From Minisyncoccota bacterium (GTDB lineage Bacteria; Patescibacteriota; Minisyncoccia; Phycocordibacterales; UBA1006): DNA of 62,075 bases. The notes beneath the pieces were generated by a model. The model ran no database searches. It was not told where the DNA came from and saw only the letters and a program-made list of their open reading frames with translations. The DNA lies in assembly GCA_021734445.1 (NCBI GenBank), contig JAIPIY010000003.1:1-62075 (forward strand), in the 5' to 3' direction. The translations under genes were made by a program, and so were the position numbers. Shown piece after piece: positions 1-62,075 of the stretch (position 1 is the first letter of the stretch; the number at the start of each line of letters is the position of its first letter).

Positions 1-347
1 TAAACCTAGGTACACTACGACCAGATGATGAAGGAAGATTCACCGTAACTACTCAAGCTAAAACTACAGGAACATCAGGTGATACTATTGTAGCTCAAGT
101 CATGATGGCCTTCACCACACCAGGAGAAGCTCAACACACAGCTATGAACTATGATGATGACATCTATTACTCTACCGTTATTCTAGGTACAGGAGCCTCT
201 CTCTTTGGATTGAACTTCTTACCGAATACGTTGTTGGGATGGTTGTTGTTCTTGTTGGCATTAATATTAATTATCGTCGTTGGACGAAAAATATTAAAAG
301 CACAAGAATCAAAAACAATTCCTGAAGAAGATATTCGTTATCTATAA
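1..347 (+). CDS. 3' end of a larger protein entering from upstream of the window; ends in a single hydrophobic C-terminal anchor
   Basis: Frame 3 is open from base 3 to TAA at 345-347 (the ORF track shows it only from the Met at 102). The tail LLGWLLFLLALILIIVVGRK looks like a TM anchor. A terminator hairpin follows. Confidence 0.5.
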   Translation, partial: NLGTLRPDDEGRFTVTTQAKTTGTSGDTIVAQVMMAFTTPGEAQHTAMNYDDDIYYSTVILGTGASLFGLNFLPNTLLGWLLFLLALILIIVVGRKILKAQESKTIPEEDIRYL

Positions 348-360
348 AAAACGATAAAAT

Positions 361-392
361 AAAAACCCACACATGTGTGGGTTTTTATTTTT
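361..392 (+). terminator. Rho-independent terminator
   Basis: Perfect hairpin CCCACACA/TGTGTGGG (366-381) followed by TTTTTATTTTT. Confidence 0.7.
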
Positions 393-487
393 GCCAATAG
401 AGCGTGTCTTTGTTGGCGTGATAAAGATTATCTAATTTGTAAAAATGTACGTTGACTTTTTTTCCCGGTATGTCATATTGAATACAT

Positions 488-913
488 ATGAAAAGAACAT
501 TTTTTACTGCATTTTTATTAATAAGTCTCTTTGTTTTGGGTAGCAGCAGTGTTTCTGCGTTTGGTGGTTGGAATTCAGGTGGTGCACAAACTATGCATGT
601 TTCGCATTACGGGTATTCTGCCCCTACTGTATATGCACCCACATCTGCATATGTTCCGGTGCAAAATTATGGGTATGCTACAAATAATAGCTATTATGAT
701 GGATATAACACCTACGCGCCTTCTTATTATGGTAACAGCTATAACCCAGGATATGGTACAGGATTTGGCACGGGAATGAGTGTTGGTATGGGATGGGGTG
801 CTGGAGGATACATGCCTATTGGATACGGAGGTGGTTACAATTCAGGATATGGATATGATAATTATGGAGGAGGGTGTTCAGGATATTGTTACGGAAGTCC
901 AATTTTCTATTAG
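488..913 (+). CDS. secreted Gly/Tyr/Asn-rich low-complexity protein
   Basis: N-terminal signal-like peptide MKRTFFTAFLLISLFVLGSSSVSA. The rest is dominated by G, Y, N, S repeats (GYGTGFGTGMSVGMGWGAGGY...). I recognise no family. Confidence 0.55.
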   Translation: MKRTFFTAFLLISLFVLGSSSVSAFGGWNSGGAQTMHVSHYGYSAPTVYAPTSAYVPVQNYGYATNNSYYDGYNTYAPSYYGNSYNPGYGTGFGTGMSVGMGWGAGGYMPIGYGGGYNSGYGYDNYGGGCSGYCYGSPIFY

Positions 914-919
914 AAACAG

Positions 920-1708
920 TTATCTTTTTACATCAAAGTATTTAGGTATTTCAGATAATATCCAATTATTAATTCCATCGATAACATCTTGAATTATCTT
1001 TTTATCTGTTGTTGGATTTAATGCCAAATGTAATACCTGGTGCATTTCCGATTCTTTTTCTGGGTAGTATTCTGAAAAATCTTTGTAGCACAAATATAAA
1101 TCCCTGGTATATCTTTTAGATCTTTCCATGGTTAATTCAAAACCTGTACGTAAAAAACCTTTCATTACCCAAGTGCAGAATTTCTTCATTTCTTCGTCAT
1201 CAGATTCCTCGGCAAGGAATTTTTTATATTTTACTAATCGATTATGGAAATTGGGTGCATGACTGACCATTTCTTTTCCTGGTTTCATTTTTGGTATAAC
1301 CAATGGTTTTCCATAAATACAAACAGACTGATTTAAGAGAATATAATCTTCTTCTATTATAGATAGCGGGTCTGCACTCATTTCAATATTATTTACAAAA
1401 TCATATTTTTCTTCTATGTGGGCACGCATTTTTCTGTTGGTTGAATTTTCTTTGAGATATTCTGCCGATTCATCTACATATGCAAAAGTATCTAAGTCAG
1501 AAATATAAGGTATTGCCTGACCTTTTGCTACGGATCCACGTAAATAAACTTGTTTTAATGCATCTCCGTATTTTTCTTTGTAGAGATTAATAACATCCTG
1601 AATTACTGCTTGATATTCGGGTTGTATGTTATCCAAAGATGCTGGATTAATCAGGTATCCATCTGTATCAATGTTAAAATAAGAACCCGTGGGTTGAATT
1701 TGTATCAT
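920..1708 (-). CDS. nucleotidyltransferase-fold protein (AadA/ANT-like)
   Basis: LRGSVAKGQAIPYISDLDTFAYV matches the GS...(D/E)xD minimal nucleotidyltransferase signature. Size and helical C-terminal half resemble adenylyltransferase-type NTases. Confidence 0.55.
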   Translation of the reverse strand: MIQIQPTGSYFNIDTDGYLINPASLDNIQPEYQAVIQDVINLYKEKYGDALKQVYLRGSVAKGQAIPYISDLDTFAYVDESAEYLKENSTNRKMRAHIEEKYDFVNNIEMSADPLSIIEEDYILLNQSVCIYGKPLVIPKMKPGKEMVSHAPNFHNRLVKYKKFLAEESDDEEMKKFCTWVMKGFLRTGFELTMERSKRYTRDLYLCYKDFSEYYPEKESEMHQVLHLALNPTTDKKIIQDVIDGINNWILSEIPKYFDVKR

Positions 1709-1756
1709 AATAGTTTTGTTGCTTTGTGTTAAAAAGTATACTACACTAAAAACAAG

Positions 1757-2058
1757 TTTGCACTTTTAGGTAGCTTTGGGGAGACTTAGTAATGGCGAAT
1801 GAAAAGTCCTTATCACCAACACCGGTCCCCAGAGTGAAATACACCTTATTGCTTCAGCATACGCCGAAAGGCTCCGTGATTCAGTTCACAAATATGCGAT
1901 GATGTCCCCTTCTTATCTGTCCTTTATGTGACTTTGTCCGTAAGACATAAGAAGTGTGTTCTACCTGTAGGAACCCTTTGGGGTGACAGTCGTCAGAACC
2001 AGACGGAAGTAATACGTGCGAGCCCACCCCTGTAGACGAGTTCTATGGGGGTGTTTTT
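1757..2058 (+). ncRNA. orphan structured RNA with its own terminator; RNase P RNA-like motifs (tentative, unassigned)
   Basis: About 300 nt GC-enriched non-coding stretch with no ORF. It contains several strong local hairpins (GCC-GAAA-GGC at about 1863-1872; CTTCTTA..TAAGAAG at about 1908-1954). It ends in CACCCC..GGGGGTG + TTTTTT (2025-2058), which fixes the strand. GAAAAGTCC, AGAGTGAAA and CGTCAGAACC resemble RNase P CR-I/CR-II/CR-IV, but I could not build a convincing P4 helix. Confidence 0.4.
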
Positions 2059-2159
2059 TATATAAAAAATTTCTTTGAAAAAAGCATGACCAGAACTTGA
2101 TTTAAGATATTTATCAAATGTTGCACCATGTGCTTCAAAAATAATTTCTAACCTCACGT

Positions 2160-2390
2160 TTAATCACTTAAACAGCTAAATATATTCTTTTGAAAACTCG
2201 ATATGTCTTGATTTGTTACTTCAAGGTCATTTACAGTAGAGTGACGAGCTTTTTCAAGATTTATCGCCATATCAAAACACTGTCTCATTTTTACTTCTTG
2301 TCGATAGGGCTGACAAAATGCGATATATGTTAAGAGGAGTACAACTATCGATAAAAGGATAAGATTTATTTTTTCTATTTTCATATTCAA
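2160..2390 (-). CDS. small hypothetical protein with N-terminal membrane anchor
   Basis: 76 aa ORF with hydrophobic N-terminus INLILLSIVVLLLTYIAF; no recognisable family. Confidence 0.35.
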   Translation of the reverse strand: MNMKIEKINLILLSIVVLLLTYIAFCQPYRQEVKMRQCFDMAINLEKARHSTVNDLEVTNQDISSFQKNIFSCLSD

Positions 2391-2467
2391 AAAATATTAT
2401 AATACGATACTACAAAAATCGAACGATACATAGTGAATCTTATAATCTGAGACATAATCCTGTTTTG

Positions 2468-2540
2468 TGGACCCGACTGGATTCGAACCAGCGACCTCCT
2501 CAGTGCAAGTGAGGCGCTCTACCAACTAAGCTACGGGCCC
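2468..2540 (-). tRNA. tRNA-Ala (anticodon UGC)
   Basis: Minus-strand cloverleaf GGGCCCGTAGCTTAGTTGGTAGAGCGCCTCACTTGCACTGAGG...GGTTCGAATCCAGTCGGGTCCA. Anticodon loop is CTTGCAC. The G3:U70 pair is present. CCA is not encoded. Confidence 0.9.
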
Positions 2541-2706
2541 AATGCCATTTGCCAAAAAGGCAATAATGGCTTGTGTTTCAGATATAATCCAAAACACAAT
2601 ATTAAACGTGAAAAGAACAACCTTCCCTATTGTACTGGTCTTTTCAAGAAATGCAAGACCTTTTTACAAAAAAGTCACAATTTCTTGTGGATATATAGGA
2701 TTAATC

Positions 2707-3648
2707 CTATATATTTCTTTTTGTTGCCAACTGCACAATATGCCAAATAAAATCATGAAATTTCACACCTACAGCGGTCAAACTGTGATCTAAAATACTG
2801 CCCACGGTCAAATCTGGTAATGCATGAACGCCAGTGATGATGATTCCCCGTTTTGGATGCACAATCATGTCTATCTGAGAATAATGTCGCAAGTGAAAAA
2901 GTCTATGAATTTTTTCTGCGATTTGTTGCACTTGCTTGCTTTCTTCTAATGAAATTGATGCTGGGCATAATCTTGTTTCTTTGTCGGAATATGGTTCGCA
3001 GGTTTCTACGGGGATACAGGTATAGTGTTCTTGTTCACGGAGATTTTCTATGACAATAACAGAAATGTGTTTACCACGTAATAATTCTTGTACCACAATA
3101 TCTTGGCCATCACGAAATGATGATTCTATTGCATGCACTAATTCTTGGAATGAATGCGCGATACGAATTCCGGTGACACCTTTTTTTGTTGGTTTTATTA
3201 ACCACGGCGGACTGATGGTTGCATGGACTTGACTTGCTGTATCGTATGCCTGTTCTGGATCTTGATTTCGTATAAAAATACTGGTGGGTGTTTTTACGTC
3301 ATGTAGTTTCAAAAAATCATTGGTGGTGTGGTGATGCGATGATATAAATACAGGATGCGTATGTGACCCCGTAAACGGCACTGGTAAAGATGCCAGTGTG
3401 TGCAATATATCATGCTCATGATGATGTCCTTCGTGTAATGCATTAAATACAATATCAGTATCGTGGACCAATGGTTCCATCACTGATGCATGAAAATCAT
3501 CATCCGCGTGTTCATAAGAAATAATAACATCATGAGGTTGAACATGGTGTCGGTGTAATGCAGAAAGAACTCGTCTTCCTGTTTCAAGAGATAGATTGTG
3601 GGTATGAATATTTCCCCCACGAAGAACTGCAATGCGAAGCGGTCTCAT
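2707..3648 (-). CDS. ddl: D-alanine--D-alanine ligase family (ATP-grasp) protein
   Basis: N-terminus RIAVLRGGNIHTHNLSLETGRRVL matches the Ddl start (AVLxGGxSxExxVSLxSG). Length and C-terminal ATP-grasp-like segment fit. Unusually His-rich. Confidence 0.6.
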   Translation of the reverse strand: MRPLRIAVLRGGNIHTHNLSLETGRRVLSALHRHHVQPHDVIISYEHADDDFHASVMEPLVHDTDIVFNALHEGHHHEHDILHTLASLPVPFTGSHTHPVFISSHHHTTNDFLKLHDVKTPTSIFIRNQDPEQAYDTASQVHATISPPWLIKPTKKGVTGIRIAHSFQELVHAIESSFRDGQDIVVQELLRGKHISVIVIENLREQEHYTCIPVETCEPYSDKETRLCPASISLEESKQVQQIAEKIHRLFHLRHYSQIDMIVHPKRGIIITGVHALPDLTVGSILDHSLTAVGVKFHDFIWHIVQLATKRNI

Positions 3649-3696
3649 ATGGATACAGTATACAAAAGAATATGCGATAACACAAAAGAATTTTGT

Positions 3697-4941
3697 CTAT
3701 CTTTGAATTTTTCTTTTTGATTTGTGATACGTAATTGCAAATCGATGAGCTTCATTGTTTGCAAGAAGAATGTGTTTTTTATATTTTTCAATAATATCTT
3801 CTACACCCATAAGCGCCTTTGGTTTGTGTTTTTCATCTTTGACTACAGCAACAATGGGTGCAGATATGCCATATAATCGGCAAATTCGTTCGGTAACTCT
3901 TTTTTGAGCCTTTCCCCCATCAACGACAATAAGGGACGGACTTCCCCATCCTGGATGCCCAAAACGACGTGTTAATATCTCTTCTAACGCTTTGGTATCA
4001 TTTGATTTGTTTACACTGCGTATGATGAATTTTCTGTATGCTGATTTTTGTGGTTCGCCATTTTCTATTACTGTCATTACCCCGACCATATTGTCGCCCT
4101 GCAAATGCGCGATATCAAATGCTTCGATGCGAAATGATTCTTTTGATGTATGTGTTTCATGTCGCAACAATGCAATATCATTAATATGTTCCAATGCAAA
4201 AATTTGTCTTTTGATTCTGTCGGCTTCTTCGAATTCTTGTTTTTGCGCTGACGTGTGCATGTTTTTTCGCAATCGTTCGATCAACGTATTTTTCTTTCCC
4301 GATAAAAAAAGTTCAAGACCTTTGATATTTTTCTCATAGGTTTTTTGAAACGAATCCTCGGTATCTTTTGGAGCTAGCCCCAAAGACATATAAAAATCTT
4401 TTGCATGAGATTGTGTTGATTTTTCGTCAAAAAATGGAAATAATTTACGAAGAATTTTCAGTGCAGTTCGTGCAGATGCACCCGATGGAAATGGACCAAA
4501 AAAAGACCGTAGCACTATTTTTTTTGACAATTCTGTCGGGTGGGCGATTTTTTTCGTGAAATCAATATCTCGTTCTCTGATCAGTAAAACCCGTGGTAGC
4601 GATTCTTTGGTAATCGCAATCATGTAATAGCTTTTGTTGTCTTTGTCGCGGGTATTGTATGTTGGTTGATGTTCTTTGATCAAACGTGATTCCGCCAATA
4701 ATGCTTCTAATACAGAATCATATGTTTCCCAAGTAATTTTTGTAACCTGAGAAACCATTTCAACAATTTTAGGACCACGAGACTGGTTAATATCTTTGTT
4801 TGCATAACTGGAAATTCTGTCACGTAATGACGTTGCCTTTCCAATATAGAGAAGATTTTTATTATTCCAGAAAAAATACACGCCAGGAGATTCTGGTGCT
4901 GGTTGTGCCATCTGTACTATTTCCGAACGATGTATTTTCAT
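3697..4941 (-). CDS. uvrC: excinuclease ABC subunit C, short form
   Basis: GIY-YIG N-terminus (GVYFFWNNKNLLYIGKATSLRDRISSY), UVR-like helix (EEADRIKRQIFALEHI) and a C-terminal NEAHRFAITYHK motif. It ends before the usual (HhH)2 domain. Confidence 0.8.
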   Translation of the reverse strand: MKIHRSEIVQMAQPAPESPGVYFFWNNKNLLYIGKATSLRDRISSYANKDINQSRGPKIVEMVSQVTKITWETYDSVLEALLAESRLIKEHQPTYNTRDKDNKSYYMIAITKESLPRVLLIRERDIDFTKKIAHPTELSKKIVLRSFFGPFPSGASARTALKILRKLFPFFDEKSTQSHAKDFYMSLGLAPKDTEDSFQKTYEKNIKGLELFLSGKKNTLIERLRKNMHTSAQKQEFEEADRIKRQIFALEHINDIALLRHETHTSKESFRIEAFDIAHLQGDNMVGVMTVIENGEPQKSAYRKFIIRSVNKSNDTKALEEILTRRFGHPGWGSPSLIVVDGGKAQKRVTERICRLYGISAPIVAVVKDEKHKPKALMGVEDIIEKYKKHILLANNEAHRFAITYHKSKRKIQR

Positions 4942-4943
4942 TG

Positions 4944-6044
4944 TTAAAACAATTTTACAATATCATTGAATGTAACCACAATCATGAGTCCAATCAAGAA
5001 AAGAAATCCACCGGTGTTTACCCATAATACTGCTTTTTCTGGTAGTGGTCGTCGTAATATGGATTCAATGGCAACTACCAATAATCTTCCTCCATCTAAT
5101 GCTGGAATAGGTAAAATATTTATCACTGCAAGATTAATAGAAATCAAAGCCGTAAACCAAATGAGATAACCAAAACCAAGATCTGATGCATCTCCGACAC
5201 TTTTTACAATACCGACAGGGCCAGAAACATTATCCAGACTGGTTGTCGGTGATACGACCAGGCTTTTGAAAAATCCTAATGTTCCCCAAAAGATTGCTTT
5301 TGTGGTATCTACGGTCATGGAAACACTTTCAGAAAATGCAGTTGGTAGATGATTGATATACGCAGTACCAATAGTATCAACGGCAATACCAATTTTTTCG
5401 TTTTCAGCAAAAGCATCTTTTTCGATATAGATTTCAGAAATTTCTTCGTTGCGTTCAATTATAATCGTTGCATCTGATTCAGCATTTCGAATTTGTTCAA
5501 AAATAGTTGTTATCTCTGCTGGATGTTCAATTATTTTTGTTTCTTCTTGGAAATTGATTGATTGCACCGTGTCACCCGATTGTAATTCCAGTGTTTCTGC
5601 AACCGATCCGGAGATGACCTGAATAATCGCTACATGAGAATCTCTGAAAACGGTATTTTCGGGTGCATTGGTTTGCATCATGGGCATACCAACCCACGCA
5701 AGACCAATAAAAATCAATAACCATGCAAAAAGGAAATTCATGGTTACCCCGGCAATTAGCACTAATGCCTGCAAATATCGTGGTCGTGAAGTAAATGCTG
5801 TAGGAGAAGGTTCTTCTGTTTTTTCTTTACCATCTTCACCTTCTATTTTTACAAAACCACCCAACGGAATTGCATTAACAGAAAACAATGTTCCCTTCCA
5901 GGTTCCTATTTTCCATACACGTGGAGGAAATCCAAAACCAAATTCTTCGACTTTCATACCTGACCAACGCGCAACAAAAAAGTGTCCAGCTTCGTGAACT
6001 AATACCAAAAGAGCAATAATGAGAATAAAAAGAATGATTCCCAT
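4944..6044 (-). CDS. rseP: RIP metalloprotease RseP/site-2 protease (M50)
   Basis: HEAGHFFVA HExxH motif in the first TM segment, an internal PDZ-like segment and a C-terminal NLAVINILPIPALDGG motif. Confidence 0.85.
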   Translation of the reverse strand: MGIILFILIIALLVLVHEAGHFFVARWSGMKVEEFGFGFPPRVWKIGTWKGTLFSVNAIPLGGFVKIEGEDGKEKTEEPSPTAFTSRPRYLQALVLIAGVTMNFLFAWLLIFIGLAWVGMPMMQTNAPENTVFRDSHVAIIQVISGSVAETLELQSGDTVQSINFQEETKIIEHPAEITTIFEQIRNAESDATIIIERNEEISEIYIEKDAFAENEKIGIAVDTIGTAYINHLPTAFSESVSMTVDTTKAIFWGTLGFFKSLVVSPTTSLDNVSGPVGIVKSVGDASDLGFGYLIWFTALISINLAVINILPIPALDGGRLLVVAIESILRRPLPEKAVLWVNTGGFLFLIGLMIVVTFNDIVKLF

Positions 6045-6045
6045 A

Positions 6046-6600
6046 TTATACGGTCATTATTTCTTCTTCTTTTTTTCTAAAAATATCTTCCAATTTTTTG
6101 TTTGCATCATCAACATGTTTTTGCAAATCTTCTTTTGCTCGGAATTTTTCATCTTCGCTCATACCACCTTCTTTTTCTTTTGCTTGAACATCGTTCCATG
6201 TGTCTTCACGTACGGCACGAACACGGATGCGCGCTTCTTCTAATTTTTCTTTGATAGTTTTTACCAGATTAACACGGTTTTCTGTGGTAACCATTGGTAC
6301 TGATGCACGAACTCCCTGATCATCAACTGAAACCGAAATCTGAATACCACTGGCAATTAATGCCTTTTCGATGTCTTTGATTTGTTGCTTGTCCCACGGT
6401 GCGATACGAATAGTTCGTGCGTCTTCTAGTGATAATGTCGCAACATTTTTTAATGGAGAACGTGTCCCATAAGCATCTATGGTAACCCCATCTACTAATC
6501 CTACTGATGCACGACCAGCAGAAACCCGAGAATATTCATCAAATAACCAGGTTTGTATTTTTTGTAATTGTTCTTGTGTGTTTGAAAATGAATATGTCAT
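6046..6600 (-). CDS. frr: ribosome recycling factor
   Basis: 184 aa; characteristic RRF sequence (SRVSAGRASVGLVDGVTIDAYG...IRIAPWDKQ...). Confidence 0.9.
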   Translation of the reverse strand: MTYSFSNTQEQLQKIQTWLFDEYSRVSAGRASVGLVDGVTIDAYGTRSPLKNVATLSLEDARTIRIAPWDKQQIKDIEKALIASGIQISVSVDDQGVRASVPMVTTENRVNLVKTIKEKLEEARIRVRAVREDTWNDVQAKEKEGGMSEDEKFRAKEDLQKHVDDANKKLEDIFRKKEEEIMTV

Positions 6601-6623
6601 ATGTTATTCAGTATAACATAATT

Positions 6624-7283
6624 TTATTCCGGAATCATTAGTGCCAAATGTTCTAAAATAAAAGTAATCATTGCGCCTTGGTTTCGTGCATATCGTTGCA
6701 TGTGTAAAATTTCTTCTAGTAAAAGTGCATATTTTCCAGGGTCTTTTGATGCAATATGTAATTGATATATTTGTTTCTGCAATGCTTCAAGAAATCTGGC
6801 AATGTTGCCTTCTTTTAAATCATCACTAATTTGTTTGATGTACGGAATTCTTTCTTTGTAGGGTTTTTGAATAAACAGGGTGACCTCTTCATCGTAATAG
6901 GTTGATACAGAATCAGATGCGGGAAACAAGGTCAGTCGCGACTGCACGGTTTCTAATAGTTGATCATACGAAGGCAAACAAATAACAATATGTGTCCCTG
7001 ATGCAGGTTCTTCTAATAGTTTTAACAATGTATGTTGAGCTTCACGTGAAATTGATATGCCACCCAATATAATCCAAGTTTTTTCGGTTTCGGATTGTTT
7101 AGATTGAGCCATCTTTTTGGCTTCGTGCACATTTTCGATAGATATCAGAGAATCATACTGTTTCCAAATATGATGATTAAAATCTGTATTGTTTTGTAGT
7201 AAATTTACCAGATAATCCGTTTGTGTTTGTGGATCACCAGAAAGAAAATATGCATGAGATGTATATGTATGTAAAAAAGACAT
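6624..7283 (-). CDS. holB: DNA polymerase III delta'-like clamp-loader subunit (short)
   Basis: LLKLLEEPASGTHIVICL matches the clamp-loader LLKTLEEPP box followed by the sensor region SRL. Only 219 aa with no Walker A. Confidence 0.5.
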   Translation of the reverse strand: MSFLHTYTSHAYFLSGDPQTQTDYLVNLLQNNTDFNHHIWKQYDSLISIENVHEAKKMAQSKQSETEKTWIILGGISISREAQHTLLKLLEEPASGTHIVICLPSYDQLLETVQSRLTLFPASDSVSTYYDEEVTLFIQKPYKERIPYIKQISDDLKEGNIARFLEALQKQIYQLHIASKDPGKYALLLEEILHMQRYARNQGAMITFILEHLALMIPE

Positions 7284-7286
7284 AAT

Positions 7287-8306
7287 CTAAAAACCTTTTT
7301 TAGAGAGCACGGTTTTTTTATAAGTGTGTAAATGATTCAATGCAACTCCAGTTCCCTTTACCACGCAGTACAATGCATCATCAGCTAAAGATGCTTTTAC
7401 CCCTGTTCGTTTATGTACTAATTCTGGTAGGTTTCGCAATAATGAACTGCCACCCGTCATAATAATGCCATTATCAATAATATCTGATGCTAATTCCGGA
7501 GGAGTTTCTTGTAGTACATCTTTTATGGCTTTGATCATTTGTCGTAATTCGCTATCGATTGCTTGTACTATTTCATTGGTTTTAATATCAACTGACCGAG
7601 GTAATCCGGTGATATAATCGCGTCCTTTGATAGTTAATGATTCTTCTTCTGCCAATGGTAATGCTGCACCTATTTTAATTTTTATTTCTTCTGCGGTTTT
7701 GTCACCAATAGCAAGATTGAATGTTTTTTTAATATAATCGGTAATGGATTGGTCTATTTTATTACCTGCACATTTTACTGATGTGCAAGCAACAATTCCC
7801 CCTAATGAAATTACCGCAACATCTGTGGTGCCACCCCCGATATCCACAACCATGTATCCTTGTGATTCATGAATGGGAATTCCTGCGCCAATAGCTGCAA
7901 GAATAGGTTCTTTTACTACGTATGCATTTTTTGCTCCGGCTCGTAATGCTGCTTCTACTACGGCACGACGTTCTGTGGATGTTACCCCTGCTGGTACAGA
8001 AATCATCACGTCGGGTTTGAAAATATTCCAAGAGCCCAAAGATTTTGTAATGTAATAACGCAACATGGCTTCGGTGATACGATAATCCGCGATAACTCCA
8101 TCACGCATAGGGCGATATGCAACAATAGCATCAGGTGTTTTTCCTATCATGTCTTTTGCTTCTGATCCGATAGCAAGAATTTTATTGTCGTATTCTGAAA
8201 CTGCAACAACAGAAGGTTCATTTAAAACAATTCCCTTGCCAGGAACATATACCAATGTATTTGCTGTACCTAAATCGATACCTAATTTGGGGCTGAAAAA
8301 ACTCAT
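7287..8306 (-). CDS. mreB: rod shape-determining actin homologue MreB
   Basis: MSFFSPKLGIDLGTANTLVYVPGKGIVLNEPSVVA... is a canonical MreB N-terminus. The ORF-track start at 8336 adds 10 poorly fitting residues. Confidence 0.9.
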   Translation of the reverse strand: MSFFSPKLGIDLGTANTLVYVPGKGIVLNEPSVVAVSEYDNKILAIGSEAKDMIGKTPDAIVAYRPMRDGVIADYRITEAMLRYYITKSLGSWNIFKPDVMISVPAGVTSTERRAVVEAALRAGAKNAYVVKEPILAAIGAGIPIHESQGYMVVDIGGGTTDVAVISLGGIVACTSVKCAGNKIDQSITDYIKKTFNLAIGDKTAEEIKIKIGAALPLAEEESLTIKGRDYITGLPRSVDIKTNEIVQAIDSELRQMIKAIKDVLQETPPELASDIIDNGIIMTGGSSLLRNLPELVHKRTGVKASLADDALYCVVKGTGVALNHLHTYKKTVLSKKGF

Positions 8307-8392
8307 AGATAGCTGAACTATAGCATAGTGGAACACATTTGTCTTCTCTTTGCATACTGTTGGATACGTCTTCTTTTTGTTACTATAGAGAC

Positions 8393-10354
8393 ATGTTTAT
8401 TATTGACGTAATCCCCCTTTCGCGAGGTATCCAAAAGGAAATTCTTTCCTATATTTCAGCATATCCTGTTTCTGTTGGTGATTGTGTTCGTATTCCTGTT
8501 CGATCTCGGGATATTATTGGATTTGTTGTAACAGTGCGTACCTCGGTAGAAATGAAGGGTTTTGTAAAATCTCTTCCCTATCCACTGAAACATATTTATC
8601 GTGTAATACCGACCTCGTTATTTACTCAACCTTTTTTGGAAATGTTGGAAGATATGAAATCGTATTATGCAGTATCAGGGGGTGTAATTTTTTCTCATAT
8701 GATACCCGTGCATATTCAACATCTAGTAGAAATGATGGCAGAACAAAATATCATACAAGAAAAAACAGAGAGAGAATTTCCAAAAATTCTTGGAGACCGT
8801 TCTATTCTCATGCATACGTTCGAAGATCGATTATCCTATTACAAAACAATTACTCGAACCCTGTTTGCGCAAAAAAAATCCCTGGTTATCGTTGTTGCAT
8901 CATGGATGCATGCAGAAAAAATACAACAAACATTAGACAAAGGAATTCATGATCGTGTATATACATTTCACAGTTCGCTGACAAAGAAACAATTTTTAAA
9001 ACAAGCTATTGATTTGTTGGAAGATCAAAATCCATCATTGTGTATTATGACACCCGGATATTTATCTTTGGTCCCCGATTCTGCCAGCACTATTATTATT
9101 GAACAAGAAGGTTCACCCTGGTACCGTACGCACGCGGAACCCAACCTGGATATGCGTATTGCGATTGAATTTTTTGCATTACGAAACGGTATGGATATTA
9201 TTTTTGCTGATCATATTATTCGTCCTGAAACATATTCCCTATTTGATCAACCGGCAGTGCATGTGCCATTACCACCAACAGTAAAATTGTGGCATGGGAA
9301 AAATACGATTACCGTGATTGATTTAAAACAAGCAAAAGAATTACCTGACCAAAAAGTATCAGCTCATGGTATTTCCCATACTGTTCGAGAAATGATTCAT
9401 ACTGCGGTAGAAAATAAAACTTCGTTACTGTTATTGGTTTCCAGACGTGGTTTGGCCAGTATGGTTTCCTGTTCTGATTGTATGACGCCGGTAGTTTGTC
9501 CATTGTGTGAGCGCCCCGCATCATTGTATCGTAATGGAAAACAGAATACTGCCGAAAACAAAAGAAAAGATGCATTATTTGTGTGTTATCGGTGTAAACA
9601 TCAATTCGCGACGCAGGATACTTGTGGTCACTGTAGCAGTTGGCGATTACGACTATTAGGTGATACGCCAAATCGTATTGCTGAATATATAGAGAAAACA
9701 TTCCCTGGATTTACACCTCATATTTTAGAAGGTGCCCAGGGAAAAACAAAAAAAGATTTACAAAATATCTATACTAATTTCAAAGAACAAGGTGGAATAC
9801 TCATTGCCACAGAAATGGTATTTTCTTTTTTGGATGGCCCGATTACAGAATCTTGTATTATATCGGTTGATTCTTTTATTGGATTACCTGATATTACGGC
9901 ATACGATAAAATGATTCGTTTCGTAGCTGAATTGGCTGTTTGGACAGAAGAAAGATTGGTATTGCAAACAACCTATCCTGAACATGTGCTGATGCAGACA
10001 TTACAAAAAAATACCCTTTCTGAAACATATGCTTTGTTACTAAAAGAAAGAAAAACATACAGTGCGATGCCATACCTAATGACATTGCGGATTACATTAC
10101 CCGTTTCACCAAAAAATATTGATAGTGTAAAGGATTCAGTGGAAACATATCTGAGTGCATTAGATCCTGATATTATTTATACCCGAAAAAAACAGCAATC
10201 GTATCTGATTGTGTTGGTGCGAATAGAACCTACCGATTGGACACACATACAGCATGGTACTGTAATTCGAAAACAGCATCCTGTTTTGAATTTTCTCAAA
10301 GTCGCTCCTATGGGGACTTTCGTTACGGTAAATCCGTCTATGTTGGTGTCATAG
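8393..10354 (+). CDS. priA: primosomal protein N' (PriA) homologue lacking ATPase motifs
   Basis: PriA-like N-terminus (MFIIDVIPLSRG...VGDCVRIPVRSRDIIGFVV) and a Cys-rich zinc cluster (CSDCMTPVVCPLCERP...CYRCKHQ...CGHCSS). ATG at 8393 is preferred over the upstream TTG at 8339. Confidence 0.7.
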   Translation: MFIIDVIPLSRGIQKEILSYISAYPVSVGDCVRIPVRSRDIIGFVVTVRTSVEMKGFVKSLPYPLKHIYRVIPTSLFTQPFLEMLEDMKSYYAVSGGVIFSHMIPVHIQHLVEMMAEQNIIQEKTEREFPKILGDRSILMHTFEDRLSYYKTITRTLFAQKKSLVIVVASWMHAEKIQQTLDKGIHDRVYTFHSSLTKKQFLKQAIDLLEDQNPSLCIMTPGYLSLVPDSASTIIIEQEGSPWYRTHAEPNLDMRIAIEFFALRNGMDIIFADHIIRPETYSLFDQPAVHVPLPPTVKLWHGKNTITVIDLKQAKELPDQKVSAHGISHTVREMIHTAVENKTSLLLLVSRRGLASMVSCSDCMTPVVCPLCERPASLYRNGKQNTAENKRKDALFVCYRCKHQFATQDTCGHCSSWRLRLLGDTPNRIAEYIEKTFPGFTPHILEGAQGKTKKDLQNIYTNFKEQGGILIATEMVFSFLDGPITESCIISVDSFIGLPDITAYDKMIRFVAELAVWTEERLVLQTTYPEHVLMQTLQKNTLSETYALLLKERKTYSAMPYLMTLRITLPVSPKNIDSVKDSVETYLSALDPDIIYTRKKQQSYLIVLVRIEPTDWTHIQHGTVIRKQHPVLNFLKVAPMGTFVTVNPSMLVS

Positions 10355-10358
10355 GTGC

Positions 10359-10387
10359 TTGACAATAGTATGTCATTATGCTATATT
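10359..10387 (+). promoter_or_regulatory. consensus sigma70-type promoter (TTGACA-17-TATATT)
   Basis: TTGACA at 10359-10364, 17 nt spacer, TATATT at 10382-10387. Homologous to the promoter at 61940-61968, including the upstream AGGTGC. Confidence 0.7.
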
Positions 10388-10453
10388 ACACTTAGAATAA
10401 GTCTCACCCAATCACTAACCGGGCGAGAAATCGCCCTTTAAAATCAACACATA

Positions 10454-11074
10454 ATGAAAACATTTGTGCTTTGTATTGGAAACATGCCACAGGTTCAAGC
10501 CCTTTTGGACCCTATAATCAATGGAGAGGCAAGCTTTGCCGAAAGTGATTTCTTTGACCCTAATCACCCACACACGGACAAATGGTTGGGAAAAGAAAAC
10601 AGAATTGCCAGTAGGGTTGAGAATCATTGGATGTTTGAACAGCACCAGCAAACTGGCGTGCGGCATCATTCAGATAAGCCTGAAACAGCATCTTTGTTTC
10701 GTTTGCATTGTCATGCGATTTCATCTGAAATTTTGCATGCCGGTGACATTCTACATTTCATCGACAGTAAAATTGTTGTGATCGAACGGAATTATCTGAT
10801 GGCAAATACCAAAGGAAAATTCCTGAAAATCACGATGGTTAGGAAATTTGAAGAGTTGACCAAAGAAGAAACCACAGAAGCTGCATGGCTTGAGATAGAG
10901 ATGGACACCATGCAAGTGGCACATTCTCTTTGGAATCAGCAAAAAGCAGATGAGGAAGAACAAAAGGAAAGAGAAGCAGAAAATATTTCCTCTTTTCTTG
11001 TACATCAATCCTCCTCTTGGGCGACAGAGAAATTTAACGAACTGTTTTACTCTGAGGCAGAAAATTGGGAATAA
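10454..11074 (+). CDS. hypothetical protein (orphan)
   Basis: 206 aa ORF behind a consensus promoter and a roughly 60 nt leader; acidic C-terminus; no recognisable domain. Confidence 0.5.
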   Translation: MKTFVLCIGNMPQVQALLDPIINGEASFAESDFFDPNHPHTDKWLGKENRIASRVENHWMFEQHQQTGVRHHSDKPETASLFRLHCHAISSEILHAGDILHFIDSKIVVIERNYLMANTKGKFLKITMVRKFEELTKEETTEAAWLEIEMDTMQVAHSLWNQQKADEEEQKEREAENISSFLVHQSSSWATEKFNELFYSEAENWE

Positions 11075-11175
11075 TGATTATGATCATACGACCCCCATCA
11101 CGCAGTTTGCGTGGTGGGGATTTTTTTATAAAACCCTTGTATTTTTATAAACATATGTTATACTTGACCTCATCT

Positions 11176-11400
11176 ATGGCAACAAACGCAAAAATAGAAA
11201 AAACAAATAACGAAAGTTCTGCTTATTTACTACGAAAATTTGTTCGTAAGGTTCAAGGTACTGGATTGACTCAAATTATGCGTGCAAAACGATATTTTGA
11301 CCGACCAAAATCATCTTTACGAATGAAACGAAGTGCTATGCACCGTCTAGAACAAGGTAAGAAATACGACGAACTTCGTAAGTTAGGTAAAATTAATTAA
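11176..11400 (+). CDS. rpsU: 30S ribosomal protein S21
   Basis: MATNAKIEKTNNESSAYLLRKFVRKVQGTGLTQIMRAKRYFDRPKSSLRMKRSA resembles S21. The ORF-track start at 11065 is an implausible extension. Confidence 0.8.
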   Translation: MATNAKIEKTNNESSAYLLRKFVRKVQGTGLTQIMRAKRYFDRPKSSLRMKRSAMHRLEQGKKYDELRKLGKIN

Positions 11401-11408
11401 TATCAGGT

Positions 11409-11831
11409 ATGCGTGTTTGGACAATTAATCCTACATTGTCAATTACACGACAGACAAACGGCGAGCTTCCCAGCTTGCCGTTTTCTGATATCAAAAAAAA
11501 GATTTTGGGATCCAAATATAATTTGCATATTTTGTTAGCAAATATTGAAACATCTTCACAATTACACAAACAATGGAAAGGCAAAGATGGTCCCGCTGAC
11601 ACATTGGCATTTCCCTTATCTGATTCGTCTGGCGAGATTGTTTTATCGTTATCCACTATTCGTAAACAAGCAAAAAATTATAATATGAGTTATAATGAAT
11701 TTCTAGTATACATCACGATACATGGTATGTTTCATTTGCGGGGTTTTGATCATGGTCCCGAAATGGAAAAAGAAGAAGCACGGATTATGCGTACATTCAA
11801 TATGCCCAATCCCCCACGTCATGAAATATGA
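11409..11831 (+). CDS. ybeY: rRNA maturation endoribonuclease YbeY
   Basis: HGMFHLRGFDH matches the YbeY HxxxHxxGxxH zinc motif; 140 aa. Confidence 0.85.
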   Translation: MRVWTINPTLSITRQTNGELPSLPFSDIKKKILGSKYNLHILLANIETSSQLHKQWKGKDGPADTLAFPLSDSSGEIVLSLSTIRKQAKNYNMSYNEFLVYITIHGMFHLRGFDHGPEMEKEEARIMRTFNMPNPPRHEI

Positions 11832-13003
11832 AAAAAGAAAATCCTATTATTACAACTCTCGATATCGGAACAACACATTTGCGGATGTTATCTGCACATG
11901 TTTCCCACAAAGAAAACGACATTAAAATCGTTGCTCATGCCGAAGTTCCAACAGAAGGAATTCGTCGAGGATATGTATATGACAGCGCCGAAGTAACTGC
12001 ATCTCTGCGAAACGGTTTACGTGAGATAAAAAAAATAGCCGGATTTGCACCACAGCAATTATATGTAGGTGTTGGTGGTGCCAGTTTGGTGTCGCATACG
12101 GTTTCTGCATCTTTAGTTATCTCAAAAGCTGATGGCGAAGTAACTACCTATGATATCGAAAAATTAGAAATGATGTGCGAACAAGAATTTCTTCGTCAGC
12201 ACCGTAATAGAAAGGTTCTTCATACGGTTCCTATTGAATACCGATTAAATCAAGAAATAATTCATGGTAAACCCATTGGTTTGGTTGGTTCAAAACTAGA
12301 GGTAAAGACTCTGGTAGTCAGTATTTTAAAGCAAGACGTGGATGATTTATTAGAAAGTATCAGCAATGCCGATATTGAGATTCTTGATATCGTTGCGACT
12401 CCATTTGCTGTTGCCGAATCCGCACTGGGGAAAAAAGATAAGATGTCTGGATGTGCATTGGTGCATATCGGTGCTGAAACAACATCATTGGTGGTGTATG
12501 AAAACGGTGTACCTATTTCATTAGAGGTTTTCCCTTTGGGATCACATGATATCACGAATGATATTGCATTAGGATTTTTAGTATCACAACAAGAAGCAGA
12601 ATTAATAAAACATGGAACATCTAGCCAGTCTGTGCCAAAGAAAAAACTAGAAGACATAGTGCATGCACGATTGTCTGATATTTTTGATTTGGTGGATGCG
12701 CATTTGAAAAGAATTCACAAAAGCGGTTTACTACCAGGCGGTGTTACATTAACTGGAGGCGGGGCACATTTAGAAGGTATTGATGATTTTGCAAAAACAG
12801 CATTGCGATTACCTGCACGCGTGGGACTGCCTGACAAAACATTTTCTGCAAAATTAAAAACAAAAGATGCCACATGGCATGGAGTCTATGGATTATGTAT
12901 GTTGTCGGTTTTCTATGAACCCGAAGACACCAACGAACTATTTGCCTTTTTCAAGAATACTTCTTCAAAATTCGGTTCTTTTTTTAGACAATTTTTGCCA
13001 TAG
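11828..13003 (+). CDS. ftsA: cell division protein FtsA
   Basis: Actin-fold division protein (ITTLDIGTTHLRML..., VHIGAETTSLVVYENG, GGVTLTGGGAHLEGI). The ATGA overlaps the ybeY stop. It lies directly upstream of ftsZ. Confidence 0.85.
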   Translation: MKKENPIITTLDIGTTHLRMLSAHVSHKENDIKIVAHAEVPTEGIRRGYVYDSAEVTASLRNGLREIKKIAGFAPQQLYVGVGGASLVSHTVSASLVISKADGEVTTYDIEKLEMMCEQEFLRQHRNRKVLHTVPIEYRLNQEIIHGKPIGLVGSKLEVKTLVVSILKQDVDDLLESISNADIEILDIVATPFAVAESALGKKDKMSGCALVHIGAETTSLVVYENGVPISLEVFPLGSHDITNDIALGFLVSQQEAELIKHGTSSQSVPKKKLEDIVHARLSDIFDLVDAHLKRIHKSGLLPGGVTLTGGGAHLEGIDDFAKTALRLPARVGLPDKTFSAKLKTKDATWHGVYGLCMLSVFYEPEDTNELFAFFKNTSSKFGSFFRQFLP

Positions 13004-13119
13004 CTCAGTATTTGGACTTTCTCGTTCTTTTTTGATAGTATGGGTATATATACTCTACATACAACAGGTATATTATTATTCATCTTTTGTTAACTTTATA
13101 TTAATTTAGTAAAACGCAT

Positions 13120-14361
13120 ATGCCCAAAATAAATCCAGACGTAGAAACATTCGCACGCATCAAGGTTATTGGTGTTGGTGGTTCAGGAAAAAATGCATTG
13201 AATCACATGATCAATTCCAAAGTAAAAGGTATTGAATTCATCTGTATGAATACTGATACTCAAGATTTGCATAATTCTCTTGCAAGTAAAAAAATCCATC
13301 TTGGTAAAAATCTTACCAAGGGTTTGGGTTCTGGTATGAATCCTGAAACTGGTCGCAAATCAGCAGAAGAAACAAAAGCAGAAATTCAAGAAGTTTTGAA
13401 AGGTTCTGAAATGGTCTTCATCGCTGGTGGAATGGGAGGAGGAACCGGAACTGGTGCTGCACCTGTTGTTGCTCGTGCTGCAAAAGAACAAGGAATTTTG
13501 ACTGTTGCAGTAGTTACTCGACCTTTTCTTTTTGAAGGTCAACAACGATCTCGTATCGCAGACCAAGGTTTGGCTGAACTAGAAAAAGAAGTAGATGCAT
13601 TAATTGTTATACCAAATGACAGATTGCTTTCTATTACAGAAAAAGATACTACATTCAAAGATGCTTTTGGAATGTGCGATGAAATTTTACGTCAGGCAGT
13701 AGAAGGTATTTCTGACCTTATTACTACTCCAGGTATTATCAATATCGATTTCGCGGATATCAAGGCTGTCATGTCTAATGCAGGTTCTGCATTTATGGGT
13801 ATTGGTATTGCGGGGGGAGAAAACCGTGCAAAAGAAGCTACTTTAAAGGCTATTAATTCCCCACTATTGGATATTTCAATTGAAGGTGCTCGTGGTGTAT
13901 TATTCTCGATTGCAGGAAGTGACGATTTAAAAATGCATGAAGTTCAAGAAGCTGCAAAGTTGATTACTGATTCTATTGATCCAGAAGCAAAAGTTATCAT
14001 GGGAACTATTAATGATAATCGATTGAAAAAAGGAGAAATGAAAGTAACTGTTATTGCAACAGGTTTCAACGGTTCTCAACAAAAAAAAGGTACGACCTTT
14101 ACACAACAACGCATTGAACGTGATCTGAATCCGGAAAAAACTGATACCGGATCAAATTCTGTAGTTCAAAATCGTATTGATATTCAATCAAATGGATCAC
14201 CAAAAACTTCACCTATCGTTTCTCAACCTCAGAATCAAGCTTCTTCATCTACAAGTCAAAAAGATTCAATCACTATTGAAGCTCAAGCAAAACATGTAAC
14301 CGAAGATGATGATGAAAAATGGGGTGCCTTGCCAGCATTTATTCGACGAGCTAAAAAATAG
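13120..14361 (+). CDS. ftsZ: cell division GTPase FtsZ
   Basis: IKVIGVGGSGKNALNHM, the tubulin signature GGMGGGTGTGAAPVVA, and a disordered C-terminal tail. Confidence 0.95.
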   Translation: MPKINPDVETFARIKVIGVGGSGKNALNHMINSKVKGIEFICMNTDTQDLHNSLASKKIHLGKNLTKGLGSGMNPETGRKSAEETKAEIQEVLKGSEMVFIAGGMGGGTGTGAAPVVARAAKEQGILTVAVVTRPFLFEGQQRSRIADQGLAELEKEVDALIVIPNDRLLSITEKDTTFKDAFGMCDEILRQAVEGISDLITTPGIINIDFADIKAVMSNAGSAFMGIGIAGGENRAKEATLKAINSPLLDISIEGARGVLFSIAGSDDLKMHEVQEAAKLITDSIDPEAKVIMGTINDNRLKKGEMKVTVIATGFNGSQQKKGTTFTQQRIERDLNPEKTDTGSNSVVQNRIDIQSNGSPKTSPIVSQPQNQASSSTSQKDSITIEAQAKHVTEDDDEKWGALPAFIRRAKK

Positions 14362-14364
14362 TAT

Positions 14365-15288
14365 ATGTTTGATGTCGTTATTATCGGTGGTGGACCTGCG
14401 GGTTCTGCTGCTGCAGTATATTCTGCACGAAAACAATTAAAGACATGCATCGTCGCCAAAGAATTTGGTGGTCAATCTTCTGTATCTGAAGAAATTTATA
14501 ACTGGATTGGAACACCTCGAATATCAGGAACAGGTCTTGCTGAAAGTTTTAAAAACCACGTCAAAGAATACGAAGGTGACTTGTTAACTATACACGAAGG
14601 TGTGTATGTACAAAACATAGAAAAAAAAGAAGATATATTTGCCACTACGTTGTCAGATGGTTCTTTATTAGAATCAAAAACCGTTCTTGTTGCAACTGGT
14701 AGTAGTCGACGTAAATTAACCATTCCTGGTGCTGATACCTTTGAAAACAAAGGCGTAGTGTATTGTGCCAGCTGTGATGGGCCGTTATTTTCTGGACAAG
14801 AGGTTGTCGTAATGGGTGGTGGAAATGCTGGTTTTGAAACTGCAGCACAATTATTAGCATACTGTTCAAAGGTTACTCTGGTGCATAAACACGCGGAATT
14901 CAAAGCTGATCCTATTACCGTAAAAAAGGTTTTAGAACATCCTAATATGCATGTTATCACTCATGCAGAAGCAAAAGAAGTTCACGGGGAAAAATTTGTA
15001 ACGGGTATTACTATACACAATAAGGATACTGGTGAAGATATCATGGTTCCCGCTGGTGGAATATTCGTCGAAATAGGACAGGTTCCAGCTACATCGTTTG
15101 CAAAAAATGTTACAGAGCAGGATGAATACGGACGTATTTTAATTGATCCATGGACACAAAGAACCAATACGCTGGGTGTTTGGTCTGCTGGTGATTGTAC
15201 AAATGTTCGCTATCATCAAAACAATATATCCGCAGGTGATGCGGTAAAAGCAATCGAAGATTTATATCTTTATGTAAAGACTCGGTAA
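14365..15288 (+). CDS. trxB: thioredoxin-disulfide reductase
   Basis: FDVVIIGGGPAGSAAA FAD motif, redox CASCDG, and a second dinucleotide motif VVVMGGGNAGFE. Confidence 0.85.
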   Translation: MFDVVIIGGGPAGSAAAVYSARKQLKTCIVAKEFGGQSSVSEEIYNWIGTPRISGTGLAESFKNHVKEYEGDLLTIHEGVYVQNIEKKEDIFATTLSDGSLLESKTVLVATGSSRRKLTIPGADTFENKGVVYCASCDGPLFSGQEVVVMGGGNAGFETAAQLLAYCSKVTLVHKHAEFKADPITVKKVLEHPNMHVITHAEAKEVHGEKFVTGITIHNKDTGEDIMVPAGGIFVEIGQVPATSFAKNVTEQDEYGRILIDPWTQRTNTLGVWSAGDCTNVRYHQNNISAGDAVKAIEDLYLYVKTR

Positions 15289-15293
15289 ACTAA

Positions 15294-15923
15294 ATGATAG
15301 CTCGGAACACAAAAATAATTTTTCTTTCCATTTTATTTTTTGCGGTAGCAGTTTTTGGTTTTCTTTCTTATTTTAATCGTGCACCAGAAAGAATAATCCC
15401 AACAGGAAATAGTGTTGTCTCCCCTGCTACAGGAGATGTTATTCATATCGAAACCGCAGATTCAAATGAGGTTTCTTTCCTAAAAAAAGGTATTCAAAAC
15501 ACTTTTGCATTGCAGGGTATAGAACCACCATATACCATTGTTGTTATTGAAATGGATCCAATGGATGTGCATGTGCAACGTGCCTCAATCGAGGGTAAAA
15601 TTGTTTACCAAGAACACATTGCTGGTAAGTATAAGAATGCCCTTTGGTCAAAAGATGTTCACGCTCTTGCCAATGAAAATGAAAAAAATCTTCTTGTAAT
15701 AGAAAATGATCAACTTTCTGTTGGTGTAATACAGGTTGCTGGAATTATGGCGAGAAGAATCATAAGCTATGTTTCCCCTGCTGACCCTATAGAAAAAGGA
15801 GAATTATATGGAAGAATTAAATTAGGATCCCAAGTTGTTTTAATTTTACCAGAAAGTCTTAATTTAGAAATATCCGTTGGGCAATCTCTTGTTGATGGAG
15901 AAACAGTGGTTGCTTTTTATTAA
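15294..15923 (+). CDS. psd: phosphatidylserine decarboxylase-family protein
   Basis: N-terminal TM anchor and C-terminal GRIKLGSQVVLILP resembling the Psd self-cleavage G-S site region. Confidence 0.5.
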   Translation: MIARNTKIIFLSILFFAVAVFGFLSYFNRAPERIIPTGNSVVSPATGDVIHIETADSNEVSFLKKGIQNTFALQGIEPPYTIVVIEMDPMDVHVQRASIEGKIVYQEHIAGKYKNALWSKDVHALANENEKNLLVIENDQLSVGVIQVAGIMARRIISYVSPADPIEKGELYGRIKLGSQVVLILPESLNLEISVGQSLVDGETVVAFY

Positions 15924-15940
15924 TATACAAAATTCAAATT

Positions 15941-17677
15941 TTAAGTATATTTTTCCAAGAAATCTGTAACCGTAATCCCCTCTATTTTTTTATCATTTCG
16001 CCCTTCGATAGTTATTGATTGTGACTCCGTTTCTTTATCACCAATAATACAGATATATGGGATTTTTTCTTTTTTAGCTGATCGAATACGTTTACCCAAG
16101 CTTTCTGATGCATCCATATATTCAACTCGAATCCCCTTTGTTTTAAATTCCTCAAATACTTTACCAGCATATTCACCATGAGCATCATCGTTTACAGGCA
16201 TCACTGATACCTGTACAGGAGATAGCCAAAATGGGAATGCTCCGGCAAAATGTTCTATAGCAACAGCCATAAATCGTTCCAATGACCCGGCAACGGCACG
16301 GTGAATCATTACAGGAGTTTGTTTTGCTCCTTTGTTATCAATATATTCCAATTCGAATCGTTTTGGCATATTAAAATCCAACTGGGCGGTACCTAGTTGC
16401 CATTCACGACCAATTGCATCTTTGAATTGAAAATCTAATTTAGGCCCATAAAAAGCCGCTTCACCTTCGACACGTCTGTACGGTAGATTTTCTTCTTTTG
16501 CTACTTCTTCCAGATATTGTTCTGCCATATCCCATACAGATGAATCTCCCAGATATTTGTCAGCTTTTTCAGGACTGCGTACGGACAATGACACCCAATA
16601 ATTACCCTCAACCAACATATCCAAAGATGTATAAAATTGCTTGATAACAGAAACAATATTTTTTACTTCTTGTTTGATTTGATCAGGGGTACAAAATACG
16701 TGACCATCATCTTGGGTAATACTGCGAACACGAGACAATCCCAACAATTCTCCTGCTTGTTCATCACGATATACTGTTGTTGATTCCATATAGCGAACTG
16801 GCAATTCACGATAACTACGAGGTTTTGATGCAAATATTTGCGTATGATGTGGACAGTTCATCGGCTTCATACAAAATTCAACATCACTGTTTCCACGAAC
16901 TTTGAACAAATCATCTCCATACTTATCCCAATGTCCTGATGTAACGTATAAATCTTTTTTAGTAATATGAGGAATGCAGACTTTTTGATATCCTAAATCT
17001 TTTTGAATTTTTTGAATTTTTTCTACCACTAAATCTCGGATCAGCGTACCTTTTGGTGTAAACAATGGTAATCCAGGGCCAACCAAATCAGAAAAAGTAA
17101 ATAAATCCAATTCTTTGCCTAATTTGCGATGATCTCGTTTTTTTGCTTCTTCTATTAATAGATCATAATCGGTCAATTCCTGTGCATCATGGAATGCAAT
17201 ACCATAGATTCGTGTCAGCATGGTGTTTTTTTCGTCTCCTCGCCAATATGCACCTGCAACACGATCTAATCGCCATCCGTCCATATCGATGTTCTTCATC
17301 GATTCTACATGTCCACCTCGACACAAATCAGTAAAATCTCCGGATGTGTATACGGTAATGTCTTCGCCTCGGGCTACGATTTCATCAATCAATTCCAGTT
17401 TGTACTCATTGCCAGCAAATAGTGCACGAGCTTCGTCAGGAGATTTTTTTTTACCTTCAAATCCATCCCAGGTTTTTGCGATCTTCTTCATGTTTTTTTG
17501 AATCCGAGAAAGATCGGTTTCTGTAATTTTTTGTTCACCAGAATCAACATCGTAATAAAAACCATTATCAACTGCAGGTCCCAAGGTGATTTTTGTTCCG
17601 GGATAAAGTTCTAAAATAGACGCACCTAATACGTGTGCCAATGAGTGGCGAATATATTCAATAGGTTCTTTTTGCAT
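15941..17677 (-). CDS. thrS: threonine--tRNA ligase (no N-terminal TGS domain)
   Basis: Starts at the editing-domain motif (IRHSLAHVLGA). Class II core motifs are present (FCMKPMNCPHH, VYRDEQAGELLGLSRVR). ATG at 17677 is preferred; the 17728 start would run through the opposing promoter. Confidence 0.9.
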   Translation of the reverse strand: MQKEPIEYIRHSLAHVLGASILELYPGTKITLGPAVDNGFYYDVDSGEQKITETDLSRIQKNMKKIAKTWDGFEGKKKSPDEARALFAGNEYKLELIDEIVARGEDITVYTSGDFTDLCRGGHVESMKNIDMDGWRLDRVAGAYWRGDEKNTMLTRIYGIAFHDAQELTDYDLLIEEAKKRDHRKLGKELDLFTFSDLVGPGLPLFTPKGTLIRDLVVEKIQKIQKDLGYQKVCIPHITKKDLYVTSGHWDKYGDDLFKVRGNSDVEFCMKPMNCPHHTQIFASKPRSYRELPVRYMESTTVYRDEQAGELLGLSRVRSITQDDGHVFCTPDQIKQEVKNIVSVIKQFYTSLDMLVEGNYWVSLSVRSPEKADKYLGDSSVWDMAEQYLEEVAKEENLPYRRVEGEAAFYGPKLDFQFKDAIGREWQLGTAQLDFNMPKRFELEYIDNKGAKQTPVMIHRAVAGSLERFMAVAIEHFAGAFPFWLSPVQVSVMPVNDDAHGEYAGKVFEEFKTKGIRVEYMDASESLGKRIRSAKKEKIPYICIIGDKETESQSITIEGRNDKKIEGITVTDFLEKYT

Positions 17678-17717
17678 ATGTGGTTTAGTATAACATTTTT
17701 CAAGATTATAAAAACTA

Positions 17718-17746
17718 TTGACCCACATTTATTATCATGGTAATAT
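17718..17746 (+). promoter_or_regulatory. consensus sigma70-type promoter (TTGACC-17-TAATAT)
   Basis: TTGACC at 17718-17723, 17 nt spacer, TAATAT at 17741-17746, followed by ATACTTA as at the promoters at 10.36 kb and 61.94 kb. Confidence 0.6.
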
Positions 17747-17801
17747 ACTTAATGAAGAATGTTCTTCACATAAATAATCATTCACCTAAAACCTTTTGGA
17801 G

Positions 17802-18284
17802 ATGCACAAAAAAATGAAAGATGGATTGGCTGCCATGGAAAAGCCAGGCGGGTTAAAGGATTTCACGGTCAAAGAGCTGTGGATTCTAATGACACAATTG
17901 CAGGGTGCTGGAAAAGCAACCCCTGAATCAATGGATCGCATCAGCGAGAATATTTATCTCCGAATCAAGGATACCTTTGAAGAGGAAAGAGAAATCAAGC
18001 TTACTTTTCCCGAAATTCTGGGATTAATCGTTGATTACCCAGATCATCTACAAACAACAAGTACTTTGTCCAAAGAGATGGACAAACTCGAATGTTCTTT
18101 GTTTATGCTTGCTTTCGAGCTAGCTACAACAACAGAACAGTTCTTGGATCTCTTATTCGAAGCTACAGAAATGGGTCAGTCGACCACCTTCTGTGAACTT
18201 TGCAAAGACAAGGCATTGTCAGTGGCAGTCACTGCCAAGGACTACAGTATGTTGAAAAAGGCTGGACTTTCAGTTGAGGCCTGA
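17802..18284 (+). CDS. hypothetical protein (orphan)
   Basis: About 160 aa helical-looking ORF behind a consensus promoter; first ATG at 17802 (the track starts at TTG 17796); no recognisable domain. Confidence 0.5.
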   Translation: MHKKMKDGLAAMEKPGGLKDFTVKELWILMTQLQGAGKATPESMDRISENIYLRIKDTFEEEREIKLTFPEILGLIVDYPDHLQTTSTLSKEMDKLECSLFMLAFELATTTEQFLDLLFEATEMGQSTTFCELCKDKALSVAVTAKDYSMLKKAGLSVEA

Positions 18285-18383
18285 GGATTAAAGGGTGAAT
18301 GAGAGATGTGTATGAGCACGAATGATTGCCCTGGTAACACGGGATGATTGCATTCTATAGGCTTGTGCACATGCACCCACATG

Positions 18384-18425
18384 GGGGCCGGCAAGTTCAG
18401 TTTTTGAACTTCCGGCCCCTTTTTA
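18384..18425 (+). terminator. strong Rho-independent terminator
   Basis: GGGGCCGG..AAGTTCA-GTTTT-TGAACTT..CCGGCCCC followed by TTTTT. Confidence 0.75.
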
Positions 18426-18965
18426 TGTACTAGGACATTCAAATTGTGTTGTAGGTACAATGTAGCCACCTTGTGATGGTGGATATACAGCTGTAGAAAT
18501 TTTCCGTGAATTACCATAAGAATCAACACACCAATATCCACCTGTGCGTAGTTTTACATTTATCATCCACGTTTGCCCATTATGTCCCGTATAACATGTT
18601 GCAACCCATCCCAATGTCCATGGATTTGCAAGCCAATCTGGATTGGACGTCATTGCGGCCGCCTCTAATAATGGAGCCAGGGAATTTTCATGTGCAGGAT
18701 TGAATAACCAATTTGTGTTCCAACGACATCCACCGCTGGTATTATGCCAACCAGCTCCGCCCTGAAATGTATTTGAATATCTTCCACCATTTTGTAATGC
18801 ATACAAATCTGCCAGCGCACGCATCTGAGATAATTCATGTTTAATATTTGCGTCACGTGCGCGATTTCTGGAACTGGAAAGAGAAGCCAATATAACAGTA
18901 GAAAGAATTCCGATAATTGCAATAACTACTAATAATTCCATTAATGTAAAACCTTTGGATTTCAT
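18423..18965 (-). CDS. type IV pilin / pseudopilin-like protein
   Basis: Prepilin N-terminus MKSKGFTLMELLVVIAIIGILSTVILASL (the class III signal, G|FTLxE). Confidence 0.85.
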   Translation of the reverse strand: MKSKGFTLMELLVVIAIIGILSTVILASLSSSRNRARDANIKHELSQMRALADLYALQNGGRYSNTFQGGAGWHNTSGGCRWNTNWLFNPAHENSLAPLLEAAAMTSNPDWLANPWTLGWVATCYTGHNGQTWMINVKLRTGGYWCVDSYGNSRKISTAVYPPSQGGYIVPTTQFECPST

Positions 18966-18977
18966 ACAATTAGTATA

Positions 18978-20420
18978 TCATAGATTATTTTTATATAACC
19001 ATGTTTGTATGTATTTTTCCACATCAAATTTCCCCTTACATCCACCATATGACATATATCGAACTAAACCAAAAATAGGTCGTGGAAACCATGCGCGATC
19101 ATGTACTCCACCAATGCTCCACGCAATACCGGCGTACCCATTGGGATCGCGTCCGTCTAATGAATACGTATCATTTAAATAGATTGCAATTTTCATTGCT
19201 TGTTCTGGAGTTTTCGTCCATTCTAATATCTTTTTCGCCCAGTACATGCGCATATATCCGTGCATTTTACCTATACTAACCATTTGCATCTGTGCTGCAT
19301 TCCAAAGATCATCATGGGTTTTTCCTTGTTCAAATTGTTTTTGGATATATGTGTACTCTCGAGTATCTTTGTTGGTTTTGGCAAAAGATTCTTTTGCCCA
19401 GTTTGGAAATCCATCTACTGTATCATACTGTTCTTCATAGAAACAAAAATTATCCGACAATTCTTTTCGAACGATCAACTCTTCTAGAAAAGCACCCGCG
19501 TGATCGGTCATAGTTAATCGCATATGCGGAGATACTTTTGCTTTGTTTTTTTGATTATGTAACACTTGGGCAATATCTTTTTTAATATATTTCAATACTT
19601 CCAAAACAATCCGCTGGGATGATATGATTCCATAGTGCAGATAGGGAGATAATTGGGATTGAGCATGATCATTCGGGTCATTTCGCATCTCAGCATATGA
19701 TTGTAATCCGTTTTGTAGGAATTTTTTCAAAATTTTATTTGCACCTGATACGCCTGATGGCGCCCAATCAATTGATACCAGAGATTCTTGTATTTCTTTT
19801 TCAGATAATAGTTTTTTCCAGTTTGCAACTGGAAGTTTCCCTGCATAAGCATATTTTGATTTTTGTAACATAGGAAATTCGTCCAAAAATTCAGGTAACA
19901 ATCGAAATATTTTTGGACGAATAGTATAAGCACCATATTCTTTTTTATCTGATGCAACCCACACTGGAACAATATTATGACTGTCGACACCAAAACATGC
20001 ACAGGATGCATTTTTTCGCACATAGGTATTCCACGATCGTGGTAATCGCAATGGATAAAAATCAGTAACCACAGCGCCTGCATGCACTGTTTGTAAAAAA
20101 TCTATCAATAATGTGCCGCTTTTTTTACCGGTATCATCAATGATCACCTGAAATACGATATTTTTCTTTATTAACGCGATTTCAATTTCTTGTAACGTTT
20201 TCATTTTAAACGCCAGTTGCCGTTTTCCTCCACCTAAAAAATTGGGAACCAAATTGTATATCACAATCAACGGCCGTTTATATTCTTGCGCCAGCTGTTG
20301 TGCGTATAATAATGACCAATTATCATTGATCCTCATTTCCCTATTCATCCAATAGATAATGGGCCCATCTTTGATCTCTTTGGTATTTAATTTTTGGATA
20401 CGTTTTGGGTGTATGGGCAT
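18978..20420 (-). CDS. phr: deoxyribodipyrimidine photolyase, class II type
   Basis: 480 aa. The N-terminus (NxxxGPIIYWMNREMRINDNWSL) and C-terminal WAKKILEW...RDPNGYAGIAWSIGGVHDRAW are typical of class II CPD photolyases. Confidence 0.8.
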   Translation of the reverse strand: MPIHPKRIQKLNTKEIKDGPIIYWMNREMRINDNWSLLYAQQLAQEYKRPLIVIYNLVPNFLGGGKRQLAFKMKTLQEIEIALIKKNIVFQVIIDDTGKKSGTLLIDFLQTVHAGAVVTDFYPLRLPRSWNTYVRKNASCACFGVDSHNIVPVWVASDKKEYGAYTIRPKIFRLLPEFLDEFPMLQKSKYAYAGKLPVANWKKLLSEKEIQESLVSIDWAPSGVSGANKILKKFLQNGLQSYAEMRNDPNDHAQSQLSPYLHYGIISSQRIVLEVLKYIKKDIAQVLHNQKNKAKVSPHMRLTMTDHAGAFLEELIVRKELSDNFCFYEEQYDTVDGFPNWAKESFAKTNKDTREYTYIQKQFEQGKTHDDLWNAAQMQMVSIGKMHGYMRMYWAKKILEWTKTPEQAMKIAIYLNDTYSLDGRDPNGYAGIAWSIGGVHDRAWFPRPIFGLVRYMSYGGCKGKFDVEKYIQTWLYKNNL

Positions 20421-20492
20421 ATATTTTCATAGTATATAGGTAAATGTAAAAAAGTGGTATACTATACATATAGTATTAATAAATATACACAT

Positions 20493-21494
20493 ATGTCACA
20501 AAACAGCTTAACACCAAAGTTCTTCTTTTTATCATTAGGCGTATTGGTAACATTGATTACCAGTGTTGTTTCTTTTTTAAATCTTCTTTTTGGAGTATTA
20601 AACAAGCATTTTCCAGATGCATTAAATGCAGTATACCAATATGGATATTCTTCATGGGATTATGATGGTATCCGGGCATCCTTGGCAACATTGATTATCG
20701 TATTCCCAGTATTTTTTGTATTGGCATATTTTTGGAATAAAGAATCAAAAAAAGAATTGGGTACAGGAGATGCTATTATTAAAAAATGGATGGTGTATAT
20801 TGTATTATTTCTTACTGCTATTGTTGTTATAGTTGATTTGGTGACATTGGTAAAATATTTTGTTGCAGGAGAAATAACTACACGATTTATAATCAAAGTA
20901 TTGTTGGTTTTGGCTGTGGCAAAAATTGTTGGACTGTACTACTTGTATGTTTTAGGTTCATTAAACCGGTTCAAAAAAATTATTTCTATCAGTTCCACAA
21001 TTGTTGCACCAGTGTTTGTTATCGCTGCAATTATTATCAGTTTTTGTGTTATCGGTAGTCCATCAGAGCAACGCGCATGGAGAATGGACGAACGACGTAT
21101 TCAAGATTTGCAATCGCTACAATGGCAAGTTATCTCTTATTGGCAACAAAAAGAATCTTTACCTATTAATATCAAAGAATTATCAAATCCCCTATCTGGT
21201 TTTTCTCTTCCGGTAGATCCAGAATTTACTAAAGGATTAACATATGAATATGAAAAAAATAATGATATGCAATTTTCTTTGTGTGCAACATTTTCTGCAG
21301 AAATGCCTCAAGGTTGGCAAGAATACAGCGGTGGTGGTGGCGTAATGCCAATGTTCAGCGAAGGTCGTGACATGGCAGTATCATCATATCCATCTATGGG
21401 CGGAACCAATGAATCCTGGGATCATGATGCAGGGCGAACCTGTTTTGAACGCACTATCGACCCAGAATTGTATCCACCTTATTCAAAAGGATAA
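20493..21494 (+). CDS. multi-pass membrane protein with extracytoplasmic C-terminal domain (DUF5671-like)
   Basis: Five or so hydrophobic helices in the N-terminal 200 aa, then a soluble tail. ATG at 20493 is preferred over GTG at 20454. Confidence 0.5.
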   Translation: MSQNSLTPKFFFLSLGVLVTLITSVVSFLNLLFGVLNKHFPDALNAVYQYGYSSWDYDGIRASLATLIIVFPVFFVLAYFWNKESKKELGTGDAIIKKWMVYIVLFLTAIVVIVDLVTLVKYFVAGEITTRFIIKVLLVLAVAKIVGLYYLYVLGSLNRFKKIISISSTIVAPVFVIAAIIISFCVIGSPSEQRAWRMDERRIQDLQSLQWQVISYWQQKESLPINIKELSNPLSGFSLPVDPEFTKGLTYEYEKNNDMQFSLCATFSAEMPQGWQEYSGGGGVMPMFSEGRDMAVSSYPSMGGTNESWDHDAGRTCFERTIDPELYPPYSKG

Positions 21495-21512
21495 ATTATT
21501 TTGAATCTTGAC

Positions 21513-21869
21513 CTATAATACAACCACAACAAGCGAAACCAAGGTACCCAGTATAGCACCAACAAGAATTTGTAATGGTGTATGTACCTTTATTTGTAAT
21601 CTCCAATAAATAATAGAAATAACTCCAGCAAAAATAACAGCAACGAGCATTATTTTTTCAATAAGTTCAATGTTTAAATGTAAAATAAAATAAGTATAAA
21701 AAATTGCAACAGCAAAAGAAAAGCTAGTATGCCCGCTGGGGAATGCATAATCACGAAGTGTCACGAGGGCATTTTGGGGTCGTGGAACCCTTGTTATATT
21801 CTTGAGAATCAACGTAATACCAAGAGTGATTACGATTATCAAAGATATATCCACGATTAGGCTTTGCAT
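21513..21869 (-). CDS. PAP2-family phosphatase (short)
   Basis: PRP...PSGHTSFSF acid-phosphatase motifs in a small polytopic protein. The upstream GTG extension contains a TATAAT box, so ATG at 21869 is preferred. Confidence 0.6.
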   Translation of the reverse strand: MQSLIVDISLIIVITLGITLILKNITRVPRPQNALVTLRDYAFPSGHTSFSFAVAIFYTYFILHLNIELIEKIMLVAVIFAGVISIIYWRLQIKVHTPLQILVGAILGTLVSLVVVVL

Positions 21870-21975
21870 ATATTTTTCTTGATTATCTTTCTTCTTAACA
21901 TAATTATAGTATATCACAAAGACGGGTGGTAATTTTTTATTGATTAATAGGATAAATTATTGTATTAAACTACAA

Positions 21976-22006
21976 CAAAAACAAGTCACAGAGTGACTTG
22001 TTTTTG
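21976..22006. terminator. bidirectional terminator hairpin bounding the island
   Basis: AAAAACAAGTCAC-AGAG-TGACTTGTTTTT, with an A-run and a T-run on either side. Confidence 0.7.
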
Positions 22007-22043
22007 TTTGCTATATTCTAGCCCTTTCGAGCGCTTGAACTAG

Positions 22044-22149
22044 CACTCGTGACGGTGAGGGTTCTCGAGATAGAACCAACCAGAGTCCTTACCCCATAAT
22101 GTTATTTTAATGTTTTTAGTATAACATTTTGACCCTTCTCGTGCGACTA
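22044..22149 (-). repeat. island repeat element A (pseudo-tRNA-3'-end module)
   Basis: Aligns with 23802-23919. Shared plus-strand blocks are GGTGAG, AGATAGAACC, TTACCC, TTTTTAGTAT and an identical 19-mer GACCCTTCTCGTGCGACTA (22131-22149 = 23901-23919). On the minus strand it ends ...GGTTCTATCT..CCCTCACCG, resembling the tRNA-Glu 3' end. Confidence 0.8.
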
Positions 22150-22165
22150 AATAATTTGATATTCC

Positions 22166-23296
22166 TCACCAATCCATATTCGCCATGTCGTCGTACATTC
22201 TTATCATGTATTCAATATATTCTTTAATTTCTTGACTAGACATTCGACTAATCATATCGTTACGGGTATTTTCATTTTTTGAAAAAGAAACATTTAAGCC
22301 TGCATTTATATAGGCAAAAATACTTTGTGTTGAAGTATGTTTGCTAATTAATTTCAAAAACGATTTCATTACACTGAAATTATCCTCCTGATTGCTCCAT
22401 CGAACAGAAACTGACTTATCATTCAGTGTACATGAAATTTTATGTCTAGCTCCCTCTAAATAAAAACTAAATACAGTATATGTGCCTCCGTGGGCTGAAG
22501 GGTTTCTTTTATACTTAGCTAAGCCAATCAATTTATCATAAATATCTTTAAATTCAGGTTCATTAATATCAAAGACCTTCTTAAATTTCTCACTCCATTT
22601 TAAATTTGAAAATCTTTCTACATTTTCTCTTTCTGGAATATCTCTAAACGCTAAAAATAGCACACAAAGATGTTCTAACATACTAAAAAATGAAAAATAT
22701 GAAGCTGTCTCGTAATATTTAATTTCGTAGATTGCTTTGTTTGAAGTTACTGTTGTAACGTTACCAAATTTTTTTATCTTTGGGTGTGATTTTTCTGCTA
22801 TCTTCCTTTTGTGCAAGGTTATTTTTTGAAAATAGTCATAAGGCTTAAATAATTCGTTAAATTTATTTTCAACTATTATCTCTCCCTTTAAAAGGGCTTC
22901 TTTGGCGTATTCTTCAACGAGTGGTAAAGTAGCTAATAAGACTTTGTATAATAAACCTTCCAAAGATTCAGCCACCCTCATTGCTTCATCTTCTGTATTA
23001 GCACTTACATATATTCTAAAACCGAATTTTTGATGAGCAATTGAGCAACTATATTTGTTTTTATAAGCAAAATATATTGACCAATTTATTTTCTCCATTG
23101 GTTGATCGGATATTCTAAATGATAAAATATCAGAAAAAATGTATCTTGCTAGTCGCCATATGTCATAGTCTCCAGAAAGACGATGTTTGTAACTAATTTG
23201 TGTTCCTGAGTTTTTAATAGGAGATTGGGTAAAATCTTTTAGCTGTTTTTGTATTTTGTTAGTAAGTTTTGTTTTGTTGTCTGGTAGCATATACAC
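22166..23296 (-). CDS. hypothetical protein with Rx4H HEPN-type motif (candidate RNase effector)
   Basis: 376 aa, K/N/I/F-rich. KYKRNPSAHGG (R264-H269, nt 22490-22507) fits the HEPN Rx4-6H signature (RNxxxH type). I could recognise no other family. Confidence 0.6.
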   Translation of the reverse strand: MYMLPDNKTKLTNKIQKQLKDFTQSPIKNSGTQISYKHRLSGDYDIWRLARYIFSDILSFRISDQPMEKINWSIYFAYKNKYSCSIAHQKFGFRIYVSANTEDEAMRVAESLEGLLYKVLLATLPLVEEYAKEALLKGEIIVENKFNELFKPYDYFQKITLHKRKIAEKSHPKIKKFGNVTTVTSNKAIYEIKYYETASYFSFFSMLEHLCVLFLAFRDIPERENVERFSNLKWSEKFKKVFDINEPEFKDIYDKLIGLAKYKRNPSAHGGTYTVFSFYLEGARHKISCTLNDKSVSVRWSNQEDNFSVMKSFLKLISKHTSTQSIFAYINAGLNVSFSKNENTRNDMISRMSSQEIKEYIEYMIRMYDDMANMDW

Positions 23297-23326
23297 AAAC
23301 CAAAAGATACTAATCTTTTGGTGAGA

Positions 23327-23767
23327 TTATTTTTTATTAATAAAATTAATATATAATTCTTCTTTAAGTTGGAAACCGGAAGGACCAGTACCAAAACTAT
23401 TATCAATAAATTCTATATAACCACGTGATACAAGTGAATCTAATCCATTACCTGAAATTAGTCCTTTTTTATAATCCGACATTGTAATGAAAGTAGTTCC
23501 TTGTTTAATATATTCTTCAATAATAGATTTTTCAGTTTCTGAAAAAATATTTTCTGTATTTGATTTAATAGATTTATTTTTTAAATAATTAATCAGTAAT
23601 CTACTTAAAACCTTGGTTGCTGAGAAAAAACAAATAAAAATTAATACAATAGTTACAGTGTCTTTTATGTTTAAATAAAAAAGAAATGTAATTAGTGATG
23701 CAACAAAAAGTGACAAATTTGTGGAGTCATCTTTTTCGGAATAAATTTTTTTAAAAAGTTCGTTCAT
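23327..23767 (-). CDS. small membrane protein: two N-terminal TM helices plus a C-terminal globular domain
   Basis: 146 aa. Hydrophobic segments LSLFVASLITFLFYL and TIVLIFICFFSATKVL. TATAAT-containing upstream region; no recognisable family. Confidence 0.55.
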   Translation of the reverse strand: MNELFKKIYSEKDDSTNLSLFVASLITFLFYLNIKDTVTIVLIFICFFSATKVLSRLLINYLKNKSIKSNTENIFSETEKSIIEEYIKQGTTFITMSDYKKGLISGNGLDSLVSRGYIEFIDNSFGTGPSGFQLKEELYINFINKK

Positions 23768-23801
23768 AATTTTTATTATACTACTTTAAACCGTTTATAT
23801 G

Positions 23802-23919
23802 CTTCTCGTGCAAGCACGAATTGGTGAGCCTTTAACAGATAGAACCCCTGTGGTTCATTACCCTGTAAGGCGGTTTGTTATTTTTTTAGTATGTCATCTC
23901 GACCCTTCTCGTGCGACTA
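23802..23919 (-). repeat. island repeat element B (pseudo-tRNA-3'-end module flanked by direct repeats)
   Basis: Bounded by CTTCTCGTGC at 23802-23811 and 23905-23914. The minus strand reads TAGTCGCACGAGAAGGGTC...GGGGTTCTATCTGTTAAAGGCTCACCA-ATTCGTGCTT-GCACGAGAAG. This parallels the real tRNA-Glu end GGGGTCACCA-TCAACAGCGC-GCACGAGAAG. Confidence 0.8.
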
Positions 23920-25053
23920 TTATTTTAAAATTAAACTTAAAATAAAACCAAGTGTTGCCCCAACCATAGTAGTCACAAAAAGATAAGTGTTGTTTGTACG
24001 GTTTGATTGTTTTTTGTCCATAAAATCGACCAAATCAGAAATACTAGATAAATATTGTTGTTCTTCTTGGTCATCATCTTCAATTTTGAAGAATTCCTTT
24101 AAATGAAAAACTCCTTTTTCTCTTTCCGTATCTTTCATTCTTTGATTGATATTTTGAGAAAAAGATATGTTGTAATATTTGAGTTCAACTACTTTTAAAA
24201 ATAGCTTTTCTATTCTTGAGGATGTTCGCCTGAATATATTTGCTTGCCACCATTCTATACCAAACCCACTTTTAGCTTTGACAGCTAATTTGTCTATTAT
24301 TTGACGCATATTTAACTTATAATTTCTAAAAAGCACTTGTAGATAATAAAGTGAAAATTCTTCAGATAACTCATTAATTACAAATTTCTTAAAGTCTTCT
24401 TCATTTTTAAAATTAGTTTGTGAGCCATTGATTTTAACTAAATCATAGCTACTTGTGGGTACAATTTTTGTGAAGATTTTTAAGTTTTCTTTATTTAGAT
24501 ATTCAGTATTAATGTTTGAGTTATCTAAAAGTTCTATTTCAAAGTCGCCATGAAAGGGACTTGGTCCAAGAACCTCCAATTCAAACCTAATTTCTTTGTT
24601 ATTTTCAATTTCATTTTTAATAAATTCTCTTACACACACTACTGCCCAGCTACTTTCTTCAGTATCTAGCAATTTCCTTGGTTCAATTATTGTAAAGGTG
24701 AAATAATAGTTGAAATAAATTTCAACTTTGAAGAATTCGTTACTCTTATAACAAAAACCCCAGCCTAATGCTTTTTCTTGCATCTTCTTAGGGATAAATA
24801 AATCAAATGATATCTTGCCCTCACAGAATGAGGGGAAAAACCCGGTGGCATCCTCAAAATTAAAATTTTCTTCCTTTATTTCTTCATCACTTGGAATAAA
24901 GCCACTTCTAAAACTATTCTCCTGAATATCAATTTTTAAATTGCTAATATTTGTTATCTTGTCTAAATCTTCCTTTAAATACTTAATGTATTCTTCAGGG
25001 GACATTTTTTGGGTTGCTTTAAAGTGAAAACACCCCAGTCCAATTTTTTTCAT
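23920..25053 (-). CDS. hypothetical protein with single C-terminal TM anchor
   Basis: 377 aa, K/N/E/F-rich, C-terminal YLFVTTMVGATLGFILSLILK. Its own TATAAT box lies upstream. No recognisable family. Confidence 0.6.
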   Translation of the reverse strand: MKKIGLGCFHFKATQKMSPEEYIKYLKEDLDKITNISNLKIDIQENSFRSGFIPSDEEIKEENFNFEDATGFFPSFCEGKISFDLFIPKKMQEKALGWGFCYKSNEFFKVEIYFNYYFTFTIIEPRKLLDTEESSWAVVCVREFIKNEIENNKEIRFELEVLGPSPFHGDFEIELLDNSNINTEYLNKENLKIFTKIVPTSSYDLVKINGSQTNFKNEEDFKKFVINELSEEFSLYYLQVLFRNYKLNMRQIIDKLAVKAKSGFGIEWWQANIFRRTSSRIEKLFLKVVELKYYNISFSQNINQRMKDTEREKGVFHLKEFFKIEDDDQEEQQYLSSISDLVDFMDKKQSNRTNNTYLFVTTMVGATLGFILSLILK

Positions 25054-25113
25054 AAATATATTATATAACTAATTCTTGTATATAAAAACAGTATACTTCT
25101 CGTGCGCGCTGTT

Positions 25114-25188
25114 GATGGTGACCCCACGGAGAATCGAACTCCGATTTCCAGGATGAAAACCTGGCGTCCTAACCGTTAGACGATGGGG
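25114..25188 (-). tRNA. tRNA-Glu (anticodon UUC), CCA encoded
   Basis: GGCCCCATCGTCTAACGGTTAGGACGCCAGGTTTTCATCCTGGAAATCGGAGTTCGATTCTCCGTGGGGTCACCA; anticodon loop TTTTCAT. Confidence 0.9.
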
Positions 25189-25240
25189 CCTATAAAACGC
25201 TATGAAGTATAGCATCTTTTACAAAAATGACAATATGTAT

Positions 25241-25275
25241 ATAAAAATAACCCCGACATCACGAATGACGCCGGG
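25241..25275 (-). terminator. terminator of the 25288-25764 gene
   Basis: Minus strand CCCGGCGTCATTCGTGATGTCGGGG followed by TTATTTTTAT. Confidence 0.5.
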
Positions 25276-25287
25276 ATCTTATGTAAC

Positions 25288-25764
25288 TCAAGCACGAAGT
25301 CTTATATCTAACATGTGTTCAAATATCGTCTTTAATCCGTATATTGGCATACCAGGACGAATTTTATCCTTGAGGACATCTATACTCAGATAACCTTTCT
25401 CCTCTCTCTCTTTTTCAAGGAAAGTATCCAAGATAAGCTGATAGTCCAAATAAAAGTCAACATTCTTCTTTGTATGATTCAAAGGTTCAGGTAGATTCTG
25501 TAGCACCCAATCTATTTGAGGTGTTTTAAACTTATCCTTGTGTTTTACCAATAATGTACGCCAAATCATGGGACGTTCTACATAAAGGAACAATAACGCA
25601 AGCCTGTGTTCGACTAATACTTTTTGTACGTAAACAAATGCTTTCCAAGCATCAGTTTCGCTATCTAGTTCGTGAAAAAAATTAGATTTTGGCTTCTCTT
25701 GAACGGGTTTTACTACTTGTTCATTCAAAAAAAGAAGCCACTTAAAGATTCTTGGAATTTCCAT
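25288..25764 (-). CDS. hypothetical protein
   Basis: ORF with no recognisable domain. A TTGACA-17-TATCTT promoter overlaps the track's TTG start at 25791, so ATG at 25764 (MEIPRIF...) is preferred. Confidence 0.45.
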   Translation of the reverse strand: MEIPRIFKWLLFLNEQVVKPVQEKPKSNFFHELDSETDAWKAFVYVQKVLVEHRLALLFLYVERPMIWRTLLVKHKDKFKTPQIDWVLQNLPEPLNHTKKNVDFYLDYQLILDTFLEKEREEKGYLSIDVLKDKIRPGMPIYGLKTIFEHMLDIRLRA

Positions 25765-25864
25765 CGTGTGTGTGAATTGGTTCCATACCAAGATACACTA
25801 AAATAATCTCTATGTCAAAATATGCACAAATCCCCTGTTTTGTTATAATAACAATTAATATCAT

Positions 25865-25937
25865 GCACGGTTAGCTCAGTTGGTAGAGCACTCCCTTGAC
25901 GTGGGAGGGGTCGCAGATTCGAGTTCTGCATCGTGCA
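25865..25937 (+). tRNA. tRNA-Val (anticodon GAC)
   Basis: GCACGGTTAGCTCAGTTGGTAGAGCACTCCCTTGACGTGGGAGGGGTCGCAGATTCGAGTTCTGCATCGTGCA; anticodon loop TTGACGT. Confidence 0.9.
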
Positions 25938-25988
25938 CAAATAATATTTAGGTTGCCTTGAAACCCGTTGTCATGTAGCATACTGGGT

Positions 25989-27173
25989 ATGCGAATACTA
26001 GGTATTGAAACATCTTGTGACGAAACATCTTTGTGTATTTTGGATTCAATGATTGATCCAGAAACTGGAAACACAACGTATATAAATCGGGCGCATATTA
26101 TTGTGTCCCAAGCATCTCTGCATGAAGAATATGGGGGAGTTTTTCCTGCGATGGCAAAACGTGAACATCAAAAAAATATCATCCCTGCGCTGGGCGAACT
26201 TTTTAAAAAATTAGGTGAAACTGAAAATAGACAAACAGTATTTTCTGAAAAATCAAACGAACTACAAAATATTCTGGAACGTGAACCTACTGTATATGAA
26301 TTTTTATCACAGCAGATTGATGCACATAATAATCCAAACATAGACGCAATTGCAGTGACTCATGGCCCTGGATTGGAACCCGCGTTATGGGTGGGTATCA
26401 ACACTGCGCGTGCATTGGCGCATTTGTGGGATATCCCAGTGATTCCAGTAAACCATATGGAGGGTCACATTTGGTCAGCATATGCAAACGAAGAATCTTT
26501 TTCATTACCAAATACTGCCGAATTCCCCATTATTGCATTATTGGTATCTGGCGGTCATACTGAATTAGTTTTAGTAAAAGATTTCTGTGATTATGAAATC
26601 ATAGGTCAGACAAAAGACGATGCATCAGGAGAAGCTTTTGATAAAATTGCACGGTTGTTGGGATTACCTTATCCCGGTGGTGTACATATTTCACAGCTTG
26701 CAAAAATTGCCCGGGGTAATGGACAACCTAATCCTTTTACCTTTCCACGCCCAATGATGCACACACCAGATTTTCTTTTTTCTTTTTCAGGGTTAAAAAC
26801 TGCTGTTCGTTACACTATAGACAAAGAGGTCATAAAAGACTCAAATATTTTATCTTCAGAAATTTTTCAACAACATATAGCACGGGAAACCGAAGATGCA
26901 ATTGTAGATGTTCTGACTGCAAAAACTATTCGTGCTGTAGATCAATATCAAACCAGAACCTGCATCATTGCCGGTGGAGTATCTGCAAACGCACATTTGC
27001 GAACTGTTTTAAAAAATAAATTAGAAACAATGCACGTAACATTATTGGTTCCACCACTGTCATTGACTGGAGATAATGCATTAATGATTGCACTGGCAGG
27101 ACATATTCAATATAAAAAACACCCTGACACCGTCGTTGACGATATCAGGGCTGTTGGGTCACTTTCCCTCTGA
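25989..27173 (+). CDS. tsaD: tRNA N6-adenosine threonylcarbamoyltransferase TsaD
   Basis: MRILGIETSCDETS start, VTHGPGLEPALWVG, HMEGHI and GGVSAN motifs. It is somewhat longer than typical, with an insert around KLGETENRQT... Confidence 0.85.
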   Translation: MRILGIETSCDETSLCILDSMIDPETGNTTYINRAHIIVSQASLHEEYGGVFPAMAKREHQKNIIPALGELFKKLGETENRQTVFSEKSNELQNILEREPTVYEFLSQQIDAHNNPNIDAIAVTHGPGLEPALWVGINTARALAHLWDIPVIPVNHMEGHIWSAYANEESFSLPNTAEFPIIALLVSGGHTELVLVKDFCDYEIIGQTKDDASGEAFDKIARLLGLPYPGGVHISQLAKIARGNGQPNPFTFPRPMMHTPDFLFSFSGLKTAVRYTIDKEVIKDSNILSSEIFQQHIARETEDAIVDVLTAKTIRAVDQYQTRTCIIAGGVSANAHLRTVLKNKLETMHVTLLVPPLSLTGDNALMIALAGHIQYKKHPDTVVDDIRAVGSLSL

Positions 27174-27229
27174 ATTAAGATATACTTTTAAACCTTTGAA
27201 AAATAAAGTTTATTTGGTATTATATGTGC

Positions 27230-29941
27230 ATGTCATTACCTGATAAATTTTTAAAACCCTTTGATGCTCAATCTATCGAAGACGGACTGTATGCAAAATG
27301 GCTTGCCAGTGGTCTTTTTAATCCTGACGTGTGCATAGAAAAAGGTTATACAAAACCTGATGCAGAATCTTTTAGCATTGTCTTACCTCCCCCAAACGTT
27401 ACAGGAACACTGCACACTGGTCATGCATTCATGCTGGCTATCGAAGATATTATGGTTCGCTACAACAGAATGCAGGGTAAAAAAACACTTTGGATTCCTG
27501 GAACCGACCATGCGGCTATTTCTACAGAATCAGTTATCGTAAAACAATTATCAAAAGAAGGAACAACAAAATTTAAAATCGGGCGAGAAGAATTTTTGAA
27601 ACGAGTAAACACATTTGCACAAGAATCTCATGATACCATTGTAGGACAAACAAAAAAAATGGGTGCATCATTGGATTGGTCCAGAGAAGCATTTACATTA
27701 GATGAACAACGACATCGTGCTGTGGTGACTGCGTTTAAAACCATGTATGACGATGGGTTGATTTATCGTGGTGATCGTATTGTAAACTGGGATCCAAAAG
27801 GACAAACAACCGTTTCAGATGACGAAGTAGATCGCGAAGAAGAGACTTCTAAATTTTACTATTTCAAATATGGGCCTTTCGTAATCGGAACTGCCCGACC
27901 AGAAACAAAATTTGGTGACAAATATGTTGTAATGCATCCTGATGATGCTCGTTTTTCTGAATATGCTCATGGACAAAAAATTGAATTAGAATGGATAAAT
28001 GGGCCAATGACTGCAACTGTTATCAAAGATACCGCTATTGATATGGAATTTGGTACTGGTGTGATGACTATTACTCCATGGCACAGTGCTATCGACTTTG
28101 AAATTGCAGAAAAATATAATCTAGACAAAGAGCAAATTATCGATATGTATGGGAAATTATTACCTATTGCTGGAGAATTTGCAGGAATGAAAATAGAAGA
28201 AGCTCGTGCAAAGATTGTTGAAAAATTGGATGCAAAAGGTCTTTTGGTAAAAATAGAAGATAACTACAAACACCAAAAAGCAATATCTCAGAGAACAAAA
28301 GCAACTATTGAACCTCAGATCATGAAGCAATGGTGGATTGATGTTAACAAACCTATTGCAAAAAGAGACAATCTTTCGTTAAAAGAATTGATGTTACGTG
28401 CGGTACGCGAAGATGGTGTAGCTATTATCCCCGACCGGTTTGAAAAGATTTATTTCAATTGGATCGAAAATCTCCGCGACTGGAATATCAGCCGACAAAT
28501 TTGGTACGGACACCAAATCCCTGTTTGGTATGATAAAGAAAATAATGTGCATTTGCCTCGTGAGCAAAAATTTATTTTTACTCGACATGGGGAAAGTCAG
28601 GCAAACCTGGATAAAGTATACGCGGGACAAGCAGACAGTCCGTTAACCACATTAGGTAAGGAGCAAGCACTTGATACCGCAAAGAAACTTCATGGAAAAA
28701 ATATTTCAAAGATTATATCATCTGATTTAAGTCGTGCATATGATACAGCCCAAATTATTGCAAAAGAATTAGGGATAGATAATATCGAAACATGGAAAGA
28801 ACTTCGTAATATGGATTTAGGTAATACTACTGGCACTCCGCTACCAGACAACAGCACTTCTTCAAAATTTACAAAAAAAACAATGATCGATATTGGCATA
28901 GAGTATAGTGATGGAGAGACGCTACAAGACCTAGAAAAACGGGCGCACGAAGTAATCAAAAAACTACAGAAATCATCTTCCGAAGGAGTCATTCTAATTG
29001 TTGGACATGGTCAATTTACTAGAATATTGCTCAGTGTTTTAAATGGTGATAAGGGTAATCAAATTCTTGATAATCAAAGAAAAATAACAATAGACAATTT
29101 GCAAATTTATGAAAAAACTTTATTTTTAAATCCAACAGGAGAAAATTTAACTCAGGATTCTGATACTTTGGATACCTGGTTTTCTTCTGGGTTATGGACA
29201 TTTTCAACACTTGGCTGGCCAGAAAATACAAATGATTTAAAAATATATCATCCAACATCAATATTAGAAACGGGTCACGATATTATTTTCTTTTGGGTTG
29301 CACGTATGATTTTGATGAGTACCTATTTATTAGGTGAAATTCCATTCAAAACAGTATACATGCACGGAATGGTTTTGGATAAAAATGGAAAGAAAATGAG
29401 TAAATCAAATCCAGAAACAGCTATTGATCCCCTGCTAACGATCGAAAAATACGGGGCTGACGCATTGCGTATGGCAATGATCGTTGGTGTTGGCCCTGGT
29501 CAAGACGTAACATTGTCAGAAGACAAAATCAAAGCCTACAGTAAATTTGCAAACAAAATTTGGAATGCAACCCGATTTGTATTAGAGCAAACCAATGCAG
29601 ACGATTTGCAAACAAAACCTGTTTTAGATCAAGAACACGCAGAATATATTAATCAATGGAATACACTGTCTACAGAAATCACAAAAGAAATGGATGAATT
29701 CAGATATTATCTGGTGTCTGAAAAATTATATCATTTCTTCTGGCACACGTTTGCAGATATTGTTATCGAAAAATGTAAATCAGATATGAACGATTCTGCA
29801 CGGTACACATTGCGATATCTGTTACACAGACAATTGATTACACTGCATCCATTCATGCCATTTATTACCGAAGAAATTTGGAGCTCTCTTTATCCAGACG
29901 GTGATCTTTTAATGATAACACCATGGAAATCAGCGGAGTAA
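27230..29941 (+). CDS. valS: valine--tRNA ligase with an inserted histidine-phosphatase domain
   Basis: HIGH-type PPPNVTGTLHTGHAF, the KMSKS box GKKMSKSNPE, and WNISRQIWYGHQIPVWY. Between that and DTLDTWFSSGLW lies an insert of about 190 aa starting FIFTRHGESQANL (nt about 28570-29140). Confidence 0.9.
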   Translation: MSLPDKFLKPFDAQSIEDGLYAKWLASGLFNPDVCIEKGYTKPDAESFSIVLPPPNVTGTLHTGHAFMLAIEDIMVRYNRMQGKKTLWIPGTDHAAISTESVIVKQLSKEGTTKFKIGREEFLKRVNTFAQESHDTIVGQTKKMGASLDWSREAFTLDEQRHRAVVTAFKTMYDDGLIYRGDRIVNWDPKGQTTVSDDEVDREEETSKFYYFKYGPFVIGTARPETKFGDKYVVMHPDDARFSEYAHGQKIELEWINGPMTATVIKDTAIDMEFGTGVMTITPWHSAIDFEIAEKYNLDKEQIIDMYGKLLPIAGEFAGMKIEEARAKIVEKLDAKGLLVKIEDNYKHQKAISQRTKATIEPQIMKQWWIDVNKPIAKRDNLSLKELMLRAVREDGVAIIPDRFEKIYFNWIENLRDWNISRQIWYGHQIPVWYDKENNVHLPREQKFIFTRHGESQANLDKVYAGQADSPLTTLGKEQALDTAKKLHGKNISKIISSDLSRAYDTAQIIAKELGIDNIETWKELRNMDLGNTTGTPLPDNSTSSKFTKKTMIDIGIEYSDGETLQDLEKRAHEVIKKLQKSSSEGVILIVGHGQFTRILLSVLNGDKGNQILDNQRKITIDNLQIYEKTLFLNPTGENLTQDSDTLDTWFSSGLWTFSTLGWPENTNDLKIYHPTSILETGHDIIFFWVARMILMSTYLLGEIPFKTVYMHGMVLDKNGKKMSKSNPETAIDPLLTIEKYGADALRMAMIVGVGPGQDVTLSEDKIKAYSKFANKIWNATRFVLEQTNADDLQTKPVLDQEHAEYINQWNTLSTEITKEMDEFRYYLVSEKLYHFFWHTFADIVIEKCKSDMNDSARYTLRYLLHRQLITLHPFMPFITEEIWSSLYPDGDLLMITPWKSAE

Positions 29942-30645
29942 CTCTGGAACATATTGGATATGCCATTTTAGGCGGCGTTGGTCCGGTTTTGTTGTGGTTA
30001 TGGTTTTGGTTACAAGAAGACCGCAGGCATCCAGAACCTCGTAGTATTATTTTTCTAGTGTTCCTGGCTGGTGCAACCAGTGTTGCTTTTATTATCCCAT
30101 TGGAAAACGCAATTGGAGCATTCATTCATGAGCCTTGGTGGCTATATGGTGCACTATCCAGCGTGGAAGAAATTGGAAAATTTGTTGTGGTTGCCGTTAT
30201 TGCATTTCGAGGATCTTTTATTGACGAACCAACAGACTACGCAATTTACATGATTGTAGGTGCATTAGGGTTTGCGGCTATGGAGAATGTTTTATATCTA
30301 TTAGATCCATTGTCATCCAATAATATTACCATTGCATTATTAACTGGAAATTTACGATTCTTAGGAGCAACAGTATTACACGCTGCAGCCAGTAGTATTA
30401 TTGGATTATCATTAGGATTAGCTTTCTGGAAAGGTCGTGCAGTCAGTTTTGTATATTTGATTATAGGATTAATAGGTGCAATTGGATTGCATACTGTCTT
30501 TAATTTTTTTATAATAGGATCACAGAATAACATTTTTCCAATATTTGCTGGGCTATGGGTTGTGGTAATCTTTATTCTTTTGATTTTTGAACGTGTCAAA
30601 GCATTACAAGCGCATCATGAGGAGATGCATGAAAATCTTTTATAA
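29923..30645 (+). CDS. prsW: PrsW-family intramembrane protease
   Basis: Polytopic, with the EEIGKF glutamate pair and a HTVFNF motif typical of PrsW. Confidence 0.6.
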   Translation: MEISGVTLEHIGYAILGGVGPVLLWLWFWLQEDRRHPEPRSIIFLVFLAGATSVAFIIPLENAIGAFIHEPWWLYGALSSVEEIGKFVVVAVIAFRGSFIDEPTDYAIYMIVGALGFAAMENVLYLLDPLSSNNITIALLTGNLRFLGATVLHAAASSIIGLSLGLAFWKGRAVSFVYLIIGLIGAIGLHTVFNFFIIGSQNNIFPIFAGLWVVVIFILLIFERVKALQAHHEEMHENLL

Positions 30646-30662
30646 GGTATAATATAATTACT

Positions 30663-31121
30663 ATGAAACGAAAACGATCATTTTTTGAGAGATTAACAGG
30701 TAGCGTCAATATGGACGAAGATGAAGTTTTTGAAGATGAAGAAGAAGCTGCATACGAAACTGAAACCGAAGAATCTGTCGAATCAGAAGGTCAATTAGGT
30801 GTAGATGTATACGAAACACCTCAGTCTATTATCATCAAAGCAATGATTGCAGGTGTTACACCAGAATCTTTAGATATTTCATTATCTCGTGAAGTCATCA
30901 CAATACGAGGACACCGAGAGGCGGTAGACCATGTACATGAAAATGATTATTTTTTACGCGAACTATATTGGGGATCATTCTCAAGAACCATTATATTACC
31001 CCAAGAAATAGAAATGGACGAAGCAGAAGCTTTAGAAGAACATGGACTGCTAACCCTGACTCTACCAAAAATCGATAAAGAAAAACAACGAACATTGTAC
31101 GTAAAATCAAATCAGGATTAA
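30663..31121 (+). CDS. Hsp20/alpha-crystallin small heat shock protein
   Basis: Acidic N-terminus, then an alpha-crystallin core (VDVYETPQSIIIKAMIAGV...LSREVITIRGHRE...GSFSRTIILPQEI...GLLTLTLPK). Confidence 0.85.
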   Translation: MKRKRSFFERLTGSVNMDEDEVFEDEEEAAYETETEESVESEGQLGVDVYETPQSIIIKAMIAGVTPESLDISLSREVITIRGHREAVDHVHENDYFLRELYWGSFSRTIILPQEIEMDEAEALEEHGLLTLTLPKIDKEKQRTLYVKSNQD

Positions 31122-31139
31122 AAACTACCCTCATAATCA

Positions 31140-31168
31140 AAAAAGAACCCATCTGGGTTCTTTTTTGA
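31140..31168 (+). terminator. Rho-independent terminator
   Basis: AAAAAGAACCC-ATCT-GGGTTCTTTTTT. Confidence 0.7.
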
Positions 31169-31185
31169 TTATGAGATTTTTTTTG

Positions 31186-31258
31186 TGCTCGGGACCAGAC
31201 TCGAACCGGTGACCTATCCCTCTTCAGGGGAGCGCTCTACCAACTGAGCTACCCGAGC
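31186..31258 (-). tRNA. tRNA-Phe (anticodon GAA)
   Basis: GCTCGGGTAGCTCAGTTGGTAGAGCGCTCCCCTGAAGAGGGATAGGTCACCGGTTCGAGTCTGGTCCCGAGCA. Confidence 0.9.
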
Positions 31259-31266
31259 AATATATA

Positions 31267-31533
31267 CTATCTTTTTGGCATCAGATTATTAAACTGATCT
31301 CCTGCATTTTGAATGTCTTCCATACTTCCCTGTATTTGCACATACGCATCAGAAATGGTTTCAATATAAGGTTGCATGTAATAATAACCGAAAATCGCTA
31401 ATCCTGCAAGTATCAAAAGATATACTGTTCTTTTGAATCTATCCCAGCGTTGCGCAGACCGAAGACCCTTGAGAATCTTGTTATTCTCTTTGGTTAATTC
31501 AAGAATTTCTTGTAGTGTATCCCCTTCTTGCAT
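31267..31533 (-). CDS. small hypothetical membrane protein
   Basis: 88 aa with one central hydrophobic helix (VYLLILAGLAIFGYYYM). Confidence 0.4.
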   Translation of the reverse strand: MQEGDTLQEILELTKENNKILKGLRSAQRWDRFKRTVYLLILAGLAIFGYYYMQPYIETISDAYVQIQGSMEDIQNAGDQFNNLMPKR

Positions 31534-31613
31534 GCAAAAAGTATATCATATTTTCTTAAAATATCAAAAATAAACATGGGAAAAATATATGTAAAATGTT
31601 ATCATATATTCAT

Positions 31614-32255
31614 ATGAAAATTACAAAACTTGGGCATTGTTGTTTATTGATCGAATACAAAAATAAAAGAATATTAACTGATCCTGGTTCGTATAGTGTT
31701 TCTCAGAACGAAATTTTTGATCTGGATTTAATTCTCATAACCCACGAACATCCAGATCATTTGCATGTGGAATCCCTGGAAACTATTTTGAAAAATAATC
31801 CCCTTGCAAAAATTATAACTAATACATCTGTTGGCAAAATCCTTTCTGAAAAGAATATTGATTTTGATATTTTAGAAGACCAGCAATCTACTTCTTTTGA
31901 ATCAATAATATTAGAAGGTTTTGGTACCGAACATGAAGAAATTTATCAAGAGCTGGGTAAAGTAGAAAATACAGGATATTTTATTGATAATAAACTATTT
32001 TATCCTGGTGATGCTTTTACCAACCCTATGAAGCCTGTTGATATTCTTGCTCTGCCTATTGTTGCCCCATGGACAACATTTAAAACTGCCATGGAGTATG
32101 TTTTGGAAATAAAACCCAATATTGCCTTTCCTGTACATGACGGAATGATTATCGAAGGCAGATCCGGCCCTATTTACCGATTACCTCCACAGATTCTAGA
32201 ATCACATAATATCAAATTTATACCATTACAAAATGGTGAGAATATTGAGGTGTAA
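31614..32255 (+). CDS. MBL-fold metallo-hydrolase
   Basis: ILITHEHPDHL (the HxHxDH motif) at the expected position; ATG at 31614 (MKITKLGH) preferred. Confidence 0.65.
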   Translation: MKITKLGHCCLLIEYKNKRILTDPGSYSVSQNEIFDLDLILITHEHPDHLHVESLETILKNNPLAKIITNTSVGKILSEKNIDFDILEDQQSTSFESIILEGFGTEHEEIYQELGKVENTGYFIDNKLFYPGDAFTNPMKPVDILALPIVAPWTTFKTAMEYVLEIKPNIAFPVHDGMIIEGRSGPIYRLPPQILESHNIKFIPLQNGENIEV

Positions 32256-32260
32256 GGATT

Positions 32261-32848
32261 TTATTGTTTGATTACTCTAAATTCTCCTTCTTTTAGAGTA
32301 ATAAGCTCTAGGTCTTCTTTATAATTTTTAAAATCAGAATATATTTTATCCCAATCAATATTTTGAGGCTCATCATCAAAATAACTTGATTTCCAATGAG
32401 GAATAAACTTTATGGGTAACAATCCAAGACCATCCCCATTTCTATTAGTTTTTGTAACAAAATAATATCTAGAAATTACCTCAGCACCAGCAGAAGTACC
32501 AGCCAGTACTTTTCCATCAAGCTCTTTTAACCAATTTAGATTTTTAGTTAATAAATCCATAAGTGGACGAGTATGTCCACCACGTAAGAATATTACATCG
32601 GAATGTCTAACTTGGTCAGTAAAAATATTTTCATCTGCTAGCTCTATTTCAAAATCAGAAATAAATTTAGAAAAATATTCTCTATCTCCTATGATCTTTT
32701 CTTGCCGTTGTTCTTTTGGAACAGCAAAAAGACAGATGAGTATTTTAACAGGCTTGTCAGTAAAATCTTTTACAAGTTCAGATACAAAAGCTCTACCATT
32801 ATCTGGTGCTGCATGAACTTTGCCTCCCACTAAAACATATTTAATCAT
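32261..32848 (-). CDS. peptidase S51 (dipeptidase E)-like protein
   Basis: VIFLRGGHT and LAGTSAGAEV resemble the S51 nucleophile region. Confidence 0.45.
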   Translation of the reverse strand: MIKYVLVGGKVHAAPDNGRAFVSELVKDFTDKPVKILICLFAVPKEQRQEKIIGDREYFSKFISDFEIELADENIFTDQVRHSDVIFLRGGHTRPLMDLLTKNLNWLKELDGKVLAGTSAGAEVISRYYFVTKTNRNGDGLGLLPIKFIPHWKSSYFDDEPQNIDWDKIYSDFKNYKEDLELITLKEGEFRVIKQ

Positions 32849-32943
32849 AAATATAATTTTATCATCATTTACCCAAAATTTCTATCAACAAAGACTCTTT
32901 GAAGTACACACTAAATGCGTTGCTCCAGATTTTCTCTTTTATG

Positions 32944-33015
32944 TGCTCCCGGCAGGAATCGAACCTACAACTATTCCTTAGGACGGAACTGTTATATCCA
33001 TTTAACTACAGGAGC
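32944..33015 (-). tRNA. tRNA-Arg (anticodon CCU)
   Basis: GCTCCTGTAGTTAAATGGATATAACAGTTCCGTCCTAAGGAATAGTTGTAGGTTCGATTCCTGCCGGGAGCA. Confidence 0.85.
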
Positions 33016-33024
33016 AAGATCAAA

Positions 33025-33051
33025 TAAAAACACCCATTATGGGTGTTTTTA
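33025..33051 (-). terminator. terminator hairpin (bidirectional shape)
   Basis: AAAAACACCCA-TTA-TGGGTGTTTTT downstream of the glutaredoxin-like gene. Confidence 0.6.
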
Positions 33052-33076
33052 TCATAACGTAATTTAGATGATATGA

Positions 33077-33316
33077 CTAGGCAGCCAAACCAAGTAATTC
33101 AGAAATCTTTTCTTTATCAAAACCAACAATCAAATCATTTTCAATCATGATTACGGGTACACCCATTTGTCCTGATTTTTCAATCATTTCAGATCGTTTT
33201 TCTGCGTCAGCACCCACATTGTGTTCTGTAAAAGAAACATTATTCTCTTTGAAAAAATCTTTTGCAAGATTACAATACACACATGTTGGTGTTGAATAAA
33301 TTGTTACATTCTTCAT
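33077..33316 (-). CDS. glutaredoxin-like (NrdH/YruB-type) redoxin
   Basis: 79 aa; TIYSTPTCVYCNLAKDFF CxxC motif; GVPVI...G thioredoxin-fold pattern. Confidence 0.75.
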   Translation of the reverse strand: MKNVTIYSTPTCVYCNLAKDFFKENNVSFTEHNVGADAEKRSEMIEKSGQMGVPVIMIENDLIVGFDKEKISELLGLAA

Positions 33317-33377
33317 ATCTTAAAACTAAAACTTATATTTATAATACTTTTATTATAGCAAATATAGTATTTTTTTT

Positions 33378-33752
33378 CTAGTCTATACCCAACCAACGCC
33401 ACAAGAAAAATTTACGCCTTTTCGGTTCTTCCGCGTCATCTTCTTTTGAATCTACAATAAGAATTAACGATTCACCTGGTTGGGTAATTCGAAACCGATT
33501 ATGTAATTCTTCTTCTTGACCACGTTCTGTTCGGAGAAAATCCAACGAGGACACTAATTCTTCTTCTTTTTCTTCTATCCTTTCTAACTCCTCCTTTTTT
33601 TCTTCGGTAACCTGTTTTACATATTGTAATCGCATATGCATACGAATAGCAGAATAACCAAACAAAATAACCAACAAAAACAAAACTCCGATCATAATTG
33701 GAGAAGCAATGACCCGTAAAATTCTTCGCAAGGCGATAATAATATATTGCAT
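33378..33752 (-). CDS. FtsB/DivIC-like septum formation initiator (tentative)
   Basis: N-terminal TM helix followed by a Glu/Lys coiled coil. Confidence 0.35.
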   Translation of the reverse strand: MQYIIIALRRILRVIASPIMIGVLFLLVILFGYSAIRMHMRLQYVKQVTEEKKEELERIEEKEEELVSSLDFLRTERGQEEELHNRFRITQPGESLILIVDSKEDDAEEPKRRKFFLWRWLGID

Positions 33753-33809
33753 GTGTGTATAGTATACCCTATATACGATTTTCTGAAAAATATGCTATAC
33801 TATTTACAT

Positions 33810-33917
33810 ATGAATATTTTTGAAAGTAAACACAGAAAAAAATTACGGGGTATTTGGATCGTTTTAGTAATATTGGTTATTGCCAGTATGATTCTTTTGT
33901 ATACGCCTATTTTCTAA
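33810..33917 (+). CDS. possible 35-aa membrane micro-protein
   Basis: ATG..TAA ORF MNIFESKHRKKLRGIWIVLVILVIASMILLYTPIF (below the ORF-track cut-off); a TATACT box lies upstream. Confidence 0.25.
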   Translation: MNIFESKHRKKLRGIWIVLVILVIASMILLYTPIF

Positions 33918-33921
33918 CAAA

Positions 33922-35724
33922 TTAGTCTCCTGTGCGCATCATTTTCAGAAACACATCATGAGGAATGTGTACTTTGCTTTTTCCTAGACTTTCCATCTTC
34001 TTTTTACCTTTCTTTTGCTTTTCACGAAGTTTCATTTTTCGTGTAATATCTCCACCATACATGTGCTGTGTAACATCCTTTCGAAAGGCTTTAATTGTCG
34101 CGGATGACAAAATACGCCCCAATGCCTTACCTTGGATTTTCATGACAAACTGTTGCCGAGGCATAATTTCTTGTAATTTCTCGACGGCTTTTTCAGCTTC
34201 TTCTTGGGCACGTCTACGAGAAACAACCCGAGTAAAAGCAACAACGGGTTCATCAGCGATCAAGATATCCAACCGTACCACATCCGCAGAACGATATTCT
34301 CCTATTTCATATGAAATAGATGCATATCCTGATGAGGCACTTTTTAATGTATCAAAAAACCCTCTCATTAATTCCCGAAGAGGCATTACTGCATCAATTT
34401 CAGAACGATCATCTCCAAAGCTTTCTGTACGACTGGTTTCTGCTTCGTGTTCGTATAACAACTGAGCAATTGTTCCTAAATATTCTCGTGGAGTAATGAT
34501 ACGCACATTTACCCAGGGTTCTTCGATAGATGCTGTTTCCCCATCATTTGGGAATAAATGTGGCGAATAAATAATTTCTTTTTTTCCTGTAGTTTTACGA
34601 ACGATATTATATGTAATACTTGGACTCGTGATAATTAATTGTAAATCAAATTCTCGGTGTAATCGTTCGCTAATAATTTCAAGGTGTAGCATCCCTAAAA
34701 ATCCAACACGAAAACCACGACCCAATGCACCCGAACTTTCTTCTTCATACGAAAAAGAAGAGTCACTGAGCTTTAATTTTCCTAAAGCGGATTTCAGATT
34801 GTCAAAATCATCCTGACTTTCGGGATATAATGATGCCCACACCACTGGTCGTGGTTCTTCATAGCCTGACAATGCGTCTAATTGGTCTTTAAATAGGGTT
34901 AATGTGTCTCCTACGCGTGCAATACCTGGTTTTTTGATACCTGTAACAATATAGCCAATTTCACCTGCCACGAGCTCATCTTTTGGAAATTTCCCTGGCG
35001 AAAAGATTCCCACTTCGGTAGTGATGCATTTTTCTCCAGCAACTTTAAAAATTAGCTGATCATTCTTTTTTACCTTTCCATCAATAATACGCACATATAC
35101 AATAACGCCCTGATGGTTTGAATATTCAAAATCAAATACTAAAGCTCGAAGGCTTTTAGATCCTGAAACTAATTCAACAGGATGAGGTACTTTCTCGATA
35201 ACATTTTTTAATAGTGCATCCACACCTTCGCCAGTTTTTCCTGAAACCTCCATAATATCATCGATATCACAATTCAATAACCCTGCTAGTTCCAGTTTTG
35301 TATCATCAATTCGCGCCAAAGGAGAATCAACTTTTGTTAATACAGGAATAATAGTCAAACCAAAACGTCGTGCCATTCCCAGCGTAGTAAAAGTCTGAGC
35401 CTGAACACCCTGAGTCGAATCAACCAATAGTAATGATCCTTCTACAGCTTTTAACGCACGAGATACTTCGTACGAGAAATCAATATGCCCCGGGGTATCA
35501 ATGAGATTCAAAATATATTTCTGCCCCTCGTGAGTATATGCCATACGAACCGGTTGCATTTTAATGGTAATACCTCGTTCTTGCTCCAACTCCATAGAAT
35601 CTAAAACCTGATCACGCATATGGCGTTTATCAACAGTTTCAGTATTCTCTAGCATGCGGTCTGCCAAAGTACTTTTCCCATGATCAATATGGGCAATAAT
35701 GCTAAAATTTCGTATATGTTTCAT
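33922..35724 (-). CDS. lepA: elongation factor 4 (LepA)
   Basis: IRNFSIIAHIDHGKSTLADR, DTPGHIDF and a LepA C-terminal domain; 600 aa. Confidence 0.95.
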   Translation of the reverse strand: MKHIRNFSIIAHIDHGKSTLADRMLENTETVDKRHMRDQVLDSMELEQERGITIKMQPVRMAYTHEGQKYILNLIDTPGHIDFSYEVSRALKAVEGSLLLVDSTQGVQAQTFTTLGMARRFGLTIIPVLTKVDSPLARIDDTKLELAGLLNCDIDDIMEVSGKTGEGVDALLKNVIEKVPHPVELVSGSKSLRALVFDFEYSNHQGVIVYVRIIDGKVKKNDQLIFKVAGEKCITTEVGIFSPGKFPKDELVAGEIGYIVTGIKKPGIARVGDTLTLFKDQLDALSGYEEPRPVVWASLYPESQDDFDNLKSALGKLKLSDSSFSYEEESSGALGRGFRVGFLGMLHLEIISERLHREFDLQLIITSPSITYNIVRKTTGKKEIIYSPHLFPNDGETASIEEPWVNVRIITPREYLGTIAQLLYEHEAETSRTESFGDDRSEIDAVMPLRELMRGFFDTLKSASSGYASISYEIGEYRSADVVRLDILIADEPVVAFTRVVSRRRAQEEAEKAVEKLQEIMPRQQFVMKIQGKALGRILSSATIKAFRKDVTQHMYGGDITRKMKLREKQKKGKKKMESLGKSKVHIPHDVFLKMMRTGD

Positions 35725-35765
35725 AAACTATAAATGTATCCACAGCCTACCATATTTTATACCAA

Positions 35766-37457
35766 CTACAAACTTTCTTGTGGTGCAACAATAGATTCTG
35801 TTTTTTTGAAAAAGTTTCTTTTTATAATATCAGTAAATAATAACCATTCTTTATTTTTCATAACAACAAGAATAGTTGCCCAAATAATAACACCCACTCC
35901 AAGAGAGGCAATTGCCTGAGAAAACAATGCCAATGTGGTTGTACCGGGCACCAAAGGTGCTAATAATTGCAATACAGTGTACGAACCCAAAGCCATACCA
36001 ATTACAGCCAATAGTGATTGCCAAATCGTACGAGAAAGATCATGCACATAGGTTTGCATATATGTTTTTGTAAATGCAAACCACAGTAAACTACTGGTAA
36101 TCAATGCACCCAATGAATATGCTAACGGTAGTATAAGAACTTTTGTTCCCGAAACTCCATCTACACGCATTAATAATTCAAACCATTTCCATAAAAATCC
36201 TTCTGAATCTATAGTGTGAACGGCATACAAGCCAAAACCAACGGCACACAAAGCTCCAACCAAGTGAATAACAAATGGAAAATATGTTCTTCCAGCTGCA
36301 TAATATGCACGAACAAACAACAAAGATAAACTTTGTGCAATTACAGATAATGCAAACAATGCCAAAGCTGCAGCAGTTAATCGTGTATCATTCCAGTCGA
36401 ACATTCCTGTTCCTAAAATTAAACGAACTACATGTGCTCGCAATACGATAAATACAATAATAATTGGTAACGACCAAAAAATAATGTATCGTATTGGTTC
36501 AATTACCGAACGTAAAAATGCTTCTCTGTTCTCTTCTGCAAAATTCTTTACCAGTACAGGAAATGCTGCCACAGAAAAACTCATACCAACCAATGCCAAC
36601 GGAACTGACTGGAGATTATATGCGAATTGAAAAATAGAAATTGAACCCAATCCAATCAACGAAGCCAACGCACCTAATACTACAAAAGTTAATCGTGCAA
36701 TACCTAACGTTAACGTACGTGGCAATGCGATAGATACAACCTTTTTAACAGATTGCCAATCGATAAAAAATGAAAATTTTGGAATAAAATCTTTTTGTAT
36801 TAATACAGGCATATGAATAATCATATGCAAAAATGCGCCCGCAATAACACCCCAGGCAATACCAGAGATACCATATGATTCATACAAAAACAAAACACCA
36901 AAAATAATTCCTAAATTATACAGAACTGGAGAAAGTGCATATAAAAGAAATTTATTATATGTCTGTGTCACAGTTGCAAATAAACTAGACAGTCCTAGTA
37001 ATAATGGAGATAACAATAATATCCTGGTTACGTCTACTAATTTTGCCAGAGCTTCTTCTGAAAATCCAGGTGCAATATATGGAGTAAGTACCGGCGTCAA
37101 AAAGAACAAGATGCCAGAAACTACAATCAGTACAATAAAGAACAACGAGAACATGGTATTCAAGAATTTTTTAGCTTCCTCTTTTCCAGAATCTGATCTA
37201 TAAAGTTTTTCTGAAAAGAACGGCAATAATATAGTTACCGATACCACCGATGCCATAATGGCAAAAAGAACATCCGGTATACGAAATGCAGTATTGTAAA
37301 TATCCAAAGAAACTCCCACTCCAAGATAATGCGCAAATAATCTATCTCGAATTAATCCCAATACCTGAGAGAATAAAGTTAAAAAACCTAAAATAAAAGC
37401 TGCTTCGCTCATATTTTTTGTTTCTCTTTGAAAAAAAAGCAGTATCTTCTTAACCAT
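35766..37457 (-). CDS. murJ: lipid II flippase MurJ
   Basis: Polytopic MVF family with N-terminal FSQVLGLIRDRLFAHYLG. A start at 37412 (MSEAAF) is also possible. Confidence 0.8.
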   Translation of the reverse strand: MVKKILLFFQRETKNMSEAAFILGFLTLFSQVLGLIRDRLFAHYLGVGVSLDIYNTAFRIPDVLFAIMASVVSVTILLPFFSEKLYRSDSGKEEAKKFLNTMFSLFFIVLIVVSGILFFLTPVLTPYIAPGFSEEALAKLVDVTRILLLSPLLLGLSSLFATVTQTYNKFLLYALSPVLYNLGIIFGVLFLYESYGISGIAWGVIAGAFLHMIIHMPVLIQKDFIPKFSFFIDWQSVKKVVSIALPRTLTLGIARLTFVVLGALASLIGLGSISIFQFAYNLQSVPLALVGMSFSVAAFPVLVKNFAEENREAFLRSVIEPIRYIIFWSLPIIIVFIVLRAHVVRLILGTGMFDWNDTRLTAAALALFALSVIAQSLSLLFVRAYYAAGRTYFPFVIHLVGALCAVGFGLYAVHTIDSEGFLWKWFELLMRVDGVSGTKVLILPLAYSLGALITSSLLWFAFTKTYMQTYVHDLSRTIWQSLLAVIGMALGSYTVLQLLAPLVPGTTTLALFSQAIASLGVGVIIWATILVVMKNKEWLLFTDIIKRNFFKKTESIVAPQESL

Positions 37458-37460
37458 GGA

Positions 37461-39827
37461 TTATAATTCTGATTCAGTAATTTGGTCTTCGCTTTCAACC
37501 CCATCATCTTCATTTTCACTCAAATTATCATCAGTTTCGATAATTTCAGGAATAACAGAAGCGCTATTTTCCAAAGCAACAAGAAAATCTTTTAATCCTG
37601 GGATTACTTCCTCATATTGTTTCAAGAAATTAATATGTTCTTGTGCGACCATTCTGTTACCGGTTTCAACAAAAAATCTAGCAGCAAAAATACGAACAGA
37701 AATATTTTCAGGATACGTAAGAACAAGAAAATCTACAGCTTCTTTTGCTTTATCTAATGATCCAGTTCTGGTATAAAAAGAAATTAATTGAATCCATGAA
37801 TCTAATTGATTTCTTTCCAAAAAAACTGATTGTTTTAAATAGGCTTCTGCGCGAATCAAACTGCCGAATTGTTCTTCCAATAATCCTGCTTCTTGGAAAA
37901 ATGAAGCGTTAAAAGAATGCATTTTGAATAATTCATCTAATTTCAATCTTCCTTCCTCTACTGCATTACTTGTGAACATTTCAGTGGCTTGTACTAAAAG
38001 AACATAAGGATTATAAGGACGAAATTCCAAAGATTTGTGGTATGCATCTTTTGCAATAGGTAAAGCTTCTTTTAATCCTGCATTTGCAAGAAATGTGTGA
38101 AAATCACCTAATAAAATATATGATTGGTGTTTTTTTGGCTGCAAAGATATTGCTTTATTAAGAGATGCTAATGACATTTGCAATATATTCTGTGCAAATT
38201 CAGGTGTTATGTTTTCTTGATCAGATGATTGCAATATAGCAAAAGAAGCCCTAGCAACCATCATATGAACATCATAGTTATTTCCAGCGTATGATTGCGC
38301 TCGATACATATATTGCATAGCCTCTTCTGGTGTACCATTATCTAATACAAGAGCTGCTTTTTGAATCATTCGCAAAGAACCTATATAACGAACATGAGCA
38401 AATACTACATATACACACATCGCAACAAGACATAATACAACCGCTACTGCAACAAATCTTTTCCAAATAGAATGGAATGAAAAAACATCATAGGTATATA
38501 TCTGTTTAGGTGATCCATATGAAAAACCTAACAAAAGACCAATACAAAGAAACAAAAGAATCAATAGAGACAAACTAGGAATAGAAAGGATCAATAAAGG
38601 TAATGAAAACAGTGTAATTACATATAAAACAGAAACGATTCCCCTGTCTTCTTTTCGTGCATGTATTAATGTCTGATATCCTTCAATAAAAATACTTGCA
38701 AAAAATAATAATAGCAACACAAGCCCGATGATTCCAAAGGTAAACAAGAAGGTTGGTAAATATCCAAAAGTAAAAGAAAATCCAGAATTCCATAATGGAG
38801 TTTGCACCACCTGTGGGTTCATATTTTGGAACCACACATTTTCAAATGTACCCAAACCAGATCCAACAATCATTTGAGACAATGATGTTTTTGTCATCAC
38901 TTCATATGTGGCTGACGGAGAAAGTCGAATTTCCTGTGATGATACACCAGACAAAGAGCGAATAGGTTCAGAAATAAAAGATTGTCCAACAATACAAACA
39001 AGAGAAATCAAAAATAACAGCACCGGAATCACAGGTGCGGTATTTGTTTTTAATAAGCTTTGTAAATTATTTTGTGCATGAAAAAATGCAATAAAAATAG
39101 CCCCTAAAGAAAACAACCCCAAAAGAACCCAGCCTATATAAAGATTAGTGAATACCATCCCCAGCAAACCCATAATTCCAAATATCCAGATGCTTTTTTT
39201 CTGAAAAGAATTTTCTGTAAAAAAAGAATAAATAAATGAGCTAATAAGTAGCAAAAATGATATCAATCCTAAATCAGTCCAAGATCCGAACATGTGCATT
39301 CCACTGGCTGGAGAAAATCCCAATGACAAAAATTGCCATCCTGATATACCAACAACAAGAGTATGAAGAATAACAATACTGATCAAAGAACCCAACACAA
39401 AGAGAAAGCTACGAAGAAAAGAATATCCCGCAGATACAAGTCCGACCATAACAATAAAAAGAAACAAAGAAACAAAGACCAACGGGTGATCAAGAAGAGA
39501 AGGGGTTGTTCCAAAAGAAAAATGCACCGAAGAAAATGCAACTACTTGGAAAATAACATAGGAGATAATCGCGATAATACTATAAAAAGAATATCTTTTA
39601 GGAAGAACAAATTTCCCCTGGATGATTACCATAATTAATATATACAGTAATCCCAACCAAACAATTCCTGTAAAGAACAATCCAGGAATAGAAGAAATAC
39701 CTGACACTACTAACAACAAAAAAGAAATTGGTGCAATAAATAAAATAATAGCAAGAAAGATATTTTTACATAAATTTTGCTCTGAATCTTTTTTATATTG
39801 AAATAATGAGGTAAAAAACTGTTTCAT
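37461..39827 (-). CDS. large polytopic membrane protein (O-antigen ligase-like) with C-terminal TPR repeats
   Basis: More than 10 hydrophobic helices in the first 480 aa or so, then TPR-like helical repeats and an acidic tail. Confidence 0.45.
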   Translation of the reverse strand: MKQFFTSLFQYKKDSEQNLCKNIFLAIILFIAPISFLLLVVSGISSIPGLFFTGIVWLGLLYILIMVIIQGKFVLPKRYSFYSIIAIISYVIFQVVAFSSVHFSFGTTPSLLDHPLVFVSLFLFIVMVGLVSAGYSFLRSFLFVLGSLISIVILHTLVVGISGWQFLSLGFSPASGMHMFGSWTDLGLISFLLLISSFIYSFFTENSFQKKSIWIFGIMGLLGMVFTNLYIGWVLLGLFSLGAIFIAFFHAQNNLQSLLKTNTAPVIPVLLFLISLVCIVGQSFISEPIRSLSGVSSQEIRLSPSATYEVMTKTSLSQMIVGSGLGTFENVWFQNMNPQVVQTPLWNSGFSFTFGYLPTFLFTFGIIGLVLLLLFFASIFIEGYQTLIHARKEDRGIVSVLYVITLFSLPLLILSIPSLSLLILLFLCIGLLLGFSYGSPKQIYTYDVFSFHSIWKRFVAVAVVLCLVAMCVYVVFAHVRYIGSLRMIQKAALVLDNGTPEEAMQYMYRAQSYAGNNYDVHMMVARASFAILQSSDQENITPEFAQNILQMSLASLNKAISLQPKKHQSYILLGDFHTFLANAGLKEALPIAKDAYHKSLEFRPYNPYVLLVQATEMFTSNAVEEGRLKLDELFKMHSFNASFFQEAGLLEEQFGSLIRAEAYLKQSVFLERNQLDSWIQLISFYTRTGSLDKAKEAVDFLVLTYPENISVRIFAARFFVETGNRMVAQEHINFLKQYEEVIPGLKDFLVALENSASVIPEIIETDDNLSENEDDGVESEDQITESEL

Positions 39828-39837
39828 AAGATAATAA

Positions 39838-42699
39838 TTAATTTTTAATAATAAAATTTACTGCACGGTTTGGTATGTATAATACTTTTTCTGGTTCACT
39901 GGTGAAATATTGCTCTACTTTTGTTTCTGATACTGCACGTTTTTTTATTTCGTCTTCACTGGTACCTATTGGTACTTCAATTGTACCACGAACCTTTCCA
40001 TTTACCTGCACAACAATTTTTATTGTGCTTTCTATAATTTTTGATGCATCATATTCTGGCCATACCGAAAGATGTATTGAATCTTTTTCACCAAACACAG
40101 TATACCAAATTTCTTCTGTAATATGAGGTGCAAAAGGTGCCAAAATTTGTAACAACGATGCATATTGATTTTTTCCAATATATTCTTCTTTTGTTATTTC
40201 ATTCACCAAAATCATCATATGAGAAACAGCGGTATTGAATTTGAACGCTTCGATATCATCACTGATTTTCTTTATGGTTTTATGAAGAATCATCTCCAGA
40301 TTTTGATTTTCTTCATCTTTGATTTTTTCTTTTTGTTTCCAAACTTTTTCCAAAAATCTTCGTGTTCCTACAACACCATCTGTATTCCACGGTACGGTAT
40401 TTTCAAAAGGACCAATGAACATTTCATACAAACGAAATGCATCGGCACCAAAACGATTTACCATATCATCTGGATTGATAACATTTTTCCAACGCTTGCT
40501 CATTTTCCGTCCGTCTTCGGCCAAAATAAAACCAAGAAATTCCAATCGCGGAAATGGTTCTAACCCAGAAACAACATCAATATCATACAAGAATTTATGC
40601 CAAAATCGCGCGTAGATGAGGTGTCGTGTCGCATGATCCCCACCCACGTACACATCAACCGGAAGCCAGTCTTTTTCTTTTGTAGAATCTATTGCATATT
40701 GATTATTTTTTGGATCAACATAGCGCAAATAATACCAGCTAGATCCTGCCCATTGTGGCATAGTGTTTGTTTCTCGTCTGAACATCTGACCACTTGCATC
40801 CTGCACGAAAGTCCCTTGGTCAGTAATCTTTCCACGCACGTTTACCCAATCATCGATTGTTGCCAATGGTGATTCCCCTGTCCCGGTTGGTTCGTAGCTG
40901 TCTACATTTGGTAACAGAATCGGTAATTCAGATGCATCTACAGGATAGACATTTCCGTCCGCGTCAAAAACCATCGGAATTGGTTCACCCCAATATCGTT
41001 GTCGTGAAAATACCCAGTCTTTGAGGCGATACGTTGACTTCATTTCCCCGCCGACAAATTCGGTGATTTTTTGTTTTGCTTCTTCTGAAGTAAGACCATT
41101 AAATTCCCCTGAATTAATCAATATCCCAAAATCAGTAAAAACCCGATCTTTCTTTAAAAACATTTCCCATGCATATGCATGATGAGGCCAATTAATCAAA
41201 TCTTTAATTTTTTCTTTTGGTGCCCACAACAAAGAATGTCTTCCTTCTTCAACTTCACTTGCAACTCTATTTTCAGATTTTAGTTTTATATGGAAAAAAT
41301 ATCCGTGAATTTTTTGATTCTTTAATTTTGTATGACGAAATGCAAAAGCGGAAACAAGATTAGGAATTTTTTCAATAATCTCAAAATCCGTATATCCAGT
41401 CTCTTCTCGTAATTCTTTTTCAAGAGCTTCTATTTCATTTTCTCCCTCTGTTCCACCGCCAACAAAATGAATTTTTTCTGTATTGTTAGCAGTTTCCTTG
41501 ATAAGTAAGAACTCTCCTTTTTCGTTTTCAATAATTATATCAATTACTTCTCGGTGTAATGTTTCTGCATCTTCTTTTGGTGCGTTATCCTCAGCACCTT
41601 CATAATAATAAGAAACAACTTCTTTTATCGGCAACTCATATTTCTTTGCAAATTCAAAATCTCGTTCATCGTGCGCAGGAACTGCCATTACCGCACCTGT
41701 TCCATAATGTGCTAAAACATAATCCGCAATATACACAGGAATTTCTTCTTTATTCGCAGGATTAATAGCAACAATACCCTCTAATTTTACTCCTGTTTTT
41801 TCTTTTCCTTCGGCAGTTCTGTCTATTTCGGTTTTTTCTGCAACTTGGGCAATATAGGTATTTACTTCATCACGATTTTCTATATCTAGTGTTTGTACGA
41901 GTGGATGTTCTGGAGCAAATACTATATATGTAGCACCAAATAATGTATCAGCACGGGTTGTGAATACCTTTACATTTTCACCAGTATTCAAGGCAAACGC
42001 AATTTCAGAGCCTTCGCTTTTTCCAATCCAGTTACGTTGCGCTTCTTTTACTCCTTCGGGCCATTTTGGCAAGGTATTTAAATCGACAAGTAGTCGATCA
42101 GCATAATCAGTAATTTTCAACACCCATTGTCGCATGGGTTTTTTCTCGACAACACTGCCACAACGTTCGCACGTTCCGTCAGATTCTAAATCTTCGTTTG
42201 CTAATCCAGTCTGACATCCTGGGCACCAGTTAATAGGTTCATGTGATTGATACGCCAAACCTTTTTCATACATTTTCAAAAACATCCATTGTGTCCATTT
42301 ATAAAAATTTGGATCAGTTGTGTCGATTTCTCGTGACCAATCGTAATCAGGACCAATCAATGACAACTGTTCTTTGAACCGCGCCACATTACGATCAACT
42401 GCTTCGCGTGGATGGACTTTGTTTTTAATAGCAAAGTTTTCTGCAGGCAATCCAAAAGCATCCCAACCCATAGGATGCAATACATTAAATCCATGCATAC
42501 GTTTAAAACGTGAATACACATCGGTCGCAATATATCCACGTGGATGACCTACGTGCAGACCTTCGCCCGATGGATATGGAAACATATCCAGAATATAAAA
42601 GTTCTTTTTGTCAGTTGTATCTTTGGTGGTATAGATACCATTTTGTGCCCAAATATCTTGCCATTTTTTCTCGATGTCTTTTGGATTATAGTCTTGCAT
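39838..42699 (-). CDS. leuS: leucine--tRNA ligase with an inserted Nudix domain
   Basis: FPYPSGEGLHVGHPRGY (HIGH), GRKMSKRWKN (KMSKS) and the CP1 editing domain. A roughly 155 aa insert (nt about 41150-41615) carries the Nudix box GGGTEGENEIEALEKELREETGY. Confidence 0.9.
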   Translation of the reverse strand: MQDYNPKDIEKKWQDIWAQNGIYTTKDTTDKKNFYILDMFPYPSGEGLHVGHPRGYIATDVYSRFKRMHGFNVLHPMGWDAFGLPAENFAIKNKVHPREAVDRNVARFKEQLSLIGPDYDWSREIDTTDPNFYKWTQWMFLKMYEKGLAYQSHEPINWCPGCQTGLANEDLESDGTCERCGSVVEKKPMRQWVLKITDYADRLLVDLNTLPKWPEGVKEAQRNWIGKSEGSEIAFALNTGENVKVFTTRADTLFGATYIVFAPEHPLVQTLDIENRDEVNTYIAQVAEKTEIDRTAEGKEKTGVKLEGIVAINPANKEEIPVYIADYVLAHYGTGAVMAVPAHDERDFEFAKKYELPIKEVVSYYYEGAEDNAPKEDAETLHREVIDIIIENEKGEFLLIKETANNTEKIHFVGGGTEGENEIEALEKELREETGYTDFEIIEKIPNLVSAFAFRHTKLKNQKIHGYFFHIKLKSENRVASEVEEGRHSLLWAPKEKIKDLINWPHHAYAWEMFLKKDRVFTDFGILINSGEFNGLTSEEAKQKITEFVGGEMKSTYRLKDWVFSRQRYWGEPIPMVFDADGNVYPVDASELPILLPNVDSYEPTGTGESPLATIDDWVNVRGKITDQGTFVQDASGQMFRRETNTMPQWAGSSWYYLRYVDPKNNQYAIDSTKEKDWLPVDVYVGGDHATRHLIYARFWHKFLYDIDVVSGLEPFPRLEFLGFILAEDGRKMSKRWKNVINPDDMVNRFGADAFRLYEMFIGPFENTVPWNTDGVVGTRRFLEKVWKQKEKIKDEENQNLEMILHKTIKKISDDIEAFKFNTAVSHMMILVNEITKEEYIGKNQYASLLQILAPFAPHITEEIWYTVFGEKDSIHLSVWPEYDASKIIESTIKIVVQVNGKVRGTIEVPIGTSEDEIKKRAVSETKVEQYFTSEPEKVLYIPNRAVNFIIKN

Positions 42700-42814
42700 A
42701 TTCATATATCATACCTGTTTCTTTTGCTTTCATCAATGTTTTTTCCAACAAAATCCACACCACACCATGTAATTTCTATTGATAACAAATCAAATGAGCG
42801 TATAATGAATTGAT

Positions 42815-44302
42815 ATGACAAAACTTCCCCATATTATTTCTCAATTACAAAATGCAACACCCGAAGATATCGACCTAGTAACTCGTGCATACCATTATGC
42901 AGAAAAAGCTCATGCTGATCAAAAACGATTCAGCGGTGAACCTTATTTTCTTCATCTAGAAGAAACAGCGCTGATATTAGCTGAATGGAAAATGGACAGC
43001 ACCACTGTTGCTGCGGGTTTATTGCATGACATAATCGAAGACACATCAGTAACAGAAAAAGATATTGAAAAAGAATTTGGAAAGCCAATCTTATTCCTCA
43101 TCGAAGGCGTTACCAAACTGGGTAAATTGAAATACCGTGGTGTAGAACGTCACGTAGAGAGTCTACGAAAACTATTTATGGCAACATCAAAAGATGTTCG
43201 CGTAATTATCGTGAAATTAGCAGACAAACTGCATAACATGCGTACATTAGGTCATGTACCAAAAGAAAAACAACGCCGCATAGCATTAGAAGCTTTGGAA
43301 ATTTATGCACCCATTGCAAACCGACTGGGTATGGGATACATCAAAGGAGAATTAGAGGATCTCGTATTTCAATACACTCACCCAAAAGAACATGAAGAAT
43401 CATTGCAATTATTCAAACAACGATCTCATCGAGATAAAGCATATTTAGAAAAAGTATATCGTTCTTTACAAAAAGAACTAGTAAAACACAACATCACCAA
43501 TGCACACGTGGATTATCGTCTGAAACATTTGTATAGTTTTTGGAAAAAATTGCAACATTATAAAATGGATGTAGAGAAAATCTATGATGTGGTTGCATTG
43601 CGTGTTATTGTTCCATCCGTAGAAGATTGTTACCGAGTATTAGGAATTGTACACAATATGTGGAAACCATTACCAGGAAGAATCAAAGATTATATTGCAT
43701 TACCAAAACCCAATGGTTACCAGTCATTACATACGACTATTTTTACTGGCGATGGCGGTATTGCGGAAATTCAAATACGAACAGAAGCAATGCATGCCGA
43801 AGCAGAATACGGTGTTGCCGCATGGTTTGCATACAAAGAAATGAACCAGACTTCAAAGAAAAAAACTTCTGTTACTAAAAAAGAATTTCAACAAAAATAT
43901 GCATGGGCACGTGATGTTGCATCTGCTGCAGATATCGACGCAGAATCAAAAGAATTTCTTTCTGAAATAAAAACAGACATGTTCGAAGATCGTATTTTTA
44001 TTTTTACTCCAAAAGGAGATGTTGTCGATTTACCTACCGGATCAGGTCCTATTGATTTTGCTTATGCCATTCATAGCGATATTGGAAATAAAGTTTCTGG
44101 TACAAAAATTAACGGAAAAATGACTTCTTTGGATACTATTTTAAATAACGGTGATATTGTAGAAATCCTAACTCGTAAAGATGCAAACCCATCCAGTAAA
44201 TGGTTGGATTACGTAAAAACCTCTACAGCAAAAAAACATATTAAACAATATGTTCAAGAAAATAGTTTAATGAACAAATTCTTAAAAAATTGGAATTCTT
44301 AA
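42815..44302 (+). CDS. RelA/SpoT-homologue (p)ppGpp synthetase/hydrolase
   Basis: HD hydrolase motif (LLHDIIEDT), the synthetase region (YQSLHTTI..., EIQIRT) and a TGS domain (IFIFTPKGDVVDLPTGSGPIDFAYAIH). Confidence 0.85.
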   Translation: MTKLPHIISQLQNATPEDIDLVTRAYHYAEKAHADQKRFSGEPYFLHLEETALILAEWKMDSTTVAAGLLHDIIEDTSVTEKDIEKEFGKPILFLIEGVTKLGKLKYRGVERHVESLRKLFMATSKDVRVIIVKLADKLHNMRTLGHVPKEKQRRIALEALEIYAPIANRLGMGYIKGELEDLVFQYTHPKEHEESLQLFKQRSHRDKAYLEKVYRSLQKELVKHNITNAHVDYRLKHLYSFWKKLQHYKMDVEKIYDVVALRVIVPSVEDCYRVLGIVHNMWKPLPGRIKDYIALPKPNGYQSLHTTIFTGDGGIAEIQIRTEAMHAEAEYGVAAWFAYKEMNQTSKKKTSVTKKEFQQKYAWARDVASAADIDAESKEFLSEIKTDMFEDRIFIFTPKGDVVDLPTGSGPIDFAYAIHSDIGNKVSGTKINGKMTSLDTILNNGDIVEILTRKDANPSSKWLDYVKTSTAKKHIKQYVQENSLMNKFLKNWNS

Positions 44303-44314
44303 GTAAAAAATTGA

Positions 44315-45643
44315 CTAGATAGTAAAACGAGAAATATTATACAAATCGTCTTCCTCTTTGTCTTCTGGAGTAGCTTCTTCTATTGTGTTATAAGCATTTG
44401 TAAATTCTGCTTGTGAAGGTATCTCTTGGTGATATTCATTTACCGCAACATTTGTAGGTTCATGAGATACATGATCGGTGATCTCTTGGTGATATGATTC
44501 CATTGCAGTTTGCTTATGCTGATCCATAATATAAGGTGTAATTTCTTCATGATATGGTTCAACCGCATCAGAATATCCTGCCAATTTACGTAATGAAAAA
44601 TTATCAAGAGATTCGGGTGATTTTTCAGGAATAACAACTGGAGGCGCAAAAGTTTTTATTACTTCTTCTTGTGTATTATTTTCTTCTAATACAGTAGGTG
44701 TTTGTTTTTCAAAGGTGGTAAATTCCAAAGGAGTCGCCGTAGATAATACCGGTTCGACTGTTTCTGCTTTTTCTGTATTTGCAATGTATCTATCTAACAT
44801 GGATCCATCTTTTCCCATATCTGTTTTTTCCAACAATGCAACTAGCGAAGCCAAATCTTCTGCAGTAAAATAATCGATAACGATTTTACCGCCAACGTCT
44901 TTTTTCTCTATATGCACACGTGTTCCCAATTTTTCCGCCAATGATTGTTGGTATGCCTGCATTTTTGGATCTTCGGTGATATTAATTTTTCGCACTTTAT
45001 CATGTGCAATATCACGTGCAATACGTTCTGTTTCTCGAACACTCATTTTTTTATACAGTAATTCTTTGAACAATGTATGTTGTTCTGCGGGGCGGTCAAC
45101 CAACATCATCAATGGTCGGGTATGACCTTCGGTGATTTTTCCTTCTGCCAATGCCTGCATAATTTCTTCGGGCAATGATAACAATCGCAATGTATTAGAA
45201 ACGTATTCTCGACTACGACCCATTTTTTGTCCAATTTGACTATGTGTTAAACCGAATTCATCCACCAATCGCATAAATGCTTTTGCACGATCAATAGAAT
45301 TAAGATCTTCTCGTTGTAGGTTTTCAATAATGGCTAATTCAAGTTTCATTTTTGAATCATCTCCTGTACGAATAACCACAGGGACTTCGCGTATACCAGC
45401 TAAACGTGAAGCACGTAAACGTCGTTCACCAGCAATCAATTCATATACAGTTGCCAATCCCCCGTCTGGTTTTTCAACTTCGGATCGTGTTACCACCAAT
45501 GGTTGCAATACTCCGTATTGACGAATCGAGTCTGCCAGTTCTTGTAAACGAGCCTCATCGAATTCACGACGAGGTTGATATGGATTTGGATTTATTTTAT
45601 CAACATCGATCCAAAAAATAGAATTGCTATAGAGATTTCCCAT
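44315..45643 (-). CDS. parB: ParB/Spo0J partition protein with long repeat-containing C-terminal extension
   Basis: ParB box LIAGERRLRASRLAG and an HTH region. The last 150 aa or so contain three YH(E/Q)EI(T/P) repeats. Confidence 0.85.
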   Translation of the reverse strand: MGNLYSNSIFWIDVDKINPNPYQPRREFDEARLQELADSIRQYGVLQPLVVTRSEVEKPDGGLATVYELIAGERRLRASRLAGIREVPVVIRTGDDSKMKLELAIIENLQREDLNSIDRAKAFMRLVDEFGLTHSQIGQKMGRSREYVSNTLRLLSLPEEIMQALAEGKITEGHTRPLMMLVDRPAEQHTLFKELLYKKMSVRETERIARDIAHDKVRKINITEDPKMQAYQQSLAEKLGTRVHIEKKDVGGKIVIDYFTAEDLASLVALLEKTDMGKDGSMLDRYIANTEKAETVEPVLSTATPLEFTTFEKQTPTVLEENNTQEEVIKTFAPPVVIPEKSPESLDNFSLRKLAGYSDAVEPYHEEITPYIMDQHKQTAMESYHQEITDHVSHEPTNVAVNEYHQEIPSQAEFTNAYNTIEEATPEDKEEDDLYNISRFTI

Positions 45644-45718
45644 GCACACAAGTATACCAAATAAATTTCAAAAATGAAAATTGATTTTTTATAAAAAATA
45701 AGTATGATAGTGTATGTA

Positions 45719-45780
45719 GCCAAGGTTGCGGAACCTGTCTGCCGACAAAGGCAGGTTGGTAGACTTCAACACGATAAAAA
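45719..45780 (+). pseudogene. tRNA-Leu 5'-half-like fragment with a hairpin inserted in the D-loop
   Basis: GCCAAGGTTGCGGAA-[CCTGTCTGCCGACAAAGGCAGG]-TTGGTAGAC..ACACGATAAAAA parallels GCCCGGATGGCGGAA-TTGGTAGACGCGCACGACTCAAAATCG of the tRNA-Leu 20 nt downstream. No T-arm or acceptor 3' strand is present. Confidence 0.35.
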
Positions 45781-45799
45781 GGTTATCATAATACACACA

Positions 45800-45884
45800 G
45801 CCCGGATGGCGGAATTGGTAGACGCGCACGACTCAAAATCGTGTTCCGAAAGGGGTGCTGGTTCGATTCCAGTTCCGGGCACCA
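45800..45884 (+). tRNA. tRNA-Leu (anticodon CAA), CCA encoded
   Basis: GCCCGGATGGCGGAATTGGTAGACGCGCACGACTCAAAATCGTG..long variable arm..GGTTCGATTCCAGTTCCGGGCACCA. Confidence 0.9.
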
Positions 45885-45894
45885 AATAGATTAT

Positions 45895-45927
45895 AGAAAA
45901 AAACGAGACCCCGGGTCTCGTTTTTTC
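45895..45927. terminator. bidirectional terminator
   Basis: AAAAAAACGAGAC-CCCGG-GTCTCGTTTTTT between tRNA-Leu (+) and murB (-). Confidence 0.75.
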
Positions 45928-46967
45928 TATTCCATAATCACTGGTTCTTGTTCTAATGTAATACCAAATGTTTTTTTCACGGTTGTAATAATTTCATCTC
46001 GAAATGCAAAAACCTCTTTGCTGGTAATATTTCCATGATTCACCAACACCAGTGCATTGTGTTCATAGGTTCCTATATTGTCTTTTCTCATCCCTTTGAA
46101 ACCTGTTTTTTCAATTAACCAACCTGCAGGTATTTTTACCAACGTATCAGAAATTACAAATGATGGCATATCGGGATATGTTTGTATCAAATTATCATAC
46201 TGAGTCTTTTCAATAATAGGATTTTTGAAAAACGATCCCACATTAGCAATATTTTTTGGATCAGGTAATTTTTTACTGCGTATTTCACTAATAACATTTC
46301 GTATATCAAGAACCGTTGGAGCAGAAATTTCTTTTTGGTGTAATGCATCTGCAACACCTTGATAATTTGGTACAGATGGTGGTAATTTTGAAAGTTTAAA
46401 AACAACATGAGTAATAATTGTTTTTCCCCGTAATGATTGTTTGAAAATACTGTCTCTGTATGCAAATAGGCATTCATTTTTTAATAACGTATGAGATTCA
46501 CCTGTTTTAATATCAACATACTGTATCTGTATTATTGTGTCAGAAACTTCGGCTCCATATGCACCAATGTTTTGCACAGGCGATGCACCCACAGTACCAG
46601 GGATACTGGATAATGCCTCAATTCCACTCCAACCATGTTCTACCGTATATGCAACAAATGCATCCCAGGATTCACCTCCACCGACCGAAATTTCTACACA
46701 TTCGTCATCTTCTTTTACAATTTCAATTCCCAAAATACACATACGTATAGTAACACCAAGAAAATCTTGTTCTGATACGACAACGTTTGTCCCTGATCCC
46801 AAAATACGCAATGGCAAATTAGATAATCGTGCGAATTCTAGAACCTGTTGTAGTTCATCCGCATTTGTTACATCAGCAACATACCGAGAAATACCACCAA
46901 CGCGTAGTGCAGTTTCTTGTGACAAAGGAATATTTTCTCGAATACATGATGGAATATTATTTTTCAT
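45927..46967 (-). CDS. murB: UDP-N-acetylenolpyruvoylglucosamine reductase MurB
   Basis: FAD-binding PCMH-type N-terminus (LRVGGISRYVADV...LGSGTNVV) and a MurB C-terminal domain. Start MKNNIPS at 46967 is preferred over 47045. Confidence 0.8.
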   Translation of the reverse strand: MKNNIPSCIRENIPLSQETALRVGGISRYVADVTNADELQQVLEFARLSNLPLRILGSGTNVVVSEQDFLGVTIRMCILGIEIVKEDDECVEISVGGGESWDAFVAYTVEHGWSGIEALSSIPGTVGASPVQNIGAYGAEVSDTIIQIQYVDIKTGESHTLLKNECLFAYRDSIFKQSLRGKTIITHVVFKLSKLPPSVPNYQGVADALHQKEISAPTVLDIRNVISEIRSKKLPDPKNIANVGSFFKNPIIEKTQYDNLIQTYPDMPSFVISDTLVKIPAGWLIEKTGFKGMRKDNIGTYEHNALVLVNHGNITSKEVFAFRDEIITTVKKTFGITLEQEPVIME

Positions 46968-47008
46968 AGTATGTACAAAATATATCATATATGCTATATA
47001 TATACAAT

Positions 47009-48529
47009 ATGAATATAACATCAAGTACGGCAAAAATTGGTGCATTGATTAAAAAGACTCGTGAAGAAAAAGGCATGACCCAGGGTGAATTGGCAAAGGC
47101 TTTAAAAACGTCTCAAAGCGCTGTTGCGCGCATGGAATCAGGAAAGCAAAATTTTACCACCAGCCAGTTAGTTAAAATTGGTGAAGTATTAGAACGCCGT
47201 ATTGTAGAGCTATCTCGGGGTGGAAACGATTTTGAAATTCAGGGTGGACATAAACTATCTGGAACCATTACCACAAAAACATCAAAAAATGGTGCGCTGG
47301 GATTATTGTGTGCTTCCCTATTAAACAAAGGGAAAACCACATTGCATAATATACCGAATATCGAAGAAATTCACCGCATTATAGAAATCTACGAAAGTAT
47401 CGGAGTAGATGTAGAATGGTTATCAGAAAATAGCCTTCGTATTCAGCCGCCAAAAAAATTCAAATTAGATAATCTAGATAAAGAAGCAGCTGGGAAAATC
47501 CGATCTGCATTAATGATGATTGGTGCATTAATTCATACAGAAAAAGATTTTCAATTACCTCATGCGGGTGGATGCAAAATGGGTGAACGTACCATTGTTG
47601 CTCATAAACATGGATTGGAATCTTTTGGCGTATCTATTAAAACAGAACAACATGCATATCATATTACCAACAAAAAACTAAAACCAGCTACTGTTGTATT
47701 ATACGAAGCCAGTGACACAGCAACAGAAAATATTCTTATTGCCGCATCCGGCATCGCGGGTACTTCGGTTATAGAATTCGCACAACAAAATTATATGGTA
47801 CTGGATGTATGTTATTATCTGACAAAATTGGGTGTAAAAATAGATGGTATACATACACATACTCTGACTATCACCGGTAAAAAAAATATTAATGCCGATG
47901 TAGAACATTACAACAGTGAAGATCCCATAGAATCGATGATGTTAATTTCTGCAGCTATTGTTACTAAATCAGAACTCACTATCACACGATGCTCTATTGA
48001 TTTCTTGAAACGAGAATTATTAGTTTTGGAAAATATGGGCCTTCGATACAAACAAACAAAACCCTATCTTTCACATAATAAAAAAACGAGATTGGTTGAT
48101 ATTACGATATTCCCATCAAAATTACATGCAATATCTGATAAGATTCACGCGACACCCTATCCAGGAATTAATACCGACAACCTACCATTTTTTGTACCTA
48201 TTGCAACTCAGGCAAAAGGAACAACCTTGATTCATGATTGGATGTGGGAAAATCGTGCAATTTATTTTACTGAATTAAACCGTTTAGGTGCCCATATCAG
48301 TCTGGCTGATCCACACCGTGTATTTATCGAAGGACCAACAAAACTACAATCAACCCAGATCGTATGTCCGCCAGCATTACGACCATCAACTATGATATTT
48401 GTTGCAATGTTAGGTGCAGAAGGGACATCAACATTGCGCAATGTATATGCAATCAAACGTGGCTATGAAAATATTGTAGAACGATTAAATGCTATTGGTG
48501 CACGTATTAAACATCTAGATGATTTATAA
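47009..48529 (+). CDS. murA: XRE-family HTH domain fused to UDP-N-acetylglucosamine 1-carboxyvinyltransferase (MurA)
   Basis: Residues 1-70 or so (KIGALIKKTREEKGMTQGELAKALKTSQSAVARMESGKQN) form a Cro/C1-type HTH. The remainder is MurA/EPSP-fold, with the active-site region LPHAGGCKMGERTI. Confidence 0.8.
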   Translation: MNITSSTAKIGALIKKTREEKGMTQGELAKALKTSQSAVARMESGKQNFTTSQLVKIGEVLERRIVELSRGGNDFEIQGGHKLSGTITTKTSKNGALGLLCASLLNKGKTTLHNIPNIEEIHRIIEIYESIGVDVEWLSENSLRIQPPKKFKLDNLDKEAAGKIRSALMMIGALIHTEKDFQLPHAGGCKMGERTIVAHKHGLESFGVSIKTEQHAYHITNKKLKPATVVLYEASDTATENILIAASGIAGTSVIEFAQQNYMVLDVCYYLTKLGVKIDGIHTHTLTITGKKNINADVEHYNSEDPIESMMLISAAIVTKSELTITRCSIDFLKRELLVLENMGLRYKQTKPYLSHNKKTRLVDITIFPSKLHAISDKIHATPYPGINTDNLPFFVPIATQAKGTTLIHDWMWENRAIYFTELNRLGAHISLADPHRVFIEGPTKLQSTQIVCPPALRPSTMIFVAMLGAEGTSTLRNVYAIKRGYENIVERLNAIGARIKHLDDL

Positions 48530-48537
48530 AAAGAAAA

Positions 48538-48569
48538 GCCTTGGACGCACAACGTTGTGCGCCCAAGGC
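48538..48569 (+). terminator. strong hairpin after murA (terminator-like, weak U-tract)
   Basis: GCCTTGGACGCACAACGTTGTGCGCCCAAGGC. Confidence 0.5.
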
Positions 48570-48716
48570 TTGAAAGCTCGATGGTCCAGAGGTATCTGAT
48601 GTTTGTGTTTCCCGATCGCATCATGGCACACATGTGTACGAATCTGCCTGATCCCGGTTCAAAAGTTATCTAGATATCTGAAAGAAAGAACTTTTGTAGA
48701 ATTTTAGCATAAAAAT

Positions 48717-49562
48717 ATGCAGAGACAAAGTCAAAAAAAAGAACAAATCATAGTTATCTGCGGACCAACCGCTACAGGTAAATCTGACCATGCGGTACAA
48801 CTGGCCAAAGAAATTAATGGCGAGGTTATTTCTGCTGATAGCAGGCAAGTCTATCGCGGTATGGATATTGGTAGTGGAAAAATCACGACAGATGAAATGC
48901 AAGGAGTTCCACATTATGGATTAGACATTGTAGACCCTACGGATGATTTTTCTGTTGCACAATATGCAGAATATGCACACAACATTATTGATGATATTAT
49001 AGGGCGAGGCAAAACACCCATCCTATGTGGAGGCACTGGTTTTTTTATTGATGCAGTTATTCATGACCGTCAATTCCCCGCTGTTCCACCAAATGAAAAC
49101 CTTCGAAAAGAACTATCGACAAAAACTACAGAAGAATTATTTCTACAATTACAATCATTGGATTCAGAATATGCAAACATTATTGATCAACATAATCCAC
49201 ACCGATTGATCCGGGCCATAGAAATAGCAACCGAATTGGGTTCTGTCCCCCCGCTAGAAACCCCAAAATCGCGTTATAACGCAGAAATTATCCATATTGA
49301 TAAACCAGACCCGGAATTGCGCGAACGCATCAAAAAACGGCTTATAACGCGTTTGGAGCAAGGTATGGCGGCCGAAGCACAACACCTGTATGATTCCGGA
49401 GTATCCTGGGAACGACTAGAAGGTTTTGGGCTGGAATATCGATATATTGCAGAATTTCTCCAAGGCAAAATCACCCACGAACAAATGATCGAAGAGATCA
49501 CAAATAAAAGCTGGCAGTATGCGAAAAGACAGAGAACATGGTTTAAGAAATATGTTCATTAG
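48717..49562 (+). CDS. miaA: tRNA dimethylallyltransferase
   Basis: IIVICGPTATGKSDHAVQLA P-loop, VISADSRQVYRGMDIGSGK, and C-terminal YAKRQRTWFKK. Confidence 0.9.
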   Translation: MQRQSQKKEQIIVICGPTATGKSDHAVQLAKEINGEVISADSRQVYRGMDIGSGKITTDEMQGVPHYGLDIVDPTDDFSVAQYAEYAHNIIDDIIGRGKTPILCGGTGFFIDAVIHDRQFPAVPPNENLRKELSTKTTEELFLQLQSLDSEYANIIDQHNPHRLIRAIEIATELGSVPPLETPKSRYNAEIIHIDKPDPELRERIKKRLITRLEQGMAAEAQHLYDSGVSWERLEGFGLEYRYIAEFLQGKITHEQMIEEITNKSWQYAKRQRTWFKKYVH

Positions 49563-49941
49563 TATATTCTTTTGTTTTTTTATCAGGTGCAATATCGTAG
49601 ATTTCTTTTGGATCAATAGCCAAAAGACCATATAAATTCCTTTCAGGAAAAGTAACACTGACCCAGTTTTTCATTTCTTCATATAATTCCCCGGTGGTTA
49701 TATAATCAACGGGTCCCTTGATTTGATATCCAAACATATCAGACCATGCAACCAATGCAATATAATTATTTTGTGTAATATTTTCTTGTGTCTTGCCCAT
49801 AAAATAATTCATCAGGATAATTTTATTGTCTCTTATTTTTAATGTAGACACAGGAATAACATTCATAATTCCTTGGGGAGATATTGTTGCCAACGCCTTT
49901 GATTCTGCTGCGAGTAAAAATTTTTGTATGTGAGTTTCCAT
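49543..49941 (-). CDS. pyridoxamine 5'-phosphate oxidase-like FMN-binding split-barrel protein
   Basis: 132 aa; the pattern of ALATISPQG..NVIPV...ALVAWS...GYQIKG resembles the PNPOx-like family. Confidence 0.4.
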   Translation of the reverse strand: METHIQKFLLAAESKALATISPQGIMNVIPVSTLKIRDNKIILMNYFMGKTQENITQNNYIALVAWSDMFGYQIKGPVDYITTGELYEEMKNWVSVTFPERNLYGLLAIDPKEIYDIAPDKKTKEYTNEHIS

Positions 49942-49995
49942 AATATTAAATTAAATCTTATAAAATTGAGTTATTAGATACAGTAGTGTATACTT

Positions 49996-50025
49996 GTACT
50001 ATATAGATAACCATCTATATAGTAC
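49996..50025. promoter_or_regulatory. 30-bp perfect palindrome; probable operator of the ArsR-family regulator
   Basis: GTACTATATAGAT-AACC-ATCTATATAGTAC, ending 22 bp upstream of the arsR-like start codon. Confidence 0.55.
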
Positions 50026-50047
50026 AATATCATAATCATCTCATAAT

Positions 50048-50401
50048 ATGAAGAAAAAAACTCAAAAGAAACCAATCTTATCTAAAAGTCAAAAAACCTA
50101 TCCTCGACCATCGTGGGTTCCAGATTCTATTCTCTCGGAAAAAGAATTATGCCCCGATTGCTTCAAGGTGGTTGGCGAACGCAGTCGATATAATGTCGTA
50201 TGCATATTAGGTAAAGAAAAAGACGGATTAACGGTTACAGAAATAACCAAAAAGCTATCTTTGACGCAGCCAACGATATCTCATCATCTTAATGCTCTAC
50301 AATCTGTAGATGCAGTAACAGTTACTAAAAATGGTACGGAACGTATTTTTAAATTAAATCGCGAAGCACATTGTTTTGAAGAGTGTAAAATACCTTATTA
50401 A
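50048..50401 (+). CDS. ArsR/SmtB-family transcriptional regulator
   Basis: LSLTQPTISHHLNALQSVDAVTV is a typical ArsR-type wHTH. N-terminal CPDC and C-terminal Cys residues could bind metal. Confidence 0.7.
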   Translation: MKKKTQKKPILSKSQKTYPRPSWVPDSILSEKELCPDCFKVVGERSRYNVVCILGKEKDGLTVTEITKKLSLTQPTISHHLNALQSVDAVTVTKNGTERIFKLNREAHCFEECKIPY

Positions 50402-50414
50402 TAATTTTTATTTC

Positions 50415-51659
50415 ATGTTTACATATTTTTTTTTAGAAACATTAGCGGGTTTGATTGGTTTTAGTGCTTTTATAATAATTCTATATGTTATTTGGAAAAA
50501 AGGAATAAAAATATCTTTATTTCAAGACAGATATTTTTTGTTTGTGTTTGGTTTATTTATTCTCATGGTTGGTATGGGTTTTTTTGCAAATAAAACATAT
50601 CCGCCGAACTTTGCGATGCCGTCTTTTATGCATTCACATGCCCCAGGCGGACTCCCGCCATCTATTCCTTTTGCTAAAATTATAGATTTTTTTAGATATG
50701 AAAATCGTTTCGATAAGGTTACTGATATTGGTGCGGACCCAACAGTTGTTCCGGAAAAACCCCAAACCCCTGATGCGGACGGTATTGTGCGCATTAGCTT
50801 GACTGCACAAGAAGTTCTTTCAGAAATATCTCCAGGAATTTATTTCAATTATTGGACATACAATAAACAAGTTCCTGGTCCAATGCTTCGTATACGTGAA
50901 GGCGATACAGTAGAATTAACACTTACAAATGATCCATCAAGCCTTCATGATCATAATATAGACCTACATGCGGTTACAGGCCCAGGAGGTGGGGCTTCAA
51001 TTACTCATGTTGCACCCGGAGAAACAAAAACATTTAGATGGAAAGCATTAAACCCAGGACTTTATATATATCATTGTGCGATGCCAAATGTTTCTACACA
51101 TAATTCACATGGGCAATACGGAATGATTTTAGTTGATCCAAAAGAAGGGCTTGCCGAAGTTGATAAAGAATTTTATGTTATGCAGGGAGAACTTTACACT
51201 ATGGGACAATTGGGTAAAAAAGGTCTTGTTGCTTTTGATTCTAACGCCTTAATTGATGGTCAACCAAATTATATAACATTTAATGGTCGCATTGAAACAA
51301 CGCCCCGAATGCAAGCAAAAGTGGGAGATAAGATTCGTATGTATGTTGGTAATGGTGGCGTAAACCTCATTTCATCTTTTCATGTAATTGGTGAGATTTT
51401 TGATACTGTGTATCCAAATGCAAGTATCGGTGGCGCAATAGAATATAATACACAAGCAACTGCTGTCCTACCTGGTGGAGCGAGTATTGTGGAATTTACG
51501 GTTGATGTCCCTGGTAAATACTTACTTGTAGATCATGCTCTTGCACGGATGAATAAGGGTGCGTGGGCAGTACTTGAGGTGACGGGAGATGAGAACCCAG
51601 AGATATTTAAAAAGATTGAAACCAAAACAAATATGTCAGAAGACATGGAAATGCATTAA
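50415..51659 (+). CDS. nirK: copper-containing nitrite reductase (NirK-type) with N-terminal membrane anchor
   Basis: HDHNIDLHAVTGPGGG and YIYHCAMPNVSTHNSHGQYGMILV match the NirK type-1/type-2 Cu ligand blocks. A start at 50376 is possible but overlaps the arsR-like gene. Confidence 0.8.
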   Translation: MFTYFFLETLAGLIGFSAFIIILYVIWKKGIKISLFQDRYFLFVFGLFILMVGMGFFANKTYPPNFAMPSFMHSHAPGGLPPSIPFAKIIDFFRYENRFDKVTDIGADPTVVPEKPQTPDADGIVRISLTAQEVLSEISPGIYFNYWTYNKQVPGPMLRIREGDTVELTLTNDPSSLHDHNIDLHAVTGPGGGASITHVAPGETKTFRWKALNPGLYIYHCAMPNVSTHNSHGQYGMILVDPKEGLAEVDKEFYVMQGELYTMGQLGKKGLVAFDSNALIDGQPNYITFNGRIETTPRMQAKVGDKIRMYVGNGGVNLISSFHVIGEIFDTVYPNASIGGAIEYNTQATAVLPGGASIVEFTVDVPGKYLLVDHALARMNKGAWAVLEVTGDENPEIFKKIETKTNMSEDMEMH

Positions 51660-51668
51660 TTAAATACT

Positions 51669-51696
51669 AAAAAAAGTGACAATGGTCACTCTTTTA
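51669..51696 (+). terminator. Rho-independent terminator after nirK
   Basis: AAAAAAAGTGAC-AATG-GTCACTCTTTT. Confidence 0.65.
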
Positions 51697-51789
51697 GTAT
51701 TTATGCAAAGTTCGAATGTCTCAAATGGGTCAATTTTTGACCTAATAAAAACACTTACAAACTAAAGCATCTCGTGCTACCTGTTAAAG

Positions 51790-51987
51790 GCGGGCCCACG
51801 AGGATTCGGTCACTCTCGTGGATTTTTTATTTCTCCGCTAGTTGGCGGATTATAAAAAATCTCACTCACTCGACCCCCACTCGCCGGTTCTGTTATCGCA
51901 GGCTTCGCACCGGCTCGGTTCGAATCCTCGTCATTCCGCGCATCGACAACCCAATCGGGTAATTAGACATTACCCTTTCGGGTCGTT
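51790..51987 (-). repeat. tRNA-linked structured element, copy C1 (3' of tRNA-Trp)
   Basis: The 19-nt direct repeat GCGGGCCCACGAGGATTCG (51790-51808) equals 51988-52006 inside tRNA-Trp. There is an 11-bp closing helix ACGAGGATTCG (51798-51808)/CGAATCCTCGT (51921-51931). The internal blocks are shared with the copies at 60667-60786 and 61214-61328. Confidence 0.8.
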
Positions 51988-51988
51988 G

Positions 51989-52059
51989 CGGGCCCACGAG
52001 GATTCGAACCTCGGTCAACGGTTTTGGAGACCGCTATTCTACCACTGAACTATAGGCCC
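51989..52059 (-). tRNA. tRNA-Trp (anticodon CCA)
   Basis: GGGCCTATAGTTCAGTGGTAGAATAGCGGTCTCCAAAACCGTTGACCGAGGTTCGAATCCTCGTGGGCCCG; anticodon loop CTCCAAA; CCA not encoded. Confidence 0.9.
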
Positions 52060-52085
52060 TTATATTTAAAACAAATCCAGTATAA

Positions 52086-52114
52086 CAAAAAAGTAGCCGT
52101 GTGGCTACTTTTTT
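52086..52114. terminator. bidirectional terminator hairpin
   Basis: AAAAAAGTAGCC-GTGT-GGCTACTTTTTT between tRNA-Tyr and tRNA-Trp. Confidence 0.6.
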
Positions 52115-52343
52115 GATTCATTGAAAGTGATGTGCTTTCGCAGAGTTTTACTATATTTTCGAAGTTTTAGTTTGAATGAAGCCAACTTTTTCTTGTTCTT
52201 AAAAGTCGGGTATACATCCCCCTTTGCTTCTTTGCTTTTTAAATATATAAGGTTATCTTGTGACATAGGATTCTATTACGCTTGTAGCTCTCTGATATTA
52301 CTATAAAACCAATTAAAAATCAACCTCTCACTACTGTTGACTG

Positions 52344-52426
52344 TGCCGTGGGCAGGATTTGAACCTGCGTAGCCCGAAGACGTCTGATTTACAGTCAGAT
52401 GCGATTGACCACTCCGCCACCACGGC
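52344..52426 (-). tRNA. tRNA-Tyr (anticodon GUA), long variable arm
   Basis: GCCGTGGTGGCGGAGTGGTCAATCGCATCTGACTGTAAATCAGACGTCTTCGGGCTACGCAGGTTCAAATCCTGCCCACGGCA. Confidence 0.9.
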
Positions 52427-52491
52427 ATGTACGTTTTACATGCACACTAAACGTACCACCACTGTACACAAAAATGAACAATTATGCAAGA

Positions 52492-55173
52492 CTATGCTGA
52501 TGTTTTTACTTTCTTTTTCTTTACTACTTTTGTAGCAGAACCCTTTTTTGTTACTATCATTTCCCCTTTGACCACATCCACATGTACCACATTTCCAGAA
52601 GATATTTTATTGGTAATAATCAATGTTGCAACAGGATTTAATATTTTATTTTGAATCAGACGGTTCAATGGTCGTGCACCATATTGTGGATTATATCCTT
52701 TTTCCGCCAAATACGCATATGCAGAATCAGTAATAGACAACTTTATATCTTTTACCTGCAAACGCTCTACCACCACAGAAACTCGCACTTTTACGATTTC
52801 TTTGATTACTTCTGGAGATAACACATCAAACACAATAGTATCATCCAACCGATTCAAGAATTCTGGTCTGAAAAATTCTTTTAATGCCTGTTCTACTTTT
52901 TCCTTGGTGTTTTGATATGCTTCGGTTTCGCTTTGTGCAGAGAATCCAATGGATTGCATTTTTTCAACATACTGAGATCCAATATTTGAAGTCATCACAA
53001 TAATCGCATTTTTGAAATTCACAATGCGCCCCTTTGCATCAGTTAATCGCCCATCATCCAACACCTGCAATAATACATTGAACACTTCGGGATGAGCTTT
53101 TTCTACCTCGTCAAACAAAATAACAGAATACGGACGATGACGGATAGCTTCGGTAAATTGACCTGATTCTTCGTGTCCTACATATCCCGGAGGTGAACCA
53201 ATCAATTTGGAAACGGAATGTTTTTCCATGTATTCTGACATATCCACACGAATTAGCGCTTTTTCATCATTAAACATAAATTCAGCCAAAGCTTTGGTTA
53301 ATTCGGTTTTTCCAACACCGGTTGGACCCAAAAACATAAATGAACCAATAGGACGATTAGGATCAGAAATCCCAACACGAGATCGTCTAATAGCATGAGC
53401 TATTTTTTCAATAGCCTCATCCTGACCTTTAACCCGTTTTTTCAAATCATCTTCGATGCGTGCTAATTTTGCCAATTCTTCTTCTAACATGCGAGATACC
53501 GGAATTCCAGTCCATTTTGCAACTACATGTGCAATATCTTCTTCGGTTACTTCTTCCCGCAATATACGTTCTGTGCGTTGAGTTTTTCGTAATTTTTCTT
53601 GTTTTGCCTGCATCTTTTTTTCTAATGCAGGAATTTTACCATAACGTATTTCAGCAACACGACCTAAATCAGTTTGTAATTCTGCATTTTCTGCTTCGAC
53701 ACGTAGTATATCAATTTCTTTTTTAATGATCGCAATTTCTTGCAAAGATTCTTTTTCATTTTTCCATTTAATTTCTAATTCACGAGTTTTATCTCGTAGT
53801 TCTGCAATTTCTTTGTCGATTGCTTTTTTTCTATCTTGAGCTTTTTTATTACCAGAAGATGCTTCAATGTCTTTTTTTAAAGCTTCTTTTTCAATTTCCA
53901 ATCGCATAATTTTACGATGAGACTCTTCTAATACCGCTGGTTTGTTTTCTAATGCAATACGCAATGAAGAAGCAGCTTCGTCGATCAGGTCAACCGCCTT
54001 GTCAGGAAGAAATCGATTCGTTACATATCGTGTAGACAATTGTACCGCAGCCAAAATCGCATCATCAGTAATACGTACACTGTGGAATAATTCATATTTT
54101 CCTTTTAATCCACGTAAAATTGCAATAGCATCTTCGATGGAGGGCTCTTGGACGTGCACAGGCTGAAAACGTCGTGCCAATGCAGCGTCTTTTTCAAAAT
54201 ATTTTTGATATTCTTTTGTTGTCGTTGCACCAATTAAACGGAATTCACCACGAGCCAAAGCTGGTTTTAACATGTTTGCAGCATCTACAGATCCTTCTGA
54301 TGCACCCGCACCAATCAATGTATGAATTTCATCAACAAACACAATCACGCGACCTTCGGCACGTTCGATTTCTTTCATGATTTTTTTCAAACGTTCTTCA
54401 AATTCTCCACGATATTTTGTACCCGCCAAAAGAAATCCTAAATCCAAAGAAAGTAATTCTTTTTCTTTTAATGATTCTGGAACGTCACCCTTTGCAATAC
54501 GAATAGCCAAACCTTCTACGATGGCAGTTTTTCCTGTTCCTGGTTCCCCGATTAATACAGGATTGTTTTTTGTACGTCGTGACAAAATCTGAATAATACG
54601 CATGATTTCATTATCACGCCCGATTACAGGATCCAATTTATCGTTGGCAGCCATACGGGTTAGATTTCGTGCGTATTTTGTTAGCATTTTAAAATCTTTC
54701 ATAGGCCCATTTCCTTCTTGTTCACTTTGACGAATTTCATCCAAAACTTTGAGAACTTTTTCTTTTGTCACTCGTACAGTGGTTAAAATATCTTTTGCTT
54801 GACCTGATGTCTCTAATACAGCCAAAAACAAATGTTCCACTGAAACAAGTTCATCTTTTAAATCTTTTGCAACACGAGAAGATGTTTCTATTACTGAAGC
54901 CAAATCAGGAGTCAAATAAATCTGGTGAGCCGGAGTGGTGGTGTTACCGGTGTCTACTTCGGGTTCGATATATTCCAACAGCGAATCGGTTAATATCATG
55001 GTGTCTACTTCGATACGTTCCAATAATGGAATGATTAAACTCTCTTCTTGCAACAACAAAGCCAATAACAAGTGTTGTGGATTCACGTGATTTTGTCCAC
55101 GTTCGATTGCTAATTCATGAGCTTTTCGAATTGCGTCTTTTGCTTTTGTGGTGAATTGATTAAATGGTGGCAT
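52492..55173 (-). CDS. clpB: ATP-dependent chaperone ClpB
   Basis: Clp N-domain, two AAA+ modules (GEPGTGKTAIVEGLA; GPTGVGKTELTKALA) and a long coiled-coil middle domain; 893 aa. Confidence 0.9.
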   Translation of the reverse strand: MPPFNQFTTKAKDAIRKAHELAIERGQNHVNPQHLLLALLLQEESLIIPLLERIEVDTMILTDSLLEYIEPEVDTGNTTTPAHQIYLTPDLASVIETSSRVAKDLKDELVSVEHLFLAVLETSGQAKDILTTVRVTKEKVLKVLDEIRQSEQEGNGPMKDFKMLTKYARNLTRMAANDKLDPVIGRDNEIMRIIQILSRRTKNNPVLIGEPGTGKTAIVEGLAIRIAKGDVPESLKEKELLSLDLGFLLAGTKYRGEFEERLKKIMKEIERAEGRVIVFVDEIHTLIGAGASEGSVDAANMLKPALARGEFRLIGATTTKEYQKYFEKDAALARRFQPVHVQEPSIEDAIAILRGLKGKYELFHSVRITDDAILAAVQLSTRYVTNRFLPDKAVDLIDEAASSLRIALENKPAVLEESHRKIMRLEIEKEALKKDIEASSGNKKAQDRKKAIDKEIAELRDKTRELEIKWKNEKESLQEIAIIKKEIDILRVEAENAELQTDLGRVAEIRYGKIPALEKKMQAKQEKLRKTQRTERILREEVTEEDIAHVVAKWTGIPVSRMLEEELAKLARIEDDLKKRVKGQDEAIEKIAHAIRRSRVGISDPNRPIGSFMFLGPTGVGKTELTKALAEFMFNDEKALIRVDMSEYMEKHSVSKLIGSPPGYVGHEESGQFTEAIRHRPYSVILFDEVEKAHPEVFNVLLQVLDDGRLTDAKGRIVNFKNAIIVMTSNIGSQYVEKMQSIGFSAQSETEAYQNTKEKVEQALKEFFRPEFLNRLDDTIVFDVLSPEVIKEIVKVRVSVVVERLQVKDIKLSITDSAYAYLAEKGYNPQYGARPLNRLIQNKILNPVATLIITNKISSGNVVHVDVVKGEMIVTKKGSATKVVKKKKVKTSA

Positions 55174-55196
55174 AGTGTTATCAGTATAACATATTT

Positions 55197-56876
55197 TTAT
55201 AAATTTTCATCAGTGCTTTCTTTTTCAAGATTATCTAAAAACGTAACTACAGGCAATTCTGATTCTTGTATTAAGCTTGCAATAGATACACCAACATAAC
55301 GCCAATGCCATGGTTCAGAAATGTATCCCGTAATGTCTTCTTCCCCTTGTTTAAAGCTTTGTACAAAACCATATTTGTGTGCATTTTTTTGCATCCACAC
55401 ATATTCAGGAGAATACACAAACGAATCATAAGAAAGAGCATCTGTGCTACCTGATTTCAAATCAACTACGGTTCCTAATTGATGTTCTGAATGTCCAGAT
55501 TTTGCAACTGAAGGAAATTCCCCAAAAGAAGGTTCTGAACTTTTATATAAATCAGCCTGAGTATTTGCATCACGATATCCGGATGCCATAATAATTTTTA
55601 ATCCTTCTTTTAATGCATCGTTTACTAATTTTTCAAATGCAAGCCCAGCTTCTTCATCCAAACATGTCGCCGTGCCCCGTGTATCAACACGATTGTTCAT
55701 ATGAATTAATTTAGGCGGAGCATATGAACCCAATGACTGGGTGTGTGACACGGGAATTAAAATATTTCTCACATGACCCTGCGGTGTACGTGGGCATAAA
55801 TCAGGAATACTGATTTTTGATTTTATCATATCTGTTTCCACTAAATCACGAACACGAATGGGTTGGTAGGTTCTATCTAATTCAACAACGCGTGGATGAT
55901 ATGACCAGGTATCTTTATCTTGCATTTCGACAGACAACATCATGCCCCTCATGGTATTTTCAGAAAAGTATTGATCAAAGATAAAATTTCCTAGTGAGTA
56001 TACAATCAACCCTCCGTTGTATTCTTCGATCTCTTGTATCACATGGGGATGATGCCCAATAACAAATGTTGCCCCCGCATCAATAGCTGATCGTGCCAAA
56101 GTTTTTTGTCGATTTGATGCAGTAACATATTCATCACCAAAATGAAACGAAACAATCACTATGTCAGATTGTTCTTTTGCCTGTTGTATCAATGACACCA
56201 ATCGTGTATCTCGTGCCAATAACTGACCAGGACTATTTTCAGATGCGCGCAACCAGTCTGGACCAACATCAGAAAAGCCAAGAAAAGCAAAGGTAATACC
56301 GTTTCTTTCTATAATCCTTGGAGTAATCGCATCGGCATCATTTCTCCCTGCGCCGGTAAACAATACCCCCGCAGATTCTAGTCGTAATAACGTATCAGAA
56401 AAAGCGGAAACACTCCAATCGCCTACGTGATTATTTGCAAAAGAAACAATATCCACACCTACATCACCCAATACATCCGCGACAATCGGATCCATGCGAA
56501 ATGAATATTTACTACCTACATTTTTTCCTTTGTCGGAAATAGGGCCTTCGAGATTCAAAAACACAATATCTGATGCATTAAAATATTCTTGAACATGTAT
56601 AAATAATTTTTGAAAATCTCCACCAAAATTTCTCTGTACAGAAGATTCTACCCCACGGTCCATCATGGTGTCACCAACAAACAGTAATGAAACCGAGGTA
56701 TCTACTTCTTCTTTCTCGATATTTTTTTTATGTTCTTCTTGTATATATTTTCCTTGTGCAACAATATTTTGAATAGATTCACGTACATACGAAGCCCCCC
56801 TGACATCATAGACATATAAACCACCCAAAACACAAACAATAACAAAAAAGAAAATATAATTATGTGTTTTTTTCAT
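55197..56876 (-). CDS. membrane-anchored CapA-like metallophosphatase fused to VanY-type D,D-carboxypeptidase (M15B)
   Basis: N-terminal anchor. CapA/PGA_cap-like motifs (FLNLEGP, ANNH, FHFGDEY, IGHHPH). C-terminal SGYRD...SEHQLGTVVD...EPWHWRY matches the VanY zinc peptidase. Confidence 0.65.
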   Translation of the reverse strand: MKKTHNYIFFFVIVCVLGGLYVYDVRGASYVRESIQNIVAQGKYIQEEHKKNIEKEEVDTSVSLLFVGDTMMDRGVESSVQRNFGGDFQKLFIHVQEYFNASDIVFLNLEGPISDKGKNVGSKYSFRMDPIVADVLGDVGVDIVSFANNHVGDWSVSAFSDTLLRLESAGVLFTGAGRNDADAITPRIIERNGITFAFLGFSDVGPDWLRASENSPGQLLARDTRLVSLIQQAKEQSDIVIVSFHFGDEYVTASNRQKTLARSAIDAGATFVIGHHPHVIQEIEEYNGGLIVYSLGNFIFDQYFSENTMRGMMLSVEMQDKDTWSYHPRVVELDRTYQPIRVRDLVETDMIKSKISIPDLCPRTPQGHVRNILIPVSHTQSLGSYAPPKLIHMNNRVDTRGTATCLDEEAGLAFEKLVNDALKEGLKIIMASGYRDANTQADLYKSSEPSFGEFPSVAKSGHSEHQLGTVVDLKSGSTDALSYDSFVYSPEYVWMQKNAHKYGFVQSFKQGEEDITGYISEPWHWRYVGVSIASLIQESELPVVTFLDNLEKESTDENL

Positions 56877-58083
56877 AAGGTAAAAATCGATTACGGTCTG
56901 TGTATAATTTGGTCACAGATTCTTTTACTGCGCGGGCTATTTCTAGAATATCTTTTTTTGTTGTATTTCTTCCCAAACTGATACGAATTCCTTCTTGTAG
57001 TATACCATCCTGTCCAGTAATAGCTTGTAACACATGAGAAACTTTTCCATTTCCTGTACTGCATGCGGACTGCGAACTGACGGCAACACCCCGCGCGTCT
57101 AATTCAATAACTAATTGTTCCGCAGAAATGTTTGGAAAAGCAAGATAGAGATTATGAGGCAATCTTTCTTTTTTTGAACCAATCAATACAGCATCAGGAA
57201 GAGCTGACTGTATTTGTGCATATAATTCTTTTCGTAACTCCAATAATCTCTCGTATTCAGATTTATATGTTTTCTGAGCTATCACTAATGCCCGGGCAAA
57301 ACCAATACATGCAGATACATTATGCGTACCTGGGCGAAAACCAAATTCTTGTGTTCCACCGGAAAACCAGGATTTTGGAGAAATAGCACCTTGAAAAACC
57401 CACACACCAGAACCTTTTGGTCCATAGATTTTTGAACCAGACAAAGCAATACTGTCGACGTGCATCCCGCTGAGCTGTACTGAATGTGTATTTCCCATTT
57501 GTACAATGTCAGAATGCATATACGGATACAGAGAATTAGTATCCTTTCTGAATTGTCGAACAATTCGACCAATACGAGAAATGGGTTGCACTGTTCCAAT
57601 TTCATTATTGGCACCCATAACAATAACTAATACAGTTTGTGTATCAAGATTTTTTTCAATAAAAGAAACGTCTACAATACCTTCTTTTGTGACGGGGATA
57701 GAAATAATTTCACATCCTCTTTTTTTTAATAGCTCCACCACACCCAAAACCGAAGGGTGTTCGATGCTACTAACCAATATCTTTGGAGTACCTGGGATAC
57801 TGGAAATCACGGTCTCGTACAAAGAAAGAATCGCAATCATATTTGCCTCGGTTCCACCGCTGGTAAATACAACATTTTTGTCTGTTACACCGCACAATCT
57901 GGCAACATCGCGTCTGGCATTTTCTAATGCAGTATGTACCGTACGAGATTCTTTGTATAATCCCTGAGGATTAAAAGAATCTTTTTGTATGAATGGTCGC
58001 ATAGCAGAAAAAACATCCTGATCAATAGGTGTTCCCGATGCATAATCTGCGTATATTCTTTTGTTTTGAAAAAACCATTTCAT
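56860..58083 (-). CDS. cysteine desulfurase (class V aminotransferase, IscS/NifS family)
   Basis: IYADYASGTP start, FTSGGTEAN, the PLP-Lys region SGSKIYGPKG, and the active-site SSQSACS loop. Confidence 0.8.
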   Translation of the reverse strand: MKWFFQNKRIYADYASGTPIDQDVFSAMRPFIQKDSFNPQGLYKESRTVHTALENARRDVARLCGVTDKNVVFTSGGTEANMIAILSLYETVISSIPGTPKILVSSIEHPSVLGVVELLKKRGCEIISIPVTKEGIVDVSFIEKNLDTQTVLVIVMGANNEIGTVQPISRIGRIVRQFRKDTNSLYPYMHSDIVQMGNTHSVQLSGMHVDSIALSGSKIYGPKGSGVWVFQGAISPKSWFSGGTQEFGFRPGTHNVSACIGFARALVIAQKTYKSEYERLLELRKELYAQIQSALPDAVLIGSKKERLPHNLYLAFPNISAEQLVIELDARGVAVSSQSACSTGNGKVSHVLQAITGQDGILQEGIRISLGRNTTKKDILEIARAVKESVTKLYTDRNRFLPYEKNT

Positions 58084-58129
58084 AAGATACTATTTGAATT
58101 TTTGGTAATTTTGTGTATACTTATACACT

Positions 58130-58606
58130 ATGGACTTTCTCATTCTATTAGTCAGCATTATTTCAGGCGTTATCCTCCTTATAGTAGGTGGATTGTTTTA
58201 TTATATCGTTACCCTGGGAAAGAGGCTAGCAAAATTAGTATCTGGAAAACAAGGCAATTCCCTGGAATCAACTATAACCCAAGCTCTGGAAAATATCAAA
58301 GAATTGCAGGCGGAAAATAAAAAATTACATACAGAAATTGCATCTTTGGATCAGCGTCTTTTAAAAACTGTACAAAAACCTCCGGTAAAGAGATTTAATG
58401 CATTTACTGATGCAGGAGGAAATCAAAGCTTTGCAACTGCATTTGTGACCGAAACAGGAGACGGGATTGTTCTGTCTACTATTTATTCACGTGAAAAAAC
58501 AAGTGTGTTTTCTAAACAAATAACACAATACACCGCAACCCAAGAATTAACCGCAGAAGAACAAGATGTTCTTGATAATGCAAAAAATAATTATGAAAAA
58601 AAATAG
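58130..58606 (+). CDS. membrane-anchored coiled-coil protein (DUF4446-like)
   Basis: N-terminal TM helix, a coiled coil, and a conserved-looking RFNAFTDAGGNQSFATAF segment. Confidence 0.4.
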   Translation: MDFLILLVSIISGVILLIVGGLFYYIVTLGKRLAKLVSGKQGNSLESTITQALENIKELQAENKKLHTEIASLDQRLLKTVQKPPVKRFNAFTDAGGNQSFATAFVTETGDGIVLSTIYSREKTSVFSKQITQYTATQELTAEEQDVLDNAKNNYEKK

Positions 58607-60104
58607 CAAAGAAAATACAATAATGCAACGACCGCCCGTAGTAGTAATTATGGGTCATGTTGATCATGGAAAATCATCTCTTTTGGATTATATTCAAAAG
58701 AGTAATATTGTTGCTGGTGAAGCAGGTGGAATTACTCAACATATCAAAGCCTACGAAGCCCATCACAAAGATGAAAAAGGTAACGACCGAACTATCACAT
58801 TTTTAGATACACCAGGACATGCTGCTTTTTCTGGAATGCGAACACGTGGTGCATCGTTGGCAGATATTGCCATTTTGATTGTGTCAGCAGAAGACAGTGT
58901 AAAACAACAAACCATAGAAGCTATCAAAACAATCAAAGCAAACAATGTTCCTTTTATTGTTGCTATCAACAAAATTGATTTACCTGCTGCAAATATTGAA
59001 AAAGTAAAAGGTGATCTTTTAGAATATGAAATATTCGTAGAAGGCTACGGAGGAAATACTCCTGTAGTGCCTATTTCTGCAAAAACAGGTGCTGGTGTAG
59101 ATGATCTATTAGAAACTATTCTGTTAGTTGCTGAATTAGAAGAACTACAAGGTGATACTTCCCTACCTGCAACTGGTTTTGTATTGGAATCAACTCATGA
59201 TCCAAAACGTGGAGTTTCTGCAACATTGTTAATCAAAAATGGATCTCTTTCTAGTGGATCTTTGGTGGTTACCCCTGAATCTTTTTCCAGTACCAGAATT
59301 ATGGAAAATACAGTAGGTGGGAAATTATTGTATGCTCAGTTTTCTACCCCTGTGCGCATTACTGGCTTTTCCATTTCTCCTGAGATTGGATCCACCTTTA
59401 CTACAGTAGCGACAAAAAAAGAAGCTGAGAAAATGATTAAAACATTTTTGGATGATACTACAAACAAAAAAGAACCTCGTCTTGATATGGGGACAGCGAC
59501 AACCAGTATTCCTATGATTATCAAGGGAGATACCATGGGTACTGTAGAAGCGGTGTGTAGTGAATTGGCAAAAATGCAAGATGAATTTCTTGGGTTCAAA
59601 ATTATCGAACGTGGCGTTGGATCAATAAATGAATCGGATGTGAAATTGGCAAAAGCTGATCCGTCTACGGTTATTTTGGGTTTTGGTGTAACTGTGGAAA
59701 GAAAAGCAGAAGATATGTTGATTGGAACAACTGTATTGGTTAAAACTTTTGATGTTATTTATCATTTGACCGAATGGATTACTTCTATGCAAGAAACATG
59801 GAAACCAAAGCAAGAAGTCACTCACGTCATTGGTTCTATTAAATTATTACGTCATTTCAGTAGTACCCGAGATAAACACGTGTGTGGTGGACGTGTAACC
59901 GCAGGCGAAATTACCTTGGGTTCACAGGTGCGTATTCTTCGAAGAGATGTTATGGTTGGTAGAGGTAAAATCACAAACCTTCAAGAAGGAAAACAAGATA
60001 CCAAAACTGTTAGAGAGGGTTCTGAATTTGGTTGTATGATTGAATCAAAAATAGAACCAGCACCAGGAGATGTTATAGAATCTTTTATCGTAAAATATGA
60101 ATAA
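58593..60104 (+). CDS. infB: translation initiation factor IF-2 (short N-terminus)
   Basis: RPPVVVIMGHVDHGKSSLLD G1 motif, DTPGHAAF and NKID. ATG at 58593 overlaps the upstream stop. Confidence 0.9.
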   Translation: MKKNSKENTIMQRPPVVVIMGHVDHGKSSLLDYIQKSNIVAGEAGGITQHIKAYEAHHKDEKGNDRTITFLDTPGHAAFSGMRTRGASLADIAILIVSAEDSVKQQTIEAIKTIKANNVPFIVAINKIDLPAANIEKVKGDLLEYEIFVEGYGGNTPVVPISAKTGAGVDDLLETILLVAELEELQGDTSLPATGFVLESTHDPKRGVSATLLIKNGSLSSGSLVVTPESFSSTRIMENTVGGKLLYAQFSTPVRITGFSISPEIGSTFTTVATKKEAEKMIKTFLDDTTNKKEPRLDMGTATTSIPMIIKGDTMGTVEAVCSELAKMQDEFLGFKIIERGVGSINESDVKLAKADPSTVILGFGVTVERKAEDMLIGTTVLVKTFDVIYHLTEWITSMQETWKPKQEVTHVIGSIKLLRHFSSTRDKHVCGGRVTAGEITLGSQVRILRRDVMVGRGKITNLQEGKQDTKTVREGSEFGCMIESKIEPAPGDVIESFIVKYE

Positions 60105-60462
60105 TAACGACATACAAAAACAAACAAGCAACGAACGGTTCACTGGTGAAATTCAAAAAGTTATTGCCGGGTTTATCACCCAAGAAGGCAACAAACAATC
60201 ATTGATCACCGTGACCAGTGTCACCATGCAAGACAAAAGCAATCTGGCATCAGTAGGTATTTCTGTATTACCAGAAAGCCAAGAATCTATTGCATTAAAA
60301 TTTGTGCAACGACGAGCTCATGATATGTTACAAAAAATCAATAGCACGTTCAAACATCGCCGTGCACCTAAATTGATTTTCCATATTGATAAAGGAGAAA
60401 AAAACCGGTATGCTGTTGATGCGATATTAAAAGAAGAGAGTTCTGAAAATAATATCGAATAA
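60097..60462 (+). CDS. rbfA: ribosome-binding factor A
   Basis: 121 aa directly after infB; RbfA-like pattern (ITVTSVTMQDKSNLASVGISVL). Confidence 0.75.
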   Translation: MNNNDIQKQTSNERFTGEIQKVIAGFITQEGNKQSLITVTSVTMQDKSNLASVGISVLPESQESIALKFVQRRAHDMLQKINSTFKHRRAPKLIFHIDKGEKNRYAVDAILKEESSENNIE

Positions 60463-60469
60463 TTAAAAA

Positions 60470-60541
60470 GGCCTGGTGGCGAAGTGGAAACGCTGGAGTC
60501 TGCAAAACTTCCATGCGCGGGTTCGATTCCCGCCCAGGCCT
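60470..60541 (+). tRNA. tRNA-Cys (anticodon GCA)
   Basis: GGCCTGGTGGCGAAGTGGAAACGCTGGAGTCTGCAAAACTTCCATGCGCGGGTTCGATTCCCGCCCAGGCCT. Confidence 0.9.
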
Positions 60542-60542
60542 C

Positions 60543-60569
60543 AAAAATTGTCATTGATGACAATTTTTG
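60543..60569 (+). terminator. terminator-like hairpin after tRNA-Cys
   Basis: AAAAATTGTCA-TTGA-TGACAATTTTT. Confidence 0.6.
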
Positions 60570-60666
60570 CCCCACCTCAAAGAGGTGGCCAATCTTTACG
60601 TAGTAAAGCAGGCCAGGGGTAACATACAAGATAATACGGAGTATTAGATTGTTTTTGTTTTTAGAT

Positions 60667-60786
60667 TGGGCGGGAATCGAACCGAGAGTGCGCGAAGCCG
60701 GACGATAGTCCGTGCACCCGAGTGGAGGTCAAGGGCGTGAGATTTTCTGAAAGAAAATCCACAAGAGTGACCGATCCCGCAAAGAG
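60667..60786 (+). repeat. tRNA-linked structured element, copy C2 (3' of tRNA-Cys)
   Basis: The left end TGGGCGGGAATCGAACC (60667-60683) is a perfect inverted copy of tRNA-Cys 60520-60536. The closing helix is GCGGGAATCG/CGATCCCGC. Internal blocks GCGCGAAGCC, CCGAGTGGAGGTCA, GTGAGATTTTC..GAAAATCCAC and AGAGTGACCGA are shared with C1. Confidence 0.8.
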
Positions 60787-60834
60787 AGATTGATAATTCA
60801 ATCTTTTTAATATACAATAAACAAGTTTTATAAA

Positions 60835-60919
60835 GCCCGGGTGGCGAAATTGGTAGACGCGCTAGTCTTAGGAACTAGTAGAGCAATCTGTGGAGGTTCA
60901 AGTCCTCTCCCGGGCACCA
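60835..60919 (+). tRNA. tRNA-Leu (anticodon UAG), CCA encoded
   Basis: GCCCGGGTGGCGAAATTGGTAGACGCGCTAGTCTTAGGAACTAG..variable arm..GGTTCAAGTCCTCTCCCGGGCACCA. Confidence 0.9.
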
Positions 60920-60974
60920 GAAATATGCAAAGACATATTTCAATAACAAGGGTATATATTCGACGTAATATATT

Positions 60975-61047
60975 CCCCTCATAGCTCAGCTGGTAGAGCA
61001 GTTGCCTCTTAAGCAAACGGTCGTAGGTTCAAGTCCTACTGGGGGGA
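60975..61047 (+). tRNA. tRNA-Lys (anticodon CUU)
   Basis: CCCCTCATAGCTCAGCTGGTAGAGCAGTTGCCTCTTAAGCAAACGGTCGTAGGTTCAAGTCCTACTGGGGGGA (C1-G72 first pair). Confidence 0.85.
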
Positions 61048-61078
61048 CAACGAAAAGAACTTTTTCAATAATAATATA

Positions 61079-61159
61079 GCCGGGATGATGGAATGGTAGA
61101 CATAAGGGACTTAAAATCCCTGGGCGCAAGCCGTGCGGGTTCGAGTCCCGCTCCCGGCA
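61079..61159 (+). tRNA. tRNA-Leu (anticodon UAA)
   Basis: GCCGGGATGATGGAATGGTAGACATAAGGGACTTAAAATCCCTGGGCGCAAGCCGTGCGGGTTCGAGTCCCGCTCCCGGCA; CCA not encoded. Confidence 0.9.
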
Positions 61160-61164
61160 CAGAA

Positions 61165-61206
61165 ACAAACAATGATAATGCCAAGGATTATCATTGTTTT
61201 TGTTTT
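61165..61206 (+). terminator. terminator hairpin after tRNA-Leu(UAA)
   Basis: AACAATGATAAT-GCCAAGG-ATTATCATTGTT followed by TTTGTTTT. Confidence 0.6.
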
Positions 61207-61213
61207 ATAGTCT

Positions 61214-61328
61214 GGGACGGGACGAGAAAGACGGAGGCGCGAAGCCGATTCGTAGAATCGCTGCCGAGTCAGGGTCGTGAAATTTTGCGTAGCAAAATAT
61301 TCCTGACCGAGTCCTGCTCCCGGCACCA
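61214..61328 (+). repeat. tRNA-linked structured element, copy C3 (3' of tRNA-Leu UAA), ending in a tRNA-Leu-like 3' end with CCA
   Basis: It ends CGAGTCCTGCTCCCGGCACCA. Positions 61308-61326 equal tRNA-Leu 61142-61160 with one mismatch. Internal blocks GCGCGAAGCC, CCGAGTCAGGGTCGTGAAATTTTGC..GCAAAAT and CCTGACCGAGTCC are shared with C1/C2. Confidence 0.8.
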
Positions 61329-61330
61329 AG

Positions 61331-61368
61331 ATAAACAAGGATACTGCACTGCAGTATCCTTGTTTATT
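61331..61368 (+). terminator. strong terminator hairpin after element C3
   Basis: AAACAAGGATACTGC-ACT-GCAGTATCCTTGTTT followed by ATTAT. Confidence 0.65.
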
Positions 61369-61430
61369 ATATACAGACAACAAATGTTTTTTCCTGTATA
61401 CTATACAAGAACATTGTAAATCAAAGACCG

Positions 61431-61919
61431 ATGATACAACCTTGGCAGATTGCTCTTTTGGCGATCTCTTGGGGGGTCGCAATGTATATTGATAAGCGGA
61501 TATCAAAAGAAAAATTTACACATGTAAAGTTTTTTGTTGAGACGCTGTTAATCTCTTGTTTATCTTTTGCTATTATGATGTTTGTCGAGACATACATCTT
61601 CGAACTGACCGTTACGCAAAGTTTAGACAAAAGAATTAATATAACTATCTATAATTTCTTTACGGCTCGATTGTATGGGATTACCCGTGACACAATAATA
61701 CATTATTACATCACGAGACCCAAATGGCTCATTGATGGTTTTGTGTATGTTGTGTACCATGGTGTGCCCTATATCGGAATAGTGTTTTTTGATGGAGAAA
61801 TTGCACTCAGTCAGAAAATAACTATTGGATTAGCCACCTTGTCAGGAACGTTTATCATAGGCGCCCTGTATGGTAGAATCCTTGAATTTACGCGTATTTT
61901 GGTCATCAAATCAACATAG
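61431..61919 (+). CDS. small polytopic membrane protein, AlaE (L-alanine exporter)-like
   Basis: 162 aa with four hydrophobic helices. TQSLDKRINITIYNFFTARLYGITRD resembles the AlaE conserved segment (..QSL..R.......YG..RD). Confidence 0.4.
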   Translation: MIQPWQIALLAISWGVAMYIDKRISKEKFTHVKFFVETLLISCLSFAIMMFVETYIFELTVTQSLDKRINITIYNFFTARLYGITRDTIIHYYITRPKWLIDGFVYVVYHGVPYIGIVFFDGEIALSQKITIGLATLSGTFIIGALYGRILEFTRILVIKST

Positions 61920-61939
61920 TCGGGCACCCTCCCAGGTGC

Positions 61940-61968
61940 TTGACTTTTTTTTATATATAGTGTATAAT
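61940..61968 (+). promoter_or_regulatory. consensus sigma70-type promoter with extended -10 (TTGACT-17-TGTATAAT)
   Basis: TTGACT at 61940-61945, 17 nt spacer, TATAAT at 61963-61968 preceded by TG. AGGTGCTTGAC is identical to the promoter at 10.36 kb. Confidence 0.7.
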
Positions 61969-61998
61969 ATACTTAGTATAGTTCTTTTACATCTGGTT

Positions 61999-62058
61999 GT
62001 GATTAGGTTATCTATGGGTGCAAATTCCCCTGTTTGTTATTGTAGATAACCTAATCAC
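61999..62058 (+). promoter_or_regulatory. 16-bp perfect inverted repeat in the leader transcribed from the 61.94 kb promoter
   Basis: GTGATTAGGTTATCTA (61999-62014) and TAGATAACCTAATCAC (62043-62058) flank a 28-nt loop. AATCACTAACCG..AAATCGC follows, and that sequence also occurs at 10411-10435. Confidence 0.6.
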
Positions 62059-62075
62059 TAACCGCTAAAAATCGC

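Follow-up and report, generated by a model that had tools for sequence, protein, structure and literature searches.

Two candidate integrase-less mini-cassettes stacked behind tRNA-Glu in a Minisyncoccota bacterium, one carrying a predicted HEPN RNase

Known systems closest to the locus

HEPN RNases can be recognized by the motif Rx4-6H with a polar N, D or H after the arginine (PMC3710099). Among these proteins are the abortive-infection proteins AbiD/AbiF (Abi_2), AbiV, AbiU2 and AbiJ and other HEPN conflict families, which bear a stand-alone R-[N/D/H]-x3-H, are carried on mobile elements, are patchily distributed across phyla and have no fixed partner gene (PMC3710099). RnlA and LsoA, the RNase LS toxins of the anti-phage toxin-antitoxin systems RnlAB and LsoAB, are likewise found on mobile elements and combine N-terminal beta/alpha, TBP-like domains with a helical domain that contains R-x4-H. 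In RnlA, E258 and R318 are 60 residues apart, and some HEPN toxins require a cognate antitoxin, as RnlA does RnlB (PMC8266594). An integron-associated HEPN protein is also known (PDB 3jrt; PMC3710099).

The arrays described here share several features with integron cassettes, namely tandem, co-oriented units of one to three genes that are each closed by a conserved site of ~100 nt, a highly diverse cargo including toxins and nucleases, and the occurrence of one cassette at different array positions across genomes. However, they begin at a tRNA gene and not at intI/attI, an IntI-type recombinase was not found, the cassettes seem to carry promoter-like sequences along, and the closing element, unlike attC, is no imperfect palindrome and has no consensus hairpin. 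tRNA-targeting islands such as tycheposons, and integrase-less derivatives of the CIME-like or satellite type, insert at tRNA 3' ends as seen here; these elements further resemble the cassettes in the partial-tRNA direct repeats around each unit, in a serial integration that shifts older units outward and in their streamlined host genome (10.1101/2020.12.28.424599). In contrast to these elements, the cassettes measure only 1.2-1.8 kb, lack integrase, excisionase and replication genes, and use as repeat a conserved 105-nt element common to many unrelated cargos, which does not simply duplicate the tRNA end. With a probability of roughly 60% we read the locus as two independent integrase-less cassettes between tRNA-Glu and its original terminator, with a predicted HEPN RNase as cargo.

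An AT-rich segment behind tRNA-Glu

The segment was found in a window of 62,075 nt, the whole stretch of DNA that was analysed. Its limits are a hairpin terminator and tRNA-Glu, as the first-pass annotation had proposed; a PAP2 gene (21513-21917; Pfam E = 8e-16) is indeed its neighbour, and ARAGORN places tRNA-Val at 25865-25938 (+). The ORF list holds the three co-directional minus-strand genes at the positions claimed for them, and we name their products A, B and C (Table 1). GC content is 0.293 at 22040-25105 compared to 0.367 across the remaining window, which makes this the lowest-GC 3-kb stretch of the 62 kb (z = -5.3 against non-overlapping windows), and the three genes have the bottom three GC values among the 46 genes of the window; an AT bias first judged by eye is borne out by this comparison. 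A 10.6-kb match at 100% identity in an independent assembly (L144) shows that the A-B-C arrangement is no assembly artefact. None of the three proteins matches a Pfam, NCBIfam, PHROG or PADLOC family, in line with the earlier failure to recognize any, nor do they belong to housekeeping families that always occupy this position. By inspection, which is not an exhaustive profile search, none of the 57 non-overlapping ORFs of at least 110 aa in the window encodes an integrase, as had been noted before, or another recombinase linked to the cassettes. The AT-rich stretch is foreign DNA, a horizontally acquired accessory insertion, and the earlier assignment as an accessory island at tRNA-Glu stands.

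Table 1. Positions of the features in and around the AT-rich segment
Feature	Position	Strand	Basis
tRNA-Glu(UUC), CCA encoded	25116..25190	-	ARAGORN; Rfam tRNA 62.6 bits
tRNA 3' flank = left junction of cassette 1, TCAACAGCGC-GCACGAGAAG-TATACT	25085..25115	-	sequence
Gene A, 377 aa, cargo of cassette 1	23920..25053	-	ORF and hydropathy
Element copy 1, end of cassette 1	23816..23921	-	direct repeat; alignment with 45 copies
Left junction of cassette 2, AATTCGTGCTT-GCACGAGAAG-CATATAAAC	23795..23815	-	sequence
Gene B, 146 aa, first in cassette 2	23327..23767	-	ORF and hydropathy
Perfect hairpin, 10 bp, loop 4 nt	23299..23322	.	in 30-nt B-C gap
Gene C, 376 aa	22166..23296	-	ORF; 374 aa if ATG at 23290 is the start
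Element copy 2, end of cassette 2	22047..22151	-	sequence comparison
Degenerate flank motif GTGCTAGTTCAAGCGCTCGAAAGGGCT	22009..22046	-	by-eye comparison with L088, L109, L130
Bidirectional intrinsic terminator	21974..22008	.	perfect inverted repeat, 16-nt arms, 100% complementary

Hydropathy agrees with the topologies first proposed. A has a single hydrophobic segment (residues 356-377) and is a predicted tail-anchored orphan; B has an N-terminal hydrophobic block (16-60), long enough for two helices, followed by a soluble tail of ~75 aa; C has no hydrophobic segment and is soluble.

tRNA-Glu(UUC) is the attachment point for the cassette stack. A promoter-like TTGTCA-16-TGnTATACT (25233-25206) lies immediately upstream of it, and the core motif GCACGAGAAG is found in its 3' flank at 25096-25105, within a promoter-like spacer. 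The same core lies 3' of tRNA-Glu in other genomes (L014 and L007/L008; with one mismatch in L009), and its second copy in the segment again has a promoter-like setting, upstream of B. At the far end, GTGCTAGTTCAAGCGCTCGAAAGGGCT is by eye similar to GCTAGTTCGAGCACTCGAGAAGG, the sequence 3' of elements in other arrays, and probably represents what originally flanked the tRNA downstream. The terminator that follows, bordered by A and T runs, would be the original tRNA-Glu terminator, moved 3.1 kb by two insertions; in L014 and L009 a terminator hairpin is likewise located 3' of the tRNA flank or of the last element.

A conserved element at the end of each cassette

Element copy 1 has the layout TAGTCGCACGAGAAGGGTC ... 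TGnCATACT ... CCTTACAGGGTAATG ... GGTTCTATCT ... GGCTCACCA and shares a direct repeat with 22105-22149 at 84% identity. In total ~47 distinct copies were recovered from low-GC metagenomic contigs, and 45 copies drawn from other contigs were aligned. Across the ~47 copies, two anchor motifs keep a constant spacing of 54-55 nt and the mean column identity is 73%. The last ~28 nt mimic the T-arm, acceptor stem and CCA of tRNA-Glu. On these low-GC, CPR-like contigs the element ends co-oriented cassettes of one to three genes behind tRNA genes, mostly tRNA-Glu (9 of the 11 cases with a visible upstream tRNA), with up to three elements per contig in the orientation of that tRNA. The cargo comprises Mrr_cat, PIN_12, DUF4238, NOV_C, a methyltransferase, QueD (Pfam PTPS), a Vut_1 vitamin-uptake transporter, NUDIX, HD, His_Phos_1, DnaJ and numerous orphans. 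A consensus RNA structure is absent on both strands and no Rfam family matches, which is in keeping with a DNA-level site.

Each cassette would start just past a (pseudo-)tRNA 3' end, ...TCACC(A), continue with a short flank that holds GCACGAGAAG in its promoter-like setting, and end with the ~105-nt element; cassette 1 would carry A and cassette 2 B and C, together a stack of 3.1 kb. Element and flank may form an attP-like site that recombines with the attB-like tRNA 3' end, with the recombinase supplied in trans. Alternatively, the element might serve as a homology arm for recombination following DNA uptake. Incoming cassettes would push older ones outward from the tRNA. Neither an empty site nor a circular junction was observed, which counts against cassette mobility, and no recombinase recurs at element-bearing loci.

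The latter finding would also suit a possible but doubtful alternative, namely that the element is a lineage-specific terminator, insulator or promoter and that the locus is hypervariable through ordinary homologous recombination, without site-specific mobility of cassettes. The element could be regulatory and not recombinational, because promoter-like hexamers lie inside it: extended -10-like TGnTATACT and TTGACA-N17-TATAAT-like sequences occur in element and flank. CPR bacteria are thought capable of DNA uptake, and the conserved tRNA and element sequences are possible homology arms. However, the window has just two full copies, both behind tRNA-Glu, and the 3' part of the element copies a tRNA 3' end. 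L014 has a B-C block that is 99.8% identical to ours over 1778 nt, while its FtsZ, ClpB and IF-2 are only 69-72% and its tRNA-Glu 77% identical. The block extends from 23831, at CACCA, to 22054, at CCCTCACC, and the exchange ends exactly at TCACC on both sides. In L009 a homologue of A lies between direct repeats of the tRNA 3' end, and such partial-tRNA repeats are classically what site-specific integration leaves behind (10.1101/2020.12.28.424599).

Protein C and its family

The C family comprises at least 735 representative clusters (E <= 1e-3), mostly of 370-400 aa, without a Pfam, NCBIfam or PADLOC model. Its distribution is patchy (Saccharibacteria, Microgenomates, Bacteroidota, Gammaproteobacteria, Eubacteriaceae), and no relatives were found on viral contigs. 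Stand-alone C-like proteins occur in Bacteroidota, Gammaproteobacteria, Firmicutes and CPR, often close to large serine recombinases; Fic, DUF4917, LexA-like and P4 cII-like genes are further neighbours. In 107 relatives (20-60% identity, mean column identity 24%), K69, K90, E208, H269 and G270 never vary, and R264 and N265 are each kept in at least 90%. The KRNPSAHG emphasized by the first-pass annotation is present at residues 263-270 (R264-N-P-S-A-H269-G270 encoded at 22487-22507), and its R..H pair is conserved in the family. Given the invariant H269 and G270 and the almost invariant R264 and N265, C probably represents a new family of HEPN RNases, with a layout that is loosely RnlA-like.

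The motif follows the HEPN rule in its spacing, in the polar N after the arginine and in its place where a long helix ends and passes into a loop, and a conserved acidic residue lies upstream, as the rule has it. We propose that C has beta/alpha (TBP-like) domains at its N-terminus and a helical domain that bears the invariant E208 and R264-N-x3-H269-G; C would be a self-contained, metal-independent RNase of the HEPN superfamily. The order of domains is that of RnlA/LsoA, the length is similar (376 vs 357 aa), and 56 residues separate E208 from R264, compared to 60 in RnlA, with a conserved glutamate upstream in both. Unlike these toxins, C has no RnlB/LsoB-like antitoxin downstream and continues after the motif for ~107 residues with beta-hairpins, which is also unlike canonical HEPN domains, and with an invariant NMDW at the C-terminus. 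Similarity in sequence or profile is absent (hhalign probability 0.1% against RnlA; Pfam RnlA models unmatched). The HEPN Abi proteins share the stand-alone motif, mobile carriage and patchy occurrence with C; their Pfam and PADLOC models do not match it, and their domain layout is different.

It seems somewhat unlikely that C is no nuclease at all and that the R-N-x3-H-G, K69, K90 and E208 serve ligand or nucleic-acid binding or another catalysis, the HEPN likeness being coincidental. Such a reading would accommodate the two invariant lysines in the N-terminal beta domain, which suggest a second functional site, and the lack of significant profile or fold matches to HEPN families: Pfam HEPN families match none of the 107 members, Foldseek returned no significant HEPN hit (best E = 0.12 against PDB, 0.044 against BFVD), and Ex3[K/R], a motif that many HEPN families share, is missing. 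The non-significant fold matches were to RnlA chains, the RnlA/LsoA N-terminal domain and TBP-like proteins. In the AF2 model (pLDDT 82.6) the motif falls in a low-confidence loop (<50). Against a non-nuclease speak the agreement with the signature described above, weak matches of a few family members specifically to HEPN-bearing Csx1, Csm6 and CARF-HEPN models, repeated in two independent libraries, and the mobile, toxin-rich surroundings, which suit HEPN toxins. As a HEPN RNase, C would most likely be a growth-arresting toxin or an abortive-infection effector, comparable to single-gene HEPN Abi proteins and RnlA. It is the motif and the mobile-element context that suggest such a role in defence; contrary points are that no PADLOC system matches, that viral contigs yielded no relative of C and that sister cassettes carry no specifically defensive cargo.

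Separate occurrence of A, B and C

Only three homologues of A were found (47-55% identity; L007-L009), each alone by a tRNA-Glu without B or C; its AF2 model (pLDDT 63.8) has no significant fold matches. B and C directly follow tRNA-Glu without A in L010-L012 (85-86% nt identity) and L014, and B occurs in L013 as a single-gene cassette after tRNA-Glu, with a degenerate element behind it. C relatives in other phyla are accompanied by neither A nor B. Cassettes are found separately and in differing orders, and the AT-rich segment is not the one three-gene module that had been suggested but probably two separately mobile mini-cassettes.

We regard it as unlikely that B and C work together as a two-gene system of the toxin-antitoxin or Abi type, with B as membrane-anchored regulator, sensor or antitoxin that restrains C. 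The genes are adjacent in the window, L014 and L010-L012 (30-nt gap) and move jointly as one cassette, RnlA and RnlB offer a precedent (PMC8266594), and the only family hint for B is a sub-cutoff similarity to the membrane exclusion protein SieB (E = 0.015). Nevertheless, the pairing is limited to one narrow clade, B also stands alone, and in five other lineages C relatives (38-53% identity) lack a B-like or any other conserved neighbour. A strong hairpin, perhaps an attenuator, a processing site or a junction relic, separates the two genes. B may modulate C in the present lineage, whereas C would generally act independently of B, and the putative tail-anchored A and the small membrane protein B would be unrelated cargo.

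That A and B serve nuclease C as membrane sensor or anchor in a single defence or abortive-infection system is highly improbable: the three low-GC genes are co-directional, close together and in the same order in the second assembly of this organism, but A and B are separated by a complete recombination-type element that has a flank of its own, the transferred block consists of B and C only, and, because A, B+C, B and C occur separately, the apparent grouping of a HEPN nuclease with membrane proteins reflects cassette cargo that has come to lie side by side by chance.

The tRNA-Glu locus and its junctions

CPR bacteria have tiny genomes, and the routes by which they exchange genes are poorly understood. 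Exchangeable cassettes, each ending in a conserved element that mimics a tRNA, would give these organisms a concrete and testable mechanism of accessory-gene turnover, and the element would also serve as a practical marker for cargo genes in metagenomes. The most far-reaching reading of the locus is tentative, with a probability of about 0.3. It envisages an undescribed integron-like system in CPR/Patescibacteria-like bacteria, in which a trans-acting recombinase would capture short integrase-less cassettes, each closed by a conserved 105-nt element resembling the 3' end of tRNA-Glu, and pile them up behind tRNA genes. The system would spread single-gene conflict modules among distant hosts, including a new and widespread family of HEPN RNases with an RnlA-like layout. 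This cassette architecture is perhaps more important than the candidate RNase itself.

The three minus-strand open reading frames described by the first-pass annotation are present at its coordinates and encode proteins A (377 aa), B (146 aa) and C (376 aa). The AT-rich composition judged there by eye is borne out by calculation, with a GC content of 0.293 compared to 0.367 in the rest of the window; the stretch is thus foreign in composition and the lowest-GC 3-kb segment of the 62 kb (z = -5.3), and of the 46 ORFs that reach 140 aa, A, B and C have the three lowest GC contents. The bidirectional terminator is a perfect 16-bp inverted repeat, and Pfam identifies the product of the downstream neighbour as PAP2 (E = 8e-16). 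The organism has also been assembled independently (L144), and the two sequences are 100% identical over 10.6 kb, hence the arrangement is not an assembly chimera. L144 breaks off exactly within the tRNA-Glu gene, as would be expected of a heterogeneous population or of repeated sequence at the junction. To find an empty site, the exact PAP2 protein was looked up, which led to no genome but this one (L144, 100% identical). In agreement with the annotation, no integrase or other recombinase was seen when the ORFs of the window were inspected; the cassettes carry either A alone or B and C, and none of these products is recombinase-like in Pfam, NCBIfam, PHROGs or PADLOC. A 167-aa ORF without family match in the same four collections lies between tRNA-Glu and tRNA-Val, a position that is occupied at another locus (L081) by an unrelated 142-aa ORF.

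Features of the tRNA-Glu locus and related sites in the window
Feature	Position	Strand	Remark
PAP2-side terminator	21974-22008		inverted repeat
Low-GC stretch	22040-25105
Element, second copy	22047-22151	-	after C
Pseudo-3'-end of tRNA-Glu	about 22054-22080
Gene C	22166-23296	-	cassette 2
Inverted repeat	23299-23322		B-C gap
Gene B	23327-23767	-	cassette 2
Element, first copy	23816-23921	-	after A
Pseudo-3'-end of tRNA-Glu	about 23820-23845
Block shared with L014	23831-22054		1778 nt
Gene A	23920-25053	-	cassette 1
Stretch identical in L144	14513-25147
tRNA-Glu(UUC)	25116-25190	-	array head
167-aa ORF	25288-25791	-
tRNA-Val	25865-25938
Valyl-tRNA synthetase	27224-29941	+
Core-motif copy	~51768-51777	-	one mismatch
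tRNA-Trp	51988-52059

Read along the minus strand, the tRNA-Glu end ...GGGGTCACCA is followed by TCAACAGCGC-GCACGAGAAG-TATACT. Past the stop codon of A stands TAGTCGCACGAGAAGGGTC and, about 55 nt further on, GGTTCTATCTGTTAAAGGCTCACCA; this is the first copy of the element. After it, upstream of B, comes AATTCGTGCTT-GCACGAGAAG-CATATAAAC. The second copy follows C (84% identity over 45 nt, repeat D2), ends in ...GGTTCTATCTCGAGAACCCTCACC and has on its 3' side a degenerate flank and then the terminator. Over its last ~28 nt the element imitates the 3' end of tRNA-Glu, agreeing with the T-arm, acceptor stem and CCA at ~19 of 28 positions by our own count, and two pseudo-3'-ends of tRNA-Glu can be placed in the window (Table).

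Comparison with a related locus on another contig (L014) indicates that exactly the B+C unit moved horizontally in recent time, because this unit is 99.8% identical between the two while FtsZ, ClpB and IF-2 share only 69-72% and tRNA-Glu 77%. The left edge of the shared block is the CACCA of the (pseudo-)tRNA and its right edge is the CCCTCACC of the element. Homologues of A show related borders. One lies between two plain direct copies of ~25-30 nt from the tRNA 3' end (L009), and around another the entire downstream flank of the tRNA is duplicated (L007). Together, these borders are the footprints expected of serial insertion at a tRNA 3' end, in which newer units would push older ones, together with the original terminator, away from the tRNA. 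The same serial-insertion pattern has been described for tRNA-linked islands and tycheposons (10.1101/2020.12.28.424599). Elsewhere in the window the core motif recurs with one mismatch (TAGCACGAGATGC, following TTTAACAGG) some 210 nt past tRNA-Trp on its downstream side; this copy resembles the flank behind tRNA-Glu in L007 and L008, and may be a further attachment-type or promoter site.

The 105-nt element across metagenomes

A metagenome scan with the pattern CGAGAAGGKTC-N45-65-GTTCTAKC gave at least 120 matches. About half of the 120 matches listed were high-GC chance matches and were discarded; the remainder lie on low-GC contigs (27-44% GC), keep a fixed spacing of 54-55 nt and are conserved well beyond the pattern. 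Alignment A3 contains 47 distinct element copies among the matches listed, 45 of them outside the window (L007-L139), with a mean column identity of 73%. Conservation reaches 20 nt further upstream (ACTTTTGTCACTTTTTATAG) at ~12 loci. The elements close co-oriented groups of one to three ORFs downstream of a tRNA, with at most three elements observed per contig, and the visible upstream tRNA is tRNA-Glu in nine of eleven cases, the others being tRNA-Arg and tRNA-Gly. Sister cargo includes a Mrr-type endonuclease, PIN_12, DUF4238, NOV_C, a SAM methyltransferase, QueD (Pfam PTPS), a Vut_1 vitamin-uptake transporter, NUDIX, HD and His_Phos_1 proteins, a DnaJ-domain protein and many orphans. No recombinase recurs beside the arrays at these element-bearing loci.

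The element belongs to no Rfam family, RNAalifold finds no consensus structure on either strand, and single-sequence z-scores range from -1.4 to +0.8. Two short hairpins can be drawn (83% of cells paired), their covariation being not above shuffles, and on these grounds the reading as a structured RNA was set aside. A phage origin was likewise rejected, as viral contigs yielded no C relative and the element is absent from IMG/VR contigs, where the pattern gave two matches, both high-GC chance. The element contains an extended -10-like box (TGnTATACT), and the flank past CACCA often resembles TTGACA-N17-TATAAT with GCACGAGAAG in the spacer. Given the promoter-like boxes and the lack of any Rfam, structural, covariation or viral match, we read the element as a DNA-level site, which is most likely recombinational (attP-like) and possibly regulatory, or both. 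A recombinase supplied in trans would capture the cassettes site-specifically at the tRNA 3' end, and their genes would be expressed from the junction promoters. Promoter-like boxes would also suit an element that is regulatory, with cassettes exchanged by homologous recombination; the exchange boundaries are located at the tRNA-like TCACC, and we regard this alternative as rather unlikely.

Among known genetic systems, such a recombinational site and its cassettes come closest to integron cassette arrays on the one hand and to tRNA-targeting islands or tycheposons, with their integrase-less derivatives, on the other. Like integrons, the arrays consist of tandem co-oriented cassettes with varied cargo that are exchangeable between genomes. 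However, the integron attC is an imperfect palindrome with a bottom-strand hairpin, whereas the element has no consensus structure in either strand, and in place of intI, attI and Pc the array head is tRNA-Glu, with no recombinase seen among the inspected window ORFs or recurring at element-bearing loci. With tRNA-targeting islands the locus shares insertion at a tRNA 3' end and direct repeats of the tRNA 3' part, but the units encode no integrase inside.

A side observation concerns the valyl-tRNA synthetase of the window, which carries a histidine-phosphatase-like insert at about residues 440-640 (FTRHGESQANL ... GHG). Free-standing proteins of ~200 aa that resemble this insert in BLASTP are cassette cargo beside the element in L025, L055 and L114, the last of which matches Pfam His_Phos_1, and occur also in the element-bearing contigs L063 and L130.

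Protein C as a candidate HEPN family

The motif KRNPSAHG, in which the first-pass annotation had seen a HEPN signature, occupies residues 263-270 of C, a protein without hydrophobic segment (Kyte-Doolittle). The 18 close family members all carry R264, N265, H269 and G270. Searching 1.84 billion representatives with a profile recovered 735 C-family proteins at E <= 1e-3, 502 of them at E <= 1e-10; most of the 735 are full length with 370-400 aa. Even across 107 members chosen for conservation analysis (20-60% identity to the query, 24% mean column identity), K69, K90, E208, H269 and G270 are invariant, N265 and a C-terminal N-M-D are kept at 90% or more, and R264 is kept at the same level, hence the R..H pair is indeed a conserved feature. 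HEPN proteins have an Rx4-6H motif ending helix 3, with a polar N, D or H after the arginine, an acidic residue in an upstream helix and often Ex3[K/R] (PMC3710099). The sequence R264-N265-P-S-A-H269 follows the motif rule, with the polar asparagine directly after R264. The AF2 model (pLDDT 82.6, pTM 0.70) consists of two units of a beta-sheet plus a long helix, followed by a helical region. R264 comes right after the long helix 247-263 and the motif enters a loop, residues 265-272 having pLDDT < 50; beta-hairpins (275-298) precede the next helix. E208 lies in helix 187-215, outside any Ex3[K/R] motif.

Profile and structure searches (Pfam, PADLOC, NCBIfam, Foldseek against PDB and BFVD) gave no significant match of C to a recognised HEPN family. 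Pfam has no relevant family match for C and 107 relatives, and a few relatives weakly match Csx1/Csm6/CARF-HEPN models (five member-family matches in PADLOC, best E = 5.8e-5; three in NCBIfam, best E = 0.004). Foldseek of the model returned nothing at E <= 0.001 in PDB or BFVD; the recurring top weak matches are four RnlA chains (E = 0.35-1.4) and TBP-like proteins, and an RnlA/LsoA N-terminal-domain protein is another, ranging with TBP-like proteins over E = 0.18-0.78. The sole hit of the family profile among PDB sequences, to the phycobilisome linker CpcL, is spurious, the match running over EKxAW. On balance we lean towards C being a new HEPN family of loosely RnlA-like layout and a predicted RNase, for which a toxin or abortive-infection role may be envisaged. 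That C is not a nuclease at all would agree with the missing match to recognised families; we consider this rather unlikely.

RnlA/LsoA and single-gene HEPN Abi proteins are the closest protein analogues of such an RNase. RnlA is built as TBP1-TBP2-HEPN, with E258 located 60 residues before R318-x4-H323 (PMC8266594), and in C E208 similarly stands 56 residues ahead of R264-x4-H269. Membership in the RnlA family was rejected, since hhalign of the family profile against E. coli RnlA gave a probability of 0.1% (E = 0.52) and there is no Pfam match; RnlA is kept solely as an architectural analogy. Unlike in RnlA/LsoA systems, no rnlB/lsoB lies directly downstream of C, where the element and terminator are found instead. 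With a HEPN/RnlA profile match, an attC palindrome, intI and an internal integrase all absent, we count the finding as a member of none of these classes, yet not as categorically new.

Genes near C relatives include serine-recombinase islands, Fic, DUF4917, LexA-like, P4 cII-like and HTH-M78 genes, contexts that are typical of conflict-system cargo and no proof of defence. In a Saccharibacteria MAG (L015, 98-3637) the C homologue adjoins a large serine recombinase and shares 23 nt with an overlapping DUF4917 gene, suggesting that the two form an operon. A Gammaproteobacteria MAG (L019, 6977-13891) has both a Fic gene and a large serine recombinase within a few kb of its C homologue. Should C prove to be an active HEPN RNase, its family would comprise at least 735 clusters (50% identity) in several phyla and on mobile elements, for which Pfam, NCBIfam and PADLOC have no model, and C would add one more single-gene candidate for a toxin or abortive-infection protein. 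Homologues from Proteobacteria and Bacteroidota allow testing in E. coli.

Separate occurrence of A, B and C

None of the three proteins matches a recognised family or a named defence system, in accordance with the first-pass annotation: nothing in Pfam, NCBIfam, PHROGs or PADLOC rose above sub-threshold noise, and in PADLOC-DB v2 none of the three had a match at E <= 1. Matches to TFIIE, Sigma54_DBD, SieB, NrdI and a hemolysin PHROG were sub-threshold and due to chance; for B, superinfection exclusion by SieB was rejected at 15.3 bits against a cutoff of 26 (PF14163, E = 0.015). A and B are lineage-restricted orphans, and their profiles found nothing among PDB sequences. A has the single C-terminal anchor described before, one hydrophobic segment at residues 356-377 (Kyte-Doolittle). 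Its model (pLDDT 63.8) has a beta-rich N-terminal part of moderate confidence and a low-confidence helical C-terminal part that ends in the anchor; the best fold match, YwmB (E = 8e-3, probability 0.47), is not interpretable. In B, a hydrophobic block (residues 16-60, Kyte-Doolittle) is followed by a highly conserved soluble tail.

Only three homologues of A were found (47-55% identity); on their CPR-like contigs each adjoins tRNA-Glu, and neither B nor C is present (L007, L008, L009). B and C lie directly 3' of tRNA-Glu, with A absent, in L010-L012 (85-86% nucleotide identity) and L014, an arrangement that would suit a functional two-gene pair. B also stands alone, 69% identical and placed after tRNA-Glu, followed by a degenerate element copy (L013). 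C relatives with 38-53% identity, found with alignment A1 as query, are located in MAGs of Saccharibacteria, Microgenomates, Bacteroidota, two Gammaproteobacteria and Eubacteriaceae, where they have neither A-like nor B-like neighbours and share no neighbour family. Over seven independent contexts no neighbour of C is conserved; large serine recombinases alone recur, at a distance of a few kb (L005, L015, L019, L020). Since the wider C family occurs without B, C needs no B; B may modulate C in this clade, and we regard the pair as unlikely. The single three-gene system proposed by the first-pass annotation is very improbable, as A, B+C, B and C are each found without the others elsewhere. Hence, the three-protein defence module dissolves, and a large unannotated HEPN-like family and a tRNA-mimicking cassette element of CPR-like bacteria remain. 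For annotation this means that neighbours within such an array need not function jointly.

Two smaller observations concern cassette 2. The 30-nt gap between B and C is taken up by a perfect inverted repeat of 10 bp, whose loop measures 4 nt. In L014 (3504-4634) a single CGA>TGA change turns codon 299 of the C gene into a stop; a costly gene may have been inactivated here, or the change may be a sequencing error.

Follow-up and report, generated by a model that had tools for sequence, protein, structure and literature searches.

The DNA 3' of the intact tRNA-Glu gene in the 62-kb stretch analysed here (the window), from a bacterium of the candidate phyla radiation (CPR), probably holds two non-autonomous integrative mini-elements that inserted serially at the extreme 3' end of the tRNA gene, and their relatives in other genomes make up what is apparently an undescribed, widespread family of site-specific mobile elements, the tRNA-Glu cassettes; we found nothing in the literature that describes such a system. 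At the level of sequence comparison between hosts, the data presented below demonstrate the boundaries of the element, its specificity for tRNA-Glu, the horizontal transfer of cassette 2 and the existence of arrays with variable content.

Layout of the tRNA-Glu locus

Read on the minus strand, the locus contains every element of the layout described in the first-pass annotation, including its three ORFs (23920-25053, 23327-23767 and 22166-23296; Table 1). The exact sequence GCACGAGAAG occurs four times in the window (25096-25105, 23905-23914, 23802-23811 and 22135-22144), and allowing up to one mismatch gives 8 occurrences compared with 1.4 expected, a number reached in 0 of 100 shuffles; the 11-mer reported earlier at 25094-25104 had been placed two bases off and lies at 25096-25106. 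The 19-mer TAGTCGCACGAGAAGGGTC is found twice, as had been claimed (23901-23919 and 22131-22149, with 0 expected), and the two ~96-nt modules that begin with it are homologous and can be aligned over ~100 nt; the nhmmer profile used to score them (Table 1) was built from copies in other genomes. Both modules start with TAGTCG-CACGAGAAGGGTC, module B ending in GGTTCTATCTGTTAAAGGCTCACC, a pseudo tRNA 3' end, and module C in GGTTCTATCTCGAGAACCCTCACC. The likeness of this end to the T-arm and acceptor 3' strand of tRNA-Glu, first described as a degenerate tRNA-Glu 3' end, is weak in the window alone but holds over ~20 junctions in other genomes.

Element 1 would extend from the TCACC of tRNA-Glu on one side to the TCACC of module B (23827-23823) on the other, limits that we take from the comparison made below for element 2 and from the junction table; a 1232-nt Logan contig spans just cassette 1. 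The TATAAT promoters proposed in the first-pass annotation are there as motifs, 7–9 nt upstream of the first ATG in each cassette, but a generic promoter scan of the region was not above chance. G+C is 24–31% inside the region compared with 35–40% outside, and we count this dip as support for foreign composition. Beyond module C, the flank at 22010-22053 is unlike the corresponding continuation in locus L064 (ATTTCGTG-TTAG-CATGAGAAG), and a similar relic, GCTAGTTCGAG, lies 3' of modules in L037, L035 and L070. The module is present only behind tRNA-Glu and is absent behind the other 11 tRNAs of the window. No strain variants of the window genome were found, an exact lookup of its PAP2 protein returning the same contig only.

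Table 1. Features of the tRNA-Glu locus, in window coordinates
Feature	Position	Strand	Basis or remark
tRNA-Glu(UUC), intact	25116..25190	-	ARAGORN; Rfam tRNA 62.6 bits
Insertion target, tRNA-Glu 3' end ...GGGGTCACCA	TCACC = 25121-25117	-	
Element 1 (left arm, gene 1, module B), ~1.29 kb	23823..25116	-	putative limits
Left (P'-type) arm of element 1: ATCAACAG (8 nt), CGCG, CACGAGAAG	25096..25116	-	
Gene 1, 377 aa, C-terminal hydrophobic segment	23920..25053	-	ORF; TATAAT 9 nt before ATG
Module B, right (P-type) arm of element 1	23823..23919	-	nhmmer E = 2.7e-23; alignments A1, A2
Element 2 (left arm, genes 2 and 3, module C), 1769 nt	22054..23822	-	
Left (P'-type) arm of element 2: AATTCGTG (8 nt), CTTG, CACGAGAAG	23802..23822	-	
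Gene 2, 146 aa, two N-terminal hydrophobic segments	23327..23767	-	TATAAT 7 nt before ATG
Gene 3, 374 aa	22166..23290	-	ORF 22166-23296; called start 23290
Module C, right (P-type) arm of element 2	22054..22149	-	nhmmer E = 8e-24
Relic or native 3' flank: GTCACGAG-TGCTAG-TTCAAGCGCTCG..., degenerate trailer with hairpin	22010..22053	-	
Bidirectional terminator at the end of the locus, a perfect 16-bp inverted repeat	21974..22008	.	repeat search

Element boundaries and occupancy in other hosts

Window positions 23831-22054 correspond to positions 2969-4746 of L064 with 99.78% identity (4 mismatches in 1778 nt), and the two hosts are 69–70% identical in ClpB and FtsZ and 77% identical in tRNA-Glu; we regard this comparison as decisive. 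In both L064 and a further locus, L079, cassette 2 is located directly 3' of tRNA-Glu, with an identical element 2 left arm immediately after the tRNA gene. The block shared with L064 extends from TCACC(A) to the TCACC of the module, breaking off exactly at 22054; its last bases are CCCTCACC, and the hosts diverge beyond them. These limits define the mobile unit as 8 nt, CTAG-CACGAGAAG, promoter, cargo and TAGTCG-CACGAGAAGGGTC-module-TCACC, and they imply that the copies of CGCACGAGAAG are not recombination junctions. The 10–11-bp repeats, initially read as direct repeats that delimit each cargo, lie, by this comparison, inside a single element, each of whose two conserved arms contains one copy, and the trailer and GCACGAGAAG copy that follow module B belong to cassette 2, not to cassette 1 as first assigned. 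The crossover, putatively at a dinucleotide, would lie in or next to TCACC. An analysis of attP symmetry, which placed the centre at the first two spacer bases, was dropped because these two bases differ between attL and attR of element 2.

Occupancy at tRNA-Glu varies, with one element in L064 and L079 compared with two in the window, and arrays with two or three modules in L035, L006, L011, L030, L037, L016 and L004. Four loci (L010, L039, L070 and L074) share the same neighbouring tRNA-Val, and TsaD where it falls within the locus, and carry different cargo. Serial site-specific insertion, raised in the first-pass annotation as a question, is thus supported by related genomes, in which the number of units ranges from one to three and the cargo differs; such loci were found as anticipated, but no truly empty attB was seen among them, nor a circular form or a free attP. 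One pair considered as filled and empty sites (L038 and L041) turned out to be an ordinary indel with a gene on the opposite strand.

Distribution and structure of the module

We found ~40 module copies in CPR metagenome contigs and MAGs, frequently as parts of arrays, with cargo ranging from 0.3 to 15 kb. The 19-mer is present in 4 genomes in GTDB, all CPR, a looser pattern search of metagenomes gave ~27 genuine copies, and a profile search gave 36 distinct copies in addition to those of L064, L068, L070 and L072; exact-pattern searches of IMG/VR returned no copy of the module or arm. The repeats are thus neither confined to the window nor scattered at random. Module length is 89–90 nt in 32 of the 36 copies and 88–91 nt in all but one. 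In 14 loci the module is located 3' of tRNA-Glu on the same strand, at a distance of 365 nt to 15 kb, and at ~20 junctions in other genomes TCACC, exactly 8 nt and CTAG-CACGAGAAG follow both genuine tRNA-Glu genes and internal modules, while terminal modules are followed straight away by a terminator. The 3' end of the module mimics the tRNA-Glu T-arm and acceptor 3' strand (GGTTCnATCT....GAAnGnTCACC), and each copy closes with ...(G/C)(C/T)TCACC (i.e., with the target repeat at the distal boundary). The cargo of L003 is 89.7% identical to internal genes of the recombinase-bearing L038 element, forming a decay series.

Other descriptions of the module were tried and rejected. The ATG of a putative mini-ORF or leader peptide (SD-like GAGAAGGG, ATG and 2–3 codons) had been imposed by the search pattern and is not conserved in profile-found copies; the frames of a coding remnant running through the module are not conserved; and the module as a whole does not match the tRNA model at E ≤ 1, just its last ~27 nt being tRNA-like.

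A candidate recombinase

No recombinase gene is present in the 62-kb window, or in either of its elements, or in the 12.4 kb that were read of the 16-kb L064 contig; we therefore class the window elements as non-autonomous, and their movement would probably take place in trans. A candidate for the recombinase anticipated in the first-pass annotation is found elsewhere in the family: a large serine recombinase (Resolvase, Recombinase and Zn_ribbon_recom domains) is encoded in L011, L030 and L038, and five of the six loci retrieved through its close homologues contain tRNA-Glu followed by the trailer and the CACGAGAAG motif, one of them (L071) with just the last bases of tRNA-Glu. Two of the large islands, L068 and L070, are complete from tRNA-Glu to module, and in both the large serine recombinase is the sole recombinase inside, its gene being located in the interior and not beside an end. 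A position adjoining the element end in L011 and L030 is not demonstrable there, because both contigs end 52 nt past the gene. At E ≤ 1e-60 the recombinase has at least 8000 relatives, and distant ones (53–58% identity; two in IMG/VR) lie beside tRNA-Ser and tRNA-Gln at the ends of provirus contigs.

The block shared at the att junctions is just 4–5 bp, and the recombinase is linked to it by co-occurrence. An attP of a large serine recombinase is usually ~50 bp; the attP proposed here, of ~125 bp and with three motif copies, is atypical for the class and closer to the arm-type sites of tyrosine integrases. Recombination of attP with attL or attR is not known from canonical large serine recombinases, and tandem accretion would therefore call for a permissive enzyme of the Ccr type.

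It is conceivable, if unlikely, that the integrative-element model holds with a different catalyst, either a tyrosine integrase or some other enzyme whose gene lies elsewhere, and that the serine recombinase is a passenger of one sub-lineage. The long conserved attP with its repeated CNCGAGAAG motifs resembles an arm-type site, tyrosine integrases classically target tRNA 3' ends, a GC-rich companion element has the 12–18-bp identity blocks typical of tyrosine systems, and a tyrosine recombinase gene (Phage_integrase) is found beside a module, in L070. That gene is located just outside the module, however, and only the serine recombinase is present between tRNA-Glu and module in L068 and L070; no tyrosine recombinase recurs in the loci, the junction identity block is just TCAC(C), which suits a serine recombinase, and the distant relatives of the serine recombinase are also found beside tRNA genes.

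Alternative explanations for the modules and repeats

We consider it improbable that the main role of the module is that of a small RNA or 3'-UTR element (e.g., one that directs processing or confers stability by mimicking a tRNA 3' end) and that its recurrence behind cargo reflects this role. The module always points the same way as the tRNA and the cargo genes, begins straight after stop codons or a promoter-like TGTCAC repeat region, is strictly conserved in length, is followed by strong terminators in its terminal copies, and gives single-sequence folds with z ~ -2.3, all of which would suit an RNA. Against this, no Rfam family matches at E ≤ 1; RNAalifold predicts 0 pairs over 28 copies and a local run on both strands gives a weak local hairpin only; the best local hairpin has 0 compensatory pairs, is not above shuffles and shows no covariation; and copies retrieved independently of the pattern do not conserve the mini-ORF or its ATG. 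A homology break exactly at the module 3' end is also left unexplained. An RNA role of the module could coexist with a function as an att site.

An integron-like exchange, in which the cargo alone is mobile and moves by recombination between the CACGAGAAG after the trailer and the CACGAGAAG at the start of the module, the module being a chromosomal or attC-like site, has a slim chance of being correct. In every cassette, (C)TAG...CACGAGAAG bounds the variable cargo on both sides, and the type-a trailer (CTCGTGC-TA-GCACGAG) can pair with the module 5' GCACGAG, with a compensatory variant of this pairing in L035 and L042. However, cassette 2 moved together with its trailer, left CACGAGAAG and module, and the break is at TCACC, not at CACGAGAAG; an empty site of the form tRNA-trailer-CACGAGAAG-GGGTC-module is not seen among the ~40 copies; the repeats are direct, unlike the inverted repeats of attC; RNAalifold gives no consensus hairpin; trailer types b and c are not palindromic; and no IntI-like gene was seen. 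The likeness to cassette arrays suggested at first inspection thus extends to the layout, but no integron feature was found.

A local tandem duplication or a generic intergenic repeat without mobility has next to no probability: both modules and both promoter contexts are alike within the window, but genes 1 and 3 are unrelated, the module avoids all tRNAs of the window except tRNA-Glu, and cassette 2 recurs at 99.8% identity in another host. A transposon or MITE with target-site duplication was also rejected, all four repeats being one sequence that travels with the element; no terminal inverted repeats were noticed by eye at the cassette ends.

Proposed mechanism

In the integrative-element model, each element would run from an 8-nt spacer through (C)TAG-CACGAGAAG, a TATAAT promoter and its one or two genes of cargo to TAGTCG-CACGAGAAGGGTC and the fixed-length module. 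In the circular form, the module 3' end and the spacer-CACGAGAAG arm would be contiguous, forming an attP of ~125 bp that would recombine with ...GGGTCACC of tRNA-Glu, with the crossover in or next to TCACC, leaving the spacer arm behind tRNA-Glu and the module at the far end. Repeated rounds of insertion would build an array in which the newest element may be the one beside tRNA-Glu, unless insertion took place into the pseudo-site of a module. The large, phage-related members (10–15 kb) encode the large serine recombinase, which would be the catalyst for these and would also move the recombinase-less cassettes in trans. The fixed 89–90-nt spacing suggests that the CACGAGAAGGGTC motif at the module 5' end may be an accessory protein-binding site.

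Cargo genes

Nothing in the cargo of either cassette matches Pfam, PADLOC or NCBIfam, the closest being a sub-threshold match of gene 2 to Pfam SieB (E = 0.015). Only 3 homologues of gene 1 were found in 5.8 billion proteins, all three beside tRNA-Glu or its 3' end. Gene 3 has 18 homologues and an invariant R-N-x3-H-G at residues 262-268 (ORF numbered from 23296; alignment A3); its sequence has no match in Pfam or the PDB, and its confident AF2 model (pLDDT 82) has no fold match in the PDB. Genes 1 and 3 show no similarity, which rules them out as paralogues from a tandem duplication. The larger islands carry a TIR-domain (ThsB-type) protein, a caspase-like peptidase, DUF4238 and a diversity-generating retroelement.

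Comparison with known systems

The closest analogues are the SCCmec/pseudo-SCC composite islands, the CIMEs and the tandem arrays of tRNA islands. SCCmec/pseudo-SCC elements and the Enterococcus cassette chromosome use the large serine recombinases CcrAB and CcrC. SCC elements all enter a single conserved gene, rlmH (orfX), at its very 3' end, each bringing a copy of the integration-site sequence so that elements pile up in tandem, and recombinase-less members with the same bracketing repeats are thought to be moved in trans. The tRNA-Glu family likewise targets the 3' end of one gene, forms tandem arrays, has recombinase-less members and includes a large serine recombinase, but its target is tRNA-Glu, its hosts are CPR bacteria, its cassettes are much smaller (0.5–1.8 kb, 1–2 genes), and it has a conserved 90-nt arm, a tRNA-end mimic and a repeated CNCGAGAAG motif. 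By analogy of layout and enzyme class, the family would work like SCC, but with its tRNA-Glu target it is not a member of it.

CIMEs, as known with ICESt1 and ICESt3, are non-autonomous, att-flanked elements that undergo site-specific accretion beside an autonomous element. Like CIMEs and the island arrays at tRNA or tmRNA genes, the tRNA-Glu family targets a tRNA 3' end and has displaced pseudo-ends at its boundaries; those systems use tyrosine integrases and ~15–50-bp identity blocks that rebuild the tRNA, whereas the tRNA-Glu family shares just TCAC(C) and its candidate enzyme is a serine recombinase. Tandem genomic-island arrays have been mentioned previously (PMC9580842). As expected of a tRNA island, tRNA-Glu is intact, the elements start right after TCACC(A), the target repeat recurs at the distal boundary and occupancy is variable, but the window elements do not encode a recombinase.

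Integron arrays resemble the tRNA-Glu family in their co-oriented 1–2-gene cassettes with a ~100-nt site behind each and highly variable, mostly uncharacterised cargo. They differ in that the tRNA-Glu cassettes have direct repeats without inverted R''/R' cores, lack a conserved hairpin, carry their own promoters and include the site on both sides of the cargo in the mobile unit, and no IntI tyrosine recombinase with attI was found near the array in the window or in the annotated loci. Phage integration of the phiC31/Bxb1/A118 type shares the domain architecture of the enzyme, the very short crossover identity and an attP left half that mimics the attB left half, but classical serine integrases have an attP of ~50 bp without distant motifs, and, as they are not known to target attL or attR, accretion would not be expected of them.

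Implications for CPR bacteria

CPR bacteria (Patescibacteria), with their tiny genomes, are considered poor in mobile elements. The ~40 module copies and the at least 8000 relatives of the recombinase point to a site-specific mobile system widespread in this group, in which a 1.8-kb cassette has moved almost unchanged between hosts ~30% apart in housekeeping DNA. A more far-reaching reading, which we put forward tentatively, is that a widespread clade of large serine recombinases, acting on a composite attP of ~125 bp (the tRNA-end mimic with three phased CNCGAGAAG sites), may provide a CPR platform that functions like an integron, loading and shuffling one- or two-gene cassettes with their own promoters at tRNA-Glu, possibly for defence; the small cassettes would then be a selected, trans-mobilised class and not products of decay, and in the distant 5' motif there would be a new type of accessory site for a serine recombinase. 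A fixed-length arm with a distant repeated motif would, if functional, be unusual for the enzyme class. The system offers a natural set of matched att pairs for a clade of large serine recombinases that is still unexplored, enzymes of practical use as tools for integration, and it makes tRNA-Glu a place where accessory genes can be expected to cluster in CPR bacteria.

Layout of the array

Read on the minus strand, the window carries two cassettes in tandem behind tRNA-Glu, each composed of a left arm, its cargo (gene 1, or genes 2 and 3), and a conserved right arm, the module, which ends in a mimic of the tRNA-Glu 3' end (see table). The repeats from which the first-pass annotation proposed serial insertion at tRNA-Glu are borne out statistically: all four copies of GCACGAGAAG lie in the array region, and the count obtained when one mismatch is allowed is reached in 0 of 100 shuffles; the 19-mer occurs twice, compared with 0 expected; and modules B and C can be aligned over ~100 nt. 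One of the annotated repeat coordinates was two bases off. The G+C content is 24%–31% within the region versus 35%–40% in its surroundings. Tandem duplication is ruled out as the origin of the array because genes 1 and 3 are unrelated.

Features of the array in the window and of related loci (L-numbers, contigs from other genomes and metagenomes)
Feature	Position	Strand	Sequence or remark
tRNA-Glu(UUC)	25190-25116	minus	3' end GGGGTCACCA
Left arm of element 1	behind tRNA-Glu	minus	ATCAACAG-CGCG-CACGAGAAG
Gene 1	25053-23920	minus	377 aa, TATAAT ahead
Module B	directly behind gene 1 TAA	minus	TAA-TAGTCG-CACGAGAAGGGTC, ~70 nt, GGGGTTCTATCTGTTAAAGGCTCACC
Left arm of element 2	behind module B	minus	AATTCGTG-CTTG-CACGAGAAG
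Gene 2	23767-23327	minus	TATAAT ahead
Gene 3	23290-22166	minus	
Module C	behind gene 3	minus	TAGTCG-CACGAGAAGGGTC ... GGTTCTATCTCGAGAACCCTCACC
Locus end	behind module C	minus	GTCACGAGTGCTAGTTCAAGCGCTCG, then perfect 16-bp terminator hairpin
Close TATAAT-ATG	window 25053-25075, 23767-23785	minus	
Close TATAAT-ATG	L006 ~4300-4325, ~3815-3831; L007 ~2015-2031		
Operator-like region	L003 6195-6235; L006 3770-3815, 6195-6235; L038 9150-9212		many further loci
G+C-rich element	L015 1572-1682	minus	
G+C-rich element	L007 1752-1966; L004 4701-4812; L072 5789-5940, 7217-7415; L074 ~4380-4480; L006 6376-6449		
Retroelement	L066 9221-10624; L068 15594-16997; L069 10058-11461		

In each cassette, the first gene lacks a Shine-Dalgarno sequence and its ATG is preceded at just 6–9 nt by a TATAAT, an arrangement suggestive of mRNAs with little or no leader. 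A hairpin between genes 2 and 3 (23299-23322; 10-bp stem, 4-nt loop; ACCAAAAGAT-TAGT-ATCTTTTGGT) is terminator-like on both strands and is kept in the second host of cassette 2 (L064, below). Two Logan contigs, L002 (SRR12088351, 1232 nt) and L001 (SRR12088350), start at the identical base within tRNA-Glu; L002 takes in cassette 1 as far as module B and no more, ending in ...TAATAGT, the final bases ahead of the module's CGCACGAGAAG motif. Population variation that splits the assembly graph could account for this, as could low coverage alone.

Cassette 2 in a second host

Among the 18 homologues of gene 3, one with 99% identity is found on JGI contig Ga0558716_25778 (L064), in the order tRNA-Val, tRNA-Glu, directly AATTCGTGCTTGCACGAGAAGCATATAAACGG, gene 2, gene 3, and module C. 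L064 2969-4746 matches window 23831-22054 at 99.78% identity with 4 mismatches (BLASTN); ClpB and FtsZ are just 69%–70% identical between the two contigs, and the tRNA-Glu genes 77%. The block of homology starts at (A)GG(G/C)TCACCA, a sequence that closes the tRNA in L064 and module B in the window, and stops at ...GAACCCTCACC, beyond which the window continues with GTCACGAG... and L064 with ATTTCGTG-TTAG-CATGAGAAG and a terminator. A third sample (L079) has the same arrangement as L064. The comparison indicates that cassette 2 is a discrete 1769-nt unit that has recently moved between distantly related hosts, at tRNA-Glu both times, and that it ends at TCACC, so that the cassette includes the trailer (the 8-nt spacer), the left CACGAGAAG, and the module. 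By the same evidence, the 10- to 11-bp direct repeats that had been read as cargo borders are not crossover points; they are internal to the element, one per conserved arm, and the breaks in homology fall at TCACC. From the junction grammar of cassette 2, we infer that cassette 1 spans 25116-23823.

One of the 4 differences over the 1.78-kb cassette is a CGA-to-TGA nonsense change in gene 3 of L064 (L064 4396-4400 versus window 22400-22404), where the gene is called as 296 + 67 aa; the cargo is thus already decaying in that host.

A module family tied to tRNA-Glu

Behind genuine tRNA-Glu genes and internal modules alike, TCACC is followed by exactly 8 variable nt and CTAG-CACGAGAAG, usually continuing with (C/T)ATA...AAAA and then a terminator or promoter, and the 8-mer types TTCAACAG, AAYTCGTG, TTTTAGAG, and AATTAGTG are common to tRNA and module positions. 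Terminal modules run from TCAC straight into a strong terminator, without trailer or motif. The pseudo-tRNA-Glu end noted earlier in each module holds up across junctions from other genomes: the final ~27 nt (GGTTCnATCT....GAAnGnTCACC) parallel GGTTCGATTCnCnGTAGGGTCACC of the tRNA. The L074 island is closed by an intermediate form, GGTTCCAATTCTGTACCACTAGGGTCAC.

When 185,579 species-representative genomes were scanned, the 19-mer had 4 exact matches, a count that by rough estimate is about that expected by chance; all four are in Saccharibacteria or Paceibacterota MAGs, with the remainder of the module behind each. Of the 42 metagenome loci matched by a looser pattern, ~27 are genuine modules and the others chance matches in G+C-rich coding sequence. 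A profile derived from these modules also detected copies outside the search pattern, giving 36 distinct copies; L064, L068, L070, and L072 carry copies beyond these. Measured from where the 5' motif starts, TCAC lies 89–90 nt away in 32 of the 36 and 88–91 nt away in all except one. The further copies in CPR MAGs and metagenomes are tied to tRNA-Glu: in 14 loci a same-strand tRNA-Glu (UUC or CUC) lies 365 nt to 15 kb upstream of the module, and none of the window's remaining 11 tRNAs has a module. Cassette number at tRNA-Glu also varies, as serial insertion had led the first-pass annotation to anticipate, with one cassette in L064 and common two- or three-module arrays (the seven loci L035, L006, L011, L030, L037, L016, and L004).

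Many modules, or a small ORF, are preceded by an operator-like conserved region (GTTACA-N6-TGTAAC, ~18 nt, TGTCACTTTTGTCAC), placed between leftward genes (often a ParB-type methylase) and the module; neither cassette in the window has it. L003 has a partial tRNA-Glu copy (2921-2960; the 5' half plus upstream 'aaattatattt') ~100 nt upstream of the intact gene.

A second small element occurs in six of the related loci, G+C rich and ~110–215 nt long, with the form GAATCGAAAGnCGGAG-[variable GC hairpin]-AGnCGGGGT...GTGACCGAnnnCCGTAGGGTCAC. The displaced last 12–18 nt of tRNA-Glu lie at or directly behind its end in L007, L015, L004, and the first L072 copy, and an intact tRNA-Glu is found just upstream in L007, L015, and L072. 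The element folds well (z = -3.3 to -4.7), has no Rfam match, and does not occur in the window. It could represent either a small RNA or an att arm used by a different tRNA-Glu-targeting family.

A candidate recombinase

ORF clustering across module-bearing loci identified a 438-aa protein in L011, L030, and L038 whose Resolvase, Recombinase, and zinc-ribbon domains mark it as a large serine recombinase, as well as a ParB-like N6/N4 methylase in six loci and a terminase large subunit in L030. The recombinase family is very large, and six loci were obtained via close homologues: in four of them, a tRNA-Glu lies on the opposite strand 6–8 kb downstream, followed by TCACC, 8 nt, and CTAG-CACGAG(A/T)AG, and a fifth contig ends in exactly this string. 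L068 and L070 are complete ~15-kb islands running from tRNA-Glu through module and terminator, with the large serine recombinase as the sole recombinase between their ends. The L003 cargo and internal genes of the L038 element share 89.7% identity, a match that ties small islands to large ones through deletion. In IMG/VR, more distantly related recombinases are found beside tRNA-Ser and tRNA-Gln at contig ends. The large serine recombinase is likely the enzyme of this module family. This enzyme has no homologue in the window; we infer from this that both cassettes there are non-autonomous and are moved in trans.

A diversity-generating retroelement (reverse transcriptase plus bAvd) is found within recombinase-bearing tRNA-Glu islands, and a long structured repeat, GTCTACCCATAGG...CCTATGGGTAGAC, follows closely behind the recombinase gene.

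Proposed mechanism and alternatives

In the proposed circular form, the module would adjoin the spacer-plus-motif arm, the rest of the circle being cargo. The resulting scaffold of ~125 bp would read CACGAGAAGGGTC, ~75 nt, ATCTCGAGAAGGCTCACC, 8 nt, and CTAG-CACGAGAAG, its left half acting as the mimic of the tRNA end. An imperfect inverted repeat extends from ATCTCGAG to CACGAGAA, such as is expected of a dimer-bound site. After exchange in or beside TCAC(C), the tRNA would be followed by the spacer arm, with the module on the far side; repeated exchange would build an array, with new elements entering either at the true tRNA end or at the pseudo-end of a module. The predicted junctions are ...AAAGGCTCACC + ATCAACAGCGCGCACGAGAAG for the element 1 circle, ...GAACCCTCACC + AATTCGTGCTTGCACGAGAAG for the element 2 circle, tRNA ...GGGGTCACC + AATTCGTGCTTG upon loss of element 1, and tRNA ...GGGGTCACC + GTCACGAGTGCTAG upon loss of both. 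The symmetry is centered on spacer positions where attL and attR of cassette 2 do not agree and was therefore not used to place the crossover dinucleotide. At its fixed 89–90 nt, the 5' motif could be an accessory binding site or, judging by CGAGAAGGGTCA versus CCGTAGGGTCA, could be a fossil of an older pseudo-tRNA end.

We put forward, tentatively, the possibility that these parts make up a platform dedicated to cassettes, with a serine recombinase as its driver and a composite att scaffold as its base. An unlikely alternative catalyst is a tyrosine integrase: it would fit the long att region, and L070 has one such gene next to its module, but across the loci none is found repeatedly. The module's orientation with the cargo and the terminators behind it would suit an RNA role as a second function; as a primarily structured RNA it is quite improbable, given that it has no Rfam match, no consensus fold, and no covariation. 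Integron-like exchange at CACGAGAAG is highly improbable, as the homology breaks in the L064 comparison contradict it and the empty site that it predicts is absent among the ~40 module copies; the tRNA-Glu cassette system is not an integron. A generic repeat or local duplication is refuted.

Functionally, the system resembles SCCmec/pseudo-SCC composite islands as well as CIME accretion, and it shares its layout with tRNA-island tandem arrays; because its target differs from that of the SCC family, it is not a member of that family. We found no description of it in the literature and no Rfam family for the module.

Cargo

No Pfam, NCBIfam, or PADLOC model matched genes 1–3. Gene 1 has just three homologues in the database searched, all beside tRNA-Glu or its 3' end (counted as the latter where a short contig begins there); those in L072 and L075 have the same trailer and motif ahead of the gene, and that in L074 is located further downstream, past a G+C-rich stretch, with no left arm seen ahead of it. 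The predicted model of gene 3 is confident (pLDDT 82), and a fold search with it gave no match; its homologues have an invariant R-N-x3-H-G that is reminiscent of HEPN RNases, which is only a hint. The larger islands carry a ThsB-type TIR protein, a caspase-like peptidase, DUF4238, T5orf172, HNH, and a diversity-generating retroelement, and by this gene content the tRNA-Glu locus looks like an accessory or defence hotspot.

What the first reader, a model, noticed from the sequence alone, without database searches (positions are those of the whole stretch)
28570..29140. ValRS carries a complete histidine-phosphatase (PGAM-like, RHGE) domain inserted in the catalytic core
Canonical ValRS has only a short zinc-knuckle segment between the motif WNISRQIWYGHQIPVWY and DTLDTWFSSGLW. 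Here that position holds about 190 aa beginning FIFTRHGESQANLDKVYAGQADSPLTTLGKEQA and including SSDLSRAYDTAQ and ILIVGHGQFTR. These are the RHG, catalytic-acid and second-His blocks of the histidine phosphatase superfamily.

The HIGH and KMSKS boxes are intact, so the synthetase looks functional. I am not aware of a described aaRS with this insertion. Together with the Nudix insertion in LeuRS, it suggests that nucleotide or phosphate hydrolysis is coupled to class Ia synthetases in this lineage.
Basis: partly seen in the sequence, partly recalled or inferred. Interest (0 to 1): 0.6.

Follow-up and report, generated by a model that had tools for sequence, protein, structure and literature searches.

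The report
Phosphatase domain inserted in valyl-tRNA synthetase
The only valyl-tRNA synthetase of this tiny-genome bacterium carries a complete histidine-phosphatase domain inside its catalytic core, one case of a recurrent and apparently undescribed habit of such bacteria, though this copy lacks one catalytic residue.

Summary
The ORF at 27224-29941 (+, 905 aa) is the genome's only ValRS. Residues 451-614 match Pfam His_Phos_1 (E 2.6e-37). They replace the roughly 12-20 aa CP3 hairpin that follows WNISRQ...PVWY.

It is not an assembly chimera. Independent contigs bridge both junctions. The same architecture occurs in other genomes, metagenome proteins and 11 named Patescibacteria MAG loci.

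- The same genome's IleRS carries an independently acquired His_Phos at the equivalent site. That insert is present in 63 of 69 IleRS sampled across the order.
- ValRS inserts are patchy. A same-genus genome and an ~88%-identical contig lack the insert precisely, and the gene is a recombination mosaic.
- The phosphate pocket (R454, H455, N461, R504, H595) is intact, but the proton-donor Glu is Asn529 here. Glu is lost in 6 of 25 ValRS-embedded domains, 0 of 35 IleRS-embedded ones and 1 of 171 free ones.

I found no published description in 9 literature searches. I rate it a new variant of a known kind. The substrate and role are unknown.

The parts
27224..29941 (+). valS: the sole valyl-tRNA synthetase gene of the genome, 905 aa. 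It has no C-terminal coiled-coil arm.
   Evidence: ORF list. Pfam. NCBIfam NF004349 scores 817.4 against cut-off 704, and TIGR00422 scores 765.9 against 612.1. It is the only ValRS-level hit in the 672-kb genome.
27413..27424 (+). HIGH signature, written HTGH, residues 64-67.
   Evidence: H64, G66 and H67 are invariant across 37 ValRS.
27806..28333 (+). CP1 editing domain, about residues 195-370. Its core, nt 27919-28235, is a diverged cassette compared with the same-genus allele.
   Evidence: Pfam tRNA-synt_1_2 gives only a weak hit. 1wka/1wk9 align to residues 215-346. Sliding identity is 32-59% to G001 but 82-95% to P0002. blastn finds no match over 27919-28235.
28481..28543 (+). CP2-CP3 linker motif WNISRQIWYGHQIPVWY plus the first hairpin strand DKEN, ending at the 5' junction of the insert.
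   Evidence: In yeast IleRS the equivalent ARDWNVSRNRYWG is called the CP2-3 linker and lines the tRNA-site pocket (PMC7955072, passages read).
28544..29161 (+). Inserted segment absent from the same-genus allele: the His_Phos domain with its two linkers, residues about 441-646.
   Evidence: blastn of G000 against G001 shows 57 nt in its place. The X6 contig joint reads 'skips 625, 64 letters between'.
28574..29065 (+). Pfam His_Phos_1 match, residues 451-614.
   Evidence: E 2.6e-37. (PF00300 on the genome, 132.6 bits). PDB relatives are CobC 6e4b and PhoE 1h2e. AF2 pLDDT is mostly 88-97 here, with one weak loop at residues 545-550.
28583..28606 (+). RHGESQAN: R454, nucleophile H455, G456 and N461 of the phosphate pocket.
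   Evidence: Residue roles are taken from PMC12051542 (R8, H9, N15; passages read).
28733..28735 (+). R504, the second pocket arginine, in SSDLSRAYDTA.
   Evidence: Conserved in 24 of 25 ValRS-embedded domains.
28808..28810 (+). N529 (codon AAT) at the position of the Glu proton donor.
   Evidence: It aligns to the Glu of PhoE 1h2e, CobC 6e4b and 9mmh. The Logan contigs have no differences here. Two base changes separate AAT from GAA or GAG.
29006..29008 (+). H595, the second pocket histidine, in LIVGHG.
29162..29182 (+). DTLDTWF: the catalytic (Rossmann) fold resumes, just 3' of the junction.
   Evidence: D647 through F653 are invariant.
29393..29407 (+). KMSKS signature, residues 724-728.

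Best explanation
**What it is (shown).** This is the organism's single, functional-looking ValRS. Its CP3 hairpin follows the CP2-CP3 linker WNISRQ...PVWY. It is a ~20-aa loop in insert-less relatives and a Zn knuckle in Thermus. Here it has been expanded by a complete ~180-aa branch-1 histidine-phosphatase (PGAM-like) domain, so the module sits at the tip of that hairpin.

**How it got there (shown and inferred).** It is heritable. It belongs to a clade of ValRS-specific inserts derived from short free-standing His_Phos proteins of Patescibacteria. It was not copied from the IleRS insert of the same genome, which is a separate and much more widespread acquisition at the equivalent site. ValRS inserts come and go between close relatives, most plausibly by recombination between valS alleles and by precise loss (inferred).

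**Mechanism (inferred).** The domain keeps the whole phosphate pocket: R454, nucleophile H455, N461, R504 and H595. It can therefore still bind a phosphomonoester, and perhaps be phosphorylated by one. It has Asn529 where the family's Glu protonates the leaving group and activates water. I therefore predict that this copy turns over slowly or not at all, and acts mainly as a phosphate-binding or structural CP3 module on an active ValRS.

Glu-bearing orthologues (P0002, G017 and others) and the IleRS inserts are predicted to be real phosphomonoesterases tethered beside the acceptor-end/ATP pocket. The substrate is unknown. Candidates are nucleoside 5'-, 2'- or 3'-monophosphates, or a terminal phosphate of tRNA.
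For: **Domain identity and completeness.** Pfam E 2.6e-37; PDB relatives CobC and PhoE; AF2 model with mean pLDDT 90.7 and pTM 0.87; whole model matches 1gax at TMq 0.71.

**Functional host.** It is the only ValRS in G000, which is 90% complete. Insert-bearing ValRS was also the only ValRS-level match in G017, G010 and G037. HIGH and KMSKS are intact and the valS equivalog cut-offs are passed.

**Not an artefact.**
- Logan contigs of runs X1 and X2 cover 27200-29873 and 27564-29768 with 0 differences.
- A 263-nt contig from another study (X3) bridges the 5' junction.
- The architecture recurs in P0002 and P0003; in G017, G037 and G010; in G069, G185 and G266; in 8 of 8 long metagenome proteins scanned; and in 11 of 11 named MAG loci.

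**Site.** The hairpin strands are preserved on both sides of the insert. CP3 assignment comes from PMC7955072 and PMC7191050.

**Origin.**
- 8 of 9 ValRS inserts form a clade with support 98/97, and the IleRS inserts form another with 96/89.
- A single clade of all embedded domains is rejected (p-AU 5e-6).
- Host ValRS cores of the insert-bearers are not one clade (p-AU 1e-51) and need at least 6 state changes.
- The gene is a mosaic against same-genus G001.

**Pocket kept, acid lost.** R, H, R and H are kept in 25/25, 25/25, 24/25 and 24/25 ValRS-embedded domains. Glu is kept in 19 of 25, and is Asn here. Residue roles are from PMC12051542.
Against: - No activity, binding or structure with tRNA was measured.
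- Asp531, two residues after Asn529, might substitute as the acid.
- Proton donors vary across the superfamily (PMC12051542).
- Loss of Glu in 6 of 25 ValRS inserts, together with easy loss of the whole insert in close relatives, would also fit a neutral passenger.
- P0010, P0041 and P0058 were counted as ValRS only because they match the query's ValRS flanks. They were not scanned with Pfam.
- One IleRS row (L073) comes from the unpublished genome G271.
Confidence: 0.6

Rival explanations
1. Neutral passenger. CP3 is a structurally permissive surface loop. A small domain whose ends lie close together was inserted there and is merely tolerated. It has no ligand-binding or catalytic role in ValRS and is decaying in this copy.
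For: - CP3 differs in fold between IleRS structures (PMC7191050).
- Other ValRS of the family carry unrelated extras at the same loop: G002 has a spacing of 126 aa, G009 73 aa.
- The insert is absent from 35 of 38 relatives with a ValRS hit, from same-genus G001, and from an ~88%-identical contig.
- The proton donor is lost in 6 of 25 ValRS inserts, against 1 of 171 free-standing domains.
Against: - The four pocket residues are kept in 24-25 of 25 ValRS-embedded domains, although inserts are only 32-60% identical.
- The same domain type entered the equivalent site of IleRS independently. There it is kept in 63 of 69 IleRS, with all five catalytic residues in 21 of 21.
- A third independent ValRS insertion exists in G266.
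- Tandem arrays of 2-4 copies exist.
Confidence: 0.25
2. Fully active bifunctional enzyme in this copy too. Another residue, such as Asp531, or the substrate itself supplies the proton. The domain then hydrolyses a phosphate ester in step with aminoacylation.
For: The nucleophile and pocket are intact. Proton donors vary across the superfamily (PMC12051542). Asp531 lies two residues downstream. LeuRS of the same window has a Nudix domain with a near-intact Nudix box, and IleRS has a fully intact His_Phos.
Against: The aligned Glu is the proton donor in PhoE-type enzymes, and 8 of 9 ValRS inserts collected here keep it. In those relatives the residue aligned to Asp531 is D in 5 of the other 8, so it is not a new compensating change.
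Confidence: 0.12
3. Artefact or dead gene: an assembly chimera, a pseudogene, or an intein-like mobile element that is removed from the protein.
For: None found. The source is a metagenome-assembled genome of 11 contigs, which is the only general reason for suspicion.
Against: - The frame is open through 905 codons.
- Contigs from two runs bridge both junctions with 0 differences, and a contig from another study bridges the 5' junction.
- The same architecture occurs in many independent assemblies.
- GC content of the insert is 34.5%, against 36.9% for the rest of the gene.
- Pfam finds no intein or Hint family, only 5 families in all.
- It is the only ValRS in the genome.
Confidence: 0.02

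Closest known systems
Thermus thermophilus valyl-tRNA synthetase (PDB 1GAX)
   Same: Class Ia ValRS with the same domain order. It aligns over residues 11-451 and 641-895 (E 2.5e-158). Foldseek TMq is 0.71.
   Different: Thermus has about 12 residues (a CxxC...CxxC knuckle) where this protein has about 190. Thermus has the C-terminal coiled-coil arm, which Pfam did not detect here (PF10458 absent).
PhoE / CobC-type branch-1 histidine phosphatases (PDB 1H2E, 6E4B)
   Same: Same fold family and size. RHG, the second Arg and the second His align. The best NCBIfam model is the alpha-ribazole phosphatase model.
   Different: It does not reach any equivalog cut-off (91.5 against 162.9 bits). The Glu proton donor is Asn. 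It is embedded in another enzyme rather than free-standing.
IleRS with embedded His_Phos, from the same genome and order
   Same: Same domain type in the equivalent CP3 position of a paralogous class Ia synthetase.
   Different: It is an independent acquisition. It is present in 63 of 69 IleRS sampled, and all five catalytic residues are kept in 21 of 21.
NCBIfam NF040702 'ileS_w_GNAT' (IleRS containing an N-acetyltransferase domain)
   Same: A curated precedent for a bacterial class Ia synthetase that carries an extra enzyme domain (model name seen).
   Different: The guest domain is different. I did not examine where the GNAT domain sits. This ValRS scores far below that model's cut-off (168 against 1999 bits).
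CP1 editing domain of IleRS, ValRS and LeuRS
   Same: The classical example of a hydrolytic domain inserted into the class Ia Rossmann fold and acting on the tRNA 3' end (PMC13114784, passages read).
   Different: CP1 is universal and ancient, and its substrate is known. The His_Phos insert sits in CP3, is lineage-specific and dispensable, and its substrate is unknown.
RNase H / acid phosphatase (CobC-like) fusion, NCBIfam NF005567
   Same: A His_Phos domain of the same subtype fused to a nucleic-acid enzyme. It is the second-best NCBIfam hit of the insert (E 3.5e-23).
   Different: That is an end-to-end fusion, not an insertion, and the partner enzyme is different. The cut-off is not reached (82.5 against 326 bits).

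Membership tests
Valyl-tRNA synthetase (class Ia) | Score above the curated equivalog cut-offs for valS | tested here: met
   NF004349 scores 817.4 against 704, and TIGR00422 scores 765.9 against 612.1.
Valyl-tRNA synthetase (class Ia) | HIGH and KMSKS signature motifs | tested here: met
   HTGH at residues 64-67 and KMSKS at 724-728. The motif residues H64, G66, H67, K724, S726, K727 and S728 are invariant in 37 ValRS.
Valyl-tRNA synthetase (class Ia) | CP1 editing domain with its conserved Asp | tested here: met
   The editing domain aligns to 1wka/1wk9 over residues 215-346. GTG, H287 and D291 are invariant in 37 ValRS. That D291 is the universal editing Asp is recalled, not tested.
Valyl-tRNA synthetase (class Ia) | Anticodon-binding helical domain | tested here: met
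   Pfam Anticodon_1, E 3.6e-22, residues 809-903.
Valyl-tRNA synthetase (class Ia) | C-terminal coiled-coil tRNA-binding arm (PF10458). Typical of bacterial ValRS but not strictly defining. | tested here: not met
   There is no PF10458 hit, and the protein ends at the anticodon domain. Insert-less relatives of the order have open frames of 713-770 aa. ValRS+His_Phos proteins from elsewhere do have it.
Valyl-tRNA synthetase (class Ia) | Valine activation and charging of tRNA-Val | not testable with these tools
   Needs an enzyme assay.
Histidine phosphatase superfamily, branch 1 (Pfam His_Phos_1) | Score above the Pfam gathering threshold | tested here: met
   128.8 bits against 21.7, E 2.6e-37, profile positions 2-166 of 194.
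Histidine phosphatase superfamily, branch 1 (Pfam His_Phos_1) | RHG motif with the nucleophilic His, plus the second Arg and second His of the phosphate pocket | tested here: met
   R454, H455, G456, R504 and H595, plus N461. Roles are taken from PMC12051542.
Histidine phosphatase superfamily, branch 1 (Pfam His_Phos_1) | Glu proton donor (the PhoE-type acid) | tested here: not met
   Asn529 aligns with the Glu of 1h2e, 6e4b and 9mmh. 8 of 9 ValRS inserts collected here have Glu. The superfamily tolerates variation at this position, so family membership stands while full catalytic competence is in doubt.
Histidine phosphatase superfamily, branch 1 (Pfam His_Phos_1) | Alpha/beta fold of the family | tested here: inconclusive
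   The AF2 model is confident over the insert, with alternating strands and helices. I did not fold-search the domain on its own. The whole-model search returned synthetases among the 50 matches listed.
Histidine phosphatase superfamily, branch 1 (Pfam His_Phos_1) | Phosphatase or mutase activity | not testable with these tools
   Needs an assay.
Named His_Phos subfamilies (CobC alpha-ribazole phosphatase, dPGM/GpmB, PspA, SixA) | Score above the NCBIfam equivalog cut-off | tested here: not met
   The best is ribazole_cobC at 91.5 against 162.9. GpmB scores 81.8 against 261, dPGM_arch 78.1 against 225, PspA 68 against 350, and SixA 31.2 against 74.5.
Intein or other self-removing insertion | Hint/intein splicing domain or homing endonuclease | tested here: not met
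   Pfam lists only 5 families for the protein, none of them intein-related.

The most novel reading that the evidence does not exclude
Patescibacteria have repeatedly turned their class Ia synthetases into bifunctional enzymes. They inserted small hydrolases into them: His_Phos into CP3 of IleRS and ValRS, in at least three separate events, and Nudix into LeuRS. On this reading the guest domains perform a second reaction physically coupled to aminoacylation. Examples would be removal of a terminal phosphate from damaged or immature tRNA, or destruction or salvage of a nucleotide by-product at the synthetic site. That would be a new kind of tRNA or nucleotide quality control, or of metabolic coupling, built into the synthetase.
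Probability: 0.25. Interest if true: 0.85.

Novelty: new variant of a known kind. Interest (0 to 1): 0.62.

Why it matters
Bacterial aminoacyl-tRNA synthetases are among the most conserved enzymes known, and extra catalytic domains inside their cores are rare. Here a phosphatase-type domain has entered the same surface element (CP3) of two paralogous synthetases independently, and of ValRS at least twice. It is almost fixed in the IleRS of a whole order of ultra-small bacteria. It also occurs in tandem arrays elsewhere.

That pattern is hard to reconcile with pure accident in genomes under strong reduction. It points to an unrecognised activity or ligand linked to Ile/Val charging.

The system is also directly testable. 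There are natural pairs with and without the insert at about 88% DNA identity, and natural variants with and without the catalytic Glu. The mosaic structure of valS further shows that essential translation genes in these organisms exchange internal cassettes by recombination.

Tried and rejected
**Assembly chimera.** Rejected (and the recurrence in other assemblies).

**Second ValRS in the genome that would make this copy dispensable.** None was found in the 90%-complete genome.

**ValRS insert copied from the IleRS insert of the same genome.** Rejected by the domain tree and the AU test.

**Single ancient insertion with strictly vertical descent.** Host cores of insert-bearers are not one clade (p-AU 1e-51), although the group was named after I had seen the tree. 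The insert tree and host tree are only partly congruent, so I cannot separate repeated loss from lateral exchange.

**Foreign-DNA signature.** The insert's GC content is ordinary.

**Intein.** No such Pfam family was found.

**Geometry of the pocket relative to the synthetic and editing sites.** I could not do this, because structure prediction returns no coordinates.

**Expression.** No RNA holder was listed for the stretch. This is no evidence either way.

**Literature.** Nine searches gave no description of a synthetase with a His_Phos or Nudix insertion, and term look-ups in two papers found none (neither 'phosphoglycerate mutase', 'histidine phosphatase' nor 'Nudix' occurs in PMC13114784; neither 'phosphatase', 'insertion module', 'Patescibacteria', 'CPR' nor 'Nudix' occurs in PMC11580382). 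Subscription journals and supplementary files were not searchable, and such files may list these architectures.

**Caveat on the IleRS count.** I read a single alignment row spanning query residues ~505-700 as 'insert present'. Two genomes counted that way, G034 and G082, gave no hit to the ValRS-insert query, so their inserts may be divergent or the reading wrong for them.


Full report
**1.

The window carries one long ORF at 27224-29941 (+), 905 aa. Pfam splits tRNA-synt_1 (E 3.2e-122) into two stretches around a His_Phos_1 match. That match covers residues 451-614 at E 2.6e-37 (128.8 bits against a gathering score of 21.7) and spans profile positions 2-166 of 194. An Anticodon_1 domain follows.

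Against solved structures, Thermus ValRS 1gax aligns to residues 11-451 and 641-895, with only chain residues 432-445 between. The middle part hits CobC (6e4b), PhoE (1ebb, 1h2e) and other PGAM-type phosphatases.

The protein passes the NCBIfam equivalog cut-offs for valS: 817.4 against 704 and 765.9 against 612.1. HTGH (64-67) and KMSKS (724-728) are present. It is the only ValRS-level match in the 672-kb, 11-contig genome, which is 90% complete. The other hits are IleRS on contig C9 and LeuRS in the window.

**2. Where exactly the insert sits.**

Insert-less relatives read WY-KGEEIYVGIEAPxGEGWxQD-DTLDTWF between the WxISRQ strand and the resumption of the Rossmann fold, a spacing of 37-46 residues in most. 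This ValRS has a spacing of 227. Both hairpin strands survive: WYDKENNVHL before the domain and NPTGENLTQD after it.

Against the same-genus genome G001, DNA identity is 88% up to 27918, 84% over 28236-28543, and 89% from 29162 on. Nucleotides 28544-29161 are replaced by 57 nt in G001.

In yeast IleRS the homologous ARDWNVSRNRYWG is the 'CP2-3 linker', which lines the tRNA-site pocket. The next segment is CP3, which then leads into the second half of the Rossmann fold (PMC7955072, passages read). CP3 differs in topology between IleRS structures and carries a zinc motif in Thermus (PMC7191050, passages read). The His_Phos domain is therefore an expansion of CP3.

An AlphaFold2 model built from 37 ValRS has mean pLDDT 90.7 and pTM 0.87. 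The insert is mostly at 88-97, with one weak loop at 545-550. Foldseek's best match is 1gax at TMq 0.71. I had no access to coordinates, so I cannot say which way the pocket faces.

**3. It is not an artefact.**

- Logan contigs of two runs cover 27200-29873 and 27564-29768 with no differences. These runs may be the source samples, but they were assembled independently.
- A 263-nt contig from a different study covers 28440-28702 with 11 differences, bridging the 5' junction.
- A 20-kb contig from yet another study matches both flanks at about 86-89% identity. It has 64 nt in place of 625 nt, so it is a close relative without the insert.
- The insert's GC content (34.5%) is like the rest of the gene (36.9%).
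- The same architecture appears in two metagenome proteins, P0002 (61% identical in the insert) and P0003.

**4. Distribution.**

*ValRS among close relatives.* Of 40 relatives, 38 gave a ValRS-level match. Three of these (G017, G037, G010) align through the insert, and 35 split around it. The other two, G005 and G016, gave only IleRS-level hits.

*ValRS across the order.* In a 401-genome sample of the order, the 150 listed matches included ValRS-embedded domains in G000, G017, G069, G185, G037 and G266. A further 437 matches were not listed, so this is a lower bound.

*ValRS across the phylum and beyond.*
- In a 201-genome sample of the phylum, G564 has a ValRS with two domains and G545 has one with a single domain.
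By their record titles they come from Paceibacterota, Paceibacteria, 'Patescibacteria group', Moraniibacteriota, Saccharibacteria and Doudnabacteria. Two are MAGs labelled uncultured Gammaproteobacteria, and one is an unclassified 'bacterium'.
- In the 1.84-billion-protein library the insert has 18,854 hits at E <= 0.001. Of the top 150, I scanned 16 long proteins with Pfam.
- Eight of the first eight are ValRS with one (P0020, P0035, P0061, P0082), two (P0008, P0009, P0011) or four (P0007) His_Phos domains.
- Seven of the second eight carry tRNA-synt_1 with two His_Phos stretches, and six of those also have the DUF5915 domain of IleRS. P0073 is His_Phos only.

*IleRS.* The same genome's IleRS (contig C9, 1157 aa) has His_Phos_1 at residues 515-676 (E 7.8e-26), again after WAISRD...PIW and before DVWFDSG. 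I searched one genome from each of 70 families of the order.
- 69 had an IleRS.
- 63 aligned through or into the insert.
- 6 (G047, G048, G061, G080, G086, G088) split around it, with frames of 950-1017 aa.
- G072, which is 68% complete, gave no match.

The ValRS insert is thus the rare case and the IleRS insert is the rule. The own genome also has one free-standing His_Phos, at C10:19472-20047.

**5. Origin.**

I built a careful maximum-likelihood tree of 43 His_Phos domains.
- It places 8 of 9 ValRS inserts, plus one truly free-standing protein (L046), in one clade with support 98/97.
- It places the 21 IleRS inserts, plus one short ORF, in another clade with support 96/89.
- It places the G266 ValRS insert apart. 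That insert still lies between the two CxxC pairs of a zinc knuckle.

Holding all 30 embedded domains together is rejected (p-AU 5e-6). Holding all 9 ValRS inserts together is weakly rejected (p-AU 0.02). There are therefore at least three insertions of the same domain type into the equivalent loop.

On a tree of ValRS cores with the loop removed, insert-bearers are scattered. At least 6 state changes are needed among 34 rows, and one clade of the seven main-type hosts is rejected (p-AU 1e-51). I named that group after seeing the tree.

The gene is a mosaic. Against same-genus G001 it is 92-100% identical over residues 1-200, 380-460 and 660-905. It is only 32-59% identical over ~200-360, the editing domain, where it is 82-95% identical to P0002. 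The X6 relative has the G000-type editing domain but no insert. Internal cassettes of valS are evidently exchanged or lost between close lineages. I cannot separate repeated precise loss from lateral exchange.

**6. Is the domain catalytically competent?**

In histidine phosphatases, two Arg and two His form the phosphate pocket. The RHG His is phosphorylated, an Asn six residues on helps binding, and a Glu (as in PhoE 1H2E) donates the proton and activates water (PMC12051542, passages read).

Here R454, H455, N461, R504 and H595 are present, but the Glu position is Asn529 (ELRNMDLG, codon AAT). This shows in three independent pairwise alignments and in an HMM alignment.

| Group of domains | R, H, R, H kept | Glu kept |
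|---|---|---|
| 9 ValRS inserts collected here (6 from genomes of the order, 3 metagenome proteins or fragments) | 9 of 9 for all four | 8 of 9 (this copy is the exception) |
| 16 ValRS-embedded domains, global library | 16, 16, 15 and 15 of 16 | 11 of 16 (Ala x3, Gly x2) |
| IleRS-embedded, order | 21 of 21 for all four | 21 of 21 |
| IleRS-embedded, global | 13 of 14 for the RHG Arg and His (one fragment lacks that region); 14 of 14 for the second Arg and His | 14 of 14 |
| Free-standing, order | 13 of 13 for all four | 13 of 13 |
| Free-standing, single-domain, global | 91, 92, 92 and 91 of 92 | 91 of 92 |
| Free-standing, two-domain, global | 66, 66, 64 and 65 of 66 | 66 of 66 |

Three of the 'global ValRS' proteins (P0010, P0041, P0058) were assigned by their match to the ValRS flanks only. 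One IleRS row comes from the unpublished genome G271.

The pattern is a strictly kept pocket with a repeatedly lost acid, and it is seen only in ValRS. It suggests that in ValRS the module is selected for binding a phosphate group more than for turnover.

**7. Best reading and rivals.**

I conclude with high confidence that this is a real, heritable CP3 expansion of a working ValRS by a histidine-phosphatase domain.

With moderate confidence (about 0.6) I conclude that this copy is a phosphate-binding, catalytically impaired module, and that Glu-bearing relatives and the IleRS inserts are active phosphomonoesterases. The substrate is unknown. Nucleoside monophosphates or a terminal phosphate of tRNA are my candidates, because the CP2-3 linker lines the tRNA-end pocket. 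That step is inference.

The rivals are:
- a neutral passenger at a permissive loop (0.25);
- full activity despite Asn529 (0.12);
- an artefact or pseudogene (0.02).

**8. Comparison with what is known.**

Domain insertions into the class Ia Rossmann fold are classical, CP1 editing being the standard case (PMC13114784). NCBIfam even has a model for an IleRS that contains a GNAT domain.

I found no description of a synthetase with a His_Phos or Nudix insertion. This rests on nine full-text searches and term look-ups in two papers. Subscription journals and supplements were not covered. The sequences are public and auto-annotated as valine--tRNA ligase; one source name was seen. I rate this a new variant of a known kind.

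**9.

The LeuRS in the window (39844-42705, minus strand) does carry a NUDIX domain at residues 384-506, E 1.5e-12. By my reading against the consensus recalled from memory, its Nudix box is intact except for Arg to Lys.

A search with that segment hit frames of 950-1160 aa in 11 of 40 relatives, plus a 617-aa frame in a twelfth (G030). It did not hit same-genus G001. I did not verify that those frames are LeuRS.

All three editing-type class Ia synthetases of this genome thus carry a small hydrolase domain. That makes the 'coupled hydrolysis' idea worth testing, but nothing here shows coupling.

Noticed in passing
Outside the window: G000 contig C9, 11285-14773 (-); locus L002:43-3513:-: The genome's IleRS (1157 aa, with DUF5915) has a His_Phos_1 domain at residues 515-676, at the equivalent CP3 position, with all five catalytic residues intact. 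This insert is present in 63 of 69 IleRS sampled across the order and arose independently of the ValRS insert.
   Followed up: yes
window 39844-42705 (-); Nudix part about 41161-41583: LeuRS (954 aa) carries a NUDIX domain at residues 384-506, just after the editing domain. Its Nudix box looks intact except for Arg to Lys. Similar segments lie in 950-1160-aa frames in 11 of 40 relatives, plus a 617-aa frame in a twelfth (G030), but not in the same-genus genome. I did not verify that those frames are LeuRS.
   Followed up: partly
window 27919-28235 (ValRS residues ~200-360): The editing-domain core of valS is a diverged cassette. It is 32-59% identical (aa) to the same-genus allele, while the rest of the protein is 92-100% identical. 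It is 82-95% identical to metagenome protein P0002. This points to recombination inside an essential gene.
   Followed up: partly
window 29800-29941 (C-terminus of ValRS): This ValRS ends at the anticodon-binding domain, with no Val_tRNA-synt_C coiled-coil arm. Insert-less relatives have open frames of only 713-770 aa, so the arm seems to be missing across this order. ValRS+His_Phos proteins from other lineages do have it.
   Followed up: partly
Proteins P0007, P0008, P0009, P0011 (ValRS) and P0033, P0110, P0120 (IleRS): Metagenome synthetases carry tandem His_Phos domains: up to four in a ValRS fragment, and two in ValRS and IleRS of 1329-1538 aa. In P0110 and P0120 the second domain lies just before the anticodon domain, which is a different site.
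   Followed up: partly
L099 (MAG labelled uncultured Gammaproteobacteria), ORF 1276-4701: In this ValRS the His_Phos domain lies after DTLDTWF and before KMSKS, a different insertion point from the window's.
   Followed up: no
L019 (G002) and L016 (G009), same loop of ValRS: Other relatives carry unrelated extras at the same hairpin. G002 has about 85 extra residues with no His_Phos similarity, although it is sister to insert-bearing G017. G009 has a Cys-containing extension of about 35 residues.
   Followed up: no
L046 (G243), ORF 1498-2034: A free-standing 178-aa His_Phos gene nests inside the clade of ValRS inserts, sister to the G010 insert on a long branch. It may be an excised domain or a long-branch artefact.
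   Followed up: partly
L096 (MAG labelled Saccharibacteria): The ValRS with His_Phos is split into two overlapping frames of 330 and 649 aa. This may be a frameshift or an assembly error.
   Followed up: no
Outside the window: G000 contig C10, 19472-20047 (-): A third His_Phos_1 domain of the genome lies in a free-standing 286-aa frame (92 bits).
   Followed up: no
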